Shown piece after piece: positions 1-64,000 of a stretch of 64,000 nt of DNA (the stretch's first letter is position 1; each line of letters opens with the position of its first letter). This DNA is from Gammaproteobacteria bacterium. Lineage in GTDB: Bacteria > Pseudomonadota > Gammaproteobacteria > CBDBNL01 > JAAOII01. Both the position numbers and the translations under genes were made by a program. A model generated the notes under the pieces. That model worked only from the letters and a program-made list of their open reading frames with translations. It was not told the origin of the DNA and searched no databases. The stretch is from contig OZ242303.1 of assembly GCA_965207945.1 (NCBI GenBank), forward strand, positions 1,161,048 to 1,225,047, read 5' to 3'.

Positions 1-246
1 AAACTCGGGGCTCATCAAACTTGGAGTTCCTCCGCCAATAAATATTGAACAAATATCCTTATCTTTAATATGCGGATAGCGGACTAAACAATCGCGCAAA
101 TCACGCTGTAAAGCAGCCGCATACATTTTTTCCATTGAAGCGGGGGTTTCTTCTCCAGGTAAAGTGTGAGAATTAAAATCACAATAAGGGCATTTTTTTT
201 CACACCAGGGAATGTGAATATAAATACTTAATGGCACAGAAGACAC
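1..246 (-). CDS. hemW: Radical SAM heme chaperone HemW / coproporphyrinogen III oxidase-like protein, N-terminal part only (3' part lies beyond the window start)
   Basis: Own translation of the minus strand from GTG at 246: VSSVPLSIYIHIPWCEKKCPYCDFNSH...ICSIFIGGGTPSLMSPEF. It has the CxxxCxxC radical-SAM motif and a GGGTPS motif typical of HemN/HemW. Not in the ORF track because it is truncated. Confidence 0.7.
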   Translation of the reverse strand, partial: MSSVPLSIYIHIPWCEKKCPYCDFNSHTLPGEETPASMEKMYAAALQRDLRDCLVRYPHIKDKDICSIFIGGGTPSLMSPEF

Positions 247-279
247 TATAGATAAGTCCCTAACCGACTGAGTATTTTT

Positions 280-642
280 CTAAATTGAAAAAGATGACCC
301 GCAACCGCAGGTTGTCTTAGCATTGGGATTATTGATAATAAATCTTGCCCCTTCAAGTCCTTCTTGATAAATAACTTCAGCTCCCTTAAGATACTGGATA
401 CTCATTGGGTCAACCACCAGGGTTACCCCATCTTTGCGAATAAAAATATCATCATCAGCTGGACTGCTTTCAAAGGCAAAGCCATACTGAAAACCAGAGC
501 AACCGCCACCAGTGATAAAGACCCTTAGCATAAGAGAGTGATTATTCTCCATTTCCATCAATGCTTTGGCTTTTTTTATAGCACTATCATGGATGATTAA
601 TGGCGCGTTTGCAGTGTCTTTTTGCGGATTAAATGTTTCCAT
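280..642 (-). CDS. erpA: Iron-sulfur cluster insertion protein ErpA (A-type carrier)
   Basis: 120 aa with [11 protein letters not shown] and the C-terminal CGCGSSFSI motif characteristic of ErpA/IscA-type carriers. Confidence 0.85.
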
Positions 643-656
643 AGAAATATATGAAA

Positions 657-896
657 CTATATTTCTTTAGATACTTCATCCGCTGATATACGAGGTGTAC
701 TTGATAGTTTAGCTGCTAATTTGCGTGACTCTTCATCACATTTAATTTTACTCCCACCGCATATTTCACAACCATCTCCTAGCCCGCCTATTCCACCGCA
801 AGAACCGCTGATTGGTTTTCTACCGCCCAGAACTCCCAGCGACATTAACAAGCATGCCGCCGCAAAAAAAATAAACGTAAAAATAAATACTTCCAT
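657..896 (-). CDS. Small membrane protein, NqrM-like (Na+-NQR maturation, DUF539-like)
   Basis: 79 aa with one N-terminal TM helix followed by MSLG..K.ISGSCGG...C.IC, which resembles NqrM. Assigned from remembered family pattern only. The overlapping + strand ORF 721-903 is Pro/Ser-rich and judged spurious. Confidence 0.5.
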
Positions 897-943
897 ATCA
901 TAAAAATTTCAATTGAGACCACTCAAATAAAATTATAATCCTC

Positions 944-2125
944 TTATTTAGAAGCAGCTGCAACAGCTGGTGAAATCTTTGCTGCATCTTGCAAGGCGGC
1001 AGCCCTATCGGTTTTTTCCCAAGTGAAATTATCTTCATTTCTACCAAAATGTCCATAAGCCGCAGTGCGTAAATATATAGGTCTTTCCAATTGTAGCATG
1101 GCTATCAGGCCCTTTGGTGTCAGGTCAAAGTGCTCGCGAATGAGATATTCCATTCTTTCTTCACTAATTTTGCCAGTACCGAAGGTATTTACGCTGATGG
1201 AAGTGGGTTCTACCACGCCAATTGCATAAGAAACCTGCAACTCACAACGTTTCGCTAAACCAGCAGCCACCAAATTCTTAGCAACATAGCGCGCCGCATA
1301 AGCAGCTGAGCGGTCTACCTTGCTGGGGTCTTTACCAGAAAATGCTCCACCGCCATGACGCGCCGCACCGCCATAAGTATCAACAATTATTTTGCGTCCC
1401 GTCAATCCGCAATCTCCCTCAGGACCCCCTGTAACAAATCTGCCAGTGGGATTAATAAATATTTTGCGCTGTTCGGGAAGCCATTTGGCTGGAATCGTTG
1501 GTTTAATAATCTCTTCCATAACTGCCTCATTTATTTCTTTGGAAGTTATGTCAGGGTCATGTTGAGTGGAAAGCACAATTGCGGTAACCGCTACCGGATT
1601 GCCATCATCATCAAACTGAAAAGTAACCTGACTCTTGGCATCGGGACGTAGCCACTTTAGCTTATTGCGTCGCATCTCTGCCTGTTTTTGCACCAACTTA
1701 TGGGCATAGGTTATGGCAATTGGCATATAAACATCCGTTTCATCCGAAGCATAGCCAAACATCATCCCCTGATCGCCAGCTCCAATATCTTCATCTTTTC
1801 TATCAACTCCCTGAGATATATCCTGCGACTGTTGCCCCAAAGCATTAATAACTCCGCAAGCAGCATGATGCATGCCATAATCAGCATTATCATAGCCGAT
1901 TCTTTTAATAACGTCACGAGTAATATTCTCCACATCAACATAGCAAGTGGTCTTAACCTCGCCTGCTACCACCACTAATCCTGTTTTTATTAGTACTTCA
2001 CAAGCAACCCGCGCTGTAGGATCTTGTCTGATAATATCATCAAGAATTGCATCTGAAATTTGGTCTGCCATTTTATCTGGATGACCTTCGGATACTGACT
2101 CGGAAGTAAAAAATCTATAGTCCAT
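944..2125 (-). CDS. metK: S-adenosylmethionine synthetase
   Basis: 393 aa with [34 protein letters not shown] and GGGAFSGKD motifs. Confidence 0.97.
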
Positions 2126-2166
2126 TATGATCTATGTGTTTAATGTATTTAATGTGTTTAGTTAAT

Positions 2167-3222
2167 TTATGAGTTTAGTTCACCTGCTTGATACTTCTGC
2201 GCCATTGCTTCTACATCTAATGGCTTTATTTTATCCGCCCAACCAGCAGTACCAAACGCTTCAAGACGCGCTTTAACAATTTCTTTCATTGAAGTAATTG
2301 TCAGTGCTAAGTATTTACGTGGGTCAAATTCACTCTTATTTTCTGTCAGGTATTTTCTCAGAGTTCCTGTTACCGCCAAACGCAAATCAGTGTCTATATT
2401 CACCTTACGTACTCCACTCTTAATGCCTTCTTGTATTTCGCTTACTGGCACACCGTAGGTCTCGCGTATTTCGCCGCCAAACTCATTTATTGTTTTCAGC
2501 CACTCTTGTGGAACACTAGAAGAACCATGCATCACCAAATGAGTATTAGGCAAAAGTTTATGAATTTCTTTAATTCTCTCTATTGACAGCACTTCGCCAG
2601 TGGGAGGACGAGTGAACTTGTATGCTCCATGACTAGTGCCTATGGCTATAGCAAGAGCATCAACACCCGTTTGCTTAACGAAATCCGCCGCTTCTTGTGG
2701 GTCTGTCAGCATCTGCTCACGAGTCAATGCTCCTTCAGCTCCATGCCCATCCTCTTTATCCGCCATCCCTGTTTCCAAAGAGCCCAAGCAGCCAAGTTCC
2801 CCTTCCACAGAAACGCCACAAGCATGCGCCATATCTGTTGTTAGTTTAGTAACCTTAACGTTATACTCAAAATCAGCTGGGGTCTTCATATCTTCTAATA
2901 AAGAACCGTCCATCATTACAGAAGTAAATCCCAATTGGATAGACCTTTGGCAAACCGCTGGAGAAGCACCATGGTCTTGATGCATACATAAAGGTATATG
3001 AGGAAACTCTTCCGCAGCCGCTAAAATCAAGTGGCGTAAAAAAGGCGAGCCCGCATACTTGCGCGCGCCTGCTGATGCCTGCACTATAACAGGGCTGTTA
3101 ACCTCTGAGGCGCCTTCCATTATTGCGCGTATCTGTTCCATGTTGTTAACGTTAAATGCTGGAACGCCATAATCATTCTCTGCGGCGTGATCCAATAGTT
3201 GTCTAAGTGTTATTAAAGCCAT
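2167..3222 (-). CDS. fba: Fructose-bisphosphate aldolase class II, Calvin-cycle (CbbA-like) subtype
   Basis: 351 aa. N-terminus [30 protein letters not shown] and the HQDHG / HGSSS motifs are typical of the CbbA-type class II aldolase. Confidence 0.9.
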
Positions 3223-3339
3223 AATTTACCTCTATTTGTTTATTAAGTATTCCATTTTATCTATAATTGATGCGCATAGCAATTCCATAAACTGCTGATA
3301 TATACATAGTATATTTTATTATAAATCCTTCGTATTCGT

Positions 3340-4317
3340 TTATATTTGCCATACTTTTTTTCGTTGTTCCTCATTCAAAATTGAGAGAAATATAGCCATA
3401 CGCGCAAAAACTCCATATTCTACCTGTTTTAATATCAAAGACCTGCTGCTATCTGCAACAGCAGAACTTATCTCCATACCGCGATTAAAAGGTCCTGGGT
3501 GCATAACCAATGCATCCTTATTGGCGAGAGCAAGCCGTTCCTGCGATAATCCATATAAAGAAAAATACTCCCCCCCTGTAGGTAAATAAGCATACTCCAT
3601 TCTTTCTTGTTGCAAACGTAACATCATAATGACATCCGCATTCTTGATACCACTTTCTATATCACGCTTAATTTGGATATTATCTGCGGCAAAATTATCT
3701 GCGGCAAAATCATCAGGCAGTAATGTTTTAGGACCTACAAGACAAAGCTCACCAACTCCTAATTTGCGCAGTGCTGCAATGAAAGAACGTGCCACTCTTG
3801 AATGCAAAATATCACCCACTATGGCGATTTTTAAATTCTTAGTGGAACCACGATGCAAACGGATTGTTAGCAAGTCCAATAATGTTTGACTTGGATGTTC
3901 ATTCTTGCCATCTCCAGCATTGACTATTGGAATTGATATTCTTTCAGCTAACTTATGAGTAATACCTGATATACGATGACGCAGCACAAATAAATCTGGA
4001 CGCATTGCCTGCAGAGTTAAGAAGGTATCTATGAGGGTTTCTCCCTTCTCCTCCGATGAATTTCTCGGTGAGAGTTCCATCACATTTGCCCCCAAACGAT
4101 ACGCCGCCATGCTAAAGCTGGCGCGAGTGCGGGTGCTTGGCTCATAGAATAACATAACTATGGTTTTGCCATGTAAGCTTTTGGCATAAATAGTTTGCTC
4201 CTTAGTTTTAACTAAGGACTCCGCCAAATCAAGAAGTTTATTTATTTGTTCGGTGCTTAAGTCAGCTATACCAAGCAGATTAATATTTCCGTTGCTGTTA
4301 TTACTTTTTGAGGTCAT
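3340..4317 (-). CDS. pyrB: Aspartate carbamoyltransferase catalytic subunit
   Basis: STRTR, HPSQTLLD and HPGP motifs. The ORF-track start at 4389 adds a hydrophobic 24-aa extension, so ATG at 4317 (MTSKSNN...) is preferred. Confidence 0.88.
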   Translation of the reverse strand: MTSKSNNSNGNINLLGIADLSTEQINKLLDLAESLVKTKEQTIYAKSLHGKTIVMLFYEPSTRTRASFSMAAYRLGANVMELSPRNSSEEKGETLIDTFLTLQAMRPDLFVLRHRISGITHKLAERISIPIVNAGDGKNEHPSQTLLDLLTIRLHRGSTKNLKIAIVGDILHSRVARSFIAALRKLGVGELCLVGPKTLLPDDFAADNFAADNIQIKRDIESGIKNADVIMMLRLQQERMEYAYLPTGGEYFSLYGLSQERLALANKDALVMHPGPFNRGMEISSAVADSSRSLILKQVEYGVFARMAIFLSILNEEQRKKVWQI

Positions 4318-4750
4318 TGATATTTTGATTATTAGCAGCCAACTCACATAACCACTCACACAATAGTGCCTGAGCCACGCGACTATCAAGTGATACCTTA
4401 TCTTGCTCCTCTTTTTGTTTTGCCTCCATCAAACGTGAAGTTAATCTTTCATCTGCGAAATAACAGGGTTTGGTAAACTTACGATTCAGATAAGCCGCAA
4501 AACTCTGAGCCCGAGCCGCAATATTTATCTCGCCTTTATTCTGCTTATTGGGAACGTCTGGCATGCCTATTAAAAAAGCATCTGGCTGCCAACGGATAAT
4601 CATATCCGCCAGCTGTTCTTCATCAGCCCAACCATGTTTCATCCGCAATGGTTTAAGCGGTTCAGCGCAACAGGTTAAATCTTCTCCCACTGCCATGCCA
4701 GTGCGGACAGTTCCATAATCAAACGCCAAATATGTTTTATGTTGCTTCAA
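4301..4750 (-). CDS. ruvX: Holliday junction resolvase-like / pre-16S rRNA nuclease RuvX (YqgF)
   Basis: 149 aa with N-terminal YLAFDYGTVRTGMAVG (YqgF motif). Apparent TTG start at 4750. Confidence 0.8.
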   Translation of the reverse strand: MKQHKTYLAFDYGTVRTGMAVGEDLTCCAEPLKPLRMKHGWADEEQLADMIIRWQPDAFLIGMPDVPNKQNKGEINIAARAQSFAAYLNRKFTKPCYFADERLTSRLMEAKQKEEQDKVSLDSRVAQALLCEWLCELAANNQNINDLKK

Positions 4751-4766
4751 TTTGCTTCAATTTCTT

Positions 4767-5522
4767 TCAATTCGTAGAGAAATTATCTTCCAGTGTCTGC
4801 ATCGTAAGTCGTGCTTGGGCTTCCAACCCCAGACGTTTATAAGAATCTGCCATTAACCTAAGCGCTGCCGCAACACTCGGGGTATGGGGAAAGTTCTCAA
4901 TTATGCTACGGCAGCGATTAATCGTCGCCACATAAGAGTATCTGCTAAAATAGAATCTAGCACTCTGCAGTTCATCTTCAGCAATAATATTACGGATATG
5001 CCTCATGTGAGCGCGCCCTTCCGCTACATAAGGGCTGTCGGGAAATAAAGAAGTCAATTGTTGGAAAGAAACAAAGGAGTTTTTAGCTCCGTTTAGATCA
5101 CGGCGGTCAAACCTGTCCAATAAAATTGTGCCTGTTGCATATTGAGAGCGTCCCAACATATAATAGGCAAAATCTTTTTGCTGCGCATCAGGATAAAAGC
5201 TGATAAATCTTTGTGCCAATACCTCTGCTTCTTCATACTCACCGAGCCCATAATGGGCACTAATGCTTTCAAGCTCAACTGATTGAATGTAAGGACTTAG
5301 CGGATACAAGGTTTTGATGGAATTAAATGTTTCAAGAGCGCTTTGGTAGTTCTTTTTTGCCATAAATCTTGCGCCATTATCATAATACTTTTCATCGCTC
5401 AAGCGTTTTTCTTTATTTGAAGCGCAGGATGTTACAAATGATAACGTGAATACTGCCAGTAATAACAATGATATTTTAGCAACACTAGTTCCTAATCTAT
5501 ATCTCAGCCCATATATCAGCAT
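4767..5522 (-). CDS. bamD: Outer membrane protein assembly factor BamD (ComL/YfiO), TPR lipoprotein
   Basis: Signal peptide ending in lipobox-like FVTSC, then TPR-like repeats. Sits divergent to rluD as in many Gammaproteobacteria. An alternative upstream start lies at 5567. Confidence 0.7.
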   Translation of the reverse strand: MLIYGLRYRLGTSVAKISLLLLAVFTLSFVTSCASNKEKRLSDEKYYDNGARFMAKKNYQSALETFNSIKTLYPLSPYIQSVELESISAHYGLGEYEEAEVLAQRFISFYPDAQQKDFAYYMLGRSQYATGTILLDRFDRRDLNGAKNSFVSFQQLTSLFPDSPYVAEGRAHMRHIRNIIAEDELQSARFYFSRYSYVATINRCRSIIENFPHTPSVAAALRLMADSYKRLGLEAQARLTMQTLEDNFSTN

Positions 5523-5601
5523 ATTAGCGGCTTTCCCTCTTATGATCGTTAACAATAATTCAAGCATACATTCTACCCTTATTATACAACAACTTACCTT
5601 C

Positions 5602-5622
5602 GTAGGGGCAGCTATGCTCGCC
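5602..5622. repeat. Short GTAG-headed GC-rich element
   Basis: GTAGGGGCAGCTATGCTCGCC. Its first 12 nt are identical to 30087-30098. Intergenic between the EamA stop and the bamD start. Confidence 0.5.
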
Positions 5623-6537
5623 TTATGAAGGAACAGAGTCCTTCTTAGTCCGTCCTCTTATCCTGGTTAACAATATTGCGCTCATTATAAAAACTGCGCC
5701 AATCATCTCCCAAAGTGTCAACCTTTCTCCCAACATCAGCCAACCAAGTAATGCGGCAAATAATGCTGTAGTGCACATTAGAATTCCAAGCTTGCCGGGC
5801 GAAACATATTTTTGGCTGATAATCTGTAAACTAAGCGATAAGCCGGCAGAAATAGCCCCTGAGTAAAGAATACTTACTCTTGCCTCAACAACACCAGCAA
5901 ACCCAAACGTTTCAGTAAACAAAGAAATTATTCCTATTGCAACAGCTGCATAAAAAACATGCACTCCCGCAAGCATCAAAGGCGACACATTTTTAACATA
6001 ATAGTCAATCGCCAATATGTATACGGAAAAGACAAGAGCCATCATAAGAAAAAAAGTATCCCCCAAATCTATGGCAAAACCTTCTTTAATAGTTAGAAAT
6101 AAAACGCCAATAAACGCCACTGCCGCAGCGCCTAATTCTTTTAGTTTAATCTTATAACCAATAAACACCGCAATTATCGGAACTATGCATACATACAAAC
6201 TCAGAATAAAGCCAGCTTTAGATGCCAATCCACTTACCAGCCCTATTTGTTGAACTGCAGTCAATATAGCAAAAAGAATACTCGGTACTATGGCGGCGCG
6301 CATCACCTGCTTCCATTGTCCCTTTAGTGCCGAGCGGTCAAACATAAATGTCATCAATATAATAACTGCTACCGCAAGGAACAGACGAATTGAAGTAAAA
6401 GCCAAAGGCGGCAGCGAATCCATGGCATCCTTTTGAAAAGCGAAACCCGCCCCCCATAGAGCCGCAGATAATAATGCTAACCTGCCATAAAGTGGCTTGG
6501 TATCTTTTTCAGTTACTGAAACGGACGAATTATTCAT
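5623..6537 (-). CDS. EamA/DMT-family transporter
   Basis: 304 aa with about 10 hydrophobic segments and a duplicated EamA-like architecture. Paralogous to 7993-8862. Confidence 0.75.
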   Translation of the reverse strand: MNNSSVSVTEKDTKPLYGRLALLSAALWGAGFAFQKDAMDSLPPLAFTSIRLFLAVAVIILMTFMFDRSALKGQWKQVMRAAIVPSILFAILTAVQQIGLVSGLASKAGFILSLYVCIVPIIAVFIGYKIKLKELGAAAVAFIGVLFLTIKEGFAIDLGDTFFLMMALVFSVYILAIDYYVKNVSPLMLAGVHVFYAAVAIGIISLFTETFGFAGVVEARVSILYSGAISAGLSLSLQIISQKYVSPGKLGILMCTTALFAALLGWLMLGERLTLWEMIGAVFIMSAILLTRIRGRTKKDSVPS

Positions 6538-6622
6538 AATAGTAAAAAATAGTAATGAATTATATCTTATGTTCTAATTAATGTTTTCATTATATTATTT
6601 TCTCTTATATTATATAAGTAAG

Positions 6623-7582
6623 ATGTCAGTTAATTTCAATACAAGCTTCTGCGCTATTAGTCCAACCATCCGTTTGGATGCTTTATTATCCTTGTGCTTT
6701 CCACAATTTTCTCGCTCTCTTTTACAAGGATGGATCAAATCCTCGCAAATACTAGTAAACGGGCAAGAAGTTAAACCATCCTATAGTATCCAAGGAAAAG
6801 AAGAAATAAGCATAAACGGCTCTTTCGCCACTCACTCTGCCGATACGCCTCAGCAGATGCCCTTGAATATAGTTTATGAAGATGAATCGTTAATTATTAT
6901 CAATAAACCTCCACAACTTGTAGTTCACCCTGGCGCCGGTAATCCAACGGGCACTTTAGTCAATGGCCTACTTGCTTACCGTATTGAACAAGAAAAATTA
7001 CCCCGCGCTGGACTGGTGCATCGGCTTGATAAAGGAACCTCAGGGCTTATAGTTGCCGCTAAAAACCATCACAGTTATAAATTAATGCAAGAACTTATAA
7101 AAGAACGGCTCATGAAGCGTGAATATATAGCTTTGGTTGAAGGAGTCCCGATAAGTGGTGACACAATTGAGCGTCCCATAAGCAGGGATCCACGTAATCG
7201 GCTTAAGATGATGAGCTATCCATTAGAAAAGCATCCGCCTAACGTCAAAGCAGCAATTACCCATTATAGAATTAAGCAAAAATATACTGCTCATTGCTTA
7301 TTAAAAGTTATGTTAGAAACAGGAAGAACCCATCAGATTCGCGTTCACTTAAGCGCTATAGGTTATCCCATAGTAGGGGATAATATTTATGGAGCCAAAC
7401 GATTACTCCCGCGCGGCTGCTCAGAAGAGTTGCGCGTGCAATTACGCACATTTTCTCGGCAGTTTCTGCATGCGGCGAAACTACAGTTTAATATCGCCGG
7501 TAAAGAAATAATTGCCGAAGCGCCATTGGATGAATCTATGCAGAGTTTACTACAGCAACTCAACAGCTTATACAACTCTTAG
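6623..7582 (+). CDS. rluD: 23S rRNA pseudouridine synthase, RluD family
   Basis: S4-like N-terminal domain plus the HRLDKGTSGL catalytic motif and THQIRVH. ATG at 6623 is preferred over the ORF-track start at 6581. Confidence 0.85.
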   Translation: MSVNFNTSFCAISPTIRLDALLSLCFPQFSRSLLQGWIKSSQILVNGQEVKPSYSIQGKEEISINGSFATHSADTPQQMPLNIVYEDESLIIINKPPQLVVHPGAGNPTGTLVNGLLAYRIEQEKLPRAGLVHRLDKGTSGLIVAAKNHHSYKLMQELIKERLMKREYIALVEGVPISGDTIERPISRDPRNRLKMMSYPLEKHPPNVKAAITHYRIKQKYTAHCLLKVMLETGRTHQIRVHLSAIGYPIVGDNIYGAKRLLPRGCSEELRVQLRTFSRQFLHAAKLQFNIAGKEIIAEAPLDESMQSLLQQLNSLYNS

Positions 7583-7718
7583 CGGTCTGTTAGCCGTCTG
7601 TTAACTGCATTGGATTAGGCACACACATCGTTCTATGAAAATATTATGCGGTTGAATGTAATTTAATTAATTATAATTATTATTTTTCTGTATAATCCAA
7701 TTATCCAGTAATAATTTC

Positions 7719-7791
7719 GGGTCGTTAGCTCAGCTGGTAGAGCAGCTGGCTTTTAACCAGTTGGTCGCAGGTTCGAATCCTGCACGGCCTA
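7719..7791 (+). tRNA. tRNA-Lys (anticodon UUU)
   Basis: Hand-folded cloverleaf: acceptor GGGTCGT/ACGGCCT, D arm GCTC-AGCTGGTA-GAGC, anticodon stem GCTGG/CCAGT with loop CTTTTAA, T arm GCAGG-TTCGAAT-CCTGC. No encoded CCA. Confidence 0.9.
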
Positions 7792-7867
7792 TTTTTACGA
7801 TGCTTATAGTTATCGCTATTAATAATATTATTACCAATATTATTAATGGCTAATTTGAATATACTTT

Positions 7868-7940
7868 GGGCCGTTAGCTCAGCTGGTAGAGCAGCTGGCT
7901 CTTAACCAGTTGGTCGCAGGTTCGATCCCTGCACGGCCTA
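7868..7940 (+). tRNA. tRNA-Lys (anticodon CUU)
   Basis: Near-identical body to 7719-7791. It differs at position 4 (T>C), the anticodon loop (CTCTTAA, anticodon CTT) and the T loop (TTCGATC). Confidence 0.9.
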
Positions 7941-7992
7941 TTTTTATCAAAGTATATTCCTTCACCGCTAACAAAAAATACGCTAACAATAA

Positions 7993-8862
7993 ATGAAAGA
8001 CACTAAAATTAGCTATGAAGCCCTCGCATTAACAGTTGCGCTTATATGGGGCTCAACTTTTATAGCGCAGAAGACCGCTATGGAATCCATGGGACCTTGG
8101 ACATTTACTGCAGTGCGTTTTTCTTTGGCAATTCCCCTATTATTGCTTCTGGCGCTACTCTTTGAAAGAAAGCACATTCAATCCAATTGGCGATTATGCT
8201 TAATCTATGGCGCTCCTCCCGGCATAATACTGGCGATCTCCTCTATTTTGCAACAAACCGCCCTGCTATCATCTTATGCATCCAAAGCTGGGCTGATAAC
8301 TGGCTTATATGTATGCCTTCTTCCGTTTTGCGCAGTATTAGTTGGTTACCGCATTAAAGCCCGCGAATTGGTAGCCGCGTTTACTGCAATTAGCGGACTA
8401 TATTTCCTTTCTGTCAGCACATCTTTCACTATAGAAGAAGGAGATTTCTTGCTAATCCTCAGCGCTTTTGGTTGGACAGCGCATATTTTAACTTTGGAAG
8501 TTTGCCTCAGGAAGATCAAACCCATAACCTTGGCATTGTTTCAGACATCCTATTGCGCCTTAATTGTTTCATTATTTACTCCTTTGGTAGAAGATATTTC
8601 CACAGCAAATTTCAGCGACGCCTTGCCAGAGTTATTTTATTCAGGAATTATTTCCGCAGGTTTGGCTTTTGGCTTGCAGCTACTTTGTCAGCAGCATCTA
8701 TCGCCTAATCGCGTTGGCTTGCTGTTTAGCATGGAAAGTTTGTTTGCTCTGTTTTTTGGTTGGTTGCTTCTTGGCGAAACACTCAATCAACGGGAAATGT
8801 TTGGAGGGGCGCTTATGTTAGCATCCCTAATAATAGTTAGATTAAAGCTGCGAGAAAGGTAG
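7993..8862 (+). CDS. EamA/DMT-family transporter
   Basis: 289 aa polytopic membrane protein. Its N-terminus (WGSTFIAQKTAMESMGPWTFTAVRF) parallels that of 5623-6537. Confidence 0.75.
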   Translation: MKDTKISYEALALTVALIWGSTFIAQKTAMESMGPWTFTAVRFSLAIPLLLLLALLFERKHIQSNWRLCLIYGAPPGIILAISSILQQTALLSSYASKAGLITGLYVCLLPFCAVLVGYRIKARELVAAFTAISGLYFLSVSTSFTIEEGDFLLILSAFGWTAHILTLEVCLRKIKPITLALFQTSYCALIVSLFTPLVEDISTANFSDALPELFYSGIISAGLAFGLQLLCQQHLSPNRVGLLFSMESLFALFFGWLLLGETLNQREMFGGALMLASLIIVRLKLRER

Positions 8863-8864
8863 AA

Positions 8865-9710
8865 TTAGCTCATTGCAAGCTCATCAAATGTCTTGTGTAA
8901 TCGCTGAAGCAAAGCCGCATCCTTATTACCAACCTCTTCCCCATCCACAAGCACCGCATGGTTAATATCTCTCACGGTGCTAAGCACTAATATCTCATCC
9001 GCATCTTTCATTTCTTGAACATCAAATTTTTTGTCTATAAAAGAAATACCTTCTTTGTCGCATACTCGCTGCAATGCTGACATTGTAATGCTGGGAAGAA
9101 TATACTCTTCCGCAGGATGCGCATAAACCTTGCCATCCTTAACTATAGCTATGCTTGATGCCGAGCATTCCAAAACTATTCCATCCTTTACTAACACAAC
9201 TTCCTGCGCCTGTTGCTCCGCTGCGTTCTGTTTAGCAAGAACATTGCCAAGCAAGTTTACCGTCTTCAAGCTGCACCAATGCCAACGAGTGTCGTTGTGG
9301 GTGGTAAGTCGTATTCCTTGCTTATTGGCAGAAAGATCAGGGCAACGAGTTGCCATTATAAAAATTGTGGGAGAAATATCTCCTGATGGAAATTCATGAG
9401 AACGGGTTTGATAGGCGCCCCGGGTAATTTGCAGATAAATCAGCGCATCGCCTTGTGTCAAATCATTCTTTTCTAATAACTGCGCAATAGTAGTTGTTAG
9501 AATAGCAAAATCATTAAAAGGTAATGCCAATCCTTTTAAGCTATTCTTAAGACGCTCAATATGTTCTTGATAAAAAATTATCTTGCCATCCGTACACTTG
9601 ATAACTTCATAGACCCCGTCTCCAAACAAAAAACCTCTGTCAAGCGGGCTTATATGCGCCTCGCTAAGCGGGACAATTTTGCCATTGAGGAATACGATAC
9701 TATCGCTCAT
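8865..9710 (-). CDS. Class IV (fold type IV) aminotransferase: D-amino-acid / branched-chain aminotransferase or aminodeoxychorismate lyase family
   Basis: MSDSIVFLNGKIVPLSEAHISPLDRGFLFGDGVYE is typical of the class IV aminotransferase N-terminus. ATG at 9710 is preferred over 9797. Confidence 0.75.
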   Translation of the reverse strand: MSDSIVFLNGKIVPLSEAHISPLDRGFLFGDGVYEVIKCTDGKIIFYQEHIERLKNSLKGLALPFNDFAILTTTIAQLLEKNDLTQGDALIYLQITRGAYQTRSHEFPSGDISPTIFIMATRCPDLSANKQGIRLTTHNDTRWHWCSLKTVNLLGNVLAKQNAAEQQAQEVVLVKDGIVLECSASSIAIVKDGKVYAHPAEEYILPSITMSALQRVCDKEGISFIDKKFDVQEMKDADEILVLSTVRDINHAVLVDGEEVGNKDAALLQRLHKTFDELAMS

Positions 9711-9793
9711 TGTAAATACCTTTAAATTCCATAATAATACATTATATAGTAAATTTTGCAATAATGTATCTGAGGCTATGCAATAAGTGCGTT

Positions 9794-9893
9794 GCAAGCA
9801 TGGTTATGGTTTATCGCGAGGGTTATACATTTTGCGGGCGGAGCAAGGGGGGAAGAATAAAAGCCCTCCGCCCCTACAGACCTGCGTCGCGAG
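9794..9893. repeat. Composite GC-rich REP-like intergenic element, copy A
   Basis: About 100 nt shared with 27495-27605 (gc[a/g]agcatggttatggttt..gcgag.gtta.a.attttgcgggcggagcaagggggg..cctccgcccctacagacc). Core inverted repeat is GGGCGGAG (9836-9843) / CTCCGCCC (9866-9873). On the reverse strand the palindrome is headed by GTAG. Confidence 0.7.
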
Positions 9894-9896
9894 AAT

Positions 9897-12800
9897 CTAG
9901 GGAAAATTTGGAGTGCAGGTTAAAGTGGGATATTGTGTAGCGCTGCCAAGTTGCCAGGCACGATTAGCTGGAATTGCCAATGGAGAATTGCTATCGGTGG
10001 TATAGTCGCCACTATTTGTATCACACCAGATATTACCCCAAGCAGCATAAATGCCTGCAAAATTAGTTTGCCCTTGCAACTCATAAGTGGCTTTTGCCTC
10101 TCCATCACTTGTGGGGTTTGCTTCAAACCGAGTAGCTATGCCTATAGTGGTATTATCCCAATAAGAGTTTATAAATGTAATATTATTTACATCATTGGTG
10201 AAAGGATTAAAATCATCAAGTTTAGCAATTAATCCCCCAGCAATCAGCCCCTCAGTAACCAGACCCCCAGCAATCATACCCCCCTTGCCATTCCTATCTC
10301 CACTCCCGTTTATCATAGTAACAGCCGCATAAGATGAGGAGACGTGAGCGCCTTCACCCCAAGCAGCTAATCCACCAATAGCCCCATCAGCGACTTTAAG
10401 TAAACTATTAACCACATAAGATGAAGTAATATTAGAAAATCTTACATCGCCAACCAAACCTCCGACTGCATGGTCTCCTGCAATTGAATTCCCTTCCGCA
10501 TAAGATAAGGCAATATTAGAATATTTTGCACTACCAGCTAAACCGCCCATTACAATACTTCCCATCATTGAAACATTGCTTGCAAAAGATCGCGTTATCT
10601 TTCCATTTTTTCCATCGCCCAAAATTCCTCCTAAATAGGACTCGCCGCCCACTAAAATATCATCCGCATAAGATGATTCAACAACGAGATAATTAGAATA
10701 ACCAATCAAACTCCCCACATTTTGAAATCCTAAAATCTTTGAGTTGCTCGCAGAAATATTTATCATAGCAACTCCGCCTGTGTAATTACCAAAAGTATAG
10801 CCCGCCAATAATCCAACTCCGTGTCCATAGGATGAAATACTGCCACCGTCAAAATTAATATTACGAAAAACCGCAGGTGGACGAGCAGACGCGAATAAGC
10901 CAATCCCATAAGATTCTGCATAATCAGGTCTTTCCTCATAGTCCCAGTCCGAATTGGCAATAGTCAAATTGCTAATAATCCAACCATTACCTTCAAAAAT
11001 TAAATTGAATGACTGCGAACAAATTGCTTCGTCAACACAGGAACCAATCGGTTGCCAATCATAACCGTCCAAGGATATATCCGCAACCAACTCATATCCT
11101 TGACAAGCAGACGTATTAATAGCATCAGTGTTAACATCATTAATAGCAGTGGTCGCGCCACAACCACGTCTTCCACTAAGCACATTTACTAAATTACTAA
11201 CAGAATTATCTGAACCTACATCCTCAAAATCATTGTGGATTTGTTCTAATTCATTGGCAGTCCCAATCTCAATTAGTCCGTTACCATCATCATCTTCATC
11301 TTCATCAAAATCACGACAGCCGTCCCCATCCTCATCGGATAATTCATTGGAGTTCCAATTAACCGCAACATTCAATCTGTCTATATTGCAAGCATCAGCG
11401 CTATCAATTATTCCATCACCATCTTCATCAGAATCAAGCAAATTAATTTCTCCGTCCCCATCTGAATCTAAATAATAAAATAAATATCTTGGAATGCCTG
11501 GGCGCACAACTACCGAAAACTTAAAGTCATAACTCGCTTCACCATCAAGCAACGCGCGTATTTCTAAATTATGGGTGCCTATATCATATACACTGGCATC
11601 TCTTGCCATACTAATAAGTCCGCTACGCTCATCAATAACAAATAAATCATTAGTGCTGCGCTCACCAAATTGATTAACTGATTGACTCGCTATAAGATAA
11701 CTAAACGGCTGATAACTTGAGAACCGTGAAAACTGATTATATGCGACAATAATTTTGCCAACATCTGTCCCCGCAACTCCTTCTGACAAGTAAAGCGCTG
11801 TTGAGCATTCTCCTCTGAACAGCGACTCACTATTATAGGAGCGGTTTTCAGCAAGAATAGATATATTGCCAGTTCGTCTTTCGCCGACACATGCAGCACT
11901 CGGTAAAATATTACTACCGTTCGCATCACGGGCTACAAGTTGCGGGTAATCTTCAGCATGTTCAAGATCCCAACCAACAACATTACCGCCCTCAACAGCA
12001 ACATGTTCCCAACTGGAAGATGGAAACACATCAGCACAATCTAAAGATTTTGCGCTACCCCTTAACCGCTTGCCGTTTAGTCCGCATCCTTTTAATTGCT
12101 TACTAAATAGCCCTCGTCTAAATGGCAGGGCAGCGCTATAATTCCGTTTGCTTGTTCGCTTATCCCAATATGAAGTTGAAGAAATAACATGAATACTACG
12201 TCCAACTAATCCTCCAGTAGTTTCTATTCTTATGGGCTTACCGCGCCCACGAGCATTAGATCTTTTTCTAATCTTCACCTCTCCTACAGAATATGTTGCA
12301 TGAATATCTTGGCGAGAATTATACAACCCAATCAAACCGCCAACATTCTCTGCACCAGTTACATTGCCACTTGAAAAAGAACGGGCAACATATCCTTTAG
12401 CAGAACCTACTAATCCTCCTATAGATAATTCACCTTCAACATTGCCAGTAGAGTATGATGCCGTTATGCTACCTTTACTATTACCAGCCAAGCCACCAAC
12501 TTCTTGTGATGCTACAACTTCGGCGCTGCCATAAGAGCTTAATATACTGCCTCTATTTTCCCCCGCTAAGCCACCGACTTGAGTAGAAGCCACAACCTGC
12601 CCTACAGCATAAGAGGATGTGATAGATGCATCTTTGTAATTTACGCCAACTAAACCTCCTGTTTTATCAGAACCAACAACATAGTTAGCAGCATGAGAAC
12701 CGGTGATTTCTTGAAAGTTAGCTCCAACCAAACCGCCAACATCCTCAGCACCGCTAACCATACCAGAAGCATAAGAATTAATTATCTCTCCTAAATTAAC

Positions 12801-13709
12801 ACCTGTCAAACCGCCAACATCATTGCCGCCTGCAACCATGCCGTTAACAAAAGAATTATCTATCCTGCCTTGATTATTTGCAACCAAGCCACCTATCTCG
12901 CTGCCATTCTCAGCGCTGATATTAAGTAAGGTTAGACCAATAGATGTAATTGAGGCGCCTGGCGCTAAGGCACCAAATAGAGCAATGCCACTCTTACGCG
13001 GATAGCTCATAACCAACCCTGTAATCAAAAAAGAATTGCCGTTAAAATTTCCTGTAAAAGGTTGTGTAGTATTACTCTCGCATAAGTGCCTCTCTGCTTC
13101 CTCTCTCCCTGCACCTAACCCACAAGAACCAATAGGAATAAAGCCAATATAGAAATCTGGCAAGGGTTGATTACTCGCATCAAGCAAATCATCAGCAGTG
13201 CTGCTTGGTAAACGTAGCCATTTAGCGCTGATAGACGCATCTAAATCATTACTTAATGCATAAGATTTACTGAGTTGCTCCTCCCAACTCTCTCCATAAA
13301 GCCAGTTATTGGAAGTATATAGTGACTTATTAAGCGCAATGCCCTGATGGTCAAAACCAGCCAATGCCTGCAGCTGATAAATATTACGAATCATATAAGG
13401 ATTTGCTTCGCTGCCGCTACCACTGGCGACTAAATTAGAATCACCATAAGCAAAGTCATAAGCATTGATAACCCCATCTCCATCCGAATCAATTACTATG
13501 CTATCGGCAACGTAAGCCAATGAATCAACAGTTCCTGGAGAACGTTCTTCAGTGCCGCTAACTTTGTTGTTTTCACTGTTTCCGCTACAACCAACTAATA
13601 GCATCGCAAAAGAATATATTAAACCTATAGCTATTCTTGAAAATAGCCGATTGTTGATAAGCGTGCTTTTAAGCCCACTTTTATGAACCCCTCCTTTATG
13701 AACCCCCAT
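9897..13709 (-). CDS. Giant surface lipoprotein with TSP3-like Ca-binding motifs, two GLUG-repeat arrays and a cadherin-like domain
   Basis: 1270 aa. It has a lipobox (LLVGCSG), DSDGDG.IN.YD and DSDEDGDG/DEDGDG motifs, and dozens of (V/I)GGL(V/A/I)G repeats about every 20 aa (GLUG-type). The central segment F.IDE.SG.I...YD.G.H.LEI is cadherin-like. Confidence 0.8.
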   Translation of the reverse strand: MGVHKGGVHKSGLKSTLINNRLFSRIAIGLIYSFAMLLVGCSGNSENNKVSGTEERSPGTVDSLAYVADSIVIDSDGDGVINAYDFAYGDSNLVASGSGSEANPYMIRNIYQLQALAGFDHQGIALNKSLYTSNNWLYGESWEEQLSKSYALSNDLDASISAKWLRLPSSTADDLLDASNQPLPDFYIGFIPIGSCGLGAGREEAERHLCESNTTQPFTGNFNGNSFLITGLVMSYPRKSGIALFGALAPGASITSIGLTLLNISAENGSEIGGLVANNQGRIDNSFVNGMVAGGNDVGGLTGVNLGEIINSYASGMVSGAEDVGGLVGANFQEITGSHAANYVVGSDKTGGLVGVNYKDASITSSYAVGQVVASTQVGGLAGENRGSILSSYGSAEVVASQEVGGLAGNSKGSITASYSTGNVEGELSIGGLVGSAKGYVARSFSSGNVTGAENVGGLIGLYNSRQDIHATYSVGEVKIRKRSNARGRGKPIRIETTGGLVGRSIHVISSTSYWDKRTSKRNYSAALPFRRGLFSKQLKGCGLNGKRLRGSAKSLDCADVFPSSSWEHVAVEGGNVVGWDLEHAEDYPQLVARDANGSNILPSAACVGERRTGNISILAENRSYNSESLFRGECSTALYLSEGVAGTDVGKIIVAYNQFSRFSSYQPFSYLIASQSVNQFGERSTNDLFVIDERSGLISMARDASVYDIGTHNLEIRALLDGEASYDFKFSVVVRPGIPRYLFYYLDSDGDGEINLLDSDEDGDGIIDSADACNIDRLNVAVNWNSNELSDEDGDGCRDFDEDEDDDGNGLIEIGTANELEQIHNDFEDVGSDNSVSNLVNVLSGRRGCGATTAINDVNTDAINTSACQGYELVADISLDGYDWQPIGSCVDEAICSQSFNLIFEGNGWIISNLTIANSDWDYEERPDYAESYGIGLFASARPPAVFRNINFDGGSISSYGHGVGLLAGYTFGNYTGGVAMINISASNSKILGFQNVGSLIGYSNYLVVESSYADDILVGGESYLGGILGDGKNGKITRSFASNVSMMGSIVMGGLAGSAKYSNIALSYAEGNSIAGDHAVGGLVGDVRFSNITSSYVVNSLLKVADGAIGGLAAWGEGAHVSSSYAAVTMINGSGDRNGKGGMIAGGLVTEGLIAGGLIAKLDDFNPFTNDVNNITFINSYWDNTTIGIATRFEANPTSDGEAKATYELQGQTNFAGIYAAWGNIWCDTNSGDYTTDSNSPLAIPANRAWQLGSATQYPTLTCTPNFP

Positions 13710-13820
13710 TATGTAATATTAACTCCCCTAATTAATTAAACTTATCCCTATTATAACACAAAACTCTCAATTTACAACTTGTTTATAAATCCATTTATAA
13801 AGCATAGTATAATTCTATAA

Positions 13821-16679
13821 ATGGATATTCAGTTTAAAAGCTTAGTCAATACTTTCATGGGAATTACTCCTGACCCTTTATTTTTATTGATGGCGGCGGG
13901 TTTTCTTGGGGTGATAATGGCGTTTCTAATACCGGTTAGTATTGAAATCATATCTAAAGTATCTGCCAAATATAATTCAGATGTCATAGTTCGCTTATTT
14001 CAGAATAATATCATAAGCAAATTCTTCCCTTATTTTGTTCTAATGAATATCGCGGCAATGTTAGTGGTGCGTTTTTTTTATGGCGGAGAGTTCTACGACT
14101 CACAATTAGGCAAAGTCATAATGTGGCTGCTCTTAATATTTTCTGTTATCATAACCGCTCTGATTGGTTACCTCATCTACAGAATGGAAAAGATAATCAG
14201 CGATGACTCGGTTCCTCTTAATATGTTAATTCATCAGGTGGAGAAGTCGTTAAAATACAGAGCAAATTTAAAAAAGAAAAGAGTCATAACTCAATCCATA
14301 GAAGGAATTGGTGACATACTCTTTTATCAAACGCGAAGGCAGAATAATGTCCTAGTTACAAAAGGATTACAAACACTTGAAGATACCATTACCCGCCTAT
14401 TGCAACTTAAAAATAATAACCCCGATAAATTTTCTCAGCTAGTTTATAGCGAAGAGTTTGTTAACTATAGCGCCGAAAATGCCAGTCAGCCCGAAGCAAT
14501 TGCTTTATTTTGTTTAGCTAACCCCGATGAGCATCTGGCAGGAATTTCCTACCCGCTTAATCAGATTGAACGCGCCTATCTATCTGCTGTTAGCAATAAC
14601 AATCGCCAAATTGCTTACACTGCCCTAAAGCATATAACCAAAATAATGCACCAAACAGCAACTTCCCCCGATAACGACATAATATTAGAATTATTTGTAA
14701 AGAAGCTAAGCAACTGCATTCAAACCGCAATACAAAAAAATGACGGCAGCTCCAGCATGGCTGCCAGTTGGTTTATAGAAAGCGTATTCAAAGAGCCACA
14801 TAGTGGCAACGGGTCTTTTCATATTCCTTATCTGGACATATATGACCGCTATTTCTTAAAAAATATGCAATATATCATTAATGAAGACAAGGATGATAAT
14901 TTCAGAGAAGTAATCACATATATGGCAAAACATTTTGATTATCCCGATTATCAAAGGGAGAAGCTATGGGGCTATCATTATCTATTGCGTGCCGCAGATT
15001 TTGAAAAATACTTAGTTATTAATCGCGAACACCGAGTGCAACGTAAAGTCCGCACTCTCATTGAAGCAGAAAACCAGATGTATACTACAGCACAGCTTAA
15101 GTCCTGGCTGGAATACTTTGATAACCTTAAAAAGATTATCACACCGCATCTACAAGATAGCACTAGCAAGAAAAAGGCAAGTGAGCTGGAAGAAATAATC
15201 AGAGATAATGCCATTAAACATCTCAAATATACTCGCCTCATACGACTCACTTATGCAATCAGCACGCTGTGTGAGATAAAAGATAACCACTCCTATATAA
15301 GATATATGTGGGAAACAGTCCAAGAGAATATTGGCGAGGAGACAGGCCTAACCATGATACCTCAAACTCTTCAAGCTGTTATGAATGATTATCTTATTTT
15401 CCACGATATAAGCGAAAGGCACAGAGTTCCGCGCAACAACTACAGACGCTATATCTGTATGTTAATATCACACCTTATGAACTCCTCAGCAAGAAAGAGT
15501 TTTTATCTGCCACAGATGTACCCTGAATATTTACAAAACTGGGTAGATGGAATCGCAGGATTAATCACAACTGTAGAGAGCATAGAAATAAGCGCTGAAG
15601 AGGAATCTATCCGAACTGGCAAGAAAAGAGATAAAAAAGAAATTAGCGCCACCAAAGAATCTTATGATTTTCTTAACACAGTCCAAGGCAATATCAACAA
15701 ATTGATGGCAAGTACGCAGCGGCGAGCAACTCTGAGTCCCCAAATTAAAGAAAACTTTCAAAAATCTTTCTTGGAAAGTTTTAACTCACGCCGAGTAATA
15801 AAAGATATATTTGATAAATACTTAGGATTATACGAAAACCAAACTCGTACTAAGTATAAAAAATTATCTCATCGCCCTTGGGGCATTACTGAGCTAGTGA
15901 CCAAGTCCACATTAATAGAACAACAAGATAGCAGCAAAAGAAGCGGCTATCAGTATGGGCAGTCACTGGCGGATACGGAAAATATGACTCTATTTGATAA
16001 TATAATGAAACACTGTAAACTGCGGCGTCAACATAGATTTGAACAAGTTCTTCGCGGAGCAGGAGAACCCCAAGACCTCATTATTATCAGTTCTTATGCA
16101 GGAGTAGATAAATTTCTTAATCAGCAGGATAGGTTTCATGCTGCCAGATATATTCCAAGTGAAATCCAAGCAACGGCTACCCCTAAAGGAAATGTTGCGG
16201 ACGTTAAACATCCCAAACATGAAGGAGAAGACCTATCTCGGATTAGTGGCTTTCTCGGATATTATGATATAGGCAAGTTCCCAATCCCAGTATTTAATTT
16301 TTATTATCGTGGCAGTGACAATTATCTTTTGGTGCTGCATAAAAAACACATCGGCAAGCTGGTACAGATGCCTTTGGCGGAGAGCCCAACTAAAGAAAAG
16401 AGAACTATAAAATTAACCGCAGGAATAATGAAATTTAGTTTAGACGAGCTGTCCAAAAGCCGCAAATTAATGAAAGGATATATAGATAACTCTCCCCCAT
16501 GGCTTAAAAATATTGGAGATGCCGAGCAACAAAAAGAATACCTGATGGAGAGGGTACTTATAACTGCACTGGAAAACCTAACATTTATAAAGCCAGACAA
16601 ATCTCCATTTATTGGTTATAAAATTAGTGTCATAGAGAACAACGAATTCCAAGATGCCCCAGTGGACGGACTAGTGTAG
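13821..16679 (+). CDS. Hypothetical 952-aa membrane-anchored protein (3 N-terminal hydrophobic helices plus a large Lys/Glu-rich helical soluble region)
   Basis: Long uninterrupted ORF. N-terminal hydrophobic segments (LFLLMAAGFLGVIMAFLIPV, FFPYFVLMNIAAMLVVRFF, VIMWLLLIFSVIITALIGYLIY). I recognise no catalytic motif. Confidence 0.6.
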   Translation: MDIQFKSLVNTFMGITPDPLFLLMAAGFLGVIMAFLIPVSIEIISKVSAKYNSDVIVRLFQNNIISKFFPYFVLMNIAAMLVVRFFYGGEFYDSQLGKVIMWLLLIFSVIITALIGYLIYRMEKIISDDSVPLNMLIHQVEKSLKYRANLKKKRVITQSIEGIGDILFYQTRRQNNVLVTKGLQTLEDTITRLLQLKNNNPDKFSQLVYSEEFVNYSAENASQPEAIALFCLANPDEHLAGISYPLNQIERAYLSAVSNNNRQIAYTALKHITKIMHQTATSPDNDIILELFVKKLSNCIQTAIQKNDGSSSMAASWFIESVFKEPHSGNGSFHIPYLDIYDRYFLKNMQYIINEDKDDNFREVITYMAKHFDYPDYQREKLWGYHYLLRAADFEKYLVINREHRVQRKVRTLIEAENQMYTTAQLKSWLEYFDNLKKIITPHLQDSTSKKKASELEEIIRDNAIKHLKYTRLIRLTYAISTLCEIKDNHSYIRYMWETVQENIGEETGLTMIPQTLQAVMNDYLIFHDISERHRVPRNNYRRYICMLISHLMNSSARKSFYLPQMYPEYLQNWVDGIAGLITTVESIEISAEEESIRTGKKRDKKEISATKESYDFLNTVQGNINKLMASTQRRATLSPQIKENFQKSFLESFNSRRVIKDIFDKYLGLYENQTRTKYKKLSHRPWGITELVTKSTLIEQQDSSKRSGYQYGQSLADTENMTLFDNIMKHCKLRRQHRFEQVLRGAGEPQDLIIISSYAGVDKFLNQQDRFHAARYIPSEIQATATPKGNVADVKHPKHEGEDLSRISGFLGYYDIGKFPIPVFNFYYRGSDNYLLVLHKKHIGKLVQMPLAESPTKEKRTIKLTAGIMKFSLDELSKSRKLMKGYIDNSPPWLKNIGDAEQQKEYLMERVLITALENLTFIKPDKSPFIGYKISVIENNEFQDAPVDGLV

Positions 16680-16730
16680 TTGTTAGAAGCGCTCATTACA
16701 CTTATATAAGCATAATAGCTGAGTGATGAA

Positions 16731-17933
16731 CTACGTTTGATAATATTCCTCTAATACTTTCAATACCTCAGGGCGGCTAAAATGAGGAGGCACATCCTCT
16801 CCCTCACTTAATATCCTTCTTAACTCGGTGCCAGACAACATCAAACGATGCTTGCTATCATGCGGACAGGTGCGGGTTGATGCCATACCCTCACATTTAT
16901 TACACCAAAATGTCCAATCCATTTTAAGTGCCTGTATTTGCAGAGCATCTTGAGGAATCTCATCAAAAATATCCTGCGCATCAAAAGCTCCATAGTAGCT
17001 GCAAACTCCTGCGTGGTCGCGTCCAACTATCAATTGTGAGCAGCCATAATTCTGTCTAAACAAAGCATGCAACAATGCTTCACGCGGACCAGCATAGCGC
17101 ATATCTAATGGATAGCCACAATTCATAATGCTATCCTTAACATAATAATTCTCTATCAAAGCATCAATTGCTTTAATTCTAATTTCTGCTGGCACGTCTC
17201 CTTTTTTAAGATTGCCAAGTAATGAATGTATCAACACCCCATCAGACGTCTCTAAAGCAATTTTCACCAAATGCTCATGAGCCCGATGCATCGGGTTTCG
17301 AGTTTGAAAAGCGGTAACCTTGCTCCATCCTTTGGTTACAAATTGCTCCCTGGTCTCACTTGGAGTTAAATATACATCGGGAAATTTATCTGCCAAATCG
17401 CCTTTGGTGAACACCTTAACTGCCCCTGCTAAATATATATCTCCATGCTGGCAAAGATTAGCAACTCCAGGGTGCTCCTTATCCTCAGTAGAAAATACAT
17501 TCTTTGCCTCAAAGGATTTATCCGCAGGATACTTCTCTTCAAGTTTCATTACGCCCAACACATTTCCTGTCTGCCCACACAGCTGGACATCCTCTCCTAT
17601 CCTTAGTTGTTGCGCTTTATCGTTATTGATTGCCAGGGTAATAGGAATAGGCCAAAACATCCCATCAGCAGTTTGCATGTCGCGACATACTCCTTGCCAA
17701 TCTTCATAGCCCATAAAGCCGTTAAGTGGAGAAAATCCTCCAATACCCATCATCAGCAAATCGCCAACTTCACGCGGGCTTAGAATAATTTGCGCTAAAT
17801 CCTTCCTGTGTTGCCATTCCTCCGTCTCTTCTAACGAGGCAAGCAGCGGGTTGAGTTCTCCATGATAAGGAGAAATAAGCGTCCCTTTATTTGCATCTGC
17901 ATCTGCATCTGCAGAAAATTTCGTTTGTTGCAT
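16731..17933 (-). CDS. sat: Sulfate adenylyltransferase (ATP sulfurylase), homo-oligomeric Sat type
   Basis: 400 aa with [11 protein letters not shown] and GRDHAG motifs and a C-terminal Cys/His cluster (C..C...C.H). Confidence 0.9.
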
Positions 17934-18004
17934 ATCTTAATTATAAATAGAAAGTCATAAAAATAGTTATAAGGTTCAACTAACGCATAGTAAAATAGTA
18001 TCCA

Positions 18005-18886
18005 ATGACTAAAGAAATAAAAGCCCTATTATTAGGCCTGCTAGCGATAACATGTTTTGCCCTCACTCTCCCATTCACCAGCCATGCGGTTAAGTTATTA
18101 GATCCCATCTTTATTAGTGGCGCCCGTGTCGTTATTGCCGCAGCAATCTCCATTGTAATTTTAATCATTGCGCGGCAAAAATTTCCAGCACGACGTCATA
18201 TAAAGTATCTCTTTATTGGCGGTTTCTGTGTAACAGTGGCTTTTCCTTTGTTAATCGCGATTGCTATGCAGGACTTACCCGCATCTCATGGCGGAGTTGT
18301 TCTTGGCACCCTGCCCTTAGCAACTATGATGGCTGGCAGATTGCTTACTAACGAAAGACCCTCTATTGCCTTCTGGCTGACAGCGATATTCGGCAGCTTA
18401 TTGGTAGTGGTTTACTCTTTACTACAAGGTAGCGGAGAACTTCACTTAGCAGATTTAGCCCTAATAATTGCCGTAATAGGGTTAGCGCTTGGCTATGCTT
18501 TGGGGGCGGTTGTATCCAAAGAGATTAATGGTTCTTATGTAATATGTTGGATGATTATTTTTTCTTTGCCCTGGGGGCTGCCAATGACGTTCATGTACAT
18601 ACCCCCCAACTTGCTTGATATTCCTTTAGCTACATGGGGTTCGGTTGCCTATCTGGCTTGCTTTAGCCAGCTTTTCTCCTTTTTCTTTTGGTATAACAGT
18701 TTGGCGATGGGAGGCATATCGCGTATCAGTCAGCTGCAATTATTACAACCATTCATTACCATTGGCGTCGCTATTCCTTTGTTGAATGAATACCCCGATG
18801 GGCTCACCATAGTGTTTGCGTTGGCGGTAGTGTTAACAGTTGCGATAAACCGTTACACCAATGTCAGTCAGTCGGTGACCAATTAA
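18005..18886 (+). CDS. EamA/DMT-family transporter
   Basis: 293 aa with about 10 hydrophobic segments. Confidence 0.7.
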   Translation: MTKEIKALLLGLLAITCFALTLPFTSHAVKLLDPIFISGARVVIAAAISIVILIIARQKFPARRHIKYLFIGGFCVTVAFPLLIAIAMQDLPASHGGVVLGTLPLATMMAGRLLTNERPSIAFWLTAIFGSLLVVVYSLLQGSGELHLADLALIIAVIGLALGYALGAVVSKEINGSYVICWMIIFSLPWGLPMTFMYIPPNLLDIPLATWGSVAYLACFSQLFSFFFWYNSLAMGGISRISQLQLLQPFITIGVAIPLLNEYPDGLTIVFALAVVLTVAINRYTNVSQSVTN

Positions 18887-18948
18887 ATAACTATAACTCC
18901 AAACTCAAAGTTATATATACACCTATATGCAGCTAGATGATTTTGGGA

Positions 18949-19644
18949 TTACGCACTCTTGCAAGCATTTATGAAGGAGAGCATCTTTTCTTTACTTTTT
19001 ACTCCTGGCGCATCTTCCACCCCACTGCTTACATCAACTCCTTGAGGATTTACTTGCTTAATTAAAGTTGCAACATTTTGTGAATTAAGCCCTCCAGCTA
19101 TAATCAAAGGTCTATCCAGGTCGTGTGGAATTAATCCCCAGTTAAATTCCTTACCACTGCCGCCAAAATTGCCTTCCAAACTTCCATCCAAGCTTCCTTC
19201 ACAGCTGTCTAACATAATAAAATCTGCGGAAGAATAATTAGCTATTTGTTGGGCAAGTAAATTAGTAATGCTTGGGATATCATCGCTAGTAGCAGGTACC
19301 CGCAGTGCTTTAATATAGGGCACAGCAAAAGAAGAGCAGAAATCTTCATCTTCCTCACCATGAAATTGCAATATATTCGGTTGCAGTTGCTCAATTATTT
19401 GCTCCACTTCAGTCATCTCAGGATTAACCATAACTGCCACAGCCAGCACATTCGCAGGAAGCATCTTTCTAAGTTGAATAGCATGAGATAAATTTATATG
19501 CCGTTTACTACCAGCAAACATCATAAAACCTATAGCACTTGCCCCTGCTTGCACGGCATTTTGTAAATCATTTTGATTACAAATCCCGCATATTTTTATG
19601 ATTAACTGCGTATCCCTATTCCTTTTTCCAGTAGATACCAACAT
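18949..19644 (-). CDS. trpF: Phosphoribosylanthranilate isomerase
   Basis: IKICGI...AGASAIGFMMF..SKR and GGL.. motifs of PRAI. Carries an internal GSLDGSLEG duplication. The 5' end overlaps the upstream permease by 43 nt. Confidence 0.8.
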   Translation of the reverse strand: MLVSTGKRNRDTQLIIKICGICNQNDLQNAVQAGASAIGFMMFAGSKRHINLSHAIQLRKMLPANVLAVAVMVNPEMTEVEQIIEQLQPNILQFHGEEDEDFCSSFAVPYIKALRVPATSDDIPSITNLLAQQIANYSSADFIMLDSCEGSLDGSLEGNFGGSGKEFNWGLIPHDLDRPLIIAGGLNSQNVATLIKQVNPQGVDVSSGVEDAPGVKSKEKMLSFINACKSA

Positions 19645-20375
19645 ATCAAAAATAAGGCAACCGCAAAGAACACTATAATAGTATAAGCGTATACTAAGGG
19701 GATATCAGTAATTCCCAGTATCCCATAGCGGAAAGCATTAACCATATATAAAATCGGATTGAGTAAGGATACTTTCTGCCAAAACTCAGGCAGTAATTCT
19801 ATGGAATAGAATATACCTCCAAGATAGGTAAGAGGAGTCAGCACAAAATTAGGCACAACCGTAACATCATCAAAGCTTTGAGCAAAGATAGCATTAATCA
19901 TTCCCATGCAGGCAAACATAAAAGAGGTCATAAAGGCGACTAAGACAACAGCCCAAATATTATAAATCGCAATCTTAGTGAAAAATAATGATAATAGCAT
20001 CACTATTATTCCCACCAATATTCCACGAATACTGCTGCTAACCACAAACCCCAATAAAATTATTATGCTGGGGGTGGGCGAAACTAAAACCTCTTCCAAA
20101 GACCTTTGGAATTTATTGCCATAAAAAGACGATACCACATTACTATAGGAACCAGTGATAATTGATAACATAACCAACCCTGGAACTAAGAAAGACATAT
20201 AGTCAAACCCCTGCATTTCACCAATACGCGGTCCTATGAGGTTGCCAAAAATAGCATAATAAAGAGCCATGGTGATGGCAGGCGGCAACAGAGTTTGTTT
20301 CCATAGCCGCAGAAAGCGTTGGACTTCTTTATAAAAGATTGTTTTAAAAGTATTAAGTATTTCTATGGGATTCAT
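19602..20375 (-). CDS. ABC-2 type transporter permease (YadH-like), paralog 2
   Basis: 257 aa with 6 hydrophobic segments. Clearly paralogous to 20385-21179 (shared FGNLIGPRIGEMQG, NAFRYGILG, GIGIRS). Confidence 0.8.
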   Translation of the reverse strand: MNPIEILNTFKTIFYKEVQRFLRLWKQTLLPPAITMALYYAIFGNLIGPRIGEMQGFDYMSFLVPGLVMLSIITGSYSNVVSSFYGNKFQRSLEEVLVSPTPSIIILLGFVVSSSIRGILVGIIVMLLSLFFTKIAIYNIWAVVLVAFMTSFMFACMGMINAIFAQSFDDVTVVPNFVLTPLTYLGGIFYSIELLPEFWQKVSLLNPILYMVNAFRYGILGITDIPLVYAYTIIVFFAVALFLICWYLLEKGIGIRS

Positions 20376-20384
20376 TATATTATT

Positions 20385-21179
20385 TCAAGAGCGGATGCCA
20401 ACACTGTTTCTTATCAAATACCAACATGTAAAAGAAATTGTCGCAGCAAAGGTAATTATCATGCCATAAGCATATACTATGGATATGTCGCTAGTCCCCA
20501 AAATGCCATAGCGAAAGGCATTGACTATATACAGCATAGGATTAAACTGCGCCAATTGGTGCCAAACACCTGGCAATAATTCAATGGTAAAAAATACGCC
20601 ACCCAGATAGGTTAGTGGAGTTATCACAAAACTGGGGAAGACGATTATGTCGTCAAAGCTATTCGCAAAGATACCGTTTATCAAACCCAGAGAAGCAAAT
20701 GTAAAAGAAGTCATTAATAACATAGAAATGATAACCCATATATTGTGTACACTTAGTTTAGTAAAAAACAACGCCAATAGCAAAACAACCAACCCATCAA
20801 TAATTCCACGCACGCTACTGCTAAGCACAAAGCCAAGGAATATTGTAATGTTGCTCAAAGGCGCGATTAATAGTCCATCTAACGAATTGACGAACTTATG
20901 AAAATAAAATGAGTTGGCGGCATTAGTATAAGAACCAGTAATAACCGCTAACATTACTAATCCTGGAGCGATAAAATCAATATAACTATGCCCCTGCATC
21001 TCACCAATGCGCGGTCCTATGAGATTGCCAAATATTGCAAAATAAAGGGTCATGCTAATTGCTGGCGGTAAGAACGACTCGCGCCAATTATGAAAAAATC
21101 TAAGGACTTCTACAGAAAATAAAGAGAAAAAAGAAATAAATGCTGCGGGCAGGCGGAATGTCACTTGAGGAATAATCAT
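20385..21179 (-). CDS. ABC-2 type transporter permease (YadH-like), paralog 1
   Basis: 264 aa with the same architecture and motifs as 19602-20375. Confidence 0.8.
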   Translation of the reverse strand: MIIPQVTFRLPAAFISFFSLFSVEVLRFFHNWRESFLPPAISMTLYFAIFGNLIGPRIGEMQGHSYIDFIAPGLVMLAVITGSYTNAANSFYFHKFVNSLDGLLIAPLSNITIFLGFVLSSSVRGIIDGLVVLLLALFFTKLSVHNIWVIISMLLMTSFTFASLGLINGIFANSFDDIIVFPSFVITPLTYLGGVFFTIELLPGVWHQLAQFNPMLYIVNAFRYGILGTSDISIVYAYGMIITFAATISFTCWYLIRNSVGIRS

Positions 21180-21186
21180 TCAACTA

Positions 21187-22095
21187 TTATTTAGTCAACT
21201 CCATAAATGTTCTTTCCAATCTATTATCTTTTAGGTCTATGCTGCTTACTTCTATCCCTTGCTTGTCGAGGTCGTTAAACAAACTATTCAAACTATATTT
21301 CTTATCCAGATATATTTCAAGGGTGGTATCATCAATTTTCTTAGAGTCATAAAAATCACTAGTAACTTTTTTAGGAATCACATTAATGGATTCCACTACA
21401 TAAGTTTGCTCCTTCAATTGCCTCACTAACTGGCGCATTGAAGTATTAATGATAATCTCGCCTTTATTGATAATTGCCACATTGCGACACAGTTGCTCTG
21501 CCTCTTCCAAATAGTGAGTAGTCAAGATAATAGTTTTCCCACTTTTATTTAATTCAGTTAAGAAGCTCCACATTGAATGGCGTATTTCAATATCCACTCC
21601 AGCAGTTGGTTCATCCAGAATCAACAGACGTGGTTCATGAATTAAGGCACGGGCAATCATCAGCCGTCTTTTTTGTCCGCCTGATAGATGGCGCGACTGC
21701 TCGTTGCGCTTCTCCCATAAACCCAGCTTCTTCATATACTTTTCACCCCTTTCTTTTACCAAGCTTAGCGGCATTCCATAATAGCCGCCCTGCTGATAAA
21801 TAATATCTCTCACTTTTTCAAAGATATTAAAATTGAACTCCTGAGGGACTATGCCAATTTGTCTTTTAGCAAGCGCCGATTGAGTGATGAGGTCATAACC
21901 AAAAATAGAAACATCGCCTTTAGTTTTGTTTACCAAAGAACAAACTATGCCAAGGGTTGTAGTTTTTCCTGCTCCATTCTCTCCAAGCAAAGCAAAGAAG
22001 TCACCCTCTTGGACTTCCAAGTTAATCCCCTTAACCGCCTGAACTCCATTTTTATATGTCTTCCATAAATCATGAAGACGTAAAGCTACTGTCAT
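21187..22095 (-). CDS. ABC transporter ATP-binding protein (YadG-like)
   Basis: Walker A GENGAGKTT, signature LSGGQKRR, Walker B LLILDEPT. Confidence 0.9.
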   Translation of the reverse strand: MTVALRLHDLWKTYKNGVQAVKGINLEVQEGDFFALLGENGAGKTTTLGIVCSLVNKTKGDVSIFGYDLITQSALAKRQIGIVPQEFNFNIFEKVRDIIYQQGGYYGMPLSLVKERGEKYMKKLGLWEKRNEQSRHLSGGQKRRLMIARALIHEPRLLILDEPTAGVDIEIRHSMWSFLTELNKSGKTIILTTHYLEEAEQLCRNVAIINKGEIIINTSMRQLVRQLKEQTYVVESINVIPKKVTSDFYDSKKIDDTTLEIYLDKKYSLNSLFNDLDKQGIEVSSIDLKDNRLERTFMELTK

Positions 22096-22122
22096 TTAAT
22101 TACCTCCGCAAAAATAGTAGCA

Positions 22123-22551
22123 CTAAAAGGAAAAAGAACGTCTGGTCCTAGGATATAGATAAAGAATAATCAAGCCAGATAGCCAAACCGAGCAAGCCAT
22201 ATAAAACAGCACTCCTCCATCTCCTTGAACATTAATTCCCAAAGGAGTAAACAAGTGAAAGAATATAGCGCCAGTCATTAACCCTACCGCAAGAAAAGCT
22301 CCCCAGGGACGGGTTACGCTGGGAATAATCAATAGTATTGAAGCAATTAATTCAAGAGACCCTATGGTATAACCACCATAGAGAGCAAAGGTTTCGCTTA
22401 AAGGAGATAAGAAATTACCTTCCATCCAACTACCTATAGTGCCAAATATATATTGAGTTTCGGGAGAATCAGTGAATTTAAAAAACAATGATTGGACAAA
22501 TACAAACGCAATCCACAAAGACAACACCCAACTTAAAATTTTATTAATCAT
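22123..22551 (-). CDS. DoxX-like small membrane protein
   Basis: 142 aa with 4 hydrophobic segments and a pattern (YGGYTIGSLELIASILLI...GAIFFHL) resembling the DoxX family. Confidence 0.5.
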   Translation of the reverse strand: MINKILSWVLSLWIAFVFVQSLFFKFTDSPETQYIFGTIGSWMEGNFLSPLSETFALYGGYTIGSLELIASILLIIPSVTRPWGAFLAVGLMTGAIFFHLFTPLGINVQGDGGVLFYMACSVWLSGLIILYLYPRTRRSFSF

Positions 22552-22622
22552 ATTTATTTCCTCTGGTTATAACTTTCAATAACGGCATTATAGGGCAATT
22601 TCACTAATAAGTCAATAATAAG

Positions 22623-24170
22623 TCAATAGCGAGATAGCAAATTTCTGCATTTATAAACATCAAGAGTCAATACCGGACTTCCTTTAACATAATAAGTATT
22701 ACTCTTCCAATCCACACATTCGCTGAAATCACTAAATTTCTCTTTGTCGCCTCTATCATAATGAGGCACCACCAAATAGCCAGATTGTCCTACTTGTGGA
22801 CTACCAAACCAGACATCAAATTGGTCTATTCTTTTATCCAGCGGGATAGCTTTCATCGGGCGGGCATACCAAGCTAAAGATGAAGCATAATACCAACCAT
22901 TGGTAAATATAACATTGTATTCTGGGTCTGCCTGCGAATCTTCAATTATCTGATTTGATGTTTCATCCCAACCAACTACATACCCCCACGGATGAAAATA
23001 AGGTGGCATACGCACTTCAAACCCGCTAACTAACATTCTTAACGGCAAGATAACCGCAAACGACAGTATCAAGCAAATAACTAAAACAATTTTTAATTCA
23101 AATCGCTGTTTAGGTCCCTTCCATAATCTATAAATTCCCAACTCATAAATCATACTTGCGGCAACTGGTAATAGCAGTAAAAACATATAAGCAATCCAGT
23201 GAGGCAAGAATTTACCAAATGCTGGCGATATGGCAAGAATTATAAATGGAGGAATAGCAAACACCAAATTAATATAGAACTCTCTACGTTTTTTTACCCA
23301 AGCCCAAACCCCAGCTGCTAAGCCAAAGAAATAAACCAGCGGCATATAAGCAACCATTTGAGATATTTGAGCTATCAGGATATGCACCCAATCCAGCCAA
23401 TTTCTTGCAAAGCCATGCCCAAGCTGATAGGCAAAGGATGCGCCTGCATGCTGTATATTCCAAATAATCACCGGACTAAAAATTAACAGGGCAGTCATTA
23501 AAGTTATCCAGGGACGCAAAGTAATAACTATGCCCCAGCCACGATACATTAAAATATATACAGATGCAGAAATAGCTAACAGCAATGCGGTGTATTTTGC
23601 TAAGCCGCATACTCCAAGCAAAACACCTAATATTAGATAATCCAGCCAACTGTCACTGCGTGCCGCTTTACGAGTTTGCAGCATTATTGGCAGAGTTAAT
23701 AATAAAACTAAACTATCTGGTAAAAAGGCAAATCCCAACCCAAAAAATACTGGACAGGATAAAAACAAAATAAAGGCGATAATCCATTTAACCTCTTGCA
23801 TTTTTTTATCTGGAATGGTTTCATCAACGGCACTATCTTTAATTAGCCCCTCTTGAACTCTAACCCCCGGGGTATCATTAAGCTTTTTTGCGTCTAAGGA
23901 AAACCACAAGGCAATAAGGACTCCCACAGAAGATAAAATAGCAGGTAAACGTAAGAAAAATTCGCTGGGAATGGGGGTAGATGAGAATAATTTTTGCATC
24001 ACCAACTGCACCCAACCAACCAAAGGAGGATGGTCAAAATAACTCAAGGCAGGATAATAACCGTAAAGAGCATAATGAGCTTCATCAAAAGATAACAACA
24101 GCTGCTGCAAAAATGGGAGAGTCGCCGCAACATAAGCAGCAATAATTATCAAGAATAAGTATGTTCTCAT
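22623..24170 (-). CDS. Glycosyltransferase family 39 (PMT_2 / ArnT-like) polytopic membrane protein
   Basis: 515 aa with more than 10 TM segments. First-loop motif FDEAHYALYGYYPALSYFDHPPLVGW is typical of the DEAYY...DHPP signature of PMT_2/ArnT-like enzymes. Confidence 0.75.
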   Translation of the reverse strand: MRTYLFLIIIAAYVAATLPFLQQLLLSFDEAHYALYGYYPALSYFDHPPLVGWVQLVMQKLFSSTPIPSEFFLRLPAILSSVGVLIALWFSLDAKKLNDTPGVRVQEGLIKDSAVDETIPDKKMQEVKWIIAFILFLSCPVFFGLGFAFLPDSLVLLLTLPIMLQTRKAARSDSWLDYLILGVLLGVCGLAKYTALLLAISASVYILMYRGWGIVITLRPWITLMTALLIFSPVIIWNIQHAGASFAYQLGHGFARNWLDWVHILIAQISQMVAYMPLVYFFGLAAGVWAWVKKRREFYINLVFAIPPFIILAISPAFGKFLPHWIAYMFLLLLPVAASMIYELGIYRLWKGPKQRFELKIVLVICLILSFAVILPLRMLVSGFEVRMPPYFHPWGYVVGWDETSNQIIEDSQADPEYNVIFTNGWYYASSLAWYARPMKAIPLDKRIDQFDVWFGSPQVGQSGYLVVPHYDRGDKEKFSDFSECVDWKSNTYYVKGSPVLTLDVYKCRNLLSRY

Positions 24171-24223
24171 TATTGTATAAATTATATCACAAATGGTGTA
24201 TAATACCTTTATATTCTTGGGGG

Positions 24224-27200
24224 ATGAGATACTTTACTTTTACAACACTACAACCGGTCCGACTGTTTATGCTGCGGTTTATGCTGCGGTTTGTGATGCA
24301 GTTTATACTGCAGTTTATATTGTTAGGGGGGACAATCATAATATTAGTTGCCTGCAGCGAGGAAGACAAGCAAGCAGCCCCTAATTCTCCCCCTAATTCT
24401 TCAGAGCCAAGCAGTCAACAATTTGGTGCTGAGATGAGGATTGATATGGATTCAGATAATGACGGCATAGCAAACGCTTATGATAGCTCTCCTTATGAAA
24501 AAGGAATTGCTGGTTCTGGCGATTCTCTTGCTCCTTTTCAAATTAAGAATATTTACCAATTGCAAGCAATCGCTGGATTTGACCATACAGGAACGCCACT
24601 CTCATCCTCAATTTTTACTAATGGTTCCTATCTGTATGGAGATGATGCGACACAACAGCTCTCTGCCTTTTATTTGCTTATTAATGACATAGACGCGGCA
24701 ATAACAAGAAACTGGAACCCTACCAGCAATGATGGTCATGATGATAATAATGATGATGAAGCTGCAGCTGGGTTTATTCCAATAGGAAACTGCACTAATA
24801 GTAGTTGTCTCAGTTTGCAATCTAACGCATTTAGTGGGAAATTTTATGGATCTACCCACAAAATAAAGAATTTATTTATCAACCGCCCCAATACAGACCA
24901 AGTAGGACTGTGGGGAGCAATCGGTAAGCAGGCAAAAATTGACAGGGTATCACTTGAAGATGTCAACATAGTCGGTAGAGATATGACTGGTTCATTAGCA
25001 GGGTTTAATTTAGGTGGCTCAATTGTATTGGTCTCTGCTAGTGGCAGGGTAGCGGGACAAAACCAAGTTGGTGGCATTGTAGGAAGAACGCTCGGAAACA
25101 TAACAGGCGCCTATACTTCGGGAACAATCTCTGGTAGTGAATCAATTGGCGGCATTGTAGGGCAGGCGAGCGGAACAATCAACTCCATCTATAGTATTGC
25201 CAAGGTTAGCGGACGCGATAACATAGGCGGGCTTATTGGAGAATCAGCTGCTGATATAAGCATTGGTTATAGTACTGGAAACATTATTGGAATAAACCAA
25301 GTGGGCGGAATTACAGGAACACAAACACAAGGAAGCATCATTAACACTTATAGCGTATCCAGAGTTACAGGGGAATCCGCAGTGGGAGGATTAGTCGGCA
25401 AACAGCAAGGGATAATAGTCGCTTCTTATAGCGCGAATCAGGTGACTGGACAATCTTCTATAGGAATGATAAGTGGTTTAGGATATGGCAGCATTATCTC
25501 ATCCTATTGGCTCAACAGCAACAAGTATACGATACATCCAATCACGGGAAACCCCGCTTTAATGCCCGCCCATCACTTCTCTCAACCAATGCGCCAATCA
25601 CAATTAGGTAATTGCGCCTTAGACGGAATGGTTATAGCAGCATATAGTACACCGCGTGTCTGCCTCGGCAATCCTAACAATTTACTTTTCCCCAGTGATT
25701 ATTGGAGTCATAGCATAAATGGTGATATGCAAAGAGGTTGGATATTTTCTCCCAACGATAAGTACCCCGTCCTATTTTCGTACAACACTATAAGTGTTGA
25801 GAACTTTATGCCAAGAATTGATGAACAATTTTGCCACATTGCCAAAAGAGAAAATTGCCGTAACGATGACATTGACCGCTCCCCAATATTTACTACGGCA
25901 AACTATAAATTCAATCTTGAAGTTAATCCTCTACCAGATGATGAAACAATAGTAGGCAGGGTTGACGCTTATGATGAGGTTTCGGTAATTTATGGGATAC
26001 TGGCGCCAATTAATTATCCATTTAAAATTGAAACTAACACTGGGAATATAATCGTTAAAACAACTCCAGAGCAAAACAATTTTCCGTATAGATTTATAGT
26101 CACAGCGTTTGAATATATAGGCAATAAGTTTGCCACATCATCAGTTACAATTAGCGCCGACACTCCTTCAATAGCAGATAATGATAATGATGGCATAATA
26201 AATATTTATGATAATATGCCAAATACTGCAGGAATAAATGGCACTGGCAGCACTCAATACCCTTATCCTATCCAGAACATTTACCAATTGCAAGCAATTG
26301 GTGGCATAGACCATCAGGGCACCTCCCTACCCGACTCAGATTTAATTGGCAATGCTTATATATATGGCAATAATCTCACCGAACAGTTATCCAAAAACTA
26401 CATTATTGTCAATGACATAGATGCTTCCGTTACAGCATATTGGAATACCCTAATAGACGGCGATAGTGCCAAAGGGTTCATGCCAATCGGCAGATGCGGA
26501 GATAACGGATGCCAAGATGCTTCATCCAGAATATCATTTACAGGATCACTAACAGGGTCATTACCAGGGTCATCACCAGGAAGCTCCTCTAAAATATTCA
26601 ATCTTTACATTAATCGCCCACAAGTAAGCGGTGTCGCTTTGTTTGCCTCAGTAGGCAATGGTTCTGTGCTATCATCCATCAACATTGAACAAGCAACAGT
26701 CAACGGATATAAATATAGCGGAATACTGGCTGGCTATCAAGGGACTGGTGGAATAATCCAATTTTCTAATACTCAAGGTATAGTTCAAGGTGCGGATAAC
26801 AGCGGCGGTCTTGTTGGCTTAAATCAAGGCAGTATAATCAGTTCCTACAGCATCGCAAATATATTGGGCAACGGCAATCAAATAGGCGGATTGGTTGGAC
26901 AACAGTCAGTGGAAGGCAATATCGCTAATAGCTATGCAATGGGCGGAGTATCAGGGAGATCTCAGGTAGGCGGGCTGGTAGGTAAGAATGCAGGAAAGAT
27001 AGACGGTTCTTATGCAACAAGCGTAGTGACTCCAACAGCCAAAACACTGGAGAATATCCTTGCAGATATTCCTAAAAATATGCTGGAGAATATGGAGGAA
27101 ACTAATGAGATTAACTTAATTGACTCGTTTAATAGAAATGATAGAACCACCTTTGGTGGACTTGTTGGGCTTGACAATTCTGGAGAAGTTAATGCATCCT

Positions 27201-27481
27201 ATTGGGCAAGCGACTTAATTGATTCAAGCGACTTAATGGACTCAAGCAATATTCATATTTCTGCAGGTGGCACTGCTGTCAGCAGGCAGCAACTAAGTGG
27301 TTGCTCATTAGGAGGCATTCAGATAGAAGCCAGTGACGCATCTTGTGAGAATAATGGCAAGCAAATATTTCCTTACTCTTCATGGGGCAATCGCACATAT
27401 AGCGGAGTCCAAGGAGAAAGCATTCAAAGCAGTTGGATATTCACTCCAGTAAATAAATACCCCAGATTACTGATTGAATAA
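24224..27481 (+). CDS. Giant surface lipoprotein, paralog of 9897-13709 (TSP3-like motifs, two GLUG-repeat arrays, cadherin-like domain)
   Basis: Lipobox ILVACSE. Two modules each start D(S/N)DNDGI.N.YD ... NIYQLQAI.G.DH.GT and are followed by (V/I)GG(I/L)(V/I)G repeats. ATG at 24224 is preferred over 24161, which would overlap the divergent GT39 start. Confidence 0.8.
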   Translation: MRYFTFTTLQPVRLFMLRFMLRFVMQFILQFILLGGTIIILVACSEEDKQAAPNSPPNSSEPSSQQFGAEMRIDMDSDNDGIANAYDSSPYEKGIAGSGDSLAPFQIKNIYQLQAIAGFDHTGTPLSSSIFTNGSYLYGDDATQQLSAFYLLINDIDAAITRNWNPTSNDGHDDNNDDEAAAGFIPIGNCTNSSCLSLQSNAFSGKFYGSTHKIKNLFINRPNTDQVGLWGAIGKQAKIDRVSLEDVNIVGRDMTGSLAGFNLGGSIVLVSASGRVAGQNQVGGIVGRTLGNITGAYTSGTISGSESIGGIVGQASGTINSIYSIAKVSGRDNIGGLIGESAADISIGYSTGNIIGINQVGGITGTQTQGSIINTYSVSRVTGESAVGGLVGKQQGIIVASYSANQVTGQSSIGMISGLGYGSIISSYWLNSNKYTIHPITGNPALMPAHHFSQPMRQSQLGNCALDGMVIAAYSTPRVCLGNPNNLLFPSDYWSHSINGDMQRGWIFSPNDKYPVLFSYNTISVENFMPRIDEQFCHIAKRENCRNDDIDRSPIFTTANYKFNLEVNPLPDDETIVGRVDAYDEVSVIYGILAPINYPFKIETNTGNIIVKTTPEQNNFPYRFIVTAFEYIGNKFATSSVTISADTPSIADNDNDGIINIYDNMPNTAGINGTGSTQYPYPIQNIYQLQAIGGIDHQGTSLPDSDLIGNAYIYGNNLTEQLSKNYIIVNDIDASVTAYWNTLIDGDSAKGFMPIGRCGDNGCQDASSRISFTGSLTGSLPGSSPGSSSKIFNLYINRPQVSGVALFASVGNGSVLSSINIEQATVNGYKYSGILAGYQGTGGIIQFSNTQGIVQGADNSGGLVGLNQGSIISSYSIANILGNGNQIGGLVGQQSVEGNIANSYAMGGVSGRSQVGGLVGKNAGKIDGSYATSVVTPTAKTLENILADIPKNMLENMEETNEINLIDSFNRNDRTTFGGLVGLDNSGEVNASYWASDLIDSSDLMDSSNIHISAGGTAVSRQQLSGCSLGGIQIEASDASCENNGKQIFPYSSWGNRTYSGVQGESIQSSWIFTPVNKYPRLLIE

Positions 27482-27494
27482 ATAATAGGTATCT

Positions 27495-27605
27495 TGCATG
27501 CGGAGCAAGGGGGGTGTCGCGAGCATGGTTATGGTTTGTTGCGAGTGTTAGATATTTTGCGGGCGGAGCAAGGGGGGCTCATATATGCCTCCGCCCCTAC
27601 AGACC
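27495..27605. repeat. Composite GC-rich REP-like intergenic element, copy B
   Basis: Contains gcggagcaagggggg twice (27500-27514 and 27563-27577). Core inverted repeat GGGCGGAG (27561-27568) / CTCCGCCC (27589-27596), followed by ctacagacc. Lies between convergent genes. Confidence 0.7.
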
Positions 27606-27619
27606 TATATACCAAGGAT

Positions 27620-28684
27620 TTATGCGTTCCAGTTAAAGCCAACGAGTAAGGATTGGCACTCTTCCATACTTAGACGAGGACCCATGCGGCTAATCACGCG
27701 ACCAGCTGCATAAGAAGCAAATCTCCCTGCTACTGAATAACTTGCTTTCTTTTCGTATAAGGCATATAAGAATGCCCCTGCATAAGTATCTCCAGCTCCA
27801 AGAGTATCGCGTACTTCTGTTGCATAAGGCGGTATAGTTACTGCCGTAGCTTTACCTCCCCCTTCCCCATCAGCGCAATAAACAACTGCCCCTTTTGCGC
27901 CCATAGTTATGACCAAAGTTTTCACATTATCAGCAAAACAACGAAATATTTTATGCGGTTCATCCTCGCCTGTGTAACTACTAAACTCTCCTAAATTACC
28001 AAACAAAATATCCACACCGCCATTTAACATTTCATGCATTTCGTCTTTGAAGTAAGTCACCATTGAAACATCTGACATACTCAAAGCAATAAATTTATTT
28101 TGACGGCGCGCCTCTTCTAAGTAATTAATCAAAACATTACGCGACTTCTCCCCAGATAATAAATATGATTCGGCATAGAATACTCCTGATGACTCAAGAG
28201 CGCCACTTATGTCTTTATATGCTGCAAGGTCTTCATTAATGCCTAAATAGGTAAGCATAGTGCGTTCGGCATCAGGGGTTATCATAGCAATGCAATGACC
28301 AGTTGGTTTAGGAGCGGCATCAGTCCTTTGTATACTACGTCCAAGATGCAGAGTTATTCCAAGATTGCGTAACTCCTGCAGAAAGAAATCTCCGCTGTCA
28401 TCATCAGCAACAATGCACGACAATGCGCCAGCACCACCCAAGCGGGCATAAGTTATAAGAGAATTAATTGCCGAGCCCCCTCCTTCTCTTTGGTATTCAA
28501 TCGTGTCCTTTAAAAAATTGAAGCAATGAGTAAATCCCTCTTCATTTGCCAAAGTCATCTGACCTTTAGTAATGCCTATATCTTGTAATTGCTTTTCGCT
28601 AATGCGGAACTCATAGTCCACCAAAGCATTGCCCAAACAATAAAGGCCCTGGTTATTCTTCTGGTTATTCCCCTGGTTACTCAT
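27620..28684 (-). CDS. PfkB-family kinase, probable adenosine kinase
   Basis: 354 aa with LGNALVDYEF at the N-terminus and the DTLGAGDTYAGAF PfkB signature. Adjacent to ahcY. Confidence 0.65.
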   Translation of the reverse strand: MSNQGNNQKNNQGLYCLGNALVDYEFRISEKQLQDIGITKGQMTLANEEGFTHCFNFLKDTIEYQREGGGSAINSLITYARLGGAGALSCIVADDDSGDFFLQELRNLGITLHLGRSIQRTDAAPKPTGHCIAMITPDAERTMLTYLGINEDLAAYKDISGALESSGVFYAESYLLSGEKSRNVLINYLEEARRQNKFIALSMSDVSMVTYFKDEMHEMLNGGVDILFGNLGEFSSYTGEDEPHKIFRCFADNVKTLVITMGAKGAVVYCADGEGGGKATAVTIPPYATEVRDTLGAGDTYAGAFLYALYEKKASYSVAGRFASYAAGRVISRMGPRLSMEECQSLLVGFNWNA

Positions 28685-28765
28685 AGCTTATTCACAAGAT
28701 TACGATTCAAACCTCCATAATTCTCACCCATAATAGGCGAGCAATCTAATATATTCTAATATCTC

Positions 28766-30082
28766 CTAATATCTATAGCTATCCGGCTTAAACGGACCTG
28801 TGACTTTCAAGCCCAAATAATCGGCTTGCTCTTGTGTCAACTCGCTGAGTTCTATCCCCAGCTTGTCAAGATGCAGACGCGCCACCTTTTCATCCAGTTC
28901 TTTCGGCAGCACATAAACTTTATTGTCATATTTTTTGTGATTTTGCCAAAGCTCAATCTGCGCCAACACCTGATTAGTGAAAGAGGTAGACATAACAAAA
29001 CTTGAATGCCCTGTGGCGCAAGCGAGATTTAACAAACGCCCTTCCGCCAACAAAATTACTGATTTACCATTAGGAAGATTAACCTTATCAACCTGCGGCT
29101 TGATATTACTCCATTCATGTTGTTTGAGTTTTACTGTCTCAATTTCAGAATCAAAGTGACCTATGTTGCCAATAACCGCATTATTTTTCATTTTCAAAAT
29201 ACTATCATAATTTATGACACTAACATTGCCACTGGCGGTTACAAAAATATCTGCATCTTCTACCACTGTTTCAAGACGCACCACTTGGTAGCCCTCCATA
29301 GCCGCCTGCAAAGCGCAGATCGGGTCAATTTCTACTACATATACTACTGCTCCAAAATTACGCAATGATTGAGCGCATCCTTTACCCACATCACCATATC
29401 CTATAATCACTGCTTTCTTACCAGCAATCATTAAGTCGGTGGCGCGTTTGATTCCATCAAGCAGTGACTCGCGACAACCATAAAAATTATCAAACTTGGA
29501 CTTGGTTACAGAATCATTCACATTAAAAGCTGGCACCTTAAGAGTGCCTTGCTCCATCATTTCGTTTAGAACTCTAACTCCAGTTGTGGTTTCTTCTGAT
29601 ACACCGCGAATACTCTCCAACAATTGAGGATGTTTTTTATGAACTATAGAAGTTAGATCTCCGCCATCATCCAGAATCATATTCGGCTGCCAGCCATCAG
29701 GTCCCATAATCGTTTGTTCAATACACCACGAATACTCTTCTTCAGTTTCTCCCTTCCAAGCAAATACTGGAACTCCCGTAGCTGCTATAGCCGCGGCGGC
29801 GTGATCTTGAGTGGAAAATATATTGCATGAGGACCAACGAACCTCAGCGCCGAGATGCTGCAGGGTTTCTATAAGAACCGCAGTTTGCACTGTCATGTGC
29901 AAGCAACCAGCAATGCGCGCTCCTTGTAATGGTTGCTTATCGCCCATTTCTTTACGCAATGCCATAAGCCCAGGCATTTCCTCTTCTGCCAATTCAATTT
30001 CATTGCGTCCCCAACTAGCTAAGGACATATCTGCCACTTTATAATCGGCGGCTATATCAGATTTTTTAATTGCTTCTATCAT
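28766..30082 (-). CDS. ahcY: Adenosylhomocysteinase (S-adenosyl-L-homocysteine hydrolase)
   Basis: [23 protein letters not shown]-terminus and [11 protein letters not shown]-binding motif. ATG at 30082 is preferred over 30106, whose extension runs through a GC-rich repeat. Confidence 0.93.
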
Positions 30083-30086
30083 TTTC

Positions 30087-30104
30087 GTAGGGGCAGCTGC
30101 CCGC
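30087..30104. repeat. Short GTAG-headed element with a perfect 12-bp palindrome
   Basis: GTAG followed by GGGCAGCTGCCC (self-complementary), located 5 nt upstream (in + coordinates) of the preferred ahcY start codon. Confidence 0.55.
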
Positions 30105-30160
30105 AAGTTATATTAATATGGTAAATAGGTTTCAGGTTGCATGTCGCATCACCCCAAACA

Positions 30161-31249
30161 TTATTGTAGTCGTGGAGTAGAAATCAGTTCCAGCAGAGCG
30201 TTAGCAAAACTGCCGCCAACTCTACCTGCCAATATATCAAAAGGATTACTCTGAACTGTATAATCAACTATCTTGTCTAATTCGGTTTTATCATAAGCCA
30301 CTGAACGAGTATTGCCAATTCCGTCAATTAATCCCAGTTCAATAGCTCTTATACCATCATAAATATATCCACTAAATATTTCTGGGTTATTACTAAGCCG
30401 TCCGCTGCGTCCCGCTTTAACATCTTCAATAAAATTGTTATGCAAGCGATCCAACAGGTTTTGCCAAAATGCATCATGCTTGGGATTAGCAGGAGAAAAG
30501 GGGTCAAGGAATCCTTTGTTAACTCCTCCTGTATATAGCCGTCTGTCAATCCCCAATTCTTCCATCGCCCGATTAAAACCAAAACTTGAAGATATAACCC
30601 CTATAGAACCGACCAAACTATTTTTACTGCTGTATATTTCATCTGTAGCGGATGCAATATAATAAGCCGCAGATGCTCCAATATCCTTAATAACAGAGTA
30701 TATTTTTTTATCAGGGTTTTCAGTTTTTAAGCGGACTATCTCATTATAAATATCCGAAGCAGTTACCGCGCTTCCTCCAGGACTGTTAATGGATAATATT
30801 ATTGCTTTAGCATTCTTATTCTCATAAGCATTTCTGAGTGCCTTAACTATAGGAGTAGTCCGCACTCCATCCGCACCCAGACGGTTAGAATCATAAACCA
30901 CCACACCTTCAACACGAATAAGAGCAACATGCTCACCATCTACGCCCCAATTATTTGAAACATCAAGTCCACTGTTGCTATAACCCAAACTAACTACTGA
31001 AAACACATAGACAATTACTGCAACCCAAAGAAAACGAAAGAATATTTTCCAACGTCGCGCCCGAGCATTTTCTTTTACTGATGCTAATAAAACTGTTTCT
31101 ATCGCCTTCCAGGTGTCGGCAGAAGAATTGGTGGAAGCGTTGCGAGGTTTTTTGAACCTACTCATAAAACCATCTTTTTTACCATCTTTCTTATTGCTTA
31201 ATTTCCCAGCACGTTTTACTGGGGGAAACCTCTTGTTATTGTCTGCCAT
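30161..31249 (-). CDS. sppA: Signal peptide peptidase SppA, 36K type (S49)
   Basis: N-terminal TM, INSPGGS nucleophile motif, ClpP/crotonase-like region. Confidence 0.8.
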   Translation of the reverse strand: MADNNKRFPPVKRAGKLSNKKDGKKDGFMSRFKKPRNASTNSSADTWKAIETVLLASVKENARARRWKIFFRFLWVAVIVYVFSVVSLGYSNSGLDVSNNWGVDGEHVALIRVEGVVVYDSNRLGADGVRTTPIVKALRNAYENKNAKAIILSINSPGGSAVTASDIYNEIVRLKTENPDKKIYSVIKDIGASAAYYIASATDEIYSSKNSLVGSIGVISSSFGFNRAMEELGIDRRLYTGGVNKGFLDPFSPANPKHDAFWQNLLDRLHNNFIEDVKAGRSGRLSNNPEIFSGYIYDGIRAIELGLIDGIGNTRSVAYDKTELDKIVDYTVQSNPFDILAGRVGGSFANALLELISTPRLQ

Positions 31250-31291
31250 AATAATACCTCCTAATGTATATGTTATATAATCTGCAGAAAC

Positions 31292-33952
31292 TTATGCCGC
31301 TAAACGTCTAAGAACAAAATGCAATATGCCACCACACTGATAATACTTAATTTCTTGTGGTGTATCTATACGCAACTTGGTTTGAAACTCTATTTTCTTG
31401 CCGTTAGAATCCGTAGCAGTCACCATAACCTCAGAGGCAGTCCCTCCTGCCAAGCCACTAATAGTGTATGTTTCTTTGCCAGTTAATCCCAAAGTTTTTA
31501 CGCTTTCTCCTTCCATAAACTGTAAAGGAAGGATGCCCATTCCCACTAAATTAGTGCGATGTATTCTTTCAAAACTTTCTGCTATCGCTGCTTGAACCCC
31601 AAGCAATAGTGGTCCTTTGGCAGCCCAATCGCGTGATGAGCCAGAGCCATATTCTTTCCCAGCAAGGATAATGCTTGGAACTCCTTCCTCCCTATACTTC
31701 ATTGCCGCATCATAGATGCTCATCTCCTTCTCATCAGGCAGATGAATAGTAACCCCACCTTCGCTGCCAGGCAACAGCAGATTACGCAAGCGAATATTAC
31801 CAAAGGTTCCACGCATCATAACTTCATGATTGCCACGCCTTGAACCATAAGAGTTAAACTCAGAAGGAGGAATGCCTAAGGACTTCAAGTACGAACCAGC
31901 AGGACTATCCTCTTTTATACTCCCCGCAGGAGATATATGGTCGGTGGTTACCGAGTCCCCCACTAAAACAAGAACTCTTGCTCCTTGAACACTCTCTTGC
32001 TGACTGCGATTGATTTCTAAATCTTCAAAAAAAGTTGGCTTGCGAACATAACTTGACTTGTCATCCCAACTATATCCCTTCTCTTGAGCAACAGGTAAGT
32101 TAATCCAATTCTCTTCGCCATTAAATATGGTGGAATAGGTCCTGGTAAATTGCTCTTGAGTGACGGAGGACTTCACTAAATCACTCACCTCCTGATTGCT
32201 CGGCCATATATCCTTAAGATAAACTTCATTGCCTTGAGAGTCATTCCCCAGTGGTTCGTTATAAGGGTCAAAATCCATTCTACCCGCAATTGCATAAGCA
32301 ACCACTAATGGTGGAGATGCCAAATAATTCATCTTTGTTTCAGGATGAACCCGCCCTTCAAAATTACGATTCCCCGATAGAATAGCGCAAACGGACAAAT
32401 CATTTTCTTTTATAGCCGCAGATACTTCAGGCAGTAAGGGACCTGAATTCCCTATGCAAGTAGTGCATCCATAGCCGACCAACGCAAAACCAAGTTTATC
32501 AAGATAATCAGATAAGCCCGCTTTTTTAAAATATTCTGTAACCACTTTAGAACCGGGAGCTAAGGATGTCTTAACCCATGGCTTGGTTTGCAAACCAAGT
32601 TCCACTGCCTTCTTTGCCACCAATCCCGCCGCCAGCATAACATAAGGGTTTGAGGTATTGGTGCATGAAGTTATCGCTGCTATAACCAACGATCCATCAC
32701 GTAATGTATATTCCTTATCTCCGCTGACCTTACTCTCTTTAAGCTCATCACTACCGAGGGATGCAAAGAAATTCTGCTTAACCGACCCAAGAGTAATTCT
32801 ATCCTGCGGTCTCTTAGGACCTGCCAAGCAGGGTTCTACATCTGCCAAATTTAATTCAATTGTCTCGCTATAGTTTGCCTCATGCTCAGCATCATAAAAC
32901 ATCCCCTGTTTTTTAAAGTATGCTTCCACCAAAGCTATTGTCTCTTCACTCCGATTACTCATCCTCATATACCTAAGGGTCTCATTATCCACTGGAAAAA
33001 TAGCGCAGGTTGCGCCAAACTCAGGAGACATATTGCCAATAGTGGCGCGATCTGCCAACGGCAGTGATTCAAGACCAGGTCCATAGAACTCAACAAACTT
33101 GCCAACAACTCCCTTCTTGCGCAGCATTTCGGTTACGGTTAACACCAGGTCTGTTGCGGTTGTTCCTTCTTTAACTTTACCCGTTAGTTTGAAACCAAGA
33201 ACTTTAGGTAGCAGCATGGATATCGGCTGCCCTAACATTGCAGCTTCAGCTTCAATGCCTCCCACTCCCCAAGCCAACACTCCAAGACCATTAACCATAG
33301 TGGTGTGCGAATCGGTGCCAACCAAAGTATCAGGATATACATAAACCCCATCTTCTTGCTCTTGAGTAAAAGCAACCCGCGCAAGATACTCAAGGTTTAC
33401 TTGATGAACTATGCCTGCGCCAGGTGGCACCACTTTAAAATTATTGAATGCTTCCTGTCCCCATTTCAGAAACTGATACCTTTCTTTATTGCGAGCATAT
33501 TCAAGCTGAGTGTTAAACTTATAAGCATCTGGCGAGCCAAATTTATCCACTTGCACCGAATGGTCTACCACCAATTCCACTGGCTGCAATGGGTTAATTT
33601 TATCTGGATCTTTGCCAAGTGATTGCATTGCGTCACGCATAGCCGCTAAATCAACTATGGCAGGAACACCAGTAAAATCCTGGAGCAACACACGCGCTGG
33701 ACGATAGGAAATTTCTTTGGCATCGGAAGATTTTGCATCCCAAGTCCCCATATAAGCAATATCATCGGCAGTGACGCTGTCCCCATCTTCATTACGTAGC
33801 AGGTTTTCTAAAATTATTTTTAAAGAAAAGGGGAGTTTATCTGCGCCCTTAATCTTGTTGATATCAAAAAATTTATATGTTTTTTCTTTACTCTCCCCAT
33901 TATTCCCTATGGAGGAAACCGATAGTTCGCTTAATGCGTTAAATGTACTCAT
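31292..33952 (-). CDS. acnA: Aconitate hydratase A
   Basis: About 886 aa with typical AcnA/IRP-type motifs (DSHTTM, TSCTN, CTTCIGNSG, GSSRDWAAKG). ATG at 33952 is preferred over 33979. Confidence 0.93.
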   Translation of the reverse strand: MSTFNALSELSVSSIGNNGESKEKTYKFFDINKIKGADKLPFSLKIILENLLRNEDGDSVTADDIAYMGTWDAKSSDAKEISYRPARVLLQDFTGVPAIVDLAAMRDAMQSLGKDPDKINPLQPVELVVDHSVQVDKFGSPDAYKFNTQLEYARNKERYQFLKWGQEAFNNFKVVPPGAGIVHQVNLEYLARVAFTQEQEDGVYVYPDTLVGTDSHTTMVNGLGVLAWGVGGIEAEAAMLGQPISMLLPKVLGFKLTGKVKEGTTATDLVLTVTEMLRKKGVVGKFVEFYGPGLESLPLADRATIGNMSPEFGATCAIFPVDNETLRYMRMSNRSEETIALVEAYFKKQGMFYDAEHEANYSETIELNLADVEPCLAGPKRPQDRITLGSVKQNFFASLGSDELKESKVSGDKEYTLRDGSLVIAAITSCTNTSNPYVMLAAGLVAKKAVELGLQTKPWVKTSLAPGSKVVTEYFKKAGLSDYLDKLGFALVGYGCTTCIGNSGPLLPEVSAAIKENDLSVCAILSGNRNFEGRVHPETKMNYLASPPLVVAYAIAGRMDFDPYNEPLGNDSQGNEVYLKDIWPSNQEVSDLVKSSVTQEQFTRTYSTIFNGEENWINLPVAQEKGYSWDDKSSYVRKPTFFEDLEINRSQQESVQGARVLVLVGDSVTTDHISPAGSIKEDSPAGSYLKSLGIPPSEFNSYGSRRGNHEVMMRGTFGNIRLRNLLLPGSEGGVTIHLPDEKEMSIYDAAMKYREEGVPSIILAGKEYGSGSSRDWAAKGPLLLGVQAAIAESFERIHRTNLVGMGILPLQFMEGESVKTLGLTGKETYTISGLAGGTASEVMVTATDSNGKKIEFQTKLRIDTPQEIKYYQCGGILHFVLRRLAA

Positions 33953-34015
33953 AAAATAATTATATACTACTTTCCACAAAATGATTCAAAATGATTAAAG
34001 TGTCGTTAATTCAAA

Positions 34016-34069
34016 CATTTTGCGGGCGGAGCAAGGGGGGTTCATATATGGCTCACGCCCCTACAGACC
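34016..34069. repeat. GC-rich REP-like intergenic element, copy C (core only)
   Basis: cattttgcgggcggagcaaggggggttcatatatggctcacgcccctacagacc: same core as copies A and B, with an imperfect right arm. Confidence 0.7.
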
Positions 34070-34115
34070 ATCATTCCAAGAATTTATACACCATACATGT
34101 ACATGTCGTTAGCCA

Positions 34116-35618
34116 CTAATAATAAGTGGACTCCATCTCGTCAAAGAACTCCAGCTGAGATTTCACTTCATCTCTTCTCATAATATCCAAATTGCGCAGA
34201 TAATCTTCACTAACATCACCAGTAATATAGTTGCCGTCAAAAACCGAGCAATCAAAGCGCTTAATGCTCGGGTTACCCTCCTGCACACTGGATTTTAAAT
34301 CTTCTAAACTCTGATAAACCAATCCATCAGCTCCAATCACCTTACCTACCTCATCGGTATCCCTGCCATTAGCAATTAATTCACTTTGAGAAGGCATGTC
34401 AATACCATAAACATTTGGGTAAATAAGCGGCGGCGCTGCCGAAGCAAAATATACCTTATTAGCGCCAGCGCGACGCGCCATAGTAATAATTTGTCCGCTG
34501 GTAGTTCCCCGCACAATTGAATCATCCACTAATAGAATATTCTTACCACGAATTTCAAGTTCAACTGGAGCAAGTTTACGATTAACCGCAACATCGCGCA
34601 TCTGTTGGCGTGGCATAATAAAGGTTCTTCCTATATAGCGGTTTTTTACCAAACCCTCGCGATAATTAATATTGAGTTTTAGCGCCAGTTCTACTGCGGC
34701 AACCCTGCTGCTATCCGGCACAGGAATAACTACATCTATATCACCAGCTGATATTTCTCTTTTAACCGCCTCACCAAGAAACTCTCCCATCCTTTGACGT
34801 GATTTATGCACCGAAATATCATCAATAATGGAATCGGGGCGAGCAAAATACACATATTCAAAGATGCAAGGAGATTTCTCTTTATTCTGTTGACTGCATT
34901 GTTTCCTAAATAATTCTCCTTGGCTATTAATGAAAACTGCCTCTCCTGCATCCAAATCACTGTCAATGTTAAAACCATTAGCCAAAAGCGCCGCAGATTC
35001 CGATGCCAACATATATTCTTTACCTGAGCGTGAAATTCTGCTACCTAAAATCAATGGTCTTATAGCATGAGGATCACGAAAAGCTAACAGCCCGACTCCA
35101 ACTATTAAAGAAACTACACTATAGGCACCGCTGCACTTTTCATATAAACAACTAACTGCCTTGAATATATCATCCGCTTCTGAACTGGGATGTTCTTCCA
35201 AACACATAGCCAAACAATTTAACAGAACTTCAGAGTCAGAACCTGTATTAATATGGCGCAGATTTTTAGTTGCCAAATCCTTTCTTAATTGTTCAGAATT
35301 AGTGAGGTTGCCATTATGGGCAAGGGCTAAACCAAAAGGACTATTTACATAAAATGGCTGACACTCTCGCACACTTTCGCTGCCTGCAGTGGGGTATCTT
35401 ATGTGTCCTATTCCTAAGTTTCCTTGCAGATCATTCAGGTGTTTTTCTTGACTAAAAACCTCACTTAGTAAGCCGTTACGGCGACGCATGTAAATAGCAT
35501 CATTGTCAATAGTGGCTATTCCCGCGCCATCCTGTCCTCTATGCTGCAGCATTGTCAGGGCATTGTATAAAACCCCTCCTATATGCTCCTTAGCGTAAAC
35601 CCCCGCTATGCCGCACAT
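34116..35618 (-). CDS. purF: Amidophosphoribosyltransferase
   Basis: MCGIAGV N-terminal nucleophile and the PRPP-binding motif VDDSIVRGTT. Confidence 0.95.
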   Translation of the reverse strand: MCGIAGVYAKEHIGGVLYNALTMLQHRGQDGAGIATIDNDAIYMRRRNGLLSEVFSQEKHLNDLQGNLGIGHIRYPTAGSESVRECQPFYVNSPFGLALAHNGNLTNSEQLRKDLATKNLRHINTGSDSEVLLNCLAMCLEEHPSSEADDIFKAVSCLYEKCSGAYSVVSLIVGVGLLAFRDPHAIRPLILGSRISRSGKEYMLASESAALLANGFNIDSDLDAGEAVFINSQGELFRKQCSQQNKEKSPCIFEYVYFARPDSIIDDISVHKSRQRMGEFLGEAVKREISAGDIDVVIPVPDSSRVAAVELALKLNINYREGLVKNRYIGRTFIMPRQQMRDVAVNRKLAPVELEIRGKNILLVDDSIVRGTTSGQIITMARRAGANKVYFASAAPPLIYPNVYGIDMPSQSELIANGRDTDEVGKVIGADGLVYQSLEDLKSSVQEGNPSIKRFDCSVFDGNYITGDVSEDYLRNLDIMRRDEVKSQLEFFDEMESTYY

Positions 35619-35647
35619 AAATCTCCTCCCCTACAGATGAGTGTTAA

Positions 35648-36166
35648 TTAGTAGGGGAAACATTGAACCCCTGGCAAGGACAAACATACATTATCCAATA
35701 CTAATGACCTCCAGTAAAACTCCATTTCCAGGATTAATGGTATAAGTTCTGAATCCAGCCAATAATTGCTTTCATCAATGGTTAACAAACGACAGAAGTT
35801 TACTATAACCAGTAATTGCACTGCTATAAGAGGTATGGCAACCAACCCTCCCAACAAACGAATTATAGGGGAAGAACCAGTGTTAATGGATAACAGAGAG
35901 AATAACAGATTAAGTACTATCATCATAAAAAAGAAGCTTATTGAAAAAGGCAACAGCAATAATAGTTCTTGGTCGTATATATAAGCGCTTAAAGGAGCGC
36001 TAAGTAAAATTGATATGATTTGTGAAAAAACAAGAGCAATCGCCCAAACCAACAACGACACCGCGCTTTTGCCAACACCTCTTGCCAATCCCAATACAAA
36101 AATTAGCATGGCAAATGCCAGCAAACCCCAATCTATAATACCAAATTTTAAAAAGCTTATTTCCAT
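35648..36166 (-). CDS. cvpA: Colicin V production protein CvpA
   Basis: 172 aa with 4 TM segments. Position between a SPOR-domain gene and purF matches the dedD-cvpA-purF synteny. Confidence 0.8.
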   Translation of the reverse strand: MEISFLKFGIIDWGLLAFAMLIFVLGLARGVGKSAVSLLVWAIALVFSQIISILLSAPLSAYIYDQELLLLLPFSISFFFMMIVLNLLFSLLSINTGSSPIIRLLGGLVAIPLIAVQLLVIVNFCRLLTIDESNYWLDSELIPLILEMEFYWRSLVLDNVCLSLPGVQCFPY

Positions 36167-36762
36167 TTTCTTAATATACCGTCAAGTTTTAATTTTTCCT
36201 TCAATCTCTTCTGATTTTCCTCCGCTCTGCTAGATTGCAGGAAAGGTCCAACATATACGACATATAGTATATCACCTTTGGAAGATTTTAATGCACGAAT
36301 TAAAGATTTGAAATTGTTATCTGCAAGTCGTTGTTTTAATCTTTGTGCCTGCTCTGGGCTACGTAAGGATGCCGCCTGGACTACCCATCTAACAGGGATA
36401 CTCTTATCATTAAATGCTATTTCATCAAGCGCATTTTTACCTGGCAACTTTTTTTCTCTTCCCCCCCTTCCTCCTCCCTCTCCTCTTCCAGTAGCGGAAG
36501 GATTTTTACTATCCGCTTGGGCTTGACGATTATCCTTCAGCTGATTAAGTTTCTCCTTAATTTCATTGAGTTGTGGCGGAGGTGGTATTTTATCCACTTC
36601 TACCTTTATAAAATCTGGTGGTGGTTCTGGCTGCCAAGAGAGTAAGTTGTCTCCTATATCTCCTTCGCCTTCATTATTCAATGAGAAAAAAGATAATCCC
36701 GCAACTGCGAATATTGCCAATACTATAGCGCCAATTAAACGACGTTTCGTTTGTTCTTTCAT
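36157..36762 (-). CDS. dedD: SPOR-domain cell-division protein (DedD-like)
   Basis: N-terminal TM, Pro/Gln-rich linker, C-terminal SPOR-like domain (VRWVVQAASLRSPEQAQRLKQRL...YVVYVGPF). Confidence 0.7.
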   Translation of the reverse strand: MKEQTKRRLIGAIVLAIFAVAGLSFFSLNNEGEGDIGDNLLSWQPEPPPDFIKVEVDKIPPPPQLNEIKEKLNQLKDNRQAQADSKNPSATGRGEGGGRGGREKKLPGKNALDEIAFNDKSIPVRWVVQAASLRSPEQAQRLKQRLADNNFKSLIRALKSSKGDILYVVYVGPFLQSSRAEENQKRLKEKLKLDGILRKWK

Positions 36763-36798
36763 GATTCTGGCATTATTCTCGCATTACTCTGGCATCAT

Positions 36799-38454
36799 TT
36801 AGTCAAATACAACACGTATTCCTATAGCATCAGATTTGTGATTAGGGGGCACTCTTGCATTATAAGAGTAATGAGCAGCAATTCGCCCAGGTAATTTATA
36901 ATTTCCCCCTTTAACTATTATATTAACTCCATTATTATAAGGTTCAACCGAACTAGTCCATTCAGATATATTGCCTGCCATAGCAACCAACCCATTGGAG
37001 GTAGTGTCGTTAGTTTGCGCCGTAACCTCAATTGGACTATCTGGGAAGAACTTGGCAGACGCATCCCTTGTATGAGAGAATCCGCTAACATATTTATCTC
37101 CCCATATATAAGGGGTTATCTTGCCATCAGAGAAAACCTGCAGCCACTCTTCTTCTGTGGGTAATCTTCCTCCCGCCCATTTGGTAAACGCATAAGCGCT
37201 CCACCAATCCACCCCTACCACTGGCAGATCAAGTTGCTTGCGTTGCTCGCGCCAAGAGGCAGGAACATAAGAATGAAAACGTGGTTCTTTGCCGTTGGCA
37301 TAAAAGCCCAAGCGTGTCAAAGGGTCGCGCAAGAAATGACGATACTCTCTACGACTAATTTCATACTTGCTAAAACTAAGCGCAGGACGACCTTCACGCG
37401 AAGAAACCGCTAAAAAGGATTGCAGGACACGGGGGTTAGAATTCTCAATATATTCCATAAGTTTTGGCGCATAAGAATTCTTGCTTATACCCAATGGGTA
37501 GGTTCCGCCACTAATGGAAATTGCTTCTGTTGCGCCTTCCCATGGAAGTTTTAAATTAGCGGGATTCTTAGGATTTTTGGGATTCTTGGCATTATTGAAT
37601 TTATTAGACATGTAAACACAACGAAAACCGCTATACTTTGAACGAAAATCTAAAGGTGCAGGCCTTTCAATAAAGTTTAGTGATTGCAACATAAAAGGGC
37701 GATTATAATTATTGCCACCTTTTTGAATAGAACGCCCATCCTCAGTCATATTGATAGTCCATTCTGATAAGCCATTGCCCATATCAAAAACGCCTTGTGG
37801 CGTGGCATTTTTTATGCGGTTTTTCTCAGGAGCTGCTAAGTTAAGGATTGGATCATTATATCGCCAAGGAGTTCCTATAAATTTTTCTCCCCAAGGATAA
37901 GAACGTCCCTCTGTCCCAGCAGCTGCTGCCATCCATTGCTCTATGCTAGGTAAACTACCTCCTGCTGCTTGGCAATAAGCATAAGCTTCATAAAAACTTG
38001 CTCCAGCAATTGGCATATCCAAACGGCCGAGTATCTTATGATTTGCATAAGGATTAATATAGGTATAATCTAACGGTTCCAAATCATTAGCAAAAGCAAA
38101 TCTTTTATCACTTTGCAAAGCGAGCCAACCCAAAAATTTACGATAATTACGTTGAGACACCTCATACTTATCAATATAAAAACCTTGAATAGTGCTGTCC
38201 CCGTCTTCTGCGCTAATCTGCTCGCGCAATGAAGAGCTACGCCATAAATAAGCGGCATTTTCTGCAACTGCTTGGTCAAGACCACTTAAAGAGAATGATG
38301 GCGGTTGCACATTAACTGCAACACGCGGAATGAAACGTGCCTGAACGCGTAATTCCAACAGATATATCGCAACTGCTGCAACTGGAATAAAAATTAGCGC
38401 ATAAATTGCGCCTGTTCGCAATACTCTGCCAAGAATTTGACGCAGTTTATTCAT
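36799..38454 (-). CDS. Membrane-anchored protein with two FGE-sulfatase (SUMF1-like) domains
   Basis: 551 aa with an N-terminal TM (IYALIFIPVAAVAIYLL). Two repeats carry FGE-fold signatures (YIDKYEVSQRNY...YPWGEKF...GVFDMGNGLSEWT...FRCV and SKYEISRREY...GGRLPTEEEW...YIWGD...AMAGNISEWT...IGIRVV). Confidence 0.8.
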   Translation of the reverse strand: MNKLRQILGRVLRTGAIYALIFIPVAAVAIYLLELRVQARFIPRVAVNVQPPSFSLSGLDQAVAENAAYLWRSSSLREQISAEDGDSTIQGFYIDKYEVSQRNYRKFLGWLALQSDKRFAFANDLEPLDYTYINPYANHKILGRLDMPIAGASFYEAYAYCQAAGGSLPSIEQWMAAAAGTEGRSYPWGEKFIGTPWRYNDPILNLAAPEKNRIKNATPQGVFDMGNGLSEWTINMTEDGRSIQKGGNNYNRPFMLQSLNFIERPAPLDFRSKYSGFRCVYMSNKFNNAKNPKNPKNPANLKLPWEGATEAISISGGTYPLGISKNSYAPKLMEYIENSNPRVLQSFLAVSSREGRPALSFSKYEISRREYRHFLRDPLTRLGFYANGKEPRFHSYVPASWREQRKQLDLPVVGVDWWSAYAFTKWAGGRLPTEEEWLQVFSDGKITPYIWGDKYVSGFSHTRDASAKFFPDSPIEVTAQTNDTTSNGLVAMAGNISEWTSSVEPYNNGVNIIVKGGNYKLPGRIAAHYSYNARVPPNHKSDAIGIRVVFD

Positions 38455-38463
38455 TACTTAGCA

Positions 38464-40299
38464 TTACTTAGCATTACTAGATGACCTTCTTCTCACACTA
38501 CTACCAATTAGATAAAAGAACACCGCTATAATAAGCAGCGCCAATCCGCCATAAAGAAACCCTAAAATCGTTTCTCTTCTTAAAGGAAAATCTGGCAGCA
38601 CGCTAAACAACGACTGACTGTCAAGACGTAAAGAATTGACATCCCCTTCAACGTAAAAATTATCTCCATCGTTGCTGCCATAAACATAACCAACCACTAT
38701 ATCTTCAATGTTAGGGTCGGCAATAACCGCTGGATACCAACCCTCACGCTTTTGTTCCAAAACCTGTGGATGAAGTAAAATAGTATCTCCTGTAAGAAGT
38801 TCAGTTTCTTCACCCTGGTCAGGATATGGAAATAAACGCAACCTAAGGTTAACTATGTTGGCTTGTTCTGGGTATGCATCAGCATTAATTGCATTTAGTT
38901 GCATTGTCTCAAGAGGAGTATTGGCGGATATTAATGCTTTACTTATACAATTAGCGCATCTATTATGCTCCACATTAATTAGAGATTGCTTGTGTGTTTC
39001 AAAAGCAATCTGCATATTATCTTTGAGTTGATTAGCAAGCGGCAATAAAGGATGACCTTCTATAGCAACAGCGCCAGATAAAAACTGCCCCAATGCCTCT
39101 TGCAAATTAACTCTATCAAAACCGACTTCATCAACTTTCTTCAAATACTCCATAAGAAAAATTATCATAAATATATGATAATCAACTGGTTTACCATTTT
39201 GAAAGCTAGGAGAACCCACTGGAAATTCAAAAAGTGATTGGACTTCCTGCCCCTCCTCAGAATTGGATTGCTGTCCTGTAGATGGAAAACGAATACTTAA
39301 TGATGAGGGCTTGCCAAACTCAGAACTTCCTTCACCTCTTTCATCAACAATAGCTTCGGCAAGTGCTTCCGCTAAAGAATCTCCATAGCTTTGTTCTTCG
39401 CCCTCACTCCCGCCTAATTGCTCTAATGACTCTCTATTCTCTTGTTGCTGTTTGCCGCCGCGGGATAATCCTTCGCCGGGTGGTAAAAGCTCTTCAATTC
39501 TATCTGGTGAACGGAGCGAAACATCATCAGGCACCTCCACGCCTGCTCTCTCGCTATCTCCCTCTTCCTCTCCCTCCCCTTGCTCCTCAGCATTCGCCGA
39601 TTCCTCAGTATTTTGACCATCCTCATTAGTTCCCTCACCTTCCTCTAGGGCAGATGAGTTAAACAGTTCGGATTCTCCATTGCCCTGATGCTGTTGATGA
39701 GCTGTGCCTCCTTTTGGTGGAACCTCGCCTTCTCCTATAAAATGCCAATGACTTGGACGCGCTCCATTTTCTTTCATAATTGACAGAGCCAAATAGTATA
39801 AATTCAAACTATATATATCCACTCTTACCCGCGTCTTAGCTAAGGGATTAAGTAAACGTAAATAAATATCCAGCGCGTTATCTTCTTGCAATAGTTCTCC
39901 TCTTCTAAATATGTGATTAGAAGTTAACTCTCTAACATAATCATCATGCAATTCAATAACTGGATAAAGCCAAGGCAAGCAATCATGCCTTTCATATTCG
40001 TTGCGCCATGGTCCTGTGCGGCTTTGGCAATTGTAGTTATGCAGGATAGCTGGAGGGCTGCTTGGCAAATCATTAAATACCAAACTGCTTGCGATATCCC
40101 GCGCTAGTATCGCGCTTATTTCTGCGCTTTGCTCTATTTCTTGCTCGGTTTTTTGCTTTGTCAAGCTTAAGGTAATTATTATGACAATTAAAAGAATAAC
40201 AACTCCATTAGCAAGAACATCTGCTAATGCAACTCCGCCAAAATCCACTATTAGATTTTGTTTATTTTTTTCTCCTCTGAGTTTTCTATTATCTTCCAT
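38464..40299 (-). CDS. Hypothetical 611-aa envelope protein with a MotB/ExbD-like Asp-containing N-terminal TM helix, an acidic low-complexity spacer and a C-terminal TM helix
   Basis: N-terminus IVDFGGVALADVLANGVVILLIVIIITL resembles ExbD/TolR/MotB anchors with the conserved Asp. Also has a Glu/Gly-rich central region and a C-terminal ILGFLYGGLALLIIAVFFYLIG followed by RRRSS. Confidence 0.5.
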   Translation of the reverse strand: MEDNRKLRGEKNKQNLIVDFGGVALADVLANGVVILLIVIIITLSLTKQKTEQEIEQSAEISAILARDIASSLVFNDLPSSPPAILHNYNCQSRTGPWRNEYERHDCLPWLYPVIELHDDYVRELTSNHIFRRGELLQEDNALDIYLRLLNPLAKTRVRVDIYSLNLYYLALSIMKENGARPSHWHFIGEGEVPPKGGTAHQQHQGNGESELFNSSALEEGEGTNEDGQNTEESANAEEQGEGEEEGDSERAGVEVPDDVSLRSPDRIEELLPPGEGLSRGGKQQQENRESLEQLGGSEGEEQSYGDSLAEALAEAIVDERGEGSSEFGKPSSLSIRFPSTGQQSNSEEGQEVQSLFEFPVGSPSFQNGKPVDYHIFMIIFLMEYLKKVDEVGFDRVNLQEALGQFLSGAVAIEGHPLLPLANQLKDNMQIAFETHKQSLINVEHNRCANCISKALISANTPLETMQLNAINADAYPEQANIVNLRLRLFPYPDQGEETELLTGDTILLHPQVLEQKREGWYPAVIADPNIEDIVVGYVYGSNDGDNFYVEGDVNSLRLDSQSLFSVLPDFPLRRETILGFLYGGLALLIIAVFFYLIGSSVRRRSSSNAK

Positions 40300-40319
40300 C
40301 GCCTATACTTAACTATAAA

Positions 40320-40835
40320 CTAATTGTCTAAACTTCTCTGAATACGCGAAGGCAAATCTTGCAACCTAACTGCTTGAAGAAAATCATCGTTTGCGACTAT
40401 CCAGCCAATTGAAATTCTGCGATTCGGCCACATTCTCATTAAGCAATCCCGCGCTGCTTTCATTGTCCCAACCCCACCTTCAGTTATGGCAAATATTATC
40501 TGAGTTTTCCCCTTATCATAGACACTCTTAGCATAACGGGCAAAATTACTATCGGTACAAGATTCTTTAAGTTCGGAGTAATCACTAACTTCTTTATTCT
40601 CTATTATCTGCAAACGGTCTGAAAAAGCTAATACTATGTACCCTTCCGCTCCCTGTTCCCAATTAATCTTATAAACACTTTCTTCAATGCTATTTTCAAC
40701 TTGGGCTCTTAGTTGCGCTTCGGCAAATAGATTTATAAGTAGAAATAAAATAAGTAGCAACGCAAAAGCAGCGCCGAAAATTTCTACCATTGGGGTATTG
40801 CCGCCTAGTAACGAAGTTTTTTTAAAACGGCGCAT
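40320..40835 (-). CDS. Hypothetical 171-aa bitopic protein, ExbD/TolR-like anchor
   Basis: Basic N-terminus, then a single TM (MVEIFGAAFALLLILFLLINLF) with Glu where ExbD/TolR carry Asp, and a roughly 130-aa periplasmic domain. Immediately downstream of a MotA/ExbB-like gene. Confidence 0.45.
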   Translation of the reverse strand: MRRFKKTSLLGGNTPMVEIFGAAFALLLILFLLINLFAEAQLRAQVENSIEESVYKINWEQGAEGYIVLAFSDRLQIIENKEVSDYSELKESCTDSNFARYAKSVYDKGKTQIIFAITEGGVGTMKAARDCLMRMWPNRRISIGWIVANDDFLQAVRLQDLPSRIQRSLDN

Positions 40836-40861
40836 CCTATATTTTTAGTTCAAAAGTTCTA

Positions 40862-41989
40862 CTATTTATTATGAGTGATATATTCTTCAATAAATAAAAA
40901 CTTTTGCTCTTCCCACCTTTGTAAAACTGTGTAAATAAAAGCTAAGAATACGCTCAGAGATAACGCAATTAACGTAGTATCAAAAGCAATTCCCAAGGGC
41001 TCCATAGCAGAATTAATGCTGTCGCCTATATTCAGGTTTGACGACTCAACTATATTTCCTATCTCGCTTGCTGCAAGAGAAATACCAAGGACTGTGCCAA
41101 TAAAACCAAGTATAGGAATCGCCCAGTTGATATAGCGCGGAAAAAAATAAAATGTCTCATTTGCCTGCCAAGCAATATCTACAAACCTTTTAGCTACCGC
41201 CTCTGCTGAAGTTTTGCCAGCGGAAGCATACGACTTACTATAATCATGCCAAGCAGTCATTAGAGGAGAGTACTTGATTTTTGACTTCTTATTATTAAGG
41301 ATATTTTTCATAGTAATATTATTAATACTCAATTGATATTTCCCCAACAATAAAATACTTTCCCAATAAAATAAAACCAAGCATAAGGGCGGTATAACAC
41401 CGCGTTGTAAAAATTTAACTTTTAAGAAACCTAACAAACTATTTTGGTCCAGAGTGTGAAAGATTAGCATTGTCAAACAAGTAACAATTGCAGCCACGCA
41501 AAAGCTTAGCAACAAAGAAGGACCACCCATTATTTCCTTAATTCGTTCTTCCACTGTAGAGGTCGCGCCATAAGAGGCAGTTATTATTCTCAGTAGAATC
41601 CCAATAGAACTAAGCCCAAGTAAAAAGAAAAGAATAACTGTGTGCTCCACTATATTTAATCCTTCGCCTCTCAGAAGATTATTCCACAAGAAAAACACTG
41701 CCGTTAAAATGCCAATGAAAAGAACTACAATATTTACTTTAAGTGAATACATAAATGAAACTGCTTCACCGCGACTTCTTTGCAGATAGTACAAACCACC
41801 CGATACCACAATGCCAGATATAAGACCAGGCATAAAAGTCCATCCAAATTGACGCGTTATAGCGCTCAAGCTTATAGTAAGAAAAAACAAATTGAATAAC
41901 CAAATAGGATTATAAAGCTTAGGTGAAATCCCCATAGATAAATTTTGTGATAAGATTTGTCGCGTTTGTACTGATGTTGCTTTTTTCAT
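40862..41989 (-). CDS. MotA/TolQ/ExbB proton-channel family protein, atypical long form
   Basis: C-terminal PILGFIGTVLGI...EPLGIAFDTTLIALSLSVFLAFIYTVLQ aligns by eye with ExbB/TolQ (P.(I/V)GL(F/L)GTV.GI ... GIAEAL.(A/T)T..GL..AIPA...YN). Preceded by about six extra hydrophobic segments. Confidence 0.7.
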   Translation of the reverse strand: MKKATSVQTRQILSQNLSMGISPKLYNPIWLFNLFFLTISLSAITRQFGWTFMPGLISGIVVSGGLYYLQRSRGEAVSFMYSLKVNIVVLFIGILTAVFFLWNNLLRGEGLNIVEHTVILFFLLGLSSIGILLRIITASYGATSTVEERIKEIMGGPSLLLSFCVAAIVTCLTMLIFHTLDQNSLLGFLKVKFLQRGVIPPLCLVLFYWESILLLGKYQLSINNITMKNILNNKKSKIKYSPLMTAWHDYSKSYASAGKTSAEAVAKRFVDIAWQANETFYFFPRYINWAIPILGFIGTVLGISLAASEIGNIVESSNLNIGDSINSAMEPLGIAFDTTLIALSLSVFLAFIYTVLQRWEEQKFLFIEEYITHNK

Positions 41990-41995
41990 ATTGGG

Positions 41996-42445
41996 TTACT
42001 TTTCCTCTTTGGAGGAAGTGGCTGAAGTTGAAGTAGAAGTTGAAGTTGAAGCCATTTGCGCTTTAGCATCCGCATGATGAAAACGCCCGTTTACTGATGC
42101 TCCATGACGCATATCCATATCATTGTAATGAATATCACCGCGAACGACCGAACCTGGCATAAGCACGATTATTCCTTCAGAATAAATAGTGCCTTCCACT
42201 ATCCCCATAACTGTTATTTCAGGGGCATTAAGGTTACCCGCAATCTTGGCATTAGGTCCGACAACCAGAACGTCGCCATTATTTTTATTTTTATCTGAAC
42301 TTATGTTACCTTTTAATTTGCCATCAAAATACATTTTGCCGGTGAATTTTAAGTCACCATTGCACTTTAATGATACATCTATAGATGTATCATATTTTTT
42401 GTTGCCGGGGCCATTTGCACCAGCACCATTGTTACTGCTAAACAT
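41996..42445 (-). CDS. Bactofilin (DUF583) family protein
   Basis: 149 aa with beta-helix repeat pattern (G.L.F.GK..FDGKLKGNI...AKIAGNL.A.E..V.G.VEG.I......V.....VRGDI) and a Ser/Thr-rich tail. Confidence 0.8.
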   Translation of the reverse strand: MFSSNNGAGANGPGNKKYDTSIDVSLKCNGDLKFTGKMYFDGKLKGNISSDKNKNNGDVLVVGPNAKIAGNLNAPEITVMGIVEGTIYSEGIIVLMPGSVVRGDIHYNDMDMRHGASVNGRFHHADAKAQMASTSTSTSTSATSSKEEK

Positions 42446-42548
42446 TTGTAATATCTTTAATATCTCTTTAATTAATTAAATGTTGGAATTAATCCGCTCT
42501 CCACCTTAATACTCAAATACTCAATAAGTATTCAATAAGTGTAAATAT

Positions 42549-42896
42549 CTAAATATCTGTCTCTCCGTGCAAACTTCCCTTAGCTTGAATTGATAAGCTA
42601 TTACACTTAACTTTACCCAATACGGTTCCGCCTGCTAACAAATCACAAGATTTAGAAATAATATCCCCTTCTACTCTGCCATTCACATATACTTTATCTG
42701 CAACTATATTCCCTTGAACAAATCCATGTTTACCAATGGATACATTGCTATCACTTGTAAGATTCCCCTCCAGATGTCCGTCCAAATGCAGGACGCCATC
42801 CAAATTTATATTACCAGTTAATTTTGTTCCACTGGTGATGATTGTAGTGCCAGATTTTGTATATCGTTCTTTATCGCCGTTACTATTTGCTCCCAC
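42549..42896 (-). CDS. Bactofilin (DUF583) family protein
   Basis: 115 aa: TIITSGTKLTGNINLDGVLHLDGHLEGNL...VQGNIVADKVYVNGRVEGDI...VLGKV.C.SL.I...GSLHGE, a canonical bactofilin repeat pattern. Confidence 0.85.
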   Translation of the reverse strand: MGANSNGDKERYTKSGTTIITSGTKLTGNINLDGVLHLDGHLEGNLTSDSNVSIGKHGFVQGNIVADKVYVNGRVEGDIISKSCDLLAGGTVLGKVKCNSLSIQAKGSLHGETDI

Positions 42897-43780
42897 TTTA
42901 TACTTTTATACTTAGAAAAAATTTCCTCAAAATTAGCCAGATTCCAATTATAAAAATAATATGGATTGACTGCGCGTCCCAAATACCTCACTTCATAATG
43001 CAAGTGTGGTCCTGTAGATACCCCCGTGTTACCTCCCTTCGCTATCAATTGTCCTTTTTGGACTATATCTCCCTTTTTAACTAAGTTTTCATGCAAATGA
43101 GTATACATAGTAGAAAAACCAAACCTATGGTCTATAACTATGCTATTCCCATAACCAATCTTCCGTCCCGAGAAAGAAACCGTGCCTCCTGCAGTAGTTA
43201 TTACTCCGTCACCTGTAATAAGTGGCATGTCTATTCCATGATGAAATTGGACTTGATTGTATATAGGATGTCTGCGCACTCCATACGAACTACTTACATA
43301 AGATTCTTTTTGCAGAGGAGTTCCGCTGGGTAAGATATACATAATATTTAAACTTTCTGATACCTTATCCAAAGCATAAGTTAAACCTTCATCTGTAGGT
43401 CCTCTAACTTCGCTAAAAGCGACCAATTCTTTACTTGCAAAAATAGCATTAGTTTTTTTCTTTTTCAACAGATAGCCAAAAATATCCGATGACTCTAAAA
43501 TCTTGTCCTTACGAACGATGACTTCTGATAAATCATCTACCTGTTCGGTTAATTCGTGATTCGCATCCATTGCCACAGAATATTGATTCTGCACCGCAGT
43601 ATAATCTTGTTGAATTTGAAGCTTCCTCTCGTTCAGATATCCCACTAAGTAAAAACTTCCAATAAGAGAGAGAATAATTACTGTAAACGCCCCCGTCAAT
43701 AGATATAGAAATGCCTTATGTAAAGTCATTACATGGGTTCTATTTAGTGTGCTAAATATAATAGTTGATTTTCTATGCAT
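42818..43780 (-). CDS. M23-family (LytM-type) metalloendopeptidase with N-terminal TM and coiled coil
   Basis: HHGIDM (HxxxD) and GPHLHYEV (HxH) zinc-ligand motifs are both present. The 3' end overlaps the downstream bactofilin ORF by 79 nt. Confidence 0.85.
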   Translation of the reverse strand: MHRKSTIIFSTLNRTHVMTLHKAFLYLLTGAFTVIILSLIGSFYLVGYLNERKLQIQQDYTAVQNQYSVAMDANHELTEQVDDLSEVIVRKDKILESSDIFGYLLKKKKTNAIFASKELVAFSEVRGPTDEGLTYALDKVSESLNIMYILPSGTPLQKESYVSSSYGVRRHPIYNQVQFHHGIDMPLITGDGVITTAGGTVSFSGRKIGYGNSIVIDHRFGFSTMYTHLHENLVKKGDIVQKGQLIAKGGNTGVSTGPHLHYEVRYLGRAVNPYYFYNWNLANFEEIFSKYKSIKWEQIVTAIKNDIQNLALQSSPVEQN

Positions 43781-43895
43781 AATCGTTCCTCTTATAACTT
43801 TTTTAAATTATCCTTTAATTATAATATAGTAAGGGTTAAAACAACATAATTTTTTATTTTTTTCTATAATATAAAAACATGCATTTAATTAGATA

Positions 43896-44957
43896 GTGAA
43901 TAGAATTAAAAGTCAAGATTTATCCCCTGTTGAGAGGAACGTCTCATTATATCCAGTAGATATTCAAAGAATAGCGTCTTTATGCGGCTACCATAATGAG
44001 AACATCAAGCAGCTAGCAAAACGGCTGGATGTAGATATAAACCATCGCGGACATCTTTTTCAGATATCTGGAGCAAAGTCCAGATCCGAGCAAGCAGAAA
44101 AATTGCTATTAAAGTTATATAGTGAGACAGAGAAAGGCAACTACATAACCAAAGAAGATGTTCATATAAACTTACAGGAAAGCGCCTTAGAGGACTTAGT
44201 CGCCGCAGATGATAAAGAGCAGCATCCCGATCAGCATCCCCAGCATCAAGGAACACAGGAGGATGGAGGCAATAACCGCAATGAAGAACTTGCGATAATA
44301 ACCCCCAAACAAACAATTATTCCCAAAGGCATCAATCAGAAGAAATATCTTAGCTCTTTGCGTGATAATGATATCCAATTTGTAATAGGACCAGCTGGAA
44401 CAGGCAAAACATATCTTGCCGTTGCCTACGCAGTGCAAATATTAAAACAAAAGAGCATAACTCATATATGCTTGGTGCGCCCCGCAGTGGAAGCTGGTGA
44501 GACGCTCGGATTTTTGCCAGGAACCCTAATTGATAAAATTAACCCTTATTTACGCCCACTTTATGATGCCCTATATGCTACTTTGGGCTATGAGGAAACC
44601 ACCGATTTAATGGAAAAAAATATCATAGAAGTTAACCCACTCGCATATATGAGGGGGAGAACTCTTGATAATTGTGTCGTGATTTTAGATGAAGGACAAA
44701 ATACTTCACGCGAACAAATGAAGATGTTTCTCACCAGATTGGGTTATAATTCCAAAGCAATCATTACAGGAGATTTAACTCAAATTGATTTACCGAGTCG
44801 CATCCCATCAGGAATGATTCAAGCAATTGATATGTTAAAAGATATAAAAGGGATAGGTATAAGTCGTCTAACTTCAAAAGACGTAATACGCCATCCTTTA
44901 GTAACCAAAATAATTAATGCCTATGAGCAATTTCAAAATAAAACTAGTCCTAGATAA
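43896..44957 (+). CDS. phoH: PhoH-like ATPase (YbeZ)
   Basis: Walker A GPAGTGKTYLAVA and the conserved RG.TL...V.LDE.QN motif. GTG start. Carries a His/Gln-rich insertion (EQHPDQHPQHQ). Confidence 0.88.
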   Translation: MNRIKSQDLSPVERNVSLYPVDIQRIASLCGYHNENIKQLAKRLDVDINHRGHLFQISGAKSRSEQAEKLLLKLYSETEKGNYITKEDVHINLQESALEDLVAADDKEQHPDQHPQHQGTQEDGGNNRNEELAIITPKQTIIPKGINQKKYLSSLRDNDIQFVIGPAGTGKTYLAVAYAVQILKQKSITHICLVRPAVEAGETLGFLPGTLIDKINPYLRPLYDALYATLGYEETTDLMEKNIIEVNPLAYMRGRTLDNCVVILDEGQNTSREQMKMFLTRLGYNSKAIITGDLTQIDLPSRIPSGMIQAIDMLKDIKGIGISRLTSKDVIRHPLVTKIINAYEQFQNKTSPR

Positions 44958-45489
44958 AGCCGCTTCCAAGAAATATGCAGCGCACACCAAAAAGCAGGAA
45001 ACTTTAGCTGTTAAAGATGATATTCATAACAAAGAAGATTTGTCGGGATACCGCCCTCACAAGAGTTTATTTAAGCTATGGTTAACCAGTAGCTTGCACT
45101 ACCTGGCGCAACATAGTCAGCACAAGAAACTTCTTACAGAACAAGATGAGTATGAGGTGTATGTCCGTTTAGTGGAAGAAGAAGAGATGCGCCATCTGTC
45201 TGCAAAATATAAACATAGCGGGGAATCTCTATCCGTTTTAAGCTTTCCTTGTGAGGATAGCCGTCCTTTAGGACTTCCTTATGTAGGCGATGTTGTAATG
45301 TGCGGCAAAGCCATTTTTAGTGAAGCGCAAGAATATCATGTAGATTTTAAAGACCACTGGGGGCATTTATTTATCCATTCAGTGTTGCACCTATTTAGTT
45401 TTGAACATGGCACAGAAATGGAAAAATTAGAAGACGATATAATGAAAACTTGCGGGCTACCCGCATTTCACAGCCAATCCAATAAATAG
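44917..45489 (+). CDS. ybeY: rRNA maturation endoribonuclease YbeY
   Basis: HSVLHLFSFEH fits the H-x3-H-x5-H zinc motif, and VLSFP is conserved. Has a long N-terminal extension and overlaps phoH by 41 nt. Confidence 0.8.
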   Translation: MPMSNFKIKLVLDKAASKKYAAHTKKQETLAVKDDIHNKEDLSGYRPHKSLFKLWLTSSLHYLAQHSQHKKLLTEQDEYEVYVRLVEEEEMRHLSAKYKHSGESLSVLSFPCEDSRPLGLPYVGDVVMCGKAIFSEAQEYHVDFKDHWGHLFIHSVLHLFSFEHGTEMEKLEDDIMKTCGLPAFHSQSNK

Positions 45490-45553
45490 CTCAATCACTA
45501 GCTCAATCACCAGTTTAATAAATAGCCCAATAAATAGTTTAATAAATAACTAA

Positions 45554-46402
45554 ATGAAAAATCACCCCCCTGAGCGTCAGCTCAAAATCAATAACTTACC
45601 CCTTAAATTAATAATCAAGTTGTTTGACTTGATAAAGAATAAACAGCAATTAGTAATATTACTTAAAAAAGCAGCTCGCAATGAATTAATAGACGCTGGC
45701 GAATTAAGAATTATAGAAGGAACTTTAAAAATATCTGCCATGCAAGTGCGAGAAATTATGGTGCCTCGCGCCAAGATGACTTACGTGCATGAAAACCAAC
45801 CAATTGATGAATATCTACCCTATTTAATTAAATCAGCCCATTCAAGATTTCCAGTAATCAACGAAGAAGGCAATGTCATTGGAATATTATTGGCTAAGGA
45901 CTTACTTCCTTACCTAAAAAAAACCAATGGGGAGTTCAAGCTCCACGAAGTTATGCATCCAGTGATATATATCCCAGAAAGCAAACGGCTAAATGTTCTG
46001 CTTGATGAGTTTCGTAATAAACGATTGCACATGGCAATAGTCCAAGATGAATACGGCTTAACCGCTGGACTGGTTACTATTGAAGATGTTTTAGAAGAAA
46101 TAGTTGGAGAAATAGAAGATGAGCATGATAAAAGAAAGGTTAAAAGTCCAGGCATAGTTAAGGTTCCTTTTTCCAAAAATCAATATCGGGTAAAAGCAGA
46201 TACTACATTGGAATACTTCAATAATTATTTCGCAACAAGTATTAAAAGAGAAGGGGTAGATACAATTGGCGGCATCATTCTTGATAACCTGCAAAGAATG
46301 CCGCGTAAAGGCGACACCGTCCAACTTGAAAAAATGATTTTAGAAGTTGTGAAACAAGATAAAAGACGTATAGAAGAAATCATGATAACTACCAATAAAT
46401 GA
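45554..46402 (+). CDS. corC: CBS-pair / CorC_HlyC domain protein (magnesium and cobalt efflux CorC / YbeX)
   Basis: MVPR..M, a CBS pair, and C-terminal transporter-associated domain. phoH-ybeY-corC-lnt synteny. Confidence 0.85.
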   Translation: MKNHPPERQLKINNLPLKLIIKLFDLIKNKQQLVILLKKAARNELIDAGELRIIEGTLKISAMQVREIMVPRAKMTYVHENQPIDEYLPYLIKSAHSRFPVINEEGNVIGILLAKDLLPYLKKTNGEFKLHEVMHPVIYIPESKRLNVLLDEFRNKRLHMAIVQDEYGLTAGLVTIEDVLEEIVGEIEDEHDKRKVKSPGIVKVPFSKNQYRVKADTTLEYFNNYFATSIKREGVDTIGGIILDNLQRMPRKGDTVQLEKMILEVVKQDKRRIEEIMITTNK

Positions 46403-47940
46403 TTTTTCTGCTGACCACCCTATCTTTTATAGCGGGGGGGGTATATGTAATGGGCTATTCCCCATTTGACTTATGGTTCATGCCTCTAATAGCAGTTTTT
46501 GTTTTAGTGGCGTGTTTGCATAATCAACGTCATTGGCAAGGCGCCATCATAAGTTTTAGTTTTGGTATAGGTTTAATGGGAGTGGGGGTATCATGGATTT
46601 ACAACAGCATTAACATTTATAGCAGCTCAAGTTCTGACCAAGCAGCTATATTAACCGCTGTATTTTGTTTATCCATGGCTCTTTTTTATGCGGTTTTTGG
46701 TTTTGTTTATTGTTACCTAAATCATTCACGTAAGAACATGTTCACCACCTTTAATTCTCCTTTATTATTGAGGGTTGTAAGTTTCCCTGCTATATGGATT
46801 ATTTTAGAATTATGTCGCTCTCACCTATATAGTGGTTTTCCTTGGCTGCTTATGGGAGATAGCATGATAGATACCTACTTAGCAGTATGGGCGCCCATAG
46901 GCGGCAGTTTTTTGGTGGGCTTTTTTGCGATACTATCGGTTGTCGTCCTGTTTCATTGCATAAGGTATATCCCTTCAATATATGTGCGCCGTTATCAATA
47001 TAGGTTGTTTTTATTAGTTTTGATTTGCCTAATTCCCTGGGCTATAGGCGCCAGATTTTCAGAATACTTATGGACGAAAGTGGATGGAGAACCCGTAACT
47101 ATTGCAGCAATTCAGGGCAACATTCCGCAAGAGCAAAAATGGGACATAAATTATATTAACGAAATAGCTGACACTTACAGCAGAGCGACCTTTATAAACT
47201 CTAATAATCAACTGGTTATATGGTCAGAAGCAGCAGTTCCTTACGTGCATCCTGCAGGAATTCCATACTATAGTAATCTACATAATCGCTTGAAATTAAC
47301 CAATACCACTCTAATTTATGGAGCATTAAGAGAAGATGAAGAGCAAAAAGTATACAACAGTATTTTCATCGCAGGAGCGGCAGGAGAAAGACGCAAAGTA
47401 TATGATAAAAATGTCTTAGTTCCTTTTGGAGAATACATTCCTCTTTATAACATCGTAACAAAATTAGCGCCCTTTCTGGATATTAATTTCTATGATACTA
47501 GCGCCGGCAATAACCCATCTTCCTTTCAAGCTGGCAATTTGATAATTGCTCCTTCTATATGCTTTGAAATAACTTTAGGTAGCTACGTATCAAGAATAGC
47601 TAAAGACAGCAATGTCCTTCTTACTCTTAGCAATGACAGCTGGTTTGGCGATTCTTTAGCGCCTCATCAGAACATGCAAATAGCCCGTATGCGAGCCATA
47701 GAAAACCAAATGTACTTAATACGAGTAACTAATAATGGCGTAACAGCAGTGGTTAACCCTTATGGCAAAATAACTGCAAAATTAAAGCAGTTTCAGTCGG
47801 GCGTGCTTGAAGCATCAGTAGTTCCCAGGAAGGGCTGGACGCCCTATCAATTGGCAGGAGATATCCCACTGGCATCTTTTTGCATGCTGATATTATTCAT
47901 CGGCATAATAAAACGCAGACGTTCCATTATAAATATATAG
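46399..47940 (+). CDS. lnt: Apolipoprotein N-acyltransferase
   Basis: About 7 N-terminal TM segments plus a CN-hydrolase domain with WSE and SICFE (catalytic Cys). Confidence 0.88.
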   Translation: MIFLLTTLSFIAGGVYVMGYSPFDLWFMPLIAVFVLVACLHNQRHWQGAIISFSFGIGLMGVGVSWIYNSINIYSSSSSDQAAILTAVFCLSMALFYAVFGFVYCYLNHSRKNMFTTFNSPLLLRVVSFPAIWIILELCRSHLYSGFPWLLMGDSMIDTYLAVWAPIGGSFLVGFFAILSVVVLFHCIRYIPSIYVRRYQYRLFLLVLICLIPWAIGARFSEYLWTKVDGEPVTIAAIQGNIPQEQKWDINYINEIADTYSRATFINSNNQLVIWSEAAVPYVHPAGIPYYSNLHNRLKLTNTTLIYGALREDEEQKVYNSIFIAGAAGERRKVYDKNVLVPFGEYIPLYNIVTKLAPFLDINFYDTSAGNNPSSFQAGNLIIAPSICFEITLGSYVSRIAKDSNVLLTLSNDSWFGDSLAPHQNMQIARMRAIENQMYLIRVTNNGVTAVVNPYGKITAKLKQFQSGVLEASVVPRKGWTPYQLAGDIPLASFCMLILFIGIIKRRRSIINI

Positions 47941-49530
47941 GTGAAAAAATCCAATCCTCTAAAATCTGGGATTCTCATTTCATCCTGGACTTTCGCCTCA
48001 CGTATACTCGGATTAATTCGTGACATAACCTTAGCAACAATGTTTGGCGGCAGCGGACTAATGGACGCTTTTTTAGTTGCTTTTAAAATCCCCAATTTTT
48101 TCAGAAGATTATTCGCCGAAGGCGCCTTTACTCAATCCTTCTTACCCATGGTAATTGAGTTCCAAAGTAAAAAAGAACAACAACAATTAAAAGAGTTTCT
48201 ATCCCACACTATGGGCTTCGTCCTTATCGTCCTAACTATAATCTGCGCCCTTGGAGTAATTGGTTCGGACTTTCTGATTCTCTTATTTGCTGGCGGCTTA
48301 TCACTATCCCCCGAAAGATTTGAATTAGCATCATCAATGTTACGGATTACTTTCCCCTACTTGGGATTCATTACCCTCACCGCCTACTGCATGGCATTAC
48401 AAAACAGTCACAACAGATTCGGCTTGCCTGCTTTTACTCCGATTATTCTCAATGTGACAATGATAACCTCGGTTATGTTCATAAGTCCGCTACTTGAGAC
48501 ACCAATTAAGGCAGCCGCCTGGGCAGTTCTTATCGCTGGTATTTTCCAATTATTAGTGCAGCTGCCAGCAGTTCATAAATGCTCTCTTTTACCTCTGCCT
48601 AAATTTAAAATAACACTTCATCCTTCAACTCGTCGCCTGTTAATTTTAATGGCGCCTGTCCTATTAGGCGGGTCGGTAGTGCAGATTAATTTATTAATTG
48701 ATACCTTGCTCGCTTCTTTCTTAGCAGAAGGTAGCATCTCATGGCTATACTTTGCCGAGAGATTAATTCAGTTGCCTTTAGGAGTGTTCGGCATAGCAAT
48801 TACCACCATCATGATGCCACGTTTAGCGCGTCTACGCCACACATCAAGAGGGGGAGGAGCAGAAGGAGCGGGAGGAATGAGAGGAGCGCGCGCCACCCGT
48901 TACTTTTTATCATGGGGAATGCGCATGTCATTAATCATAACTTTGCCTGCCGCTCTGGGTCTAATTATCATGGCTAAACCAATACTTATAAGTATCTATT
49001 ATTATGGCTCCTTTGCATTGGAGGATATAAATAACACCGCGCTTGCACTGGCGGCTTATGCTATTGGCTTGCCTTCCTTTGTATTTATAAAGATTCTATC
49101 CTCAGTATTTTTTGCTCGTCAAGATACAAAGACGCCTTTAAAGGCGGCACTGATTGCAACTGGCATAGGCATAACTCTTAGCTTAACTTTGATTTGGTTT
49201 TTACAGCATGTAGGGCTTGCATTAGCAACTTCTATTGGAGCAACTTTTAATGCCGCATTTTTGGCATTTATTTTACGCAAGGATAAGATGATTCCTATAA
49301 ACCTGCCGACCATAAAATTCTTATTACAATTATTAACTGCTTTAGTGGTTATGACAATTTTCCTGCTTTATGTTGCCCCGCTATTACAAGTTTATGGCGG
49401 AAGCTGGAGCGATATGTTAGCCCTAGAGCGAGCAGTTAACTTAGCTATTATTATCTTTTCAACTATACTGATTTACTGCGCCACTTTATCCATAAGCGGA
49501 TTAAGATGGCGCGATATAAACATAGCTTAA
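47941..49530 (+). CDS. murJ: Lipid II flippase MurJ
   Basis: FGGSGLMDAFLVAFKIPNFFRRLFAEGAFTQSFLP is the hallmark MurJ N-terminus. GTG start. Contains a Gly/Arg-rich insertion (SRGGGAEGAGGMRGARA). Confidence 0.9.
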   Translation: MKKSNPLKSGILISSWTFASRILGLIRDITLATMFGGSGLMDAFLVAFKIPNFFRRLFAEGAFTQSFLPMVIEFQSKKEQQQLKEFLSHTMGFVLIVLTIICALGVIGSDFLILLFAGGLSLSPERFELASSMLRITFPYLGFITLTAYCMALQNSHNRFGLPAFTPIILNVTMITSVMFISPLLETPIKAAAWAVLIAGIFQLLVQLPAVHKCSLLPLPKFKITLHPSTRRLLILMAPVLLGGSVVQINLLIDTLLASFLAEGSISWLYFAERLIQLPLGVFGIAITTIMMPRLARLRHTSRGGGAEGAGGMRGARATRYFLSWGMRMSLIITLPAALGLIIMAKPILISIYYYGSFALEDINNTALALAAYAIGLPSFVFIKILSSVFFARQDTKTPLKAALIATGIGITLSLTLIWFLQHVGLALATSIGATFNAAFLAFILRKDKMIPINLPTIKFLLQLLTALVVMTIFLLYVAPLLQVYGGSWSDMLALERAVNLAIIIFSTILIYCATLSISGLRWRDINIA

Positions 49531-49601
49531 ACTAACAGCAAAATTTCTGTAGAGGCGAGTCATACCCGCGACCTGCACAGTTATACAGGTTATATAGCCC
49601 C

Positions 49602-50654
49602 CTAAAGCAAAATCCCTTGTGCTTTCTTTTTATCCCGCGCAATTTGTTGTTTCAGTTCCTCCAGCCCGCTAAATTTTTTCTCTTCCCTTATCCTTTCTAC
49701 AAATTCTAATTTTATAGATTTGCCATATAAATCAAGATTAAAGTTAAGTATATGAACTTCAACATTAAAACGGTTGCCTCCAACAGTGGGACGAACACCT
49801 AAATTTGCTACTGCTGGCAATCTTTTCGTTACTACTTCCGCCCCCGCAACATCCCCGCCAACATCAATGCCAACATCCCCGCCAACATCAATGCCAACAT
49901 CCCCGCCAACATCAATGCCAATATCCCCGCCAACATCAATGCCAGCATCCCAGCCGGCATCCGCATCAAGCACCTCAACCCAGCAAGCAAATACTCCTCT
50001 AAGCGGAGGAATAAATCCCTTGAGATTAAGATTAGCCGTAGGAGTTGCCAACTTACTTCCTCCTATACCACTGCCTTTTACCACTCTACCAATTATGTAA
50101 TAAGGATACCCCAGATACTCGTTTGCCTTTGTTAACTCGCCTTTTCCCATAAACTCTCTTATGATACTACTACTGATTTTAGCGGAGCTATTAGGGTAAT
50201 CTTTCACTGGAGCATAGCTGAATAAGCCGCTCAATTGCGCTTGCTCTAATTGCTGCTGCCCGCCATTTCTATCAGCACCAAAATGGAAATCTTCGCCAGT
50301 GATTATGTGAGATGCATTTAATTGAGACACTAAAAAATCTTTGATAAATGCGCCGTGAGATAAGCGGCTGAATGGATGAGTGAAGTTAACCACTAAGAAA
50401 ACATCAATATCTTGCTGATGGATTAGGTCAAGTTTAGTCCGCAGGTTAGTTAATCGGCACGAAGTGTTGGTAAATAATTGCCACGACAACGGCTCAAAAG
50501 AGCACACCACAGATGTTAACCCTAAGGATTTGCTATCTTCAATTAATTTTGAGATTAGCTTTTGATGCCCGCGATGCACCCCATCAAAGTTGCCAATAGC
50601 TACTGCAGTGGGACGTTCAAAATGCAGATCACTGGAAAAACGGATAATTCTCAT
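49602..50654 (-). CDS. ribF: Bifunctional riboflavin kinase / FMN adenylyltransferase
   Basis: AIGNFDGVHRGHQKLI (FAD synthetase) and PTANL...VANLGVRPT...EVHILNF (riboflavin kinase). Carries an in-frame tandem repeat insertion. Confidence 0.9.
   Translation of the reverse strand: MRIIRFSSDLHFERPTAVAIGNFDGVHRGHQKLISKLIEDSKSLGLTSVVCSFEPLSWQLFTNTSCRLTNLRTKLDLIHQQDIDVFLVVNFTHPFSRLSHGAFIKDFLVSQLNASHIITGEDFHFGADRNGGQQQLEQAQLSGLFSYAPVKDYPNSSAKISSSIIREFMGKGELTKANEYLGYPYYIIGRVVKGSGIGGSKLATPTANLNLKGFIPPLRGVFACWVEVLDADAGWDAGIDVGGDIGIDVGGDVGIDVGGDVGIDVGGDVAGAEVVTKRLPAVANLGVRPTVGGNRFNVEVHILNFNLDLYGKSIKLEFVERIREEKKFSGLEELKQQIARDKKKAQGILL
49849..49944. repeat. In-frame tandem repeat, 4 x 24 nt, inside ribF
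   Basis: acatccccgccaacatcaatgcca repeated at 49849, 49873, 49897 and 49921 (the last has one mismatch). Encodes (GIDVGGDV)n on the minus strand. Degenerate copies flank it. Confidence 0.9.
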
Positions 50655-50700
50655 AGCTATATAGTCATGATAATCATTGTAGTCATAATAGTTGCGCGGT

Positions 50701-50772
50701 CATCTCCTCTACTATTTCCTCTATCATCTCCTCTACCATATTCTCTACTATTTCCTCTACCATCTCCCCTAA
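50701..50772. repeat. Intergenic 12-nt periodic repeat, 6 units
   Basis: catctcctctac / tatttcctctat / catctcctctac / catattctctac / tatttcctctac / catctcccctaa. Lies between the ispB stop and the ribF start. Confidence 0.85.
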
Positions 50773-51761
50773 TAGACGCGATTTACTATAGCGTGGGTTA
50801 GATATTCCAGTGACTCAGAGACACTATTGTGTGGCATATCCTCTAAGTTATTCCGCGCCTTAGTAGCAAAGTCCGCAGCAAGATGCTGAATACGTTTTAG
50901 AGAATTACCAGAACACACTATTCCCCCTATTTCCTCTACTTCATTTATATCCTCTGCGAGTTCGCTATTTTTGATAACTGCACAGGTCCGCTCTTGTTGT
51001 GTTTTATTCATTTCTTCATAAGCATAAACCAAAGGCAGGGTTATTTTTCCTTTACTTAAGTCCTGCATTGCTTCTTTCCCCCATTTGCCCTCATCCTCAT
51101 CCTTAATCTTATAATCCAATGCATCATCACAGAGTTGAAATGCCATTCCTATGTTCATTCCAAATTGTTGCGCCTGCTGACGATAACGTTCATCCGCACT
51201 AATTACTGCAGCTGCCTCACAAGTAGCGCCAAACAAAACCGCTGTTTTTTCCCGCATAATATTAATACACCTGCTGCTATCTGTTAATAGCTCTGTATCA
51301 TTCTCTGAACCCAGCTCATTAATTTCACTAATACTCAAGCGCTTAGCTGCATGGGCAAATATTTCCACAGTCGCATGATGACTACTTTGTCCTATAATCT
51401 CAAAAGCTCGTGAATAAAGAAAATCTCCTATAAGTATGGCGGTCTTAACATCCCATTCTAAATGTAAGGGTTTTTTGTTACGTCTCTTAACTGCATCATC
51501 AATAATATCATCATGAATTAAAGATGCGGTATGAATATACTCAACCGCCACCGCCAACTTAAACCTATTCTTATCATCACAACCAAAAAGAGAGCAAAAA
51601 GATAATAGCAGCTGAGGACGAATAAATTTACCCTGTGTAGAAAGCACATAATTAACTATATGTGATATTTGGGATACCTGAGGACTATCATCATTGACCG
51701 AATTATTGAATTCAGCATGAAAGGTCTTAATATCCTTCTCTAACTGATTTGCAGGAAACAT
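50769..51761 (-). CDS. ispB: Octaprenyl-diphosphate synthase (long-chain polyprenyl diphosphate synthase)
   Basis: First DDxxD region LIHDDIIDD and second CDDALD. Confidence 0.88.
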   Translation of the reverse strand: MFPANQLEKDIKTFHAEFNNSVNDDSPQVSQISHIVNYVLSTQGKFIRPQLLLSFCSLFGCDDKNRFKLAVAVEYIHTASLIHDDIIDDAVKRRNKKPLHLEWDVKTAILIGDFLYSRAFEIIGQSSHHATVEIFAHAAKRLSISEINELGSENDTELLTDSSRCINIMREKTAVLFGATCEAAAVISADERYRQQAQQFGMNIGMAFQLCDDALDYKIKDEDEGKWGKEAMQDLSKGKITLPLVYAYEEMNKTQQERTCAVIKNSELAEDINEVEEIGGIVCSGNSLKRIQHLAADFATKARNNLEDMPHNSVSESLEYLTHAIVNRVY

Positions 51762-51807
51762 ATATTTATTTGGGTATTTGGGTATTTGGGCAGTTTGATA
51801 GTTTGCT

Positions 51808-52647
51808 CTATGAATTCCCTGAACTTAACACATCTTCCATAGTATACAAGCCAGCAGAGGTTTTTTGTGCTAACCATTTAGCCGCTCTTAATGCGCCTGA
51901 GGCAAAAATTTCTCGCGAATATGCTTTATGACTTATAGATACAGTTTCATTATCTCCTATAAAAAAGATCTCATGCTCACCAACCAGTCCACCACCGCGA
52001 ATTGCCTGCATGCCTATACTTCCTGGCGACCTGGCTTCTCTGACACTGCTGCGGTCGGACACTGCCACTTCGGTTAAATTCTTGCCACGCGCCTTAGCTG
52101 CTCTTTTACCCATTTCCAATGCAGTTCCAGATGGCGCATCAATTTTATGCTTGTGATGTGCCTCCACTATTTCAATATCATATTCTTCTCCAAGCATGGC
52201 TACAGCGCGACCTATCAACATAAAACATGCGGTAACCGCTGCACTCATATTAGCCGCCTGCAGTATAGGAATTTGCTGTCCTGCATCCGTTATACTTTGC
52301 AATTGCTGCTCAGAATGTCCAGTAGTGCCAATCACCAAAGGAATGCTATGCTTAATGCAATGCTCCAGGCAAGTCATAGTAGCTGCGGGGATGGAAAAAT
52401 CAATGAACGCAGCACAGTTTTTATTAGGAAAACTCCCTGGCAAACTCCCAGGGGGCTCATTAAAAGAGTCCTCACTCGGAAATGCTGATGCGTAAAGTAC
52501 TCCAGCTTGGCCCGTTTCTTCGCCTTCTTTGTGGCTCCCCACTTCAACAATTGCAGCGCACAGGGATAATTGCTTTGATTTAACGATATTTTCAACGAGT
52601 ATTTGACCTATTCTGCCTTCTGCCCCGTTAACTCCAAAATTTAGCAT
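51808..52647 (-). CDS. dapB: 4-hydroxy-tetrahydrodipicolinate reductase
   Basis: GAEGRIG N-terminal nucleotide-binding motif and EAHHKHKIDAPSGTAL signature. Carries a small PPGSLPGSFP insertion. Confidence 0.9.
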   Translation of the reverse strand: MLNFGVNGAEGRIGQILVENIVKSKQLSLCAAIVEVGSHKEGEETGQAGVLYASAFPSEDSFNEPPGSLPGSFPNKNCAAFIDFSIPAATMTCLEHCIKHSIPLVIGTTGHSEQQLQSITDAGQQIPILQAANMSAAVTACFMLIGRAVAMLGEEYDIEIVEAHHKHKIDAPSGTALEMGKRAAKARGKNLTEVAVSDRSSVREARSPGSIGMQAIRGGGLVGEHEIFFIGDNETVSISHKAYSREIFASGALRAAKWLAQKTSAGLYTMEDVLSSGNS

Positions 52648-52682
52648 AAATAAAGGTTATCTTATGTTATAATACATGGTTT

Positions 52683-53903
52683 ATGATACTTTTCATTATA
52701 AGTAATAATAGGTTAAAAATCACCTATAAGGCAATAATTAGTGTAGCTGTAGCCATAATTGGCTTTGGGCTTATCCAGAATATAGCAGCTAATCCAAGAA
52801 TTACTTTCCTATCACCATATTTTGCGGGGCAGGCTAACAAAATCGGTAAGCCCTTAGGGCTGGCAATTACATTTTCTGAAAGCGTATACGGCTTTGATGC
52901 AAACGATATAGTTAGCAATGGACGTGTCTTAGCAGTGGATGGAAGTAATCGTAATTACCGTATCGTAGTAGTCCCTTCCAATAAAATTCTCGTAGTGGAT
53001 GTACTTGCTGATGGAGCAAAAAATATAAGAGCAAAGGGAAATGACCCAATTGACGGCGGTCCTTTCATTTACAATATAGAAACCAATACTGTGCTATCGC
53101 GCAACTATGGACAGATTGCTTATGCCCCTTCTGGCGCTTATTTGACAAATCAATTTCAACCTAACCAACAATATCAACAAATTCCACAATATCAACAAGT
53201 TCAACAATATCAACAAATTCCGCAAGCACAAGCTGTTCAACAAATTCCGCAGGCACAAACAGCAAGTCAAACTCCCACCGAACCAAAAACTTATAAAGCA
53301 GGCCTCGCCGTTAAATTTATGATGAATATTGGATCTTACGGAGGAAGTGCTCCTTTTATTAATCGCAAATCTCAATCCCTTGCAACATCACAACCCACTA
53401 ACGAAATAACTACTGGGGTTGAAATAGTAAAATCATTCGCAAATAGCCCCATAGGCGTGGGCTTTTATAGCAGTATAGGTTATCAAATAACAGAATATGC
53501 CACTGGCAGTAATGTGGCAGAAGGGTTAACGGCAAAGGGTAGATATACAGCACTTCCATTAGAATTAGGGGCTAGCGCTTATTTTGGTAATTATGTAAAT
53601 CTTGGTTTTGGGGTTATAACTCATTTTAATGGAGTTTATAGCCACGAAGGCAGTTTTGATCCGATTGTGGGCGTAGCTCAAGATAACTTAAAAGCGGATG
53701 CTAAAATTGATGATGGCGCTATAGGGGCGACATTTAATTTAGGATTTGTCTTCAACAAGATAGGATTCTCTTTACGTTATATGTCATTGCCGCTCAAAAA
53801 TTTTAACCAGGACTCACGCAGTTTGGGTTATGAAACAGCAGTTAACTACGAAACTCTCAACTCCATTAATAGCGCTGGCTTTTTTCTTAATTTCAGATCA
53901 TAA
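52683..53903 (+). CDS. Putative outer-membrane beta-barrel protein with N-terminal Ig-like domain and Gln-rich linker
   Basis: Signal-like N-terminus and an ITFSESVYGFDANDIV.NG.V....G.N..Y.IVV.P segment, a pattern common in bacterial Ig-like domains. Also a QQYQQIPQ repeat linker and a C-terminal region of alternating hydrophobic residues ending FFLNFRS. Confidence 0.4.
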   Translation: MILFIISNNRLKITYKAIISVAVAIIGFGLIQNIAANPRITFLSPYFAGQANKIGKPLGLAITFSESVYGFDANDIVSNGRVLAVDGSNRNYRIVVVPSNKILVVDVLADGAKNIRAKGNDPIDGGPFIYNIETNTVLSRNYGQIAYAPSGAYLTNQFQPNQQYQQIPQYQQVQQYQQIPQAQAVQQIPQAQTASQTPTEPKTYKAGLAVKFMMNIGSYGGSAPFINRKSQSLATSQPTNEITTGVEIVKSFANSPIGVGFYSSIGYQITEYATGSNVAEGLTAKGRYTALPLELGASAYFGNYVNLGFGVITHFNGVYSHEGSFDPIVGVAQDNLKADAKIDDGAIGATFNLGFVFNKIGFSLRYMSLPLKNFNQDSRSLGYETAVNYETLNSINSAGFFLNFRS

Positions 53904-53920
53904 GCAGGTCATAAGCAATA

Positions 53921-54814
53921 ATGCCCCACTTCATCACACTTGCTGACCTGCCAGCGGATAGCTATGAAAAATTAATTCCCCGAGCAATTGAACTTAAACA
54001 GCTACTGAAAGAAGAAAAAACATCACCTCAAACATTAAAGCAAAAGTCGTTTGTTATGCTGTTTGAAAAGCCATCAACTAGAACTAGAATATCTTTTGAA
54101 GTAGGTATCTCTCAGATGGGCGGAAATGCAATATTCATAAGCGGAAAAGATAGTCAGATGTCACGTGGCGAACCTATCAGAGATACGGCGCGCATCATCT
54201 CATCAATGGCAGACGGCTTAATTATTCGCTCCAATTCGCATAAGGATATTATAGAGTTCGCCGCCAATTCAACAGTTCCTGTTATCAATGCTCTTTCTTC
54301 AGATTTCCACCCTTGCCAAATACTGGCAGATTTAGTCACCTATTACGAGTTGCGTGGCGATATTAAAGATAAAAAAGTGGTGTGGTGCGGCGATGGAAAT
54401 AATATATGTAAATCATATATTCAAATGGCTAGCATAATTGGATTTCAATTACATCTTGCTATCCCAAAAGAATTCCTACCCGAAGCATCATTTATTGAAG
54501 CACACAAGGACTGGGTAACCATAAGCCCCAACATAGAAGAAGCAATGAAGGATGCTTCTTTAGTATGCACCGATGTCTGGGTATCTATGGGAGATGAAAA
54601 CGCTGATGCTAAACGAAAGATACTGCAAGATTTTCAAGTTACTCCGCAGATGCTTGATATGGCAAGAAGCGATGTCCTATTTATGCACTGCCTTCCGGCT
54701 AAGGAAGGAGAGGAAGTATCACAAGGATTATTGGATGATGCTCGCTCTGCTGTTTGGGTGCAAGGAGAAAATCGTCTGCATAGCCAAAAAGCTCTACTGG
54801 AACTTCTATTCTGA
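53921..54814 (+). CDS. argF: Ornithine carbamoyltransferase
   Basis: FEKPSTRTR, HPCQILAD, DVWVSMG and HCLPA motifs. Confidence 0.9.
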   Translation: MPHFITLADLPADSYEKLIPRAIELKQLLKEEKTSPQTLKQKSFVMLFEKPSTRTRISFEVGISQMGGNAIFISGKDSQMSRGEPIRDTARIISSMADGLIIRSNSHKDIIEFAANSTVPVINALSSDFHPCQILADLVTYYELRGDIKDKKVVWCGDGNNICKSYIQMASIIGFQLHLAIPKEFLPEASFIEAHKDWVTISPNIEEAMKDASLVCTDVWVSMGDENADAKRKILQDFQVTPQMLDMARSDVLFMHCLPAKEGEEVSQGLLDDARSAVWVQGENRLHSQKALLELLF

Positions 54815-55546
54815 TTTAACTTTCCAGGCAGATAATAATATTCCCACCTCATAAAGCAGACACATAGGAATAGCCAATAAAACCTGAGAAAATATATCTG
54901 GCGGAGTCAGCAACATAGCCGCAACAAAACATCCCACAATAATATAGCGGCGATTATGTCGCAAGGTTGATAGTTTTACCAAGCCAAAACGCACCAGCAC
55001 AAAAATGGCAATCGGAAGTTCAAAAGCTAAACCAAACACAATACTAAGACGTAAAATAAAATTAAGGTACCTATTAATATCTGTCATTATTTGTACCCCC
55101 TCAGGAGCTATGCGATAGAAAAAATCCAACGTCAAGGGGATAAGTATAAAATATACAAAAAATACTCCTAAATAAAATAACGCCATTGTAGATAACAAAA
55201 GATATACGACCAAACGTTTCTCTTTAACATAAAGACCTGGTGCCACAAAATACCAAATCTGATGAATTGCCAAAGGCATTGCAATGAAAAGTGATATAAA
55301 GGCAGCGAGTTTTAGCGGCGCAATAAAAGGAGAGGCGACATCAACTGCAACCAATGCGCCCCCTTGAGGCAATTTGTCTATTAAGGGACCCGCAATTAAA
55401 GAATATAGTTCCCCCGCAAAATAAGCGCAGACGATAAACAGCAACAACCAGATGCCGACTATGATAAAACATCTGCGCCGTAATTCAGCAAGATGTTCAA
55501 GGATAGGGAGAGAGGAAGTCATATAGTCATGTTGCTTTATTGTCAT
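54806..55546 (-). CDS. tatC: Sec-independent protein translocase TatC
   Basis: LPILEHLAELRRR N-terminus and 6 TM segments. The ORF-track start at 55693 runs through the tatB repeat in another frame, so ATG at 55546 or 55522 is preferred. Confidence 0.88.
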   Translation of the reverse strand: MTIKQHDYMTSSLPILEHLAELRRRCFIIVGIWLLLFIVCAYFAGELYSLIAGPLIDKLPQGGALVAVDVASPFIAPLKLAAFISLFIAMPLAIHQIWYFVAPGLYVKEKRLVVYLLLSTMALFYLGVFFVYFILIPLTLDFFYRIAPEGVQIMTDINRYLNFILRLSIVFGLAFELPIAIFVLVRFGLVKLSTLRHNRRYIIVGCFVAAMLLTPPDIFSQVLLAIPMCLLYEVGILLSAWKVKSE

Positions 55547-55832
55547 TAGAGGAATCCGCCCTTTCCTCTTCATTATTTTGGGGGTTATTTTGGGGGCTAT
55601 TCTTTTGACTATTCTTTTGGTTATTCTTTTGACTGTTCTTTCCGCTGTTCTTAATGGTCTCATCCAAACGCAATTGCTTATCAAACTCATCAATAACCTT
55701 AGTATAAAAACTTCTCCCCTTACGAACCGTCAATCCCATATAGCGCGCAGCGACTAACAGCTTAGCTGGTCCCAATACCAGCAGGGCGACTGTTAAGACC
55801 AGTAGAATCTCAAAAAAACCAATAGAACCCAT
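55527..55832 (-). CDS. tatB: Sec-independent protein translocase TatB
   Basis: MGSIGFFEILLVLTVALLVLGPAKLP-like N-terminus (TatA/B family) and position between tatA and tatC. Repetitive KNSQKNN tail. Confidence 0.8.
   Translation of the reverse strand: MGSIGFFEILLVLTVALLVLGPAKLLVAARYMGLTVRKGRSFYTKVIDEFDKQLRLDETIKNSGKNSQKNNQKNSQKNSPQNNPQNNEEERADSSNDNKAT
55573..55656. repeat. 12-nt periodic in-frame repeat (7 units) in the tatB 3' region
   Basis: ttattttggggg x2, then ctattcttttga, ctattcttttgg, ttattcttttga, ctgttctttccg, ctgttcttaatg. Encodes the KNSQKNNQKNSQKNSPQNNPQNN tail. Confidence 0.85.
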
Positions 55833-55887
55833 ATTTGTAGAGAATTATGCATCCCCGCACTCATGCTTCCATGCTTGCGGCGAAGCA

Positions 55888-56193
55888 CTATTTCTTGCCT
55901 GGCTTTTTACCTGGCTTCTTGACCACTTTCTTGCCTGGTTTTTTGCCTGGCTTCTTGGTGCTGGAAGAAATACTTTTTTTCTGACTTCCTGCCTTACTTA
56001 ACTTACTCGACTTATCTGCCTTATTTCGCTTAGAAGCATCAGAAGATGAAGCATCATCCCCATCCACAGAGTTGCGAAAGCCCTTGATTGCCTTACCAAG
56101 CTCCTTGGCTATTGAGGGAAGTTTCCCCATACCAAACAATAATACTATCACCAAAAGAATGATAAGTATTTGCCACAAACTTATACCAGCCAT
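55888..56193 (-). CDS. tatA: Sec-independent protein translocase TatA
   Basis: MAGISLWQILIILLVIVLLFGMGKLP plus an amphipathic helix. Repetitive KKPGKK tail. Confidence 0.85.
   Translation of the reverse strand: MAGISLWQILIILLVIVLLFGMGKLPSIAKELGKAIKGFRNSVDGDDASSSDASKRNKADKSSKLSKAGSQKKSISSSTKKPGKKPGKKVVKKPGKKPGKK
55891..55962. repeat. 12-nt periodic in-frame repeat (6 units) at the tatA 3' end
   Basis: tttcttgcctgg / ctttttacctgg / cttcttgaccac / tttcttgcctgg / ttttttgcctgg / cttcttggtgct. Encodes KKPGKKPGKKVVKKPGKKPGKK. Confidence 0.85.
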
Positions 56194-56234
56194 ATCTACA
56201 TATACCTATTAGTTAATCCAAAAAATGACATTAA

Positions 56235-56825
56235 TTAATGAACAACTTCGCCGTCATCATTACTATGTCCCACGCTTACTTTCATTCTTGATTCAAGCTC
56301 TGCTGCCACCTGTTCAAAGTTGACATTTCTGCTTAAACACAGAATAATTATATTCGTAAATAATTGCCGCGCTCTGTCGGTTAGCTCATCCAACCTCTCA
56401 GCATTAGAACGCGCCGCATTAGATAAGAATATTAACATAGCGCAGTTTTGCCCAGCCGCAGACATTAACTTTTCTTTGTCAAAGCCCTCTGAGGAATTAC
56501 CCTCTGCTATATGTTGTTTTATCTCATCATCTGAAGGCAGCACCTTATCCATCCGCAAATTCATATAAGTCATAAATAACATCAAATGAAAACAAGCATC
56601 TGCTGCCTCATTAGTCACGTCCCGCGTTCTGCCCCAAATAACCGCAACCATTAATTCTGTAACCTCCTCGCCTAATTTATCAAGTATCTTACTCATCCCG
56701 CTACTAAATAAACGAGTAGCATAAGACCCTTGCGGCATAATCCGCAGCCGTTCTTTTAAAATACCCTCTACCGTAAAGATTATCTCAAAACTAATTTCTT
56801 TCTTCATACCAATCATTGCCATCAT
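56235..56825 (-). CDS. hisE: Phosphoribosyl-ATP pyrophosphatase (HisE), double-length form
   Basis: The first half carries GSYATRLF....KILDKLGEEVTEL...EAADACFHLMLF (HisE/MazG-like). The second half is a divergent helical repeat ending FEQVAAELESR. An alternative start lies at 56807. Confidence 0.75.
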   Translation of the reverse strand: MMAMIGMKKEISFEIIFTVEGILKERLRIMPQGSYATRLFSSGMSKILDKLGEEVTELMVAVIWGRTRDVTNEAADACFHLMLFMTYMNLRMDKVLPSDDEIKQHIAEGNSSEGFDKEKLMSAAGQNCAMLIFLSNAARSNAERLDELTDRARQLFTNIIILCLSRNVNFEQVAAELESRMKVSVGHSNDDGEVVH

Positions 56826-57159
56826 TATCTAATATTCTAAAAAAGCAGGTTTCTTTGCCAGTGTGGCACGCCCCTGTCCCCAACTGCTTGACCTTTATTA
56901 GCAAGCAATCGTTATCACAATCTATTTTTATTTCTCTAACTTGCTGCACCGAACCAGAAGTATCCCCTTTAAACCACAACTCTCCACGTGAACGAGACCA
57001 AAACACTGTCCGTTGCTCTTTTATAGTGCGCAACAACGACTCGCGACTCATCCAAGCAAACATTAAAACTCGCTGAGTTTCATCACATTGGATAATAGCC
57101 GGGACCAATCCCTTAGAATTCCAAGAAATTGTTTCCAAAAAAGAAGATTTAATATTCAC
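56791..57159 (-). CDS. hisI: Phosphoribosyl-AMP cyclohydrolase
   Basis: GLVPAIIQ, FWSRSR..LW.KG.TSG and CD.D.LL..V...G.ACHTG motifs. Confidence 0.9.
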   Translation of the reverse strand: MNIKSSFLETISWNSKGLVPAIIQCDETQRVLMFAWMSRESLLRTIKEQRTVFWSRSRGELWFKGDTSGSVQQVREIKIDCDNDCLLIKVKQLGTGACHTGKETCFFRILDNDGNDWYEERN

Positions 57160-57212
57160 TCACAGACATTTTATATTATAATCAATACAATTACAATTTA
57201 TAAGGTAAAGAT

Positions 57213-57491
57213 ATGACCAAAAGATGCGAAGTAACAGGTAAATTGCCCTTAGCGGGCAATAGTGTTTCTCATGCCAATAATAGGAATCGTAAGCGATTCT
57301 TGCCGAATCTGCATTCTCACAGATTCTGGCATCCAACGCGTGAGAAATTTATTAAATTAAAAGTCAGCGCCAAAGGAATCCGTATCATAGATAAATATGG
57401 TATTGAGGCAGTAATAGAGGCGATTGAAAATAAGTCCAAGATTAAAAAATTTGAAGCCCTCAAGAATGAGGACGCCACACAAACAGAGTAA
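57213..57491 (+). CDS. rpmB: 50S ribosomal protein L28
   Basis: [10 protein letters not shown]....GN.VSHANN...RRF.PNL is the canonical L28 N-terminus. Confidence 0.9.
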
Positions 57492-57497
57492 ATTATT

Positions 57498-57659
57498 ATG
57501 CGTGAAAAAGTAAAACTTGTATCATCCGCCAAAACCGGGCACTATTATGTTACTAAAAAGAACAAAAAAGCTCCCAATGGACAGGAAAAACTCAGTTTCA
57601 AAAAATATGACCCAGTAGTCCGTAAACACGTTGTTTATACGGAAGCTAAAATTAAGTGA
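57498..57659 (+). CDS. rpmG: 50S ribosomal protein L33
   Basis: Own translation: [53 protein letters not shown] (53 aa). It lies 6 nt after rpmB and is below the ORF-track length cutoff. Confidence 0.85.
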
Positions 57660-57760
57660 CAGTTTCATAAACATATCACTAATTTATACTGGACGCAATA
57701 TTTTAATTCGGATAGATTTTTCTTCCGCTCTCGTTTAGTTAATAAAGCAAGCTGCATAAC

Positions 57761-59056
57761 ATGAGGCGTAGAGCTGTTATAGGGCTTGCCGACGGCACCC
57801 ACCTGTGCGGCTATTCTTATGGATATTGCCCTGAGATAAACACCCCTGATATACCCCCCCCCGCAGCAAACACCTCCGCAGCTCCCGCCGCCACCCCCGC
57901 ACATACACCCCCCACTCATACAGGATACACAGGAGGCGAACTGGTATTTAATACCTCAATGTGCGGCTATCAAGAGATTATGACAGACCCTTCATACTCT
58001 GGACAAATCATCACTTTTACCTGCCCTCATATAGGAAATGTAGGAATCAATGACGAGGACTATGAATCCGCAAACATTCATGCTGCAGGATTAGTTTTTC
58101 GCAATATCAGCCCACTCTATTCCAATTATCGCGCTACTCGTTCCTTTGAAGAGTTTCTCATCAAGAACAAATGCGCCGCCATAACAAATGTAGACACTCG
58201 CCTCCTTACTCGCAAACTACGCGACCATGGCTGCCAAAATAGCTGCATTATCAGCTTTGAAGGTGGCGATGAAGAAGAAAGCAAAGCAGCGCAACAGGCG
58301 ATTGAACAGGCACGTCGCATGCCTGCTATTGGCAGTAATAATTTGGCGCAATTAGCATCTTGCGGCGACACTCAATTATGGCAAGAGGACCTTGGCGACT
58401 GGAGTCACTCAGAATCAGGCAATCATTCAGAAAAGAATTCAGGCAATCACTCAGAGCATAATTCACCCCCCCCTCTCCATATATTAGTTTATGACTGCGG
58501 AGTAAAGCGCAATATTCTTAGATTGTTGAAAGAACAAGGGTGCAAGGTTACTTTAGTCCCTTATGATTGCAAGGCACAAGATTTAATTAATCAGCATCAA
58601 GTAGACGGAGTCCTTATTTCCAATGGTCCTGGCGACCCTGAAACCTGCGAAAAAATTATCCAGGACATCAAGTTCTTTCTGCAACAAAACATACCCCTAC
58701 TGGGAATATGCTTAGGGCACCAATTGTTAGGCATAGCAGTTAATGCCAAATCGCAAAAGATGAAGTTCGGACATCACGGCGCTAATCATCCAGTTCGCCG
58801 CGAAAAAGATAACACGGTAGCCATAACCAGTCAGAACCATAACTTCACTCTGGACGAAGCATCCTTGCCATCAAACATCCGCGTAACCCATCGCTCTTTG
58901 TTTGATAATAGCATTCAAGGAATAGAACTTACGGATAAGCCAGCAATCGGCTTTCAAGGACATCCAGAGGCAAGCCCAGGTCCTCATGACATAACAGAAA
59001 TATTTACCAGTTTCATCCAACTGATAAATCAAAACCCATTAAAACATAACAGCTAA
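57761..59056 (+). CDS. carA: Carbamoyl-phosphate synthase small (glutaminase) subunit
   Basis: ELVFNTSMCGYQEIMTDPSY, GICLGHQLL (catalytic Cys) and FQGHPE motifs. Has two low-complexity insertions. Confidence 0.92.
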   Translation: MRRRAVIGLADGTHLCGYSYGYCPEINTPDIPPPAANTSAAPAATPAHTPPTHTGYTGGELVFNTSMCGYQEIMTDPSYSGQIITFTCPHIGNVGINDEDYESANIHAAGLVFRNISPLYSNYRATRSFEEFLIKNKCAAITNVDTRLLTRKLRDHGCQNSCIISFEGGDEEESKAAQQAIEQARRMPAIGSNNLAQLASCGDTQLWQEDLGDWSHSESGNHSEKNSGNHSEHNSPPPLHILVYDCGVKRNILRLLKEQGCKVTLVPYDCKAQDLINQHQVDGVLISNGPGDPETCEKIIQDIKFFLQQNIPLLGICLGHQLLGIAVNAKSQKMKFGHHGANHPVRREKDNTVAITSQNHNFTLDEASLPSNIRVTHRSLFDNSIQGIELTDKPAIGFQGHPEASPGPHDITEIFTSFIQLINQNPLKHNS

Positions 59057-59098
59057 ATCATAGCCACTAAATCCTGCTAACCCCCCACCAACATCATC

Positions 59099-62000
59099 AT
59101 GCCCAAAAATAAGGATATAAACAAGGTTCTGCTTATAGGTTCTGGTCCCATCACCATAGGACAAGCATGCGAGTTTGATTATTCAGGCGCTCAAGCATGC
59201 CGCGCCTTACAAGAAGAAAATTGCAAGGTCATACTAGTCAACTCCAATCCTGCCACCATAATGACAGACCCAGAAGTGGCGGATGTAACTTATGTTGAAC
59301 CATTACATCCGGATATCTTGAAAATGATTATCCAAAAAGAGAAGCCCGATGCATTGCTGCCTACTATGGGCGGACAAACCGCGCTGAACTTAGTAATGAC
59401 ATTGCAGGATTACTTAGCAGAAAATAACGTAAGAATAATAGGCGCTAGCCCAGATACCATAAACAAAGCAGAAGATCGCCAGTTGTTTGCCCAAGCAATG
59501 GAAAAAATTGGACTTAAAACCCCAGAAGCAGCAGTAGCCACTTCTATGGAAGAAGCGCTTGCTATAGGCAAGGAAATGGGTTTCCCCTCCATAGTGCGCC
59601 CTTCGTTTACTTTAGGCGGAAGTGGTGGCGGCATTGCTTACAATCAAGAAGAGTTCGTTAGTATTTGTCATCGCGGCTTTCAGCTATCCCCCGTCAAAAA
59701 AATACAAATTGACAAATCCTTACTCGGATGGAAAGAATATGAACTGGAAGTGGTGCGGGATAACAAAGATAATTGCATTATCATCTGCTCCATTGAAAAC
59801 CTTGACCCTATGGGAATTCACACTGGAGATTCTATAACTGTAGCGCCAGCGCAAACCTTAACAGACAAAGAATACCAACAAATGAGGGATAGTTCTATCG
59901 CAGTGCTGCGTGAGATTGGGGTGGAGACAGGCGGCGCTAACGTGCAGTTTGCCGTAGACCCACAGAGTGGCGAGCAAATAGTGGTAGAAATGAATCCGCG
60001 GGTTTCCCGCTCATCAGCGCTTGCTTCCAAAGCAACCGGCTTCCCCATCGCCAGAGTCGCCACCAAGTTAGCTCTGGGTTATACCCTTGATGAGCTGCGC
60101 AATGAAATAACTGGTGGCGCCATTCCCGCTTCCTTTGAGCCAAGCATTGACTATGTGGTTACCAAAATACCACGCTTTGATTTCAAGAAGTTCAGAAAAG
60201 TTGATGATAGATTAACCACCCAGATGAAGTCCATTGGCGAGGTAATGGGAATAGGCAGATCTTTTAACGAATCATTGCAAAAAGCTTTATGTAGTTTGGA
60301 CACTGGACTCTGCGGACTAGACCCCATCCTCAAACGAGAGTCAGCACAGGATATCAGCGGGGCTGGCGCGGTTAATGGAACTGGCAGAACTGGCAGGACT
60401 GATAGAGACGATACAGCCGTTCGCCCTCCCTCAAGTTCACTGATAATTAGCGACAGCCAAGAAGAAACCCTCAGACGTGAACTAAAATCAGCTGGGGCAG
60501 ATCGTCTGCTCTATTTAGCAGAGTCATTTCGCGCTGGTTGGGACTTAGATGAAATCCACCAATTATCCAAAATTGACCCCTGGTTTCTCGCCCAGATTCA
60601 ATCACTTATAACTCTTGAGCAAGAATTGCACAACAAGAGTTTGGCGGACATAGATGCCACTATGATGACAATTTATAAGCAAGAGGGTTTCAGCGACGAA
60701 AGAATAGCCCAATTACTTGATACAACGGAACAAGAAGTCCGCGAAACAAGACATTCTCTTGGAGTGCGCCCAGTATATAAAAGAGTGGACTCTTGTGCTG
60801 GCGAATATGCTGCCTCCAGCTCCTACCTCTATTCAACCTATGATGAAGAATGTGAATCACAACCAACTGACACCTCCAAGATTGTAATACTCGGCAGCGG
60901 TCCAAACCGCATAGGACAAGGCATAGAGTTTGACTATTGTTGCGTCCATGTATCTCAAGCGGTGCGTGAAAGTGGCATTCAATCCATAATGGTAAATTGC
61001 AACCCAGAAACCGTATCCACTGACTATGATACTTCCGATAAATTATATTTTGAACCGCTAACTCTGGAACACACATTGGAAATTCTGTATAAAGAAAATA
61101 TGCCCCCTGTCTTAGTCCAATATGGCGGACAGACCCCATTAAAACTGGCGGAGCCATTAAGTAAGTGCGGAGTTACTTTCCCTGGCACCTCCTGCGAGAT
61201 AATTAATCGCACCGAAGATAGAGAAGAGTTTCGCGTGATTTTAGAAAAGTTAGAACTAAAGCAGCCACAAAATGCCACAGTCACAAGTGTTGAAGAGGCA
61301 ATGCAAAAAGCCGGCAATATAGGTTATCCTTTGGTGGTGCGCCCTTCTTTTGTGCTGGGAGGACAATCAATGCAGACGGTATTCAATGATGAAGAACTTG
61401 CATATTATCTTGCTGAGGCATTAATAAGCTCTGGAGACAACCCCATCCTACTTGATAAATATTTAGATAAAGCAATTGAAATTGATGTTGATGCGGTAAC
61501 TGATGGCGATGAAACATTCATCGGCGGAATAATGCAACATATAGAAGAAGCGGGAGTGCACTCTGGCGACTCATCTTGTAGTTTACCCGCCTACTCTCTC
61601 AGCGAAGAAATAATGAAAGAACTGGCTCGTCAAACCAAGTTAATGGCAGAGGTGCTCGGAGTGCGCGGACTAATCAATATTCAATTTGCAATTCGCGCTA
61701 ATCAAGTTTATGTGCTGGAAATCAATCCACGCGCTTCACGCACAGCTCCCTTTATATCAAAAGTAATAGGAATCTCATTGCCGCGCATCGCAACTAAAGT
61801 AGCTTTAGGAAGCAAGCTAAAGGACTTACTCAGTGCAGAACAACTCGCCCGCTATAAGCCAGCGCATCAATATTATGCAATAAAAGAAGCGGTATTCCCT
61901 TTTAACAAGTTCCCTGGTTCCGATCCAATATTAGGACCAGAAATGAAATCAACTGGTGAGGTAATGGGGATTGGCAAGGACTTTGAAGAGGCATTTTACA

Positions 62001-62470
62001 AAGCATGCTTAGCAGCAGGTATGAACATACACCTTCTGCGTGACAAGATTCAACAGGGTGAGAAATTAAATGCTTTTATAAGTGTCCGCGACCCAGATAA
62101 AAAAGATGCTCCTTTGTTGGCGCGGCGACTAATTGATTTAGGGTTTAATATATGGGCAACGTCAGGCACATCCAAAGAACTTACCAGTCACCAAGTGGAG
62201 CACCAAACAATCAACAAGGTTTACGAAGGCAGCCCGCATATTGTTGATAAGATTAAGAATGAGGAAATAGACCTCATAATAAATACATCCGCAGGACGCA
62301 CTTCAATAGCCGATTCAGCAAGTATAAGAACTGAGGCATTACGACTAAACATAAGCTACACCACCACGATGAGCGCCGCCCAATCGTTAACTCTGGCGCT
62401 TGAAAAAGGCAAGATTGGCGACGTCTATTCTTTGCAACAAATCCAAAGCGAGATTCAAAGCGGGGGATGA
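59099..62470 (+). CDS. carB: Carbamoyl-phosphate synthase large subunit
   Basis: 1123 aa with duplicated ATP-grasp halves ([16 protein letters not shown] / [16 protein letters not shown]) and an MGS-like C-terminus. Confidence 0.95.
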
Positions 62471-62519
62471 ATACAAAGCGGGGATTAAGAAAACGGGGGA
62501 TGAATAAAAGACGGATATA

Positions 62520-64000
62520 TTAATGCCCGTATAGCCGTAAACGCCAAACAAAATCAACATCCTCTCCAGTGCTACTGGTAATAGACAACTCCCATTCCCC
62601 TTCAGGGTTCTCTCCCAAATGAGCCGCCGTAGCAAAGGTAAAACCATCTTCCAAATCAGGACAATCATCGGTTGACGTCCTACTAGCAAGAGAGACATCT
62701 AAACATTGATGCGGTCGCGCAATAACACTAACCGCTCCGCTGGGAGAAGTTAACTGAATACTCAGTTCACCAATATTGGGATAATCATTGGGGGCGATAT
62801 CAATCTGAGTATACTCAATAAAAGAAATACCGTTACTCGCTGCCACGCTAATATTGCTCTGCCCCGAAGATATAGCAGCATAACCAGCGGCAGGAAATTG
62901 CCGTTGGACTTCAGGAGGAAGGGTAGTCCATACTGAGGCAAGCATCATTGCCTTAGACGCATTAACTATGCCAAAGCCATAATCAATATTATGTTCGTAT
63001 CTCTCATCTGTTTTATTATGATAGGTAAAAGCGCCTGGAATACTGCTAACGGGAGCAGCCGCAGGTTGCCATGAACTCTCCGCCAAAATTAGCTTAATGT
63101 CGCGCCAAGTAAGTTCAGGGTAAGCAGACCTAATCAAACCAACAACTCCGCTAATAAGAGGAGTAGCTGCAGAAGTTCCGCCAAAACTTCTCGTGTATGA
63201 GGCAGTAGCTCCAGGGCGCCAACTAAGTGGATTTGTCTCCTCTAAACCAATGAAGCCGTAGGGCATTGCTGGAGCTCTACATTCAGCAGAAGCAAAAATT
63301 GCTGGAGTGCCAAAATTAAGCGGGTCACTCAAAGGCATAAATGAGCATGTGTTTTGCTCATCACTATACTTCAACTTTGTGTTAAACCCTAAATTATATC
63401 CATCTGCTCCGCTAAGGTCGGTTGTCGCCAAGCCCAAAGATTGCAAATAATCTGGCGCTACCACCTGCTCCAAACTCATTATGTCAAAATCAACAGTTCC
63501 TTTTGAAGAATAGCCACACAACCAAAGTGTAGCTCCTGGAGTGGAATAACTTGACACAACATCATCAAAACTAACCGCACACACAGGAATCACACCGCGA
63601 TGACTTGTTATGGAACTATAGCTTGCTAAATTATCCAAGGACCTATCATTACCACCAGCAAAAACATAGCTAATTCCTTTGCCCGCAAATCCTTCCCTTA
63701 AACCTGCATCAATAAGACGGTCATAATTTACCAAAGATGAAACAAAGCGACCTTTAGCGCCATCTCCCCAACTATTACTGGAAACTGCGGTTTGAGCCAC
63801 TCGGTGGGCAAATACTTGATTAAACGATTTATCTGAAAAAGCAGATGAGCCCGCTAAGTTTGCCCCCCATATTTTTGTCTTATGTGATATTCCTTTAATT
63901 CCTTTACCATTATCGCCACGCGCTGCAATGATGCCAGCAGCTGCCGTGCCATGGGCGGCAGAGGAACAATCGTAAGGATATGGATAACGCCTATCAGGAT
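62520..64000 (-). CDS. Subtilisin/kexin-like S8 serine protease with C-terminal P (proprotein convertase) domain; 5' end beyond the window
   Basis: Own in-frame extension upstream of the track ORF gives ...SSAAHGTAAAGIIAARGDNGKG (catalytic His motif). SNSWG and GGTSAATPLISG (catalytic Ser) follow. The C-terminal segment LTSPSGAVSVIARP....D is P-domain-like. Confidence 0.8.
   Translation of the reverse strand, partial: PDRRYPYPYDCSSAAHGTAAAGIIAARGDNGKGIKGISHKTKIWGANLAGSSAFSDKSFNQVFAHRVAQTAVSSNSWGDGAKGRFVSSLVNYDRLIDAGLREGFAGKGISYVFAGGNDRSLDNLASYSSITSHRGVIPVCAVSFDDVVSSYSTPGATLWLCGYSSKGTVDFDIMSLEQVVAPDYLQSLGLATTDLSGADGYNLGFNTKLKYSDEQNTCSFMPLSDPLNFGTPAIFASAECRAPAMPYGFIGLEETNPLSWRPGATASYTRSFGGTSAATPLISGVVGLIRSAYPELTWRDIKLILAESSWQPAAAPVSSIPGAFTYHNKTDERYEHNIDYGFGIVNASKAMMLASVWTTLPPEVQRQFPAAGYAAISSGQSNISVAASNGISFIEYTQIDIAPNDYPNIGELSIQLTSPSGAVSVIARPHQCLDVSLASRTSTDDCPDLEDGFTFATAAHLGENPEGEWELSITSSTGEDVDFVWRLRLYGH

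Follow-up and report, generated by a model that had tools for sequence, protein, structure and literature searches.

Organization of the locus

The window, that is, the whole 64,000-nucleotide stretch of gammaproteobacterial DNA that was analysed, contains five consecutive minus-strand open reading frames separated by 6, 26, 20 and 9 nt, at the coordinates reported by the initial annotation (Table 1). They encode a bactofilin, a polytopic protein of the MotA/ExbB/TolQ family (the A subunit), two proteins of orphan families (p171 and p611), and a membrane-anchored protein with two FGE-sulfatase domains (FGE2). A second bactofilin gene and an M23 peptidase gene lie upstream, and a SPOR-domain protein is encoded downstream together with CvpA and PurF (all assigned by Pfam); these three downstream genes match the common dedD-cvpA-purF arrangement. 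The usual partners of stator systems are absent, as previously noted: no TonB, TolA/B, Pal, flagellar, OmpA or Zor genes are found within ~8 kb.

Table 1. Genes and features of the locus, with positions in the window
Feature	Position	Strand	Description
M23 peptidase	42818-43780	minus	Pfam Peptidase_M23, 1.4e-29; bitopic, TM helix aa 28-46
Bactofilin 1	42549-42896	minus	Pfam Bactofilin, 6.9e-23
Bactofilin 2	41996-42445	minus	149 aa; Pfam Bactofilin, 4.5e-20
A subunit (MotA/ExbB/TolQ family)	40862-41989	minus	375 aa; Pfam PF01618, 26.3 bits
A-subunit TM2-loop-TM3 core	40901-41131	minus	aa 287-363; 'INWAIPILGFIGTVLGISLAA...PLGIAFDTTLIALSLSV'
p171	40320-40835	minus	171 aa; single-pass orphan family
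p611	38464-40299	minus	611 aa; Asp-bearing N-terminal TM helix; orphan family
p611 D27 codon	40219-40221	minus	N-terminal membrane helix
FGE2	36799-38454	minus	551 aa; Pfam PF03781, 2.9e-46, two stretches
FGE2 TM anchor	38356-38412	minus	aa 15-33
FGE2 domain 1	37606-38196	minus	aa ~87-283; FGE-sulfatase fold
FGE2 domain 2	36808-37389	minus	aa 356-549; FGE-sulfatase fold

A conserved four-gene cassette

A synteny survey of 81 related genome loci separates the five genes into two groups. The gene order A-p171-p611-FGE2 is conserved in ~75 of the 81 loci, and the stop codon of one gene often overlaps the start codon of the next; p171 adjoins the A subunit in 78 loci, p611 is found in 77, and FGE2 in 73. 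No other neighbour is conserved, the commonest reaching 11 of the 81 loci. Bactofilin, M23 and SPOR genes stand beside the cassette in four loci only, which are the closest genomes, this window included; the conserved unit is thus a self-contained cassette of four genes rather than the five-gene module first described. Bactofilin 2 was considered as a cassette member and rejected on the same count. It is instead the last gene of a separate M23-bactofilin-bactofilin module of the LmdC-BacA type.

The stretch at 41996-43780, with a bitopic M23 peptidase followed by bactofilins, resembles the cell-shape modules BacA-LmdC and CcmA-Csd1, a likeness that concerns the neighbours only, as these are unlinked to the cassette outside one lineage. 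Bactofilin-M23 pairing has been reported in 226 species (PMC10945521), and the pairing of the M23 peptidase with bactofilin 1 is of this known kind and independent of the cassette.

The peptidoglycan remodelling or positioning role assigned to the locus was built on these lineage-specific neighbours. A five-gene, bactofilin-coupled machine driven by proton-motive force would fit the close spacing between bactofilin and cassette (6 nt or an overlap, seen here and in three relatives), the position of the cassette between the M23 peptidase and the SPOR protein, and the lack of any terminator seen between the genes. We regard such a machine as highly unlikely, because 77 of the 81 loci have no bactofilin, M23 or SPOR gene in their flanks, which elsewhere consist of unrelated housekeeping genes, because the M23-bactofilin genes are a known module of their own and the SPOR-CvpA-PurF genes match a common arrangement, and because Pfam and NCBIfam detect no peptidoglycan-binding or peptidoglycan-hydrolase domain in the cassette proteins.

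The A subunit

Assignment of the A subunit to the MotA/ExbB family holds above the Pfam threshold, though weakly: the match to MotA_ExbB (cut-off 22.9 bits) is confined to residues 287-363, spanning TM2-TM3, and homologues reach 33-38 bits. Full-length matches form 68 clusters at 50% identity (E<=1e-30). The predicted topology comprises ~5 extra N-terminal TM helices followed by a 3-TM core of the ExbB/TolQ type, with a KR-rich loop (220-287) that is for this reason predicted to be cytoplasmic, and only 20 residues after the last TM helix. Residues P292, T299, P331, D337, T338 and T339 are invariant in 28 homologues, and in P292, T299, P331, T338 and T339 the A subunit keeps the MotA_ExbB motif pattern. 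The family profile retrieves no solved MotA, ExbB, TolQ or ZorA chain at E<=1, and the best single-sequence PDB match, ZorA (8vvn_C), is not significant (E 0.92) and aligns the TM2-loop-TM3 core. Outside its core family, the A subunit is closest to long MotA_ExbB proteins that resemble ZorA and have helical tails. One distant relative is encoded on an Anabaena plasmid, with type III-B Cmr genes on one side and viperin on the other.

The partner proteins p611 and p171

The p611 protein has an N-terminal TM helix (aa 22-46; TM prediction gives 28-46) and, as previously proposed, a second predicted one near its C-terminus (aa 577-595). Between them lie a predicted periplasmic alpha/beta domain (~100-187), a disordered linker (195-365) and a beta-rich domain (370-555), as modelled by AF2; the linker contains 41 D/E against 10 K/R, in keeping with the acidic spacer that had been described. 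All 78 of 78 homologues retain D27, near the cytoplasmic end of the first TM helix, as well as N31; an H184-W185-H186 motif is nearly invariant. The p171 protein has one predicted TM helix (aa 16-37) and a small periplasmic alpha/beta domain (aa 63-156, modelled by AF2 at pLDDT 85-95).

The ExbD/TolR-like label given to both proteins rests on the N-terminal TM motif. Neither has a Pfam family (nor p171 an NCBIfam family), the label finds support for neither protein in Pfam or NCBIfam, no fold match to p611 was found in PDB or BFVD, and neither shows significant similarity to ExbD/TolR in profile, hhalign or Foldseek searches; the best probability in the Foldseek list for p171 is TolR 5by4 (E 0.75, probability 0.33, TM 0.46), which is not significant. 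Position 18 of p171 is Glu in this window and Ala in 43 of 72 homologues, so that of the two anchors originally proposed only that of p611 keeps a carboxylate. On the strength of its invariant Asp, p611 can be read as the ExbD/MotB-like partner of the A subunit. No B subunit is known that, like p611, is tethered to the inner membrane through both of its ends.

Two known systems bear on this arrangement. In the AglR-AglQ-AglS motor of Myxococcus gliding, a TolQ-like A protein is likewise encoded with two different single-pass partners, suggesting a mixed axle. AglQ and AglS are recognisable TolR homologues, both Asp-bearing, whereas neither cassette partner is recognisable as such, the Asp occurs in p611 only, and no Glt complex genes accompany the cassette. 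ExbB-ExbD(-TonB) and TolQ-TolR(-TolA) share with the cassette a polytopic Pfam MotA_ExbB protein with a 3-TM core and KR-rich cytoplasmic loop, a single-pass protein next in the operon whose helix carries an invariant Asp close to the cytoplasmic side, and a further single-pass protein and a long flexible periplasmic linker. They differ in that the A subunit carries the additional N-terminal helices and scores only 26 bits against the family, the partners match neither ExbD (PF02472), TonB nor TolA, the Asp-bearing partner is 611 aa long with a second, C-terminal TM helix, the cassette includes the twin FGE-fold protein as an obligatory fourth member, and linked outer-membrane partners are missing.

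These similarities, among them the TonB-like disordered linker of p611, and the ExbD or TonB_C genes a few kb from the cassette in a few loci, would suit an energiser in which p611 or p171 acts as TonB or TolA, transmitting proton-motive force to partners in the outer membrane that are encoded elsewhere, so as to serve uptake or stabilise that membrane, with FGE2 as a periplasmic adaptor. This seems decidedly improbable: neither the window nor the conserved neighbourhood contains a linked TonB, TolA, TolB, Pal or TonB-dependent receptor gene, the C-terminal helix brings p611 back to the inner membrane, the neighbouring ExbD genes lie on the opposite strand in just ~5 of 81 loci, and Vibrio thalassae, a carrier of the cassette, presumably already possesses Tol-Pal and Ton systems.

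The twin FGE-fold protein

The two FGE-sulfatase domains and single predicted TM helix of FGE2 agree with the earlier description. Its best PDB sequence match is human FGE (5e-7), but the cysteine pair at the FGE active-site position is absent from both domains; C161 and C279 are invariant. From its sequence, FGE2 is predicted to be periplasmic and non-catalytic. Their charge distribution (positive inside) assigns most of p171, p611 and FGE2 to the periplasm, and in two genomes p611 and FGE2 are fused into one open reading frame, joined by a TM hairpin that fits the predicted topology.

The GldL-GldM/PorL-PorM motor with GldK/PorK and GldJ (T9SS and gliding in Bacteroidota), to which the locus had been compared, offers a partial analogy: a motor of the inner membrane driven by ions, a single-pass partner with a long periplasmic part, and FGE-fold proteins that have a structural, non-catalytic place in the periplasm. 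It is no more than an analogy: FGE2 reaches 43.7 bits where the GldK cut-off is 350, and 18 bits where those of GldJ are 383-458. The cassette motor proteins belong to different families with no GldL or GldM match, FGE2 is TM-anchored in the inner membrane rather than being an outer-membrane lipoprotein, and no T9SS genes occur with the cassette, which is found in different phyla.

A static membrane scaffold or channel complex, holding a periplasmic FGE-fold protein with a putative enzymatic or redox role, is very improbable. It would account for the weak MotA_ExbB match and undetected solved homologue, for the enzymes among the FGE-fold proteins matched in PDB and NCBIfam (FGE, EgtB, SenA), and for the H-W-H motif of p611, which could bind metal. 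The invariant Asp of the partner helix and the equally invariant Thr and Pro residues of A-subunit TM2 and TM3, however, are the signature of a working stator, the FGE catalytic cysteines are missing, and the matches to EgtB and SenA fall far under the family cut-offs.

Distribution and genomic setting

Nearly every carrier of the cassette is a sponge-associated MAG, with at least five phyla represented, and Vibrio thalassae also carries it; p171 occurs in >106 species-level genomes, almost all sponge MAGs (sponge association was read from record titles among the matches listed by two scans). On a Nitrospirales chromosome, the cassette proteins are 73% identical to their gammaproteobacterial counterparts. 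The cassette has moved between phyla and, among the matches listed, occurs almost only in sponge-associated bacteria. It is flanked by housekeeping genes rather than defence islands, and no viral contigs or plasmids bearing it were found.

Such patchy, apparently horizontal distribution, together with a non-flagellar motor, is also a feature of the ZorA-ZorB proteins of Zorya, and sponge symbionts are rich in defence genes. The cassette could be a Zorya-like sensor of phage or envelope attack, with the motor registering disturbance of the envelope and the periplasmic FGE-fold protein blocking or binding whatever invades, be it a phage or a T6SS effector. The ZorA-like relatives of the A subunit, its top PDB and PADLOC matches (ZorA, insignificant), the setting of the distant relative on an Anabaena plasmid, and a preprint whose title reports FGE-like proteins as T6SS immunity proteins point the same way. 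We nonetheless consider this unlikely. The A subunit is without the long cytoplasmic ZorA tail, and the cassette lacks a peptidoglycan-binding domain of the ZorB type as well as ZorC, D, E, F and G, and encodes neither an effector of the cytoplasm nor a nuclease; PADLOC holds no model that matches p171, p611 or FGE2. Of the 147 ORFs that flank the cassette at 40 loci, any one defence family accounts for two at most (generic kinase and DinG matches), the remainder being housekeeping genes. The cassette is also retained in small genomes (1.5-2.3 Mb), and four related genomes keep it at the same place among housekeeping genes.

A proposed inner-membrane motor

No earlier description of a system combining such an A subunit, an Asp-bearing partner and a twin FGE protein was found in the literature or in HMM libraries, in agreement with the initial annotation. 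The reading we favour, with somewhat better than even confidence, is that the four genes encode an inner-membrane motor of MotA/ExbB ('5:2') type, powered by ions, with a catalytically dead periplasmic FGE-fold protein. The synteny, the family match, the invariant residues, the topology prediction, the p611-FGE2 fusion and the distribution are results of the analysis; what follows on stoichiometry, on ion flow, on how force is transmitted and on the role in the cell is inferred. The polytopic A subunit would form an ion-conducting ring, with the D27 helix of p611 sitting within it in the manner of ExbD, TolR and MotB, and ion flow at the A/p611 interface would power rotation or a power stroke. 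Movement would reach the large periplasmic part of p611 and pass, via membrane-helix contact, to the inner-membrane-anchored FGE2, which would be catalytically dead and serve as a binding or scaffold module with a C-type-lectin-like fold. The p171 protein would be an obligatory single-pass accessory, either another axle subunit, one that has no carboxylate, or a partner at the periphery. Against this reading stand the weak family match confined to TM2-TM3, the want of a solved homologue, the lack of significant ExbD or TolR similarity in p171 and p611, and the anchoring of p611 at its two ends; nor was any partner that binds peptidoglycan or sits in the outer membrane identified. Since the cassette is mobile between phyla and kept mainly by sponge-associated bacteria, this motor probably works on the cell envelope while the bacteria live with their host.

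Gene organization and the conserved unit

Five minus-strand open reading frames occupy the positions proposed in the initial annotation, with intergenic gaps of 6, 26, 20 and 9 nt (Table), and the FGE gene is separated from a downstream SPOR gene by 36 nt. The neighbours that had been named also proved correct by Pfam, with a second bactofilin and an M23 peptidase upstream, and SPOR, CvpA and PurF downstream. Farther out are housekeeping genes, the minus strand carrying those for aconitase, an S49 peptidase and AdoHcy hydrolase and the plus strand those for PhoH, YbeY, CorC, Lnt and MurJ. At 38455-38479, a short tandem duplication (AGTAATGCTAAGTAATGCTAAGTA) takes in the stop codon of p611 and the 9-nt gap that precedes the FGE start.

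Table. Coordinates and family matches of the cassette genes and the adjoining bactofilin-M23 genes
Feature	Coordinates	Strand	Family match
M23 peptidase	42818-43780		
Bactofilin 1	42549-42896		
Bactofilin 2	41996-42445	minus	Pfam Bactofilin, 4.5e-20
A subunit (MotA-like, 375 aa)	40862-41989	minus	Pfam MotA_ExbB (PF01618), 26.3 bits, cut-off 22.9, residues 287-363 only
p171	40320-40835	minus	No Pfam match
p611	38464-40299	minus	No Pfam match
FGE protein (551 aa)	36799-38454	minus	Pfam FGE-sulfatase (PF03781), 2.9e-46, two stretches

Many unnamed homologues exist for the MotA-like protein, and 81 genome loci fetched with a profile of the A-subunit family made up the synteny set. The order MotA-like protein, p171, p611 and twin-FGE protein is kept at about 75 of the 81 loci, often with overlapping stop and start codons; p171 is present at 78, p611 at 77 and the FGE gene at 73. 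Genes for bactofilin, M23, SPOR, CvpA and PurF stand beside these four only in the four closest genomes (L001-L004, the L002 sequence ending before the M23 position), and all-versus-all clustering of the flanking ORFs from the 81 loci yielded no further conserved neighbour, the commonest one occurring at 11. Two more metagenomic chromosomes carry the identical four genes in unrelated surroundings, and the Vibrio thalassae copy, with VTH8203_01055 and VTH8203_01056 among its locus tags, is flanked by a GGDEF-EAL gene and a solute symporter gene. Because the four genes are kept and their other neighbours are not, the conserved unit is a self-contained four-gene cassette. The initial annotation had counted bactofilin into a five-gene module, a grouping that is limited to the four closest genomes, and had taken the peptidoglycan and bactofilin context as part of the system, whereas this context is a neighbour effect. 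The synteny evidence disfavours the reading of the locus as a bactofilin-coupled, proton-motive-force-driven peptidoglycan machine.

Bactofilin 2 is instead the last gene of an M23-bactofilin-bactofilin group (41996-43780), in which, by Pfam, a bactofilin adjoins the gene for a bitopic M23 peptidase with a predicted transmembrane (TM) helix. Such bactofilin-M23 pairing of the BacA-LmdC type is known from 226 species (PMC10945521). The M23 and bactofilin 1 ORFs overlap by 79 nt as called (42818-42896), the latter with a GTG start, and the true start of bactofilin 1 is probably farther downstream. The C-terminus of bactofilin 2 (41996-42060) is a low-complexity (Ser-Thr)n tail, 'ASTSTSTSTSATSSKEEK'.

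At three loci, L014, L037 (9617-11798) and L057 (9578-10711), the A gene stands alone and the other three genes are missing. These are orphan paralogues, and p171 matches place a full cassette elsewhere in the same genomes; at L037 a PD-(D/E)XK transposase gene directly follows the orphan. On one 5.5-Mb metagenomic chromosome, a 541-aa ankyrin-repeat protein is encoded just upstream of the cassette (L083:5427-7052). Ankyrin-repeat proteins are typical of sponge symbionts.

The A subunit

By its sequence, the A subunit is classed as a distant member of the MotA/ExbB family. It passes the PF01618 cut-off; the V. thalassae homologue scores 26.2 bits, wider relatives 27-38 bits and two orphan paralogues 23.1 and 16.6 bits. 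The predicted topology consists of about five TM helices, with a KR-rich loop and then the last three TM helices as an ExbB/TolQ-type core; the loop at residues 220-287 carries 10 K/R ahead of the last two TM helices. Across 28 homologues, P292, T299, P331, D337, T338 and T339 do not vary; they lie within 'PRYINWAIPILGFIGTVLGISLAA' and 'PLGIAFDTTLIALSLSV'. The protein thus has the conserved Thr and Pro of the last two TM helices and preceding cytoplasmic loop that characterize MotA/ExbB/TolQ proteins, residues that we take to be equivalents of ExbB T148/T181 and MotA P173/P222. The adjacent single-pass partner with an invariant TM carboxylate that belongs to this family is likewise present, in the form of p611 and its D27.

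Searched with the A-subunit profile, 1.84 billion representative proteins yielded 68 clusters with full-length matches at E<=1e-30, and about 1600 weaker matches restricted to the C-terminal core. The latter are longer MotA_ExbB proteins, some of them with ZorA-like long helical tails. Among solved structures, a profile search of PDB sequences gave none at E<=1, and the best single-sequence match, ZorA 8vvn, was not significant (E 0.92).

p611 and p171 as candidate partners

The N-terminal helix of p611, 'FAGVAL(A/V)DILANG...', holds D27 and N31 in 78 of 78 homologues. It thus has, close to its cytoplasmic end, the invariant Asp that is expected of ExbD/TolR proteins. The AF2 model (mean pLDDT 62) divides into five regions. 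Beyond this N-terminal TM helix, residues from about 100 to 187 fold as an alpha/beta domain (pLDDT ~78) and residues 195-365 form an acidic linker that is disordered; a beta-rich domain then spans 370-555 (pLDDT 85-90), ahead of a C-terminal TM helix. Foldseek comparison of the model with PDB and BFVD found nothing at E<0.1, and no TolR or ExbD match in PDB. The first periplasmic domain closes with a His-Trp-His motif, 'HWHF.GE' (aa 184-187, window 39739-39750), conserved at H184 in 76 and at W185 and H186 in all of 78 homologues; the motif may bind a metal or another ligand.

In p171, a putative obligatory accessory, AF2 models a single TM helix and a confident small alpha/beta domain. Foldseek found nothing for this fold at E<0.1 in PDB; the highest probability in the list belonged to TolR 5by4, which was not significant (rank 20, E 0.75, prob 0.33, TM-score 0.46). 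At the position of Glu18, suggested earlier as the anchor carboxylate, 43 of 72 homologues have Ala, 28 Glu and 1 Ser, and p171 therefore lacks the invariant Asp of ExbD/TolR.

The assignment of both p171 and p611 to the ExbD/TolR family could not be upheld by PF02472 or by profile homology. Neither protein has a Pfam or NCBIfam match, whether as single sequences or as any of the 18 + 32 alignment members; hhalign probabilities against E. coli ExbD and a 7-sequence ExbD/TolR profile are below 5%, and a profile search of PDB for ExbD homology gave nothing significant. The non-significant hhalign alignment places 'PMVEI' of p171 and 'ALADV' of p611 on ExbD 'PFIDV'. A paralogous relationship between p171 and p611 was also rejected, the profile comparison of the two being non-significant, with no similarity past the TM helix. 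Since p171 Glu18 is not kept and the ExbD/TolR profile comparisons are non-significant, p611 is the only credible Asp-bearing, ExbD/MotB-like partner, by motif and position only.

True ExbD/TolR homologues are found near the cassette at L016, L025, L026, L034 and L039, about 5-9 kb downstream on the opposite strand. They match E. coli ExbD at 1e-7 to 7e-14 (phmmer) and are confined to Oxydemutatoraceae and Porisulfidus loci.

The FGE protein and its fusion to p611

The FGE protein consists of an N-terminal TM anchor and two FGE folds, an assignment that agrees with its PF03781 match; the closest solved sequences are FGEs (~5e-7). A catalytic formylglycine-generating enzyme was rejected, as neither domain has a cysteine pair before the C-terminal G-F/I-R motif, the active-site cysteine position being that which we assume from human FGE. 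Of the cysteines in the protein, C161 and C279 alone are invariant. The NCBIfam matches, to EgtB, SenA, GldK and GldJ, all fall below threshold. A rival reading of the cassette as a static scaffold around an enzyme is unlikely, since both the missing FGE cysteines and the invariant D27 of p611 speak against it.

A single ORF encodes both p611 and the FGE protein in two genomes, one a Thermodesulfobacteriota MAG and the other a Poriferihabitaceae MAG (L051:11069-14551, 1160 aa; L062:11075-14605, 1176 aa). At the junction, the C-terminal helix of p611 and the anchor helix of the FGE protein, connected by a short KR-rich loop, make up a TM hairpin, in agreement with the predicted topology of the two separate proteins. 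The hairpin argues for physical cooperation between p611 and the FGE protein.

Comparison with known systems

The cassette was likened to the ExbBD, TolQR and ZorAB stator units, to which the A subunit is distantly related, but its partners fail the ExbD comparisons. A Zorya-like defence system or attack sensor is suggested by the relatives of the A subunit, yet the cassette has neither effectors nor a defence-island context. The long C-terminal tail of ZorA, the peptidoglycan-binding domain of ZorB and the effector genes are all lacking, and the A subunit, in contrast to ZorA, stops 20 residues past its last TM helix. With PADLOC, the A subunit has only faint ZorA matches (E 0.01-0.1) and the other four of the five proteins none, and among 147 flanking ORFs from 40 loci, which are mostly housekeeping genes, no PADLOC family occurs more than twice. 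Defence as the main reading was rejected on these PADLOC results and on the failure to find the cassette in viral contigs, but it stays among the rival readings. On plasmids, p611 has no match and the A subunit matches only distant cyanobacterial and Rhizobium relatives. One of the distant relatives, on Anabaena cylindrica plasmid pANACY.03 (L239, NC_019773.1 12299-14165, 466 aa), is accompanied by two small hypothetical genes and has type III-B CRISPR Cmr genes on one side and a viperin gene on the other, so that the wider ZorA-like branch seems to occur in a defence-island setting there.

A further rival is an energiser of the Ton/Tol type whose outer-membrane partners are unlinked; of the 147 flanking ORFs, 2 contain a TonB_C domain. 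The comparison with the Bacteroidota gliding/T9SS apparatus stands as an analogy of parts with the FGE-fold GldK and GldJ, but not as family membership. The FGE protein reaches 43.7 bits against the GldK equivalog cut-off of 350, and 17.7-18.2 bits against the GldJ cut-offs of 458 and 383 (NCBIfam), and in contrast to these lipoproteins it begins with a TM anchor and has no lipobox Cys. GldL and GldM families have no match in Pfam or NCBIfam. Identification of the cassette as Zorya, Ton, Tol or GldLM/GldK was accordingly rejected. Neither the cassette nor its two orphan proteins are described in Pfam, NCBIfam or PADLOC, and no description of the cassette was found in literature on MotA/ExbB/TolQ motors, FGE proteins, sponge symbionts and bactofilin-M23 pairs.

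Distribution and transfer

Two scans with the A-subunit profile recovered an identical set of at least 80 genomes, and a p171 scan recovered at least 106 relatives, with about 36 genomes beyond that set. Among the matches listed, almost all carriers are MAGs from sponge metagenomes, including Candidatus Poriferihabitaceae, Porisulfidus and Spongiihabitans, and Methylococcales symbionts of Hymedesmia and Iophon. These named taxa were confirmed as coming from sponge genome projects, and many of the remaining bins carry names that are presumably those of published sponge metagenome studies. The carriers listed that are not sponge-like in origin are Vibrio thalassae CECT 8203, the only culture among them, one MAG from the Guaymas Basin and MAGs from sea caves; the V. 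thalassae p171 and p611 homologues are annotated as hypothetical proteins. Descriptively, the sponge association among the matches listed is strong.

As labelled in their records, carriers belong to the Gammaproteobacteria, Alphaproteobacteria, Nitrospirales, Thermodesulfobacteriota/Deltaproteobacteria and Spirochaetales. Between a Nitrospirales chromosome and gammaproteobacterial carriers, the cassette proteins share about 73% identity, a level that indicates transfer of the cassette between phyla. The cassette is kept in reduced genomes of 1.5-2.3 Mb. The Alphaproteobacteria MAG CBDBIK01 carries the p171 marker twice, on contig_9 and contig_8 (L218 and L182).

A proposed mechanism and its implications

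The evidence best supports reading the cassette as a MotA/ExbB-type motor driven by ions. Its ring would be formed by the A subunit, and D27 of p611 would provide the ion-binding site on the inner helix. Movement would pass to the periplasmic domains of p611 and, by way of the helix-hairpin contact, to the non-catalytic twin FGE-fold protein acting as a binding or scaffold module, with p171 as a putative required accessory. What the data show is the synteny, a family match at the threshold level, the invariant residues, the logic of the topology, and the fusion and distribution of the cassette genes; stoichiometry, ion flow, force transmission and target are the parts that we infer.

A bolder proposal, conceivable if on balance doubtful, is that the cassette represents a new class of ion-driven MotA/ExbB-type motor, in which a membrane hairpin links the Asp-bearing axle protein to a catalytically dead twin FGE/C-type-lectin-fold protein of the periplasm. 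Such a class would have arrived independently at the 'motor plus FGE-fold scaffold' logic seen in Bacteroidota GldLM-GldK/J, and would have been passed among at least five phyla because of an envelope function specifically needed inside sponges, such as mesohyl persistence or evasion of host phagocytes.

Each newly understood member of the small class of envelope motors has so far revealed a new cell function, and the cassette would add to it a motor whose two partner families are orphans and whose output has the FGE fold. Its distribution, in sponge bacteria of several phyla and in reduced genomes, makes it a candidate, testable symbiosis determinant. Most sponge symbionts are beyond genetics, but the cultured carrier Vibrio thalassae CECT 8203 can be approached directly by experiment.
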